From Octopus bimaculoides (taxonomy: Eukaryota): a stretch of DNA of 47,055 nt. Below the pieces are notes generated by a model. That model was not told the DNA's origin, searched no databases, and saw only the letters and a list, made by a program, of their open reading frames with translations. Every line of letters begins with the position of its first letter. The first letter of the stretch is position 1. The stretch covers positions 57,211,776-57,258,830 of the forward strand of contig NC_068996.1 in NCBI RefSeq assembly GCF_001194135.2. Reading direction: 5' to 3'. This document shows, in pieces, positions 1 to 47,055 of the stretch. The position numbers and the translations under genes were made by a program.

Positions 1-21704: not shown

Positions 21705-22890
21705 GATTAAGTCAGGCAACTGCATAATTATTTAGCTCAGAATAAACCATTGTACTTGGCATTTGTTGACCTGGGGAAAGCTTTCAGCAGAGTATTTTGC
21801 TCTGTGCTATGGTGGTCTTTGAGGATGTTATGAATAGAGGAATGGCTTGTGGAAGTTGTTCCGGCTGTGTACATGAATGCTATCAGTAAGGTAAGAGCCA
21901 TCAGTACTGTAATAAATTTAGTGTGCAGGCAGTCATACATTAGGGCTCAGTTCTCAGCTCTTTCCTATACATCATTGTCCTTCATAACAGAAGAGTTTAA
22001 AACCATCTGCCCCTGGAAACTATTGTATTCTGATGATTTCACTCTCTTAGCAGAATCTGTAACAGAGTTAGAAAAGAAATTTTAGGTATAGAAGCAAAAC
22101 CTGGAATCAAAGGGCCTTAAAGTTAACTTAACAAAGACCAGCAAGAAAATAGACAAGACTCAACCCATTTCAGGGAAACAGCCCATTAAGTGTATCCAGA
22201 GCAAGCTATGGCCACACAAGAGTTGCAGTGGAATTACAGGAAGGTTAATGGAGAGAGTAGTGCTTGTGTGTGGAAAATGCACAGAAGGCATAGAGTCTAC
22301 AGATGCATGGAAATTGATTTTCTCAAATGTCCCAGACACTCTGTGGAGATAGTAGATCATTTTTGTTACTTAAGTGATAGCAGTGGAGAAGGATGTTCTA
22401 AAAGTAAGAATAAGAGTAAGTTGGAGAAAATTCAGAGACCAGTTACCTCTGTTCACAACAAAAGGTGTGTGTGTATGTCTCTCTCTCTCCCCCTCTCACT
22501 CCGCCCCTCTCTCTCTCTCTCTCCCCCTCTCACTCCGCCCCTCTCTCTCTCCNNNNNNNNNNCAAAAGGTGTGTGTGTATGTCTCTCTCTCTCCCCCTCT
22601 CACTCCGCCCCTCTCTCTCTCTCTCTCTCCCCAAGTGAAAGGCAGATTCTATGATGCTTGTGTACAAACAGCAAAGCTACATGGTTGTGCAACATGGGCT
22701 CTGAATGCAGAAGACATGCAAAAAACTAGAGAGAAAGGTAACTAGTTTTCTCCACAGGAGAGAAGACGGACATATGTGATGCGTATGAGTGAGAACAGTT
22801 ACATAAAGAAGTGCCAATTATTCAATCTGAAGATGTTGAGTCTTACAGAGTAGTTGACAAAGGACCAAAATAAAGTGGCCTTAGGATATC
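21705..22890 (+). mobile_element. RTE LINE coding fragment (RT to C-terminus), heavily decayed
   Basis: KPLYLAFVDLGKAF, WKLLYSDDF, GLKVNLTKT, half PHD, DHFCYLSD, LHGCATW, HVMRM, DLKMLSLTE. Confidence 0.9.
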
Positions 22891-22929
22891 ATTTCTTTTG
22901 TAGTGGACAGGTCTTCTGTCACTCTCTAT

Positions 22930-23625
22930 GCTCTCACATATCTGTCATAGCTCACCCCTAAACCACTCCTATATTTCTCAATATAATTAGCTAGAATCAC
23001 CTCTGCCTTTCTCTAACCTCTAACTTCATACTCTTATGAGACTTCCCCTCTACATGCCCCCTGCCCTCATATTCTTATGAAATTTTCCCTCTTTCCCCTC
23101 TGCCCACTCACCCTGTCCAATCCTCTTCATTTATATACACACACACCCCATGATACTTCGGGGGTATGCTCCCCACCATCTCATCTTCACCACCACCACC
23201 ACCATCTCTCTCTCTCTCTCTCTCTCTTTTTCTAACTCTCCTCTGCTCTCTTTCCAAACAAAGGCAGCAATGTATCTCTTCTACTGCAAAACGCCTGTTT
23301 CTGTCCCCCTATTTATACTTCTCATCAGCTGGCACAAAGCCACTGCCTTTAATACTACCCCCACCCTACCCACATCCCACCCCCACTCAATTGAGGGGTC
23401 TTTGTCTTACAAGTTACTTGGTGACCTCACTAGTGCTGGTGCCACATAAAAAGGTACCCAGTACACTTTGTAAAATGGATGGTGTTAGGAAGGGCATCCT
23501 GCCATAGAAGTCATGTTAAAAGCAGACAGTAGAGCTTAGTGCAGATCTGCAGCTTGTGAGATCCTATCAAACCAACTTATGCCATTATGGAAAACAGACA
23601 TTAAATGATGCTAATGATGATAATG
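22930..23625 (+). mobile_element. Repeat with pyrimidine-rich body and RTE-type tail
   Basis: gtgctggtgccacataaaaaggtaccc...ggaagggcatcc...gacattaaatgatg tail. Similar bodies at 41061-41480 (-) and 46230-46640 (+). Confidence 0.5.
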
Positions 23626-24136
23626 GTGTATGTGTGATAGTGAAAGTACTCAATACATAATGAAGAATATAATCACATAATTAATTCATAATTTTTTGCT
23701 TTACTCAAAGGTGAACTCTGTGTTACCTTCAAGAATTTCATGTGATATACATCTCATCAAGTAATGAAGAAAGTTTTGTTATGGAAATTTTGAAAATATC
23801 TTAGACGGTACTACAACATATCCATTTTACTGGTTATTCCTGGTCAGGTATTTCATTGAAGAGCTCCTCGTTAGAGATAATTCAAAATGTATTGTTAGAA
23901 CCTTTAAACACCCATTTCTTTGTTTTCTAAGAAAATATTACTCTCAGCATCTTGTCAAAATTTCAGATTTATCCAATTTATAATTCAAATGTAACTGATC
24001 CAGGGATATGCTCAATCAGTGTTTCTCTAAGTTTGCCAAAGGACCATTAATGTTACAAGATGTAGTTAGCCCTTCGTCTCTTTGTAGCTCTTTGTTAGTG
24101 AATTGTGTTCTTTTTTATTTATGTGGAATGTATATC

Positions 24137-24290
24137 AACATCATCAATCATCAACATTTAACATCCATTTTCTATGCTGGCATGGGTTGGAAGCTTGACA
24201 GGAACTGGTAAGGTCAAGTTCCATAGTTAGTTTTGGCTGGATTTCTATGGCTTCCTAATGCCAGACACTCCACAGAGTGTATCCAAAATT
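24137..24290 (-). mobile_element. RTE-type 3' tail
   Basis: catcatc...tttaacatccattttctatgctggcatggg...ttcctaatgcc...cactccacagagtgt. Confidence 0.65.
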
Positions 24291-24989
24291 AGGTTTCCAT
24301 CATAGCTGCTTGTATACATATCAAAAAGTACATTCCTGTGTTTCTTGATCTAGGAGGAATGGTCATAAAACAATGGTGACATTCTTGCATGCATTATTTA
24401 ATACTTATACCAGTGTTAGTTATGATAGCATATACTTTCTGAATTGTAATGTTTTGGGAACTATTATAAACTGGTGAATTTGTACTTGGGTTTCTTTATA
24501 AAATAGTAGAATCACTTGATAGCGTTGATATTGTAATATTACAAACATTAAACTCTTTGCAATGGATTTAATGTTTGCCATATTTTAGAGTTTATGGAGT
24601 CACACATATATTTAATTATCATATCTACTTTGTTTTTTAATGAACATTTTTTTTTTCATGGATATAAAATTATCCATATGGTCTTTTAATATCATATAGA
24701 ATTTGAGTGGCATGAGGTGTTCCGCCTGATCTTCTATAATTCAAAAGTGTTTCTTCTTCATTATTTATTATGTTGAATGTGTTTGGGAAATGTTTTATTA
24801 TATGTTATATTTATATTATTTGATAATGATTTGCTGCGTAACAGTTTAGTTTAGTCAGATCTTACATAAATAATGTTTGAAGGTATGTTCAAGTTCCCTA
24901 GAAAATACAGTAAACAACCCAAATTCATGAATGTGTAATATAAAAGTATGTAACCATATTATATGTATATACTAATGTATGTGTACGTA

Positions 24990-25034
<45 letters not shown>

Positions 25035-25817
25035 TTAAATGAACACACACAAACACACATACATATATGTATGCATGTAAACCTATGTACTAAACATACA
25101 AACAGAGCAAATTTCCTATTTCTCCATAAATTGAAAAACTGAGAAACATCCTTAGTTGATTTTCAAATCTTATTGGATTCTCATCAGAAGTGTCTTCATC
25201 ATTTGACCAATCTGTTTATATACTCAAGAAATTCAATAGCTTCAGAGTGTTGAAACTATTAATTTGCATGCTGTAAATAATTAATTTTTAATTTGATATC
25301 AGAGACCTGTCAATTGGTATCTCAGTCCATACCATATATGATATAATAATATATGTAACCTATGAAGTAGATATAGAAACAGGACAAGTTTACACACATA
25401 TGTAAGAGAGAAAGAGAGAGAGAAGGCTGGAAATATTGAATGGAGATGAAGCTGATCTCATTGTACTGAGTTTTGACTGATGGCAAAAAACAGCAACAAA
25501 TGGTGTGGTACTGTTCTGGAGAAGATCTGTCCAACCCAAGCAAGTATGGGTCAAGAAAAACTCAAAAATGAAAAGAAAAACATCCTCATTGTGGTAATGG
25601 TGGTGGCAGCAATGGCAATGAAGGTGACAACAACAATGCTTATCCATTTTCCTTTTCATTTTTAAAGGTGGAAACTTTCCAGCAGCTACTCGGATGCTTC
25701 ACTGTTGTGTTTGCCAGTTTTTATTCAAGCGCTACAATGTCTTGCCAAAAACATGAAACTCTAATGCTTGTGCAAACGGTTGCTGTGTTTTAAGCTTTGA
25801 AAATTTTATATATATGT

Positions 25818-25859
<42 letters not shown>

Positions 25860-26156
25860 NNNNNNNNNNNNNNNNNNNNNNNNNNNNNNNNNNNNNNNNN
25901 NNNNNNNNNNNNNNNNNNNNNNNNNNNNNNNNNNNNNNNNNNNNNNNNNNNNNNNNNNNNNNNNNNNNNNNNNNNNNNNNNNNNNNNNNNNNNNNNNNNN
26001 NNNNNNNNNNNNNNNNNNNNNNNNNNNNNNNNNNNNNNNNNNNNNNNNNNNNNNNNNNNNNNNNNNNNNNNNNNNNNNNNNNNNNNNNNNNNNNNNNNNN
26101 NNNNNNNNNNNNNNNNNNNNNNNNNNNNNNNNNNNNNNNNNNNNNNNNNNNNNNNN

Positions 26157-26207
<51 letters not shown>

Positions 26208-26397
26208 TACATAGCCTTTTAGGTTTACTTCCTCTAACCCACATGTAAGTACAAGTGTACAAGTGTATATGTGGTTACACACACACACACACACACACAC
26301 ACATATGAACGTATATAATATATGCAATATATGTATATAGGTGAGGGTGTATAAGTGGGTATATGTATGTATGTGTATATGTATATATATGTATGTA

Positions 26398-26440
<43 letters not shown>

Positions 26441-26553
26441 AATATGTGTGTGTGTTTATGTATTTCTACACAGGCAAACATTGATATATGTTTGACTTGT
26501 CTTTATTGCAGCCAATCTTTTTAGTGATCCATCCACACATTCACATACATGCA

Positions 26554-26597
<44 letters not shown>

Positions 26598-27100
26598 TAT
26601 ACAAACATATATATACACACACACACATATACACATACCCTCTTACATTCATACATACATTTGAGTCAATTGCATTGCCTATCAACACCTATTCCTTGCA
26701 CCCCCCCCCAGTTCCCTATTCCCTGTTCCCTATTCCCTGTTCCCTCTTCCACTTTCTCTCCAAAGAAATTAGGGCAGCAGCTGCTATAGCTACCGATTCC
26801 CTGGCTTCTCCCTTCTCGCTGGTTCTCCACGTTCATGCCCTCCACATAGAATTCATTGCCACTCCCACCCTTCTCCCATACACCTGCAAACCAGCCTTCT
26901 TCTTTGAGACAGTAATTTATGCATCTGGCATGATACTAGATTTTACCAGCAAGAACATGCCTTCTACACACACTTATTAACATTTACACTCACTCACTCA
27001 TGCAGGCACACTTGTGCACGCACACACACATACACACGCATAACTATAAATGCTCATGTGATCATATTCATTCATATATTTATGTGTATGTGTGTGTATG

Positions 27101-27157
<57 letters not shown>

Positions 27158-27160
27158 TAT

Positions 27161-27215
27161 GATGCTCCAGCATAGCCACAGTCAAATGACTGAAACAAGT
27201 AAAAGAATAAAAGAA
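27161..27215 (+). mobile_element. SINE-A 3' end
   Basis: gatgctccagcatagccacagtcaaatgactgaaacaagtaaaagaataaaaga, nearly identical to 45268-45314. Confidence 0.75.
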
Positions 27216-27402
27216 TATACAAGTATATATGTATATATCTACATATATATATATATATATATATATCTATATTATAATTATAATTATATATGTGTGTGTG
27301 TGTATATATATGTATATATATATGTTATATATATATGTATATATATATATATATATATATGTTTGCACATGTGTGTTTGCATGTATATATTTGTGTCCAT
27401 GT

Positions 27403-27453
<51 letters not shown>

Positions 27454-28214
27454 TAGACTGAGAAAGACAGCAAGACAAACTGCAGGAAGAGAAGGCGGAG
27501 GTATATATTTATATAGACAGACAGATGGATGTACACCTGTGTGTGTGTAGGTGGAGGTGATGGTGGTGGTGGGCTGGTTCTTCCTTCCTATTCCAGATGT
27601 CTTCTTCAACTTTGAGATGAAACAGAAGTCAAAATAAACAAACAATCATTGACTTGTGATTTCCCTCATTAAACTATAGGATTTAATTGGTTCTCCTCGG
27701 TTTTAATGGGTTCTCTTTAGTTTACTGGGTTCTCTTTGGTTCCATCCTGAAATGTTTCAATATTGTAAGTCTCTTGAAATTACTAAAACTTATGTTAACT
27801 TCAACAAAAGTAACAAAACCTTGTGGAAACAGCAACTGTAAAAATAATGCTTCTGTGGCTATTGAGTTGTTTTGACTCTTATTTCTAGCAATGGTGGTAC
27901 TGATTACTGTTCTTTGTCACTTTTTTATTTATTTTCATTTTTATATCTGCAGCATCATTAATGCTTACACCCACAATGCTCATAACACTTATATTTACTA
28001 CGCCCCAAACACTTTCATATGCAATGCTTCCTTAGTCACCCCACCCTCAGTAGAGGCAACAACTTCAACAATTCTAACATGTTTGAATGACAGTAGGTTA
28101 AAAGCAGGAACAACTGTTATGACGTCTGTTGCCAAACAATCACAGGAATCTTCGTTTCTGGAGCTGAATAACATCTCTCCTTCCTGTGTTGCTTCGCATA
28201 TCTCATTCCCAGTT

Positions 28215-31149
28215 TTCAGAGTTGGCACTCTAAATGTAGACATATTGAAAGGTAAGTCCAGTGAGATTGTAGAGATGCTTGAACGGAGATGTGTTGATGT
28301 ATGTTGCATACAAGAGGTAAGATGGAAAGGAGCTTCAGCCAGTGTCCTCACAGGCAAAGCACACAGGTATAAACTCTTCTGGGAAGGTAATAGTGATGGA
28401 ATAGGGGGTGTGGGCATATGTCTTGCAGAGAAATGGGTGGATAAGATCGTAGAGGCCAGTCTTGAAGAATGGTATAGCTACAATTATCTCTGCCTACACA
28501 CCACAAGCGGGCCTACCAAATGAACAGAAGGATCACTTATGATATTCCTCTGCAGGCTACCTCAAAGACGAGTGACAATGATCTCATCTTTGTGGCTGGA
28601 GATTCTAATGGGCATGTTGGACAGCAACCTAGTATCTTCCATGGTGTACATGGGGACCATGGAGTTAGTACCAGAAATGAAAAGGGAACTAGGTTCCTGG
28701 AGTTCTGTAATGCAAATAACACCAACTTCAGGAAGCCAGCCAGTCACTTGATAACCTATCAATCAGGTGATTCTGCTAGCCAGAACGATTTCATTCTCAC
28801 CAGACAGTGGGATGCATGGTTGCTCTTAAATACAAAGACCCTCCCTGGTGAAGAATGTACCCCCCCCNNNNNNNNNNAGACCCTCCCTGGTGAAGAATGT
28901 ACCCCCCCCACACACACACACAGAATTGACTAGTTATTAGTGATTTTAGACTCGAGGCCAGAAGGATGCTAAAAAGTAGACCAATTTGGAAAAGGAGGAC
29001 TTGGAAGCTTAAGAATCCTTCACATGGTCAGAGATTTAGGGATATCCTTACTGAGATATTTGATGATAGGGAGGAGGAGCTACAGTCCTGTGACATAGAA
29101 GGCAGCTGGGAATTCCTGCGAGACAGCTTGCTGAGTGCCACAGACCAAATCTGTGGCTGGTGCAAAATCCCTTCCAGACCTAGGGTAACATGGTGGTAGA
29201 ATACTGTAGACAGGGCCATTAGAGCAACAAAACAGGCCTGGAAGAGTGGGGGTAGCAGGGGACTGTATCAGATAGCCAAAAGGGAAGCTAGGAGACAGGT
29301 ATATATATAGCCAAGGGAGTAGCAGAAAAGAAGACGTTTGCCAATGTTCAGCAACATGAGGACCAAAGAACTGAAGTATTTCGGATTGCAAGACAGTGTG
29401 TGAGAGAAAACCATGATGTCATAGGAGAGAAATGTGTCTGCATGGATGATGGTGCCCTTGCGTTTAATGATTCTGCAAAGAAAGAGGCTCGGAGATGCTA
29501 TTATGAAAGACTGCTGAATGGGTGGAGGAGAGTCTGCTAAAGGTTGACCCAATTGAGGGACCAACTGCCCGAATCGACAGTATTCTGGAAGGTAAAGCAA
29601 TTAAGGATATGAAGACAGGGAAAGCTTCTGGCCCATCAGGAATCACTGCTGAGATGCTTAAAATATCAGGTGGTGTGGGTTATGCTCTAGTCACCTGCAT
29701 CGTAAATCAAGTAGTTCATGAAGGAGTCATACCCAATGACTGGTATAGCAGCACCATAGTCAACTGCTGCAAGGGAAAGATAATGATTTAGATAGAAATA
29801 ACTACAGGGGTATCAAATTATTGGATCAAGTGATGAAAGTTACAGAGAGGGTCATAGCCCAACTAATTAGAGAGAGAGTTAACCTAGATGAGATGCAGTT
29901 TGGTTTTGCGCAAAGCAGAAGCACCACTGATGCTATATTTCTGGTAAGGCAACCACAGGAGAAATACCTAGCCAAAGATAAACCTCTGTGCTTGGCTTTT
30001 GTTGACTTTTGACAGGGTTCCCCGATACCTTATCTGTCGGGCGATGCGGAAACTGGGGATAGACAAGTGGTTGGTAAGAGCTGTACAAGTCCTGCACAGG
30101 GATGCTGTCAGTAAGGTGAGGGTTGACAATGTGTATAGTGAAGAATTCCAAGTAGAAGTAGGGTTTCATCAAGGATCAATCCTCAGTCCCCTCTTATTCA
30201 TTATAGTCCTCCAGGCAATAATAGGAATTCAAGACAGTCTGCTCCTGGGAGCTCCTCTATGCTGATGACCTTGCCTTAATAGCTGAGTCACTACCAGAAC
30301 TAGAGATGAAGTTTAGGGTGTAGAAGCAAGGTCCAGAATCAAAGGCCTTAGGGATAACCTAACAAAAACCAAAGCCTTAGTAAGTAGGAAGGCAGACAAA
30401 CTATAAATCCCTTCTGGTAAATGGCCCTGCTTGATCTGTAGAAAAGGCGTAGGTAGAAACTCCATAAGATGTACCCAGTGTATGCAATGGACACATAAAA
30501 GGTGCAGCAATATCAAAGAAAGGTTAACCAGGAAGATAGTTTTTGTGTGTGGCAGATGCACAGGGGCAATAAACACTAACGGTGTACAGAAAATAGATTC
30601 CATCACCTGCCAGGGGAAAAAACTAGAAGTAGTTGATAGCTTCCATTACCCAGGTGACCAAGTCTGCAGCAGGGGTGGTTGCTCTGAGAGCGTAGCAGTG
30701 AGAATAAGAATAGCCTGGGCAAAGTACAGGGAGCTCCTACCTCTACCGGCAACTAAGGGCCTCTCTCTCAGGATGAATGATAAGACTGTATGATGCATGT
30801 GTATGAACATGGCAGTGAAACATGAGCCATGACTGCTGAGGACATGTGTAGGCTTGAAAGAAATGAAGCTAGTATGATCTGCTGGATGTACAATGTCAGT
30901 GAGCACACACAACAGAGTGTAAGCACCCTGAGAGAAAAGTTGGGCATAAGAAGCATCGATTGTGGTGTGCAAAAGAGACAACTACACTGGTATGGTCATG
31001 TGTTACGTATGGATGGAAGAGGTAGACCCAGGAAGACATGGGATGAGGTGAAGCATGACCTTCAAACATTGGGCCTCACAGAGGCAATGACAGAAGATTG
31101 AGATCTTTGGATAAATGCTGTGATTGAGAAAACCCAGCAACTAAAGTGA
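28215..31149 (+). pseudogene. Disrupted RTE endonuclease / reverse transcriptase polyprotein ORF
   Basis: ORF-track pieces 27891-28523, 28520-28933, 28966-29199, 29522-29791, 29821-30012, 29999-30265, 30431-30793 and 30829-31101 tile one polyprotein. Likely native stop TGA at 31147-31149 after AVIEKTQQLK. Confidence 0.92.
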
Positions 31150-31442
31150 GATCGCAGACATGGCTGATGCCAGTATTGCATGTCCGGCCCATTTAAAAGT
31201 ACCCTTGATGCATCAGGCGATATGATATGCTTGAGAAGACCTGTTGAGTCAAGTAAAACCAAAATCGTAGCTCTGGCCAGTGTCCCTTGACTGGCTCCCA
31301 TTCCGGTGACATCTAAAATGCACTATGTGAACGTGGCCAATGCCAGTAACCTCTGACTGGCTCCCATGCTGGTGGCACATAAAAAGCACTATCCGATCGA
31401 TGCCAGGCTCGTAAGACTGGTTCCTGTGTCGGTGGCATGTAA

Positions 31443-31740
31443 AAAGCACCCACTACACTCTCGGAGTGGTTGGCATTAGGAAGGGCATCCAACTGTAGAA
31501 ATTCTGCCAGATCAGATTGGAGCCTGGTGAGGCCTTCTGGTTCACCAGTCCTCAGTCAAATCGTCCAACAAAGCACCCACTACACTCTCGGAGTGGTTGG
31601 CGTTAGGAAGGGCATCCAGCTGTAGAAACTCTGCCAGATCGGATTGGAGCCTGGTGAGGCCTTCTGGTTCACCAGTCCTCAGTCAAATCGTCCAACAAAG
31701 CACCCACTACACTCTCTGAGTGGTTGGCGTTAGGAAGGGC
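31443..31740 (+). repeat. 127-bp tandem repeat (about 2.3 copies) of the RTE terminal segment
   Basis: aaagcacccactacactctc starts at 31443, 31570 and 31697. The units differ at only a few positions. Confidence 0.9.
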
Positions 31741-31975
31741 NNNNNNNNNNNNNNNNNNNNNNNNNNNNNNNNNNNNNNNNNNNNNNNNNNNNNNNNNNNN
31801 NNNNNNNNNNNNNNNNNNNNNNNNNNNNNNNNNNNNNNNNNNNNNNNNNNNNNNNNNNNNNNNNNNNNNNNNNNNNNNNNNNNNNNNNNNNNNNNNNNNN
31901 NNNNNNNNNNNNNNNNNNNNNNNNNNNNNNNNNNNNNNNNNNNNNNNNNNNNNNNNNNNNNNNNNNNNNNNNNNN

Positions 31976-32035
<60 letters not shown>

Positions 32036-32059
32036 TTTTTGTTTCTAAATCTCTGAATG

Positions 32060-32188
32060 AGAGATATTCAGTAGCAGCACTTTAAAGTCTCCTGGGGCTA
32101 AACAACAGTAGTGTTCGCCCCAAAATGGGACTCCCACATTAGGTTGGCAAATAATCGTTACTTTAAAGTGTTGTTACTGAATATCTCT
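32060..32188. repeat. Short inverted repeat / mini-MITE
   Basis: 29-bp arms 32060-32088 and 32160-32188 (27/29 complementary) around a 71-bp core. The core recurs without arms at about 32450-32524. Confidence 0.7.
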
Positions 32189-32540
32189 TGTTGGAGAGAT
32201 TCAGGAACAACAATGTTTCTATTTTATTAGATCAGTGGCTGGGAGTCACTTAGAAAATTATATACATTTTTAGATGGGTGTTTAGCAGTGACATATCTCA
32301 ACCGAAGAGTTATTCTGTGCCAAAGAAGGGAAATAAGGTGAAAACGTGTAGTCCACAGATACTGCTTTGTGCTGGGTGGGGGTGCTAACCTCCCTTGTTT
32401 GAAAATACAAGGACACAGATCATGTGTCATATAGCCAGCTGGAGAAGATGTCTCCTAGGCCTAAACAACAGTAGCTTTCACCCCAAAATGGGACTGCCAC
32501 TTTAGGTTGGCAAAAAATCATTGCTATATATATATATATA

Positions 32541-32585
<45 letters not shown>

Positions 32586-32589
<4 letters not shown>

Positions 32590-32790
32590 TTTTATCTTTT
32601 ATTTCTTTAATCATTTAACTGTGACCATGCTGTGACACTACCTTGAAGAACTTTTGTCAAACCACTACACACATGGATGTAAATGCACCAACACTGGTTA
32701 TCAAATGTTGGTGGGGAACAAATCCAGACACACACACACACAGATACACCATGTGGTTGGGAAACAAACTTCTTAACACACAGCCATAGC
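32586..32790 (-). mobile_element. SINE-A, internally deleted
   Basis: cttttatcttttatt..atcatttaactgtgaccatgctg tail and ccatgtggttgggaaacaaacttcttaacacacagcca head. Confidence 0.7.
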
Positions 32791-34598
32791 NNNNNNNNNN
32801 NNNNNNNNNNNNNNNNNNNNNNNNNNNNNNNNNNNNNNNNNNNNNNNNNNNNNNNNNNNNNNNNNNNNNNNNNNNNNNNNNNNNNNNNNNNNNNNNNNNN
32901 NNNNNNNNNNNNNNNNNNNNNNNNNNNNNNNNNNNNNNNNNNNNNNNNNNNNNNNNNNNNNNNNNNNNATATATATATATATACAGATAGATAGACAGAC
33001 AGACAGACAGACAGGCACGTGTACATGCACACAAATATATAGTCATAAATATAAATTGTCTGTGTGCACATAGACAGAGGACAATATATATTTGCATAAT
33101 AACTATAAAGTAAAATGTATGTACACATACATGTAAATGTATATATACACATACATATATATTATAAATAACTGTATAAATAACTATATATATATACTAC
33201 ATATATATATGTATGTATATGTGTATATATTTACATATATATATATATATATATAGGCACACTACATATATATGTGTACATATTGTTTGTTTTTATGTTG
33301 TTAGAATATGTGTATACATACATATATATGATATATTTATATATGTGTATATATGATGGATATATATGCATGTGTTTGTAAAATATATACATATAAATGA
33401 ATGTATAATGTGCGCTTACATATGTTTTAAGTATTTATACACACACACATACACATACATACACACACACACATACATACACACACACACACACATGACA
33501 CATGTGCATAAAAATTCCTAAACATAGAACATATTTGTCCAATACATATGAAGAAATACCTTCTCCCCAGGTCATATACATTGGTGAATACCTTTCCACC
33601 AGGTCATGTAGACGCTAACCCTAACCCTCCTTCCACAGACTTCTGTGATTTATTAGGCAGGTCATCTCCAATGCTATCAAAATGTGATTCACTGTCTCCT
33701 TTGTTTGCATGAGCAACAGAGCAAGGAATTCCTCTTAAAATTTGATTTTGGTTACAAATTGAACAGAAACTGATGAGTTGGCTTCAGTTTGCGTTATTAA
33801 ATATCTCCCTCCCCCATCTCTCTCTCTCTGTTTCTTATTTTTTTTTTGTTCTTTTCTGCTGGAGAATGTAACATTTATTGCATAGTTTTCTGGGTGAGTC
33901 ACAATATCAAAATCCTATTTGTAACTTTGGACAATTTAAAGATGCCTCTTTAGCTCTCTGTATCACTTGTTACACATTTTGCTTGCTGTGTCTTTGTCCC
34001 ATTATGTTCCATGTGTAAAAATCTCATAAGCAGAATTCGGTGCCTGTTGCGTTCATTGCGTTTATTGCCCAAAAGACTAACACATTTATTAACAGCAGGG
34101 AGCACAATAGTTTAATATCAACAGGATTGCCTTCTTTAAAACCATATGCAAAAGAGGAAATACATAAGGAACTCAATACTAAATAATCAAAGACATTCTA
34201 GGAATTCTGGTTGGTTTGACGGGGGAAGTAATTAAATATTTAGTTGCACCAGACGCACTGGAATAAATAACATCTTGATAAGCCAAGTTCAAACTTTAAA
34301 GGCTAAGGACTGTGCATATGGCACATATGTCTCTCCGGAACTAGTAATATAAGTTGTGCTATCTAGGTGGCAACATTGGCACTAATGTAGATAGAGACAT
34401 TGAGATAAACTGACAGACATTGACCTATTGAAATTCTAGATCAACAACAAACACATCAGTGTCACATCATTCATGTCTGTTTTCTAAGTTCTGTTGCCAG
34501 ATATACATACACACATACATATATACATACATACATACATACATACATACATACACACATACATACATATATACATACATACATACATAAATACATAC

Positions 34599-34629
<31 letters not shown>

Positions 34630-34792
34630 CGTACATACATACATACGTACACATATCTATGCATGTATGTATATATATATATATTTATTTATTTACTTTT
34701 ATGATATCTAATCTTCTATACTTGCAAAAACAGATACTGTTGCGTATAAAAATATATACCTCAGAAAACAAGCCAGACATATGTGTTTGTGC

Positions 34793-34831
<39 letters not shown>

Positions 34832-34832
34832 C

Positions 34833-34922
<90 letters not shown>

Positions 34923-35015
34923 CGGTGTATATAGGATACATGTATATATAAGTAAACATATATGAATTTATATTTATATACACACACACACATATTATAT
35001 ATATGTGACTTTATA

Positions 35016-36424
35016 GGTGCAGGCATTGATGAGCGGTAAGAAGCTTGCTCCCCAACCACATAGTTCCCTGTTCAGTCCCACTGCATGGTACCTTGGGCAA
35101 GTTTCTTCTACTGTACCCTCAGAGCAATCAAAGCCTTGTGAGTGAATTCGGTAGACAGAAACTGAAAGAAGCCTGTCATATCATCATCATCATTTAACGT
35201 CCGTTTTCCATGCTGGCATGGATTAGAGGGTCTGACTGGAACTGGTAAGCTGGGGAGCTGCACCAGGTTTCACTCTGATTTGGAATGGTTTCTACACCTG
35301 GATGCCCTTCCTAACACCAACCACTCCAGGAATGTAGTGGGTACTTTTTACATGCCACCAGCACAGAGGGCCAGTTACGAAACACTGGCATCGGCCATGA
35401 CTATAATCTCAAATGGTGTGACAGATCTTCTCTAGCACAATATATTGCCGAAGGTCTCGGTTACATGTCACAGTCTCCATGAGGCCCAACATTCGAAGGA
35501 TGCTTTTTACATGCCACTAGAACAGGTGCCTGGTATGCAACACTGGCATCAGCCATGGCTATGATTCCACTTGGCTTGACAGGTCTTCTCAAGCACAGCA
35601 TATCACCCAAAATTTGAAGGGTACTTTTTATGTGCCACCAGCACGAGCGATAGTCACACAACACTGGCATCAGCTATGACTGTGATTTCACTTGACATAC
35701 AGTCTGTCTTTCACTCTGAGAGAGAGAGAGGCCCTTTGTTACTAACAGAGATAGGAGCTCTTTGAACTTTGCCCAGCTTATTCTTATTCTAGCAGCTATG
35801 CTCTCAGAGCATCCACCTCCGCTACTGATTTAGTCACCTAGGTACCAGAAGCCATCAATTACTTCTAGTTTTTCTCCTTGGCATTTGAAGGAGTCTATTT
35901 TCTGCACATTTTTAGTGTTAATTGTACGTGTGCACCTTCCACACACAAAAACTGTTTTCTCTGTTAACCTACCGCTGATATTGCTGCACCTCTTATGCGT
36001 CCATAGCTTACACAGGGTACATCTAATGGAGTTTCTACCTATGCCTTTTCTACAGGTCGAGCAGGGCCATCTACCTGAAGGGGTTTGTGATTTGTTTTCT
36101 TTCTTACTTACTAAGACTTTGGTTTTTGTTAGGTCAACTATAAGGCACTTCAAATCTAGGCCTTGCTTCCATACCTGGAATTTATCCTCTAGTTCTGGTA
36201 GTGATTCAGCTATAAGAGCAAGGTCATCAGTAGGAAAAGGTCATATAATATGCATGTATATGTGTGTGGGTGGGTGTCTTTTTATCTGTGTTTGACCACC
36301 ACTTGACAACCCATAACTTAGCAGTTCAGCAACAGAGACCGATAGAATAAGTACTAGACTTAAGAAATAAGTTGTGTGGTCAATTTGCATCGCCACAATC
36401 AAACAGACAAGTAAAAGATGAAAG

Positions 36425-36425
<1 letters not shown>
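35016..36425 (+). mobile_element. SINE-A split into 35016-35181 and 36240-36425 by an RTE insertion
   Basis: The head (ggtgcagg...gttcagtcccactgc...gaaagaagcctgtcatat) and 3' half (cataacttagcagttcagcaa..gaccgatagaataagtact...acaagtaaaaga) are colinear with the 44921 copy. Confidence 0.85.
35182..36239 (-). mobile_element. 5'-truncated, internally deleted RTE LINE with TSD GTCATAT
   Basis: Starts at the (Y)ADD region (PTDDLALIAES), encodes KTK, a full PHD and FWYLGD, then three UTR modules and a (GAT)n tail. TSD at 35175-35181 and 36240-36246. Confidence 0.92.
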
Positions 36426-36511
<86 letters not shown>

Positions 36512-36592
36512 AGAGAGCAAAAGAGATAAACAAACACAAAATCAAACACATGTATCTGTATTTATACGTATTTATATATTCATATATATATA

Positions 36593-36643
<51 letters not shown>

Positions 36644-37168
36644 GTATGTATAAGTTGAATTTAAAGTTAAAGAATTAAGGTTTCGAAAGTAGGCATTAAA
36701 AACAGTATCCAAACCTTGTTTCAGGCTAAGTCCAAAGCAGTGTGTCTGCAGAGCACATTCACCACTTATGGTTATCAGGCATCAATCAGCAATACTTTGC
36801 ATTCATCATTGGATCCACGTCTGGAAATTCCAGGGTGCACGTAGTGTATATTTTAAAGATTAATGGAGAAGACAGAGTACAACAAAAAGCATTTATTAGC
36901 ACAACAATTGTTTCGGCTTCATATTGCACTGCTCCTTCATGGGCGTGGAACAATGCAATAACATTAAATGTTAAATGCACAGTGCAAAAGAACCACTTCG
37001 GGTGGCATAATATGCTTATGAGTTCACAGATTTGCATTTCAATTTCACTTTGGGGTAAATGGTGTTATTGCATTGCTCCATGTTCACAAGCGAACAGTGC
37101 AGCTTGAAGTGATTGCACAGCAACGTGAGAGATGGCCAGGTATGGATTACATGTCTGTGTATATGTTG

Positions 37169-37345
37169 TCATCATCATCATTATCATTTAACATTCACTC
37201 TCTGTGTTGATCTGGGGTTGGGCAGGATCCAATCAGTTAGAATACATTAAGTTCTAAGGTTTGCTTTGGCATGGTTCCTAAGCATTGATGCCCTCCCTAA
37301 CATTAACCGTTTCAAAGTGTTCACAGTTTGCCATTTTCATGGCAT
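37169..37345 (-). mobile_element. RTE-type 3' tail, old
   Basis: catcatcatcattatcatttaacatt...gatgccctccctaacattaacc. Confidence 0.55.
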
Positions 37346-37900
37346 TGGCACGAGTGCAGTCATCTTGCAACCTACAAGACTAAAAAGCCTGAAGACGCCC
37401 ATATAATTGAAGGAAAGAAATGGGCAGATAGACAAACAGATAGATAATTTTAAGACAAAATAAAATATGATGAGAGGAACAGATTTACAACTGTGAAAGG
37501 ACAGTAAGGGAGAAAGTGGTAGCGGTGGGATACAGACATAATAAGAGAAAGGTAAGGGGTTAATGAAAAAGGGAGGTGGATAGTGTGGTAAGGAGATGGG
37601 GTGGATTGAGGGGGTGGGAATAATGGCAGAACTATTTTACATTATGAAAGTAAGTATGGGTGGAAGGTGTGAGAAGGGAATATAAAAGAGAAAATAGCAG
37701 AGGGTGCCAAATGTCCAAAGACAGTCGTTGAGGAAAGGTAGGTGTGGGGTGTGAAAGTTATGGGAGACAAGGTGAGATGAGACAGTGTTGAGATGGTAAA
37801 AAAAAGCTTGTTGAAGAGGACAGTGAGAGAAAAAGCGGCAAAGAAGAGGTGATGTCTAGGAGTGAGCAAGCAAATGCTAAATAAATATATATATATATAC

Positions 37901-38166
37901 CGTTGCCAGTACCGCCTGACTGGCTCTTGTGCGGGTGGCACATAAAAGACACCATTTCGAGCGTGGCCGTTTTCGTGCAGGTGACATGTAAAAGCACCCA
38001 CTACACTCTCTGAGTGGTTGGCGTTAGGAAGGGCATCCAGCTGTAGAAACTCTGCCAAATCAGATTGGAGCCTGGTGTAGCCATCTGGTTCACCAGTCCG
38101 CAGTCAAATCATCCAACCCATGCTAGCATGGAAAGCGGACGTTAAACGATGATGATGATGATGATG
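37901..38166 (+). mobile_element. Young 5'-truncated RTE 3' end with (GAT)n tail
   Basis: Close to the 31443 tail, retains many CpGs, and is flanked by aaatatatata on both sides (probable TSD). Confidence 0.9.
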
Positions 38167-38404
38167 AAATATATATAGCAAATAAGTAACAAGGATGTCC
38201 AGGTATCAGTGCATTATGGCCATTTCAAGCGGCTCCATTTAATCGATCAATGCAAACATTACATCAATTGGAAATAAACTGCTCACCTTGGAGCAGCCAA
38301 CCATAGAGATATAACAAAGAATAAACCATTTTTTTAGATCAGCTTACATCAGTACTAGCAACCCAATATAATTAAGTATCTAATTCAACTGAATCTCAAT
38401 TATA

Positions 38405-38459
<55 letters not shown>

Positions 38460-38851
38460 NNNNNNNNNNNNNNNNNNNNNNNNNNNNNNNNNNNNNNNNN
38501 NNNNNNNNNNNNNNNNNNNNNNNNNNNNNNNNNNNNNNNNNNNNNNNNNNNNNNNNNNNNNNNNNNNNNNNNNNNNNNNNNNNNNNNNNNNNNNNNNNNN
38601 NNNNNNNNNNNNNNNNNNNNNNNNNNNNNNNNNNNNNNNNNNNNNNNNNNNNNNNNNNNNNNNNNNNNNNNNNNNNNNNNNNNNNNNNNNNNNNNNNNNN
38701 NNNNNNNNNNNNNNNNNNNNNNNNNNNNNNNNNNNNNNNNNNNNNNNNNNNNNNNNNNNNNNNNNNNNNNNNNNNNNNNNNNNNNNNNNNNNNNNNNNNN
38801 NNNNNNNNNNNNNNNNNNNNNNNNNNNNNNNNNNNNNNNNNNNNNNNNNNN

Positions 38852-38908
<57 letters not shown>

Positions 38909-39476
38909 CTATGTGAGTAATTCTACACATATAATACAGACATACATAAACACATACCTACACACATACACACATTGGTAAAATGTTCATGTCCATACTT
39001 CAATATGTCATTCTACTCTTATTAGAAATCTCTTAGCCTACCTTAACAGCCACTCTGAAATTGTATTTAAGGGCACTGTTTTTATGCTTATAACTAAATC
39101 AGGGATTGGTTTGAATGTTTGACATATTTTTCTCTATTTGTTCTGGTACACAAATTACTGACATTTCAACAGTGTTAATTTTTCATACTCTATGATGGAG
39201 TATACCCAAAGATTTCCTCTGCATACACAAATTCATTAAATTTATCAAACAGGCTGTCATAGACATCTTTCATGTAATGACTGTGATGTTTTATAAACAT
39301 GACATATATGTGCACGTATATAATCAATCAACTTCATTTTATTGTCCACTCATCCAGGTTTTGCATTAGCAGGATGGAATTTATTGACAGATTTTTGACA
39401 GCCAGATGCCCTCCCATCAGCATCTCACTGTGTGATTCAGCATACACTTCTAGACATATATATGTTTATGTGTGTG

Positions 39477-39510
<34 letters not shown>

Positions 39511-39560
39511 CACACATATACATCATCATCATCAACATGTGAGAGTGTGTGTGTGCGTGC

Positions 39561-39591
<31 letters not shown>

Positions 39592-40736
39592 CATACAGAT
39601 TGATTGATTGATTTACGTATGTATATGTGATATACCCATCCATCCATCCATCCTTCCTTCCTTCCTTCCTTCTTCTGCTAAATTCAGTTTTTAAAATTAG
39701 TTATTATTTTGTATTATTGTAAATGAGATTATCAAAACATTTTTTTTTCTTTTCTTTATGTACATTTACTGGTCACCACTTCTGCACTTTATCAGTATAT
39801 TGTTTGAAGTCGTCATCCACACAACACCACACAATGTCACAAAAGTAAGGCATAAGAATTTCAATAGCTTGAAGCAAGTTACATGGTAAAACTGCAAGGA
39901 ATATTGTTATCTATTGCTTTAAACAATAAAAGAACATTACATATACTTCATGACGCCAGCAAACAGTGCATCTCATATACACACAACAACAAAAAAAAGG
40001 TGCTGAAGAAGAAAACAGTCAACTGTTATGAAATTTGATTGGAAACAAGGACACATTTCTAAAGTGAAGCATATTTTAATGATAAATGTCAAAACCTAAT
40101 TACATGAAGAAAATATCATTAACGAGAAAGCATAAAAAGAAAAGATCAGCAATCTACTCTCAGTGAAGCTAAGGTTAAAAACATTCTTACCTTTTAGTGA
40201 AAGAGCAATTACATGAGTGTTTGTATGTACATATTTGTGTGTGTCTGTGTGTGTGTGTGTACATACACAGAAAAATATTACATGCATGCTTATATATGTA
40301 TGAATATATACTTGCATATGTATATATACACATATATGCAGTATATGTATGTGTGTGTACAGAAATATGTAAAATTCTATAAATATAAATATGTATGTAT
40401 ACACACGCGCACACACACAAACACACATACACAAATATACACATTAATATATAACTATACATATCTATATAACAATATAGGCATATAAAATATTATACAT
40501 TTTAGAGTTACATATCTGCACACACATTTATAATATTTATATATACTTAAAACACATGACTATATGTGTATGCATAGATGTGTGTGCTTAGATATGCATA
40601 TAATGTGTTAATAATTTATGTACATCACAATGTGAAATAAATAAATGAATAAATATATTTACATGAACCAAATAAAAGTAAACAAAATTATAAAAAGTGA
40701 AATAAAAACCTATTAACTTTATCTAACTCTTGTTAG

Positions 40737-40787
40737 GTTTCCGACAGTTCATCTCATACAGGCACAAACTGTAATCATCTGACAACA
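40737..40787 (+). CDS. Candidate 51-nt exon of an unknown gene
   Basis: Branch-like ctaac, acceptor tcttgttag, donor aca|gtaagc. Phase-0 frame is open (VSDSSSHTGTNCNHLTT). No homolog recognised. Confidence 0.25.
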
Positions 40788-41062
40788 GTAAGCATCAGCA
40801 GATGTTTGTATGTGTGTACGTGTAGATAGTTATACTTACACACACACACACACAGAGTGTGTATACTGTCAAATGTTTACAATATAACTATTCTGCACTT
40901 TAAATTCTGACTTAGCTGAGGTGGAAATTCAAGGGACTCAATAAGCCATTCTCATCATTTTTTTTTATAAACTATACAAGAGAAATAACAGTATATTTCA
41001 TTACTATGCACAAATTTTAGCACCAATAAATGTTCATGTGTGTGGGTGTGTGCGTGTGTATT

Positions 41063-41480
41063 TCATCATCATCATCATTTACCATATTCCATGCTGGCAT
41101 GGATTGGATAGTTTGTCAGCGTCCAGCAAGCTGCAGGGTTGTGCTGAGTCCCGGTGTCAGCTTCAGCATCATTTCTATGGCTGGATGCCCTTCCTAAATT
41201 CGACCACTTCACAAAGTGTATTGGATACTTTTTTCCCTGTGACTGGCACTAATGGTGTTTCCAGAGGACATAAAAGAACAGAGAAAAGGGAAAAGAAAAA
41301 AAAGCTCCTGCTTCTGAGTGAGGATAATTGAGAGGACAGGGATGGCTTCATGTCAGGTATTGAGAGACAGAGGGAAAAGCACAGGTGTCTTGCTATAGAG
41401 GAATGTCAAGGTACAGGAAAGTGAGCAGGATATGGACAGTGGGTTAGGGAAGGGGAGGAGATAGTTAATAGAGATAGGGA
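41063..41480 (-). mobile_element. Repeat with RTE-type tail
   Basis: (cat)n, ttccatgctggcatgg, ggatgcccttcctaa, followed by a purine-rich body. Confidence 0.6.
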
Positions 41481-41744
41481 GTGGGTGTATCACCAATATC
41501 ATCATAACTTCAACATCCACTTTTCCATGCTTGCATGAGTTGGATAGAATGTATTGAGGTAGCTTTCTCACCACTGGATATCCTTCTTGTCAAGAACTCT
41601 CACACAGGCAAGATGATCAGATATGTTTCACAAAAGACTGGAAATGAACACGATCACTTGTAATGACTGTGACGCCCACTCATAACCATCATGTGATATC
41701 CAGATGCAATGACAACCATCATGTGATGTGTGCACATACACACA

Positions 41745-41870
41745 TATGACATGTTTCTTTCAGTTTTTGTTTACCAAATCTATTCACCAGGCATTGGTCA
41801 TCTCAGGACTAAAATAGAAGATGCTTGTCTAGGGTATCATGCAATGGGACTATACCAGAAATCACACAGT
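41745..41870 (-). mobile_element. SINE-A head fragment
   Basis: tttctttcagttttt...ccaaatctattcac...atagaagatgcttg...atgggact. Confidence 0.5.
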
Positions 41871-42299
41871 TTTTGAAGTATATCAGGCACAACTTCTTAG
41901 CATAATATAAAATACATACATGTATGCATACAGATACTAACAGACTGACTGGGAAAATACAATATTATTTTTAAACCTTTGTCTGAAGAATTACGGATAG
42001 GAGATTCTATACATGTCCCTTCGACATGCATACCTCTGTGACTCCATTTCTGAAGTGAAACACATGTAAAATGGAATTAAAAGTGTACCAAACACTTCCG
42101 GTCTTCTGTTTTCATGGGTAATTACTCTGCAAACAGAATTCACCAGAAATTTCAAATGCTATGTGTATCTCATTTCAAATAAAATGTCTAAATACATACA
42201 TTTGATTACTAGAACGTGCATATGTGTTTCACAAGGACACAGCTTGGATCATAGCCCTATCTATACACTATATACACACATACATAAATCTGTATGCAA

Positions 42300-42455
42300 A
42301 CACATTGTTGCATGGTTAAGAAGCTAGCTTCCCAGCCATGTAGTTTTAGGTTCAGTCCTATTGCACAGCATCTTGGACAAGTGTTTTCTATTTTTGTCCT
42401 GGGCCAACCAAATCCTTGTGAGTGGATTTGGTCAACAGAAACTGAAAGAAGATCA
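42300..42455 (+). mobile_element. SINE-A 5' half
   Basis: ggttaagaagctagcttcccagcca...ggttcagtcc...ccttgtgagtggatttgg...gaaactgaaagaag. Confidence 0.65.
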
Positions 42456-43639
42456 TTATGAATAGATTGGCAAGATTGTAGAAGAAGAGTGGGAGAAGTG
42501 AGAAGTGTAGTGAGGGGACACAAATAGAGGGAAACGTTGTTAGGAGATATGTTGTGAGGAAGAGATTCAACAAGGACATATTGTGTGCATGTAAGTCCAC
42601 AAGGGTGCATACAGTGAGTGGGAGGTAGAGAGGAGGGGAATAGAGTGAGGGGTGAATTGAGTGGGGGATGGAGGTGTTAGGAAGATGGGTTGAAGGGGAG
42701 AAGTTTGTCAAAGACAAACTGTGTGCAGTAGGACGCGTGGGGAGCATGGACTTAAAGGACATGCCCATACAGTCTTCATTTTACTTTGCTGGATCACCAA
42801 TTAGTTCAGTCTTTTGTCAGATAGATATAGATGTGTGTGTGTGTGTGTCCTTATCTTTATATCACATGATGGTTATAAACAAGCTTTATCTTATACAAAT
42901 GAGGTGTTTAGTAAAACACAGGTAAAGTTTTGCAACTTTCAGAATGTGATATCTTGGCAAGGAATGAAGTTAGGAAGCTGGTTTTGGTCTTAAAATGACG
43001 GTGAAGAACTCCTCGAATCATTCCATTTATGTAAAATTATCTATTTATGTATGCATCTGAAAGATGAAACAATGACTGTATCTTCCTCATTTTGTAGAAT
43101 ATACCGGTACTACCAAATGGTATGCTGCATTGCATATTTTAGCTATAATACCTAGGAAAAAAAACATACAGAGATCCTCCTAGAGGCATTGTTTGTGTTT
43201 TAATATACCAATGCAAGTATCTTTATGAGGTAAGTAAGACAAGATAGTAAGATAATAGCTCGTTATTGTTACAATGGTAACGAGGAATATTAGAAAATGA
43301 GCCATAACACCTTGAAAAACAATACAGGGGTCATACCAAAGTTATTGATTGAGCATGTGTGTTTACGATGGTGCTAAACTGTCTGGTCCAAGTTTGGGTG
43401 AGTGAGTGTCGTGTCAATAGCATCGAGGTACAATTTTTTCAGTCGGATTTTTGACCTTATTGTAAGCCTCACCAGTACTTCCTCCCAAATTTTTCGGATT
43501 CTAGACATCAAGACAAAGAAAATGATATACTAACTTCAAAAATGACCTGGCAGGCACTTATGACAACCTGTTATTAAACACTTCAAATAATGTTGGTCAG
43601 TTCCAGTGTTTCTTGTGGCTGTTTGGAAACAAGTGACAA

Positions 43640-43776
43640 TTGGTAATAGGAAAGGTATCCCAATGTAAAAATTTGTCTCATCAGACTCATGCAAGCATGG
43701 AAAAGTGGATGTTAAATGGTGGTGGTGGTGGTGGTTGTGGTGATGGTGGTGGTGGTGGTGGTGGTGGTGGTGGTGG
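43640..43776 (+). mobile_element. RTE-type 3' tip with a (GGT)n-converted tail
   Basis: aggaaaggtatcc...catgcaagcatggaaaagtggatgttaaat followed by (ggt)n. Confidence 0.5.
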
Positions 43777-44824
43777 CTGCGGCAGGCTTGTATTTGTACA
43801 TGTACATAAGTATGTGTGTATGCATGAAGATAACTGAATGCCTACACAAATATTAAACATCACTTATGAAATCCCTATACACAAAAGCCTTTAGATTTTC
43901 TCCAATATAAAAAAAATGGCTGTTTTAAAAGAAATTCATAGAATAAAACAAACATGAGTCAAAAGTGGACGTACAAATAATTTAGTAGACCAAACTATGA
44001 AACAATAGGTTAACAAATTCTACAAAGTAAAATCAACAGTAAAAACAAACAAGTGATATCATAAAGTATGACATGAACCAAATGCACTGTGGCTATAGAA
44101 TAAATGAGAAACAAAAATGCATCAAACGGGCCACAGCATGAGTTACACCCAATCGCAAACTGGTGCCATTAATAATATATTACATAAAAAAACAAAAATC
44201 CCATTGCAACGACATTAAAAGAATCGACAATAACAACAAAACACAAGGATTGGAGTGAGGGGGTTGTTTGATTTTTGTTTGTTTTTGTTTTTGCAAGTGA
44301 CTGAATAAACTAGATGACTAATAATACAATATAGAAATTTATATGCAAATATCGAGTGTTGAAAACTTTGTGACATATTTCCTGGCTGCCTGACCATTGT
44401 ATATATATAACAAGGAACCATAGGAACTAAACATTCCAACACGTCACATTACACAACAGAAAACAAAGCCGAGGGGAGAAAAAAAGGGTGAAAAATAAAA
44501 AAAGACATTAGTTGGTTTCTATGACAATCTTACAGTGGATAACCTCCTCTGAAAAACTGGTTGATAGTTTGTGATATGGAATAGTAAGTTGAAGATATGT
44601 ATGTTTTGACTGTTGCTTGTTGTTGCTGAAACACTTTACCTGAATCTATGTGGAGACGTGGCATGCACAAATGAAAGAAATAAACATAACAACAGTCAAG
44701 CCATTACGTGATTGTTGAGCAAAACTCTTGAATAGAAATAGACAAAATATTTTCAAGTTCAACAATAGCGAATGAGAAAAGAGAAATAACAGCAATCTGA
44801 GAGTCTGAGAGAACATAAGTATAG

Positions 44825-44829
<5 letters not shown>

Positions 44830-44898
<69 letters not shown>
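44830..44898. repeat. (CT)n microsatellite of about 34 units
   Basis: Directly visible. Confidence 0.98.
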
Positions 44899-44900
<2 letters not shown>

Positions 44901-44920
44901 TTGTTGTACTCTCAATTATA

Positions 44921-45314
44921 GGTGCAGGAGTGGCTGTGTGTTAAGTAGCTTGCTTACCAACCATATGGTTCCGGGGGTTCAGTCCCACTGCGTGACACCT
45001 TGGGCAAGTGTCTTCTACTATAGCCTTGTGAGAGGATTTGGTAGACGGAAACTGAAAGAAGCCTGTCGTATATATGTATATGTATATATATGTGTGTGTG
45101 TGTATGTATGTTTGTGTGTCTGTGTTTGTCACCCCACCATCACTTGACAACTAATGGTGGTGTGTTTACGTCCCCATAACTTAGCGGTTCGGCAAAAAGC
45201 GACCGATAGAATAAGTACTAGGCTTACAAAGAATAAGTCTTGGGGTCGATTTGCTCGACCAAAGGTGATGCTCCAGCATGGCCACAGTCAAATGACTGAA
45301 ACAAGTAAAAGAGT
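44921..45314 (+). mobile_element. Near full-length SINE-A (tRNA-derived head, internal TA/TG microsatellite)
   Basis: A-box-like tggctgtgtg (44931-44940), B-box-like gttcagtcc (44977-44985), internal microsatellite, and 3' gactgaaacaagtaaaagag. Best-preserved copy in the window. Confidence 0.9.
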
Positions 45315-45559
45315 ATATATACATATATATATATATATGGATGGTTCTGTGTCAATTTTAACAATGATTATTCAATTGTTTGATCAACTGAATTACCTGG
45401 TCATGGAATCAACTTGTAAATCTCCAAGTATTCCTACTACACATGATGTACCCTAAATATAATCTTTAGACAGAATTTACATGGCACAGCATGTGCAACA
45501 AAACTACTTTTGTTTGATTACAAGTACAATCTATCTGATAGGCTCCTCTCTAGATTCCA

Positions 45560-45702
45560 TCTACTCAATTTCACTTGTAAAATATGGATTAACCCAAGGC
45601 CATAAAAGACAACATTTGTTCAAGATGCTATGCTTTGAGATTGAACCCAGGACCTCACAGTGGTGAAGTGAACTTCTTCAACTTTCAGCCAACATAGAGA
45701 TA

Positions 45703-45779
<77 letters not shown>

Positions 45780-46035
45780 CCTTTAGACCAGTTCCACTGT
45801 TTGAACCCATAAAAAGTATTGGATTTTGTCATGGAGAAAAAATATTCTTTCTTTAGAAAAAAAAAGGGTGTTGAAATATCATTTTCACCGTAGAGCACCC
45901 TCTCATTGACAAATGGATAGGTTCCTTTCAGTTTTTATCTACTAAATCCACTTGCAAGAGTTTTGTCAGCCTGGAAGGCAAGGTGTCACACAGTGGGATT
46001 GAACCTGTGCCTATGTGATTAAGAAGCAAACTGCT
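45560..46035 (-). mobile_element. Two SINE-A-like head remnants (about 45560-45700 and 45905-46035)
   Basis: gattgaaccc/gattgaacct B-box-like motifs and cctttcagttttt..ctactaaatccac. Confidence 0.5.
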
Positions 46036-46229
46036 CAACCGCACCCTTATGCCTCTGTCTGTTTGATCATTCCATTGGGTCACCATGGCTAGTAGGGGTC
46101 AACATGGCTTTTGTTTTATTTTCCTTTTATTACACTTTTATATTTTCTAAAAACTGGTTAAACATCATGAATTGGTATAAGAGAGGGCTTTAAATAATTT
46201 TAGGTTGTAGCTGTAGGTACAATGGTCTA

Positions 46230-46640
46230 GGATAGACTACATTCGCCTCTATTCCCCTCTCTAACTATCTGTGACCCTCCTCTCACACTCTTACAAACTT
46301 ACCCACCCAACCTTCCCCATCCTCTGTCTGTAATCTCTCTTATACACACTTTCATGTACCTTAAATGTACATTCGGACTTCTTGTCACCACCATCATTGT
46401 CTTCTTTCTAGCTATTCCCACTCCACCCTTATATAATGTAGGGTAGCAATGTACCTCCTCTATAGCAACAATACATCTGTTCTTGTCCTTCCATCATACC
46501 TCTCAACATAAAGCCACCCCCACCTACCTAGGAAGCTTCTTTTTCTCTGACTTGTATGTTATTTGACAACCTTTATGCATGTCAATGTCACTAAAAGAGC
46601 ACCCAGTATATTTTGTAAAATGGTTGGCTTACGAAGGACA
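46230..46640 (+). mobile_element. Pyrimidine-rich repeat with partial RTE-type tail
   Basis: agcaatgtacctcctctatagc...gagcacccagtatattttgtaaaatggttggc, similar to 23250-23500. Confidence 0.45.
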
Positions 46641-46769
46641 TGCAGCCATAGAAAACGTGAAAAAAGAGAAGAATGAGTGCTAAACAATAAAGACAATCAT
46701 GATTAATATGATGTCAGTGACAACGTCGACGATGAGGATGATGATTTGTTTGGTGTAGGATGACAAAAT

Positions 46770-46915
46770 GTCAGAACATACACCTTGCAGTATTTCTTCT
46801 GGCTATTTACATTCGGAGTTCAAGTTTTACCAAGTTCAGCTATACATTGCATTCAATTTGATTTGATAAAATTAAGTACCAGTCATGAACTGGGGTTGAT
46901 GGCATCGATTAACTG
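46770..46915 (+). mobile_element. SINE-B remnant
   Basis: gagttcaagtt B-box-like motif and gataaaattaagtaccagtcatgaactggggttgat central block. Confidence 0.5.
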
Positions 46916-46930
46916 ATTCTATGTATAGCT

Positions 46931-47055
46931 ACATTGGTATGTATTGGTATGTATTGGTATGTATTGGTATGTATTGGTATGTATTGGTATGTATTAGTAT
47001 GTATTGGTATGTATTGGTATGTATTGGTATGTATTAGTATGTATTGGTATGTATT
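46931..47055. repeat. 10-bp minisatellite (GTATTGGTAT)n, about 12 copies, running off the window
   Basis: Perfect units from 46941. Variant GTATTAGTAT at 46991-47000 and 47031-47040. Confidence 0.97.

What the first reader, a model, noticed from the sequence alone, without database searches (positions are those of the whole stretch)
30428..30559. Complete C4HC3 PHD finger inserted inside the RT region of the RTE LINE ORF
Seen in sequence: between the RT motifs YADD (30258) / KTK and the next RT block LEVVDSFHYPGD lies CLICRKGVGRNSIRCTQCMQWTHKRCSNIKERLTRKIVFVCGRC. Its spacing is C-x2-C-x10-C-x2-C-x4-H-x2-C-x14-C-x2-C, with W-x-H and F-x-C aromatics. The same 44-aa module, with all 8 ligands intact, is in the independent copy at 35932-36063 (-). 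It is partly preserved at 22191-22280, and its last CxxC is at 16548-16560, so it is a family trait. Established: this spacing is the PHD consensus, PHDs often read histone H3 tails, and I know them from ORF1 proteins of CR1/L2-type LINEs rather than from inside an RT. Inference: this RTE lineage may carry a chromatin- or protein-reading module built into its reverse transcriptase, possibly steering insertion. I cannot say whether this placement is already catalogued.
Basis: partly seen in the sequence, partly recalled or inferred. Interest (0 to 1): 0.75.

Follow-up and report, generated by a model that had tools for sequence, protein, structure and literature searches.

The report
PHD zinc finger inside RTE reverse transcriptase
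Dead copies of an octopus jumping gene (an RTE-type LINE) carry a real PHD-type zinc finger built into the middle of the reverse transcriptase; the whole element family has it, I found no paper describing it, and its strong positive charge suggests it grips nucleic acid rather than reading histone tails.

Summary
Window 30428-30559(+) and 35932-36063(-) each encode a complete C4HC3 finger. It passes Pfam's PHD threshold, is modelled as a PHD fold, and never arose in 200 shuffles. It lies between RT motif 6 (KTK) and motif 7 (FxYLGD), as a ~67-residue insertion relative to BovB. All four LINE copies in the window are dead.

The finger is a family trait. Every retrieved homologue that covers the region keeps the eight ligands, including intact 1040-1130 aa APE-RT-PHD-thumb-CTD proteins. 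An exhaustive profile search found 3794 clusters. The finger is as conserved as the endonuclease. Named hosts are Octopus and a catfish.

RTE affinity is supported by architecture and by a C-terminal domain shared with BovB. No reference phylogeny was run.

The chromatin-reader idea is only partly supported. Two aromatic "cage" positions are conserved, but the finger carries net charge +6 (window copies +9 and +10) and lacks the acidic groove of H3 readers. The insertion occupies the position of R2 "motif 6a", which contacts target DNA. My best guess, inferred only, is a zinc-braced nucleic-acid contact during target-primed reverse transcription.

Nine literature searches found no description. 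Databases already auto-annotate the domain.

The parts
30428..30559 (+). Complete PHD-type C4HC3 finger of LINE copy C (44 codons, all 8 ligands, net charge +10)
   Evidence: Translation. Pfam PF00628 29.2 bits against a gathering score of 24. AF2 model of this sequence with 92 homologues has pLDDT 83 and its best PDB matches are PHD fingers.
35932..36063 (-). Complete PHD-type finger of LINE copy D (all 8 ligands, net charge +9)
   Evidence: Translation. Pfam PF00628 27.8 bits. 80% nucleotide identity to copy C over 536 bp.
22191..22289 (+). Partial finger of the divergent copy B. The first two Cys pairs are deleted; ...LWPHKSC...VLVCGKC remains.
   Evidence: Three-frame translation. Peptide coordinates.
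16548..16565 (+). Last CxxC (CRRCTG) of the finger, at the 5' truncation point of copy A. The preceding Cys codons belong to a (TG)n microsatellite.
28197..31146 (+). Copy C, a near-full-length dead RTE-type LINE ORF. It aligns to P0121 residues 39-1030 in 10 frame-shifted pieces. APE endonuclease is about 28197-28864, with a 10-N gap at 28868-28877. The RT runs from about 29490, and the thumb and CTD run to 31146.
   Evidence: tblastn with P0121 and P0001. Three-frame translation.
30258..30269 (+). RT catalytic motif 5 (YADD) of copy C
30359..30373 (+). RT motif 6 (LTKTK) of copy C, the last RT block before the insertion
   Evidence: The Pfam RVT_1 match stops here, at profile position 193-194 of 205, in intact homologues. 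The first BovB alignment segment ends here.
30623..30658 (+). RT motif 7 / primer-grip block (LEVVDSFHYPGD) of copy C, the first RT block after the insertion
   Evidence: The second BovB alignment segment starts here. Beta-hairpins followed by a helical thumb in the AF2 model of P0121.
35722..36231 (-). Copy D. It is 5'-truncated at (Y)ADD and deleted for most of the thumb and the whole CTD (about 30792 to 31106-31144 in copy C coordinates), but keeps 3' UTR sequence further downstream.
21533..22829 (+). Copy B, an older or different subfamily (30-37% amino-acid identity to the two probe proteins, P0121 and P0001). It has an EN fragment, an internal deletion, and a 10-N gap at 22553-22562.
16548..17034 (+). 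Copy A, 5'-truncated inside the finger. It keeps motif 7, the thumb and part of the CTD, and runs into an N gap at 17036.
31147..31740 (+). Probable 3' UTR of copy C, including a 127-bp tandem repeat at 31443-31740 that runs into an N gap. The assignment is tentative.
   Evidence: The same sequence lies 3' of copy D.

Best explanation
SHOWN: The 44-residue segment is a genuine PHD-type (C4HC3, cross-brace) zinc finger. It is an integral domain, conserved across the family, of the single ORF of an RTE-group LINE. The domain order is APE endonuclease, RT fingers and palm, [linker-PHD-linker], RT motif 7, thumb, then a BovB-like C-terminal domain. Relative to BovB it is an insertion of about 67 residues between RT motif 6 (KTK strand) and motif 7 (FxYLGD hairpin). 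The window, from an Octopus genome, holds four dead copies, two of them with intact fingers.

INFERRED (about 40-45% likely): The finger does not act as a canonical histone H3-tail reader. It acts as a zinc-braced, positively charged nucleic-acid contact during target-primed reverse transcription. It would hold target DNA, or the template/primer, next to the palm-thumb junction. That is what the 'motif 6a' loop does at the same position in R2. It would also give the otherwise minimal RTE protein the zinc module that L1 and R2 carry elsewhere; the L1/R2 comparison is from my own knowledge, and Pfam finds no other zinc domain in two intact members.
For: IDENTITY
- Pfam PHD above the gathering score in both window copies and in two intact homologues.
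- A profile of 93 family fingers hits PHD fingers among solved structures: all 60 matches listed, of 106. The best is Pygopus, E = 3e-7.
- The AF2 model of the window's finger (pLDDT 83) matches PHD fingers in 48 of the top 50 PDB hits, with TM up to 0.74 and rmsd 2.0 A.

FAMILY TRAIT
- 245 of 290 retrieved proteins fit a strict C4HC3 pattern. The 11 full-length exceptions I inspected differ only in His-Cys spacing. The other exceptions inspected are shorter proteins with a point change at or next to a ligand, and the rest are fragments.
- The 8 ligands are invariant in 93 sequences that are less than 70% identical to each other.
- 3794 clusters at 50% identity match at E <= 1e-3, and 906 at E <= 1e-10. 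Of 25 sampled hits, 24 are RTE fragments with the same flanks.
- The finger's mean conservation is 0.67, against 0.63 for the endonuclease and 0.65 for the thumb, with no gaps.

PLACEMENT
- BLASTP of P0001 against bovid BovB P0348 gives two segments, 16-169/10-161 and 248-436/173-362. That leaves 78 residues against 11 between them.
- Pfam RVT_1 stops at profile position 193-194 of 205 just before the finger.
- Sequence alignments to R2 stop at motif 6 and those to L1 ORF2p stop earlier still; none crosses the insertion.
- The full-length AF2 model (pLDDT 85.5, pTM 0.77) shows the KTK strand, the finger, beta-hairpins, then a helical thumb. The finger and both linkers have pLDDT of about 90, so it is modelled as docked rather than floppy.

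MECHANISM
- Core net charge is +6.1 +/- 1.9. The window copies are +10 and +9. The motif HK[K/R]C and K/R at four further positions are conserved.
- Canonical H3 readers use a negatively charged site (PMC10124903).
- R2 motif 6a within the RT contacts, and wedges into, upstream target DNA (PMC11204384, PMC12180492, PMC13188248).
- Pfam finds no other zinc or Cys-rich domain in the ORF.
Against: - No binding data exist.
- Two positions that form methyl-lysine cages in Pygopus/TAF3-type readers are conserved: an aromatic at Cys1-2 in 91/93 and W at His-2 in 92/93. All the nearest solved relatives are H3K4 readers. Both facts favour the chromatin-reader rival.
- Equivalence with R2 motif 6a is positional only. 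There is no sequence similarity, and R2 belongs to a different LINE group with a different endonuclease.
- Net positive charge is also compatible with binding an acidic protein surface or phospholipids.
Confidence: 0.45

Rival explanations
1. Chromatin reader. The finger binds the histone H3 tail, K4-methylated or unmodified, or another histone surface. It tethers the RNP to nucleosomes and so biases where RTE copies insert.
For: - PHD fold, and all the nearest solved relatives are H3K4 readers: Pygopus, PHF13, PHF23, TAF3, BPTF, BAZ2A.
- W at His-2 is conserved in 92/93 and an aromatic at Cys1-2 in 91/93. The latter aligns with Pygopus Tyr in 'YPCG'.
- The N-S-I strand that would pair with a peptide is nearly invariant.
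- The same role has been proposed, untested, for ORF1 PHD domains of CR1/L2 LINEs (PMC4120745).
Against: - Net charge is +6 on average and up to +12. The residues after Cys3 are T/S/G rather than acidic. HK[K/R]C follows the His.
- Acidic residues occur only in part of the family (the 'DPxF' loop) and are absent from the octopus copies.
- The canonical site is primarily negatively charged (PMC10124903).
- High-confidence docking of the finger and linkers on the RT may leave the peptide groove occupied, but this could not be checked.
Confidence: 0.25
2. Structural brace or protein-protein adaptor. The finger has no external nucleic-acid or histone ligand. It stabilises the palm-thumb junction, or recruits a host or self protein for oligomerisation, nuclear import or a replication factor.
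For: - The finger and both linkers are modelled with pLDDT of about 90, as a fixed part of the enzyme.
- The nearly invariant G-V-G-x-N-S-I and P-C-x-V-C patches could be an intramolecular interface.
- Pygopus, the closest solved PHD, uses its finger to bind BCL9 as well as H3 (entry titles).
Against: - BovB-type RTEs function with an 11-residue loop at this point, so the junction needs no brace in principle.
- A consistently basic surface across more than 90 divergent sequences argues for a charged ligand.
Confidence: 0.2
3. It is not a PHD finger but another cross-brace or treble-clef zinc module (RING, FYVE, C1, ZZ).
For: Weak sub-threshold Pfam hits: C1_1 25.4 bits (cut-off 26.5) and zf-RING_16 13-15 bits. 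Two FYVE-type structures appear among the top 50 fold matches.
Against: - PHD is the only family above its gathering score.
- All 60 listed profile matches in the PDB are PHD fingers.
- 48 of 50 fold matches are PHD fingers.
- The ligand order is C4HC3 with W at His-2.
Confidence: 0.03
4. Chance pattern, or a host exon captured by one copy.
For: None found.
Against: - No occurrences in 200 shuffles, against 2 observed.
- The finger is present in every homologue that covers the region, including intact full-length ORFs from many assemblies.
Confidence: 0.01

Closest known systems
RTE-group LINEs, typified by BovB (bovid copies P0297, P0348 and others retrieved)
   Same: - Single ORF with an N-terminal APE endonuclease and an RT, and no other zinc or RNase H domain.
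- The RT palm, motif 7, thumb and a distinctive C-terminal domain (RLRW/YFGH..R, G-R-x-R-x-x-W, D-R-x-x-W-R) align with BovB at E = 1e-13 and 6e-9.
- Element size is about 3.3-4.1 kb.
   Different: BovB has 11 residues between motif 6 and motif 7. This family has 78, including the 44-residue PHD finger. None of the 120 listed BovB proteins carries PF00628.
PHD domains of CR1/L2 (Jockey-superfamily) LINEs (PMC4120745)
   Same: A PHD-type finger carried by a non-LTR retrotransposon. Its function is untested, and genome targeting has been proposed.
   Different: Those fingers sit in ORF1, or at the N-terminus of ORF2 or of a single ORF, as separate modules. Here the finger interrupts the RT itself, and the element belongs to a different LINE group. 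Sequence relatedness between the two kinds of finger was not tested.
RT 'motif 6a' of R2 retrotransposons (PMC11204384, PMC12180492, PMC13188248)
   Same: A lineage-specific elaboration of the RT directly after motif 6. In R2 it contacts, and wedges into, upstream target DNA during TPRT. The alignment of P0121 to R2 ends at motif 6, right before the insertion.
   Different: R2 motif 6a is a loop, not a zinc finger, and shows no sequence similarity. R2 uses a restriction-like endonuclease and N-terminal ZnF/Myb domains. The functional analogy is inferred, not shown.
Pygopus PHD finger (2vpe, 4up0), the closest solved structure by profile
   Same: Shares Y-P-C-G-x-C ... A/S-I-L-C ... C-x-K-W-x-H-x-x-C-x-G, with profile E = 3e-7 and TM 0.74.
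   Different: Pygopus is acidic (net -6 over the aligned stretch) and binds H3K4me2 and BCL9. The RT finger is basic (+6), two residues shorter in the Cys2-Cys3 loop, and shorter between Cys6 and Cys7.
RTE-2_OV, the brain-expressed octopus LINE (PMC9115989)
   Same: Octopus host. RTE clade according to the authors' phylogeny. Single ORF of 1109 aa with EN, RT and a zinc finger described as 'relatively rare in RTE elements'. The size matches the 1040-1135 aa homologues found here.
   Different: The authors call their finger C2H2 and do not mention PHD. Their sequence is not in the held supplement. Whether it is the same family and the same finger could not be checked.

Membership tests
PHD finger (Pfam PF00628) | Eight zinc ligands in the order C4-H-C3 with PHD spacing | tested here: met
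   C-x2-C-x10-C-x2-C-x4-H-x2-C-x14-C-x2-C in both window copies. Ligands are invariant in 93 family members.
PHD finger (Pfam PF00628) | Scores above the family's curated HMM threshold, and better than other zinc-finger families | tested here: met
   29.2 and 27.8 bits against a gathering score of 24; C1, RING and PHD_2 stay below their cut-offs. Also met in the intact homologues P0121, P0001 and P0248.
PHD finger (Pfam PF00628) | PHD fold: small two-stranded sheet plus a short C-terminal helix, superposable on solved PHD fingers | tested here: met
   AF2 model with pLDDT 83, strands 18-20 and 27-29, helices 30-33 and 48-51. 48 of the top 50 PDB matches are PHD fingers, TM 0.54-0.74. This is a prediction, not an experiment.
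PHD finger (Pfam PF00628) | Binds two zinc ions in cross-brace fashion | not testable with these tools
   Needs metal analysis or an experimental structure.
Canonical histone H3-tail-reading PHD fingers | Aromatic cage residues for K4me: invariant Trp two residues before the His, plus further aromatics | tested here: met
   W at His-2 in 92/93. An aromatic (Y/F/W/H) at Cys1-2 in 91/93, aligned with the Pygopus Tyr of 'YPCG'.
Canonical histone H3-tail-reading PHD fingers | Primarily negatively charged binding site for H3 A1 and R2, and for K4 when unmodified (PMC10124903) | tested here: not met
   Net charge +6.1 +/- 1.9 and never negative in 93 sequences. There is no conserved acidic residue after Cys3 or on the strand. 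HK[K/R]C is conserved. This test uses sequence only; surface electrostatics of the model could not be computed.
Canonical histone H3-tail-reading PHD fingers | Measured binding to H3 peptides or nucleosomes | not testable with these tools
   Needs peptide arrays, ITC or NMR.
RTE group of non-LTR retrotransposons | Single long ORF with an N-terminal APE-type endonuclease followed by the RT, no RNase H and no C-terminal CCHC, in an element of about 3-4 kb | tested here: met
   Intact homologues of 1040-1130 aa carry PF03372 + PF00078 (+ PF00628) and nothing else. A 4073-bp contig holds one 1042-aa ORF. Copy C aligns over P0121 residues 39-1030.
RTE group of non-LTR retrotransposons | RT and C-terminal domain specifically similar to reference RTE elements (BovB) | tested here: met
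   BLASTP of P0001 against bovid BovB P0348: thumb plus CTD at E = 1e-13 through the last conserved motif, and palm at E = 6e-9. L1 and R2 sequences do not align past motif 6.
RTE group of non-LTR retrotransposons | Falls inside the RTE clade in an RT phylogeny with reference elements (RTE-1, BovB, Rex3, SR2, JAM1, RTE-X, Proto2) | not tested
PMC9115989 places an octopus element, RTE-2_OV, in the RTE clade, but its identity with this family is unverified.
R2-type RT 'motif 6a' (functional analogue, not membership) | Extra element located directly after RT motif 6 and before motif 7 | tested here: met
   That 'motif 6a' lies between motifs 6 and 7 rests on its name and on my own knowledge; the papers read here place it only within the RT domain.
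R2-type RT 'motif 6a' (functional analogue, not membership) | Contacts target-site DNA during TPRT | not testable with these tools
This needs superposition on 8gh6, 9nl2 or 9hdo, or an experimental complex.

The most novel reading that the evidence does not exclude
A large, active, cross-phylum RTE lineage has a histone- or chromatin-reading PHD finger wired into the palm-thumb junction of its reverse transcriptase. Recognition of a chromatin mark, for example H3K4 methylation through the conserved Trp and aromatic pair, would then be physically coupled to priming of reverse transcription and would steer where new copies land. That would be an epigenetic targeting device inside a polymerase domain.
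Probability: 0.2. Interest if true: 0.8.

Novelty: new variant of a known kind. Interest (0 to 1): 0.55.

Why it matters
- LINE reverse transcriptases are regarded as architecturally constrained. PMC4120745 contrasts a "highly constrained" ORF2 with a variable ORF1.
- Here a folded 44-residue zinc domain sits between two core RT motifs and is kept under selection as strong as that on the endonuclease. It is found in thousands of sequence clusters from at least cephalopods and teleosts.
- The insertion occupies the spot where R2's motif 6a touches target DNA. This lineage is therefore a natural experiment on how target engagement is built into LINE RTs. That question matters now that L1 and R2 TPRT structures exist and R2-type enzymes are being engineered for gene insertion.
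- It may also re-label the "C2H2 zinc finger" reported for the brain-expressed octopus element RTE-2_OV.
- If the finger turns out to read chromatin, it would be a new way for a non-LTR element to choose insertion sites.

Tried and rejected
- I tried to fetch the RTE-2_OV sequence (comp36575_c1_seq3) from the supplements of PMC9115989 to test identity with this family. The stored FASTA is truncated and the transcript is not in it.
- I looked for model coordinates in the sandbox, to measure where the finger sits relative to the active site and to nucleic acid in superposed L1/R2 complexes. Only FASTA files are exposed. The full-length fold search gives global matches only.
- I removed the insertion from P0121 and searched the PDB sequences, hoping the L1/R2 alignments would bridge motif 6 to motif 7 and give residue-level equivalence with R2 motif 6a. 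The alignments still stop at or before motif 6.
- Nine literature searches combined PHD with RTE, RTE-X, Rex3, Proto2, ORF2, RVT_1 or motif 6a. None returned a paper describing a PHD finger inside an RTE RT. 'Motif 6a' together with ORF2p returned nothing.
- I tried to establish taxonomic breadth from source names. Most hits are unnamed metagenome or Logan contigs. Only Octopus vulgaris, O. bimaculoides and the catfish Neoarius graeffei are named, plus bacterial 'MAG' labels that are probably host contamination. One of these is from a Lucinoma clam symbiont bin.
- I briefly considered that the many 447-449 aa proteins starting at MQFGF reflect a real split ORF or a programmed stop. I rejected this. 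Copy C reads through there, intact 1040-1130 aa ORFs are common, and L002 has a single point stop.
It matched real bovid proteins at 85-96% identity, and only those database proteins were used as evidence.
Full report
**1.

A relaxed C4HC3 pattern over all six frames finds only these two sites, and none in 200 block-wise shuffles. The partial finger near 22191-22289 has lost its first two Cys pairs. The terminal CRRC at 16548-16565 is also real, although the Cys codons just upstream of it belong to a (TG)n microsatellite.

**2. What the window contains**

The DNA is AT-rich, full of microsatellites and interrupted by N gaps. The nearest named proteins come from Octopus vulgaris and O. bimaculoides. 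tblastn with intact homologues defines four LINE copies:

| Copy | Coordinates | State |
|---|---|---|
| A | 16548-17034(+) | 5'-truncated inside the finger |
| B | 21533-22829(+) | divergent, internally deleted |
| C | 28197-31146(+) | near full length (P0121 residues 39-1030), broken into 10 frame-shifted pieces with stops |
| D | 36231-35722(-) | 5'-truncated at YADD, deleted for most of the thumb and the CTD |

Copies C and D are 80% identical in DNA. All four are dead, so any functional claim rests on the family.

**3. It is a PHD finger**

- Pfam PHD (PF00628) is the only family above its gathering score: 29.2 and 27.8 bits against 24. C1_1, RING-like and PHD_2 fall short.
- A profile built from 93 fingers that are less than 70% identical to each other hits PHD fingers in the PDB: all 60 listed matches, of 106. 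Pygopus is best at E = 3e-7.
- An AF2 model of the window's own finger with that alignment reaches pLDDT 83. It has the expected two short strands and helices.
- In a Foldseek search, 48 of the top 50 solved structures are PHD fingers (TM up to 0.74, rmsd down to 2.0 A). Only two FYVE-type entries appear.

**4. It is a family trait on a large scale**

- A search with the stitched palm-finger-thumb segment of copy C returned 1413 proteins. Most carry PF00078 plus PF00628.
- A search with a full-length copy (L002, one in-frame stop) returned many intact 1040-1130 aa proteins with PF03372 + PF00078 + PF00628. Some clusters have hundreds of members.
- Of 290 retrieved proteins, 245 fit a strict C4HC3 pattern. 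The 11 full-length exceptions I inspected differ only in having His-x3/4-Cys. The other exceptions inspected are shorter proteins with a point change at or next to a ligand, and the rest are fragments.
- In the 93-sequence alignment the eight ligands are invariant. P6, V9, G13, V14, N17, S18, I19, W27 and L39 are at least 90% conserved.
- An exhaustive HMM search of 1.84 billion representatives found 3794 clusters at E <= 1e-3 and 906 at E <= 1e-10. Of 25 sampled hits, 24 are RTE fragments with the same KTK and FCYLGD flanks. The other one looks like a chimeric gene model.
- Within 67 full-length sequences, the finger's mean conservation is 0.67, with no gaps. The endonuclease scores 0.63 and the thumb 0.65.
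- Named hosts are two Octopus species and the catfish Neoarius graeffei. Some bacterial 'MAG' labels, one from a lucinid-clam symbiont bin, are most simply host contamination.

**5. Where it sits**

- I retrieved real bovid BovB proteins.
- BLASTP of P0001, the closest intact relative of copy C (67% identity), against BovB P0348 gives two colinear segments. One is 16-169 against 10-161, ending at KTKVLVS / KTNIMAS. The other is 248-436 against 173-362, starting at LGVVDSFSYLGDKI / VETVADFIFLGSKI. That leaves 78 residues in P0001 against 11 in BovB.
- The insertion is therefore about 67 residues: a 14-residue linker, the 44-residue finger and a 20-residue linker.
- Pfam RVT_1 stops at profile position 193-194 of 205 directly before the finger.
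- Sequence alignments to R2 stop at motif 6 and those to L1 ORF2p stop earlier still; none crosses the insertion.
- The full-length AF2 model of P0121 (pLDDT 85.5, pTM 0.77) resembles full-length L1 ORF2p and R2. It shows the KTK strand (769-773), the finger (strands 799-802 and 807-810), motif-7 hairpins (845-867), then a helical thumb.
- The finger and both linkers have pLDDT of about 90. The module is predicted to be fixed on the enzyme, not a floppy loop.

**6. RTE membership**

The architecture fits the RTE group: a single ORF with an N-terminal APE and an RT, no further domain, and an element of about 3.3-4.1 kb. The thumb and C-terminal domain align with BovB through the RLRW/YFGH, G-R-x-R-x-x-W and D-R-x-x-W-R motifs. 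L1 and R2 do not align in that region. I could not run a phylogeny with reference elements. An octopus element, RTE-2_OV, was placed in the RTE clade by its authors (PMC9115989), but I could not obtain its sequence. The authors describe a 'C2H2 zinc finger ... relatively rare in RTE elements' in a 1109-aa ORF. That may be this same finger under another name. This is a lead only.

**7. How it probably works**

Canonical H3 readers bind the tail in a primarily negatively charged site. A1 and R2 are held by carbonyls and acidic side chains. K4me3 sits in an aromatic cage, or K4me0 is held by acidic residues (PMC10124903). Two features of the RT finger point in opposite directions.

- *For a reader.* It keeps the Trp two residues before the His (92/93) and an aromatic two residues before Cys1 (91/93). 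The latter aligns with the Tyr of Pygopus 'YPCG'.
- *Against a reader.* Its charge is reversed. Net charge is +6.1 +/- 1.9 and never negative. The window copies carry +10 and +9, against -6 for the aligned Pygopus stretch. HK[K/R]C is conserved, as is K/R at several other positions, and there is no conserved acidic residue near Cys3-Cys4.

The insertion point is the position of R2 'motif 6a'. In three R2 structures that loop contacts, and wedges into, upstream target DNA (PMC11204384, PMC12180492, PMC13188248). The RTE protein has no other zinc module.

I therefore rank a zinc-braced basic contact to target DNA or to the template/primer during TPRT first, at about 0.45. An H3 or chromatin reader comes second (0.25). 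A ligand-free brace or protein adaptor comes third (0.2). All three are inferences. Nothing here measures binding, and I could not inspect the model's geometry.

**8. Novelty**

Nine full-text searches found no paper describing a PHD finger inside an RTE RT. The LINE literature places PHD domains in ORF1 or at the N-terminus of CR1/L2-type elements, and notes that they have never been studied functionally (PMC4120745). Automatic annotation already flags the domain: UniRef names an O. bimaculoides fragment 'Zinc finger PHD-type domain-containing protein', and the precomputed Pfam lists pair PF00078 with PF00628. Repbase and Dfam could not be consulted. I call it a new variant of a known kind, an RTE LINE with an RT-embedded PHD finger. 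Curators may already know it informally.

**9. Verdict**

The structural interpretation (PHD finger, inside the RT, family trait, RTE) is supported. The chromatin-reading inference is weakened but not excluded. Interest is moderate to good at 0.55. It would be higher if the finger proves to couple chromatin state, or target DNA capture, to priming.

Noticed in passing
window 31443-31740; also 2190-2333, 35261-35393(-), 37904-38117, 41171-41234: A 127-bp tandem repeat (2.3 copies, 97% matches) lies just 3' of LINE copy C and runs into an N gap. Related units lie 3' of copy D and at three places with no LINE ORF nearby. It could be a repeat in the LINE 3' UTR, or a SINE or satellite that shares the LINE tail.
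   Followed up: partly
window 28868-28877 and 22553-22562: Two 10-N gaps inside LINE copies C and B have the same sequence duplicated on both sides (for example ...PSLVKNVPPP / N gap / PSLVKNVPPP...). This looks like a scaffolding artefact rather than biology. It inflates the apparent damage to these copies.
   Followed up: no
L002 3983-4000 (and proteins P0001, P0006, P0023 and others): Many database 'proteins' of 447-449 aa start at the conserved Met of the RT block MQFGF. In L002 a single in-frame stop lies five codons upstream of that Met. These appear to be ORF-calling artefacts on damaged copies, not a split ORF, because intact 1040-1130 aa ORFs are common.
   Followed up: yes
protein P0412 (140 aa fragment): One lineage carries two tandem copies of the 'KTK strand + finger' unit, with a variant finger (PCGCCGKGV...WCHGRC). 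It may be a real duplication of the insertion or an assembly artefact.
   Followed up: no
window 35722-35696 / 35693-35501 (-): Copy D lacks most of the thumb and the C-terminal domain. This corresponds to a deletion of about 330 bp relative to copy C (30792 to about 31106-31144). Copy D still keeps the downstream 3' UTR sequence.
   Followed up: partly
PMC9115989 (octopus RTE-2_OV): The published brain-expressed octopus RTE element is said to carry a 'C2H2 zinc finger, relatively rare in RTE elements'. The text also swaps the N- and C-terminal positions of the endonuclease and the finger. Given the family described here, that finger may really be this PHD finger.
   Followed up: partly
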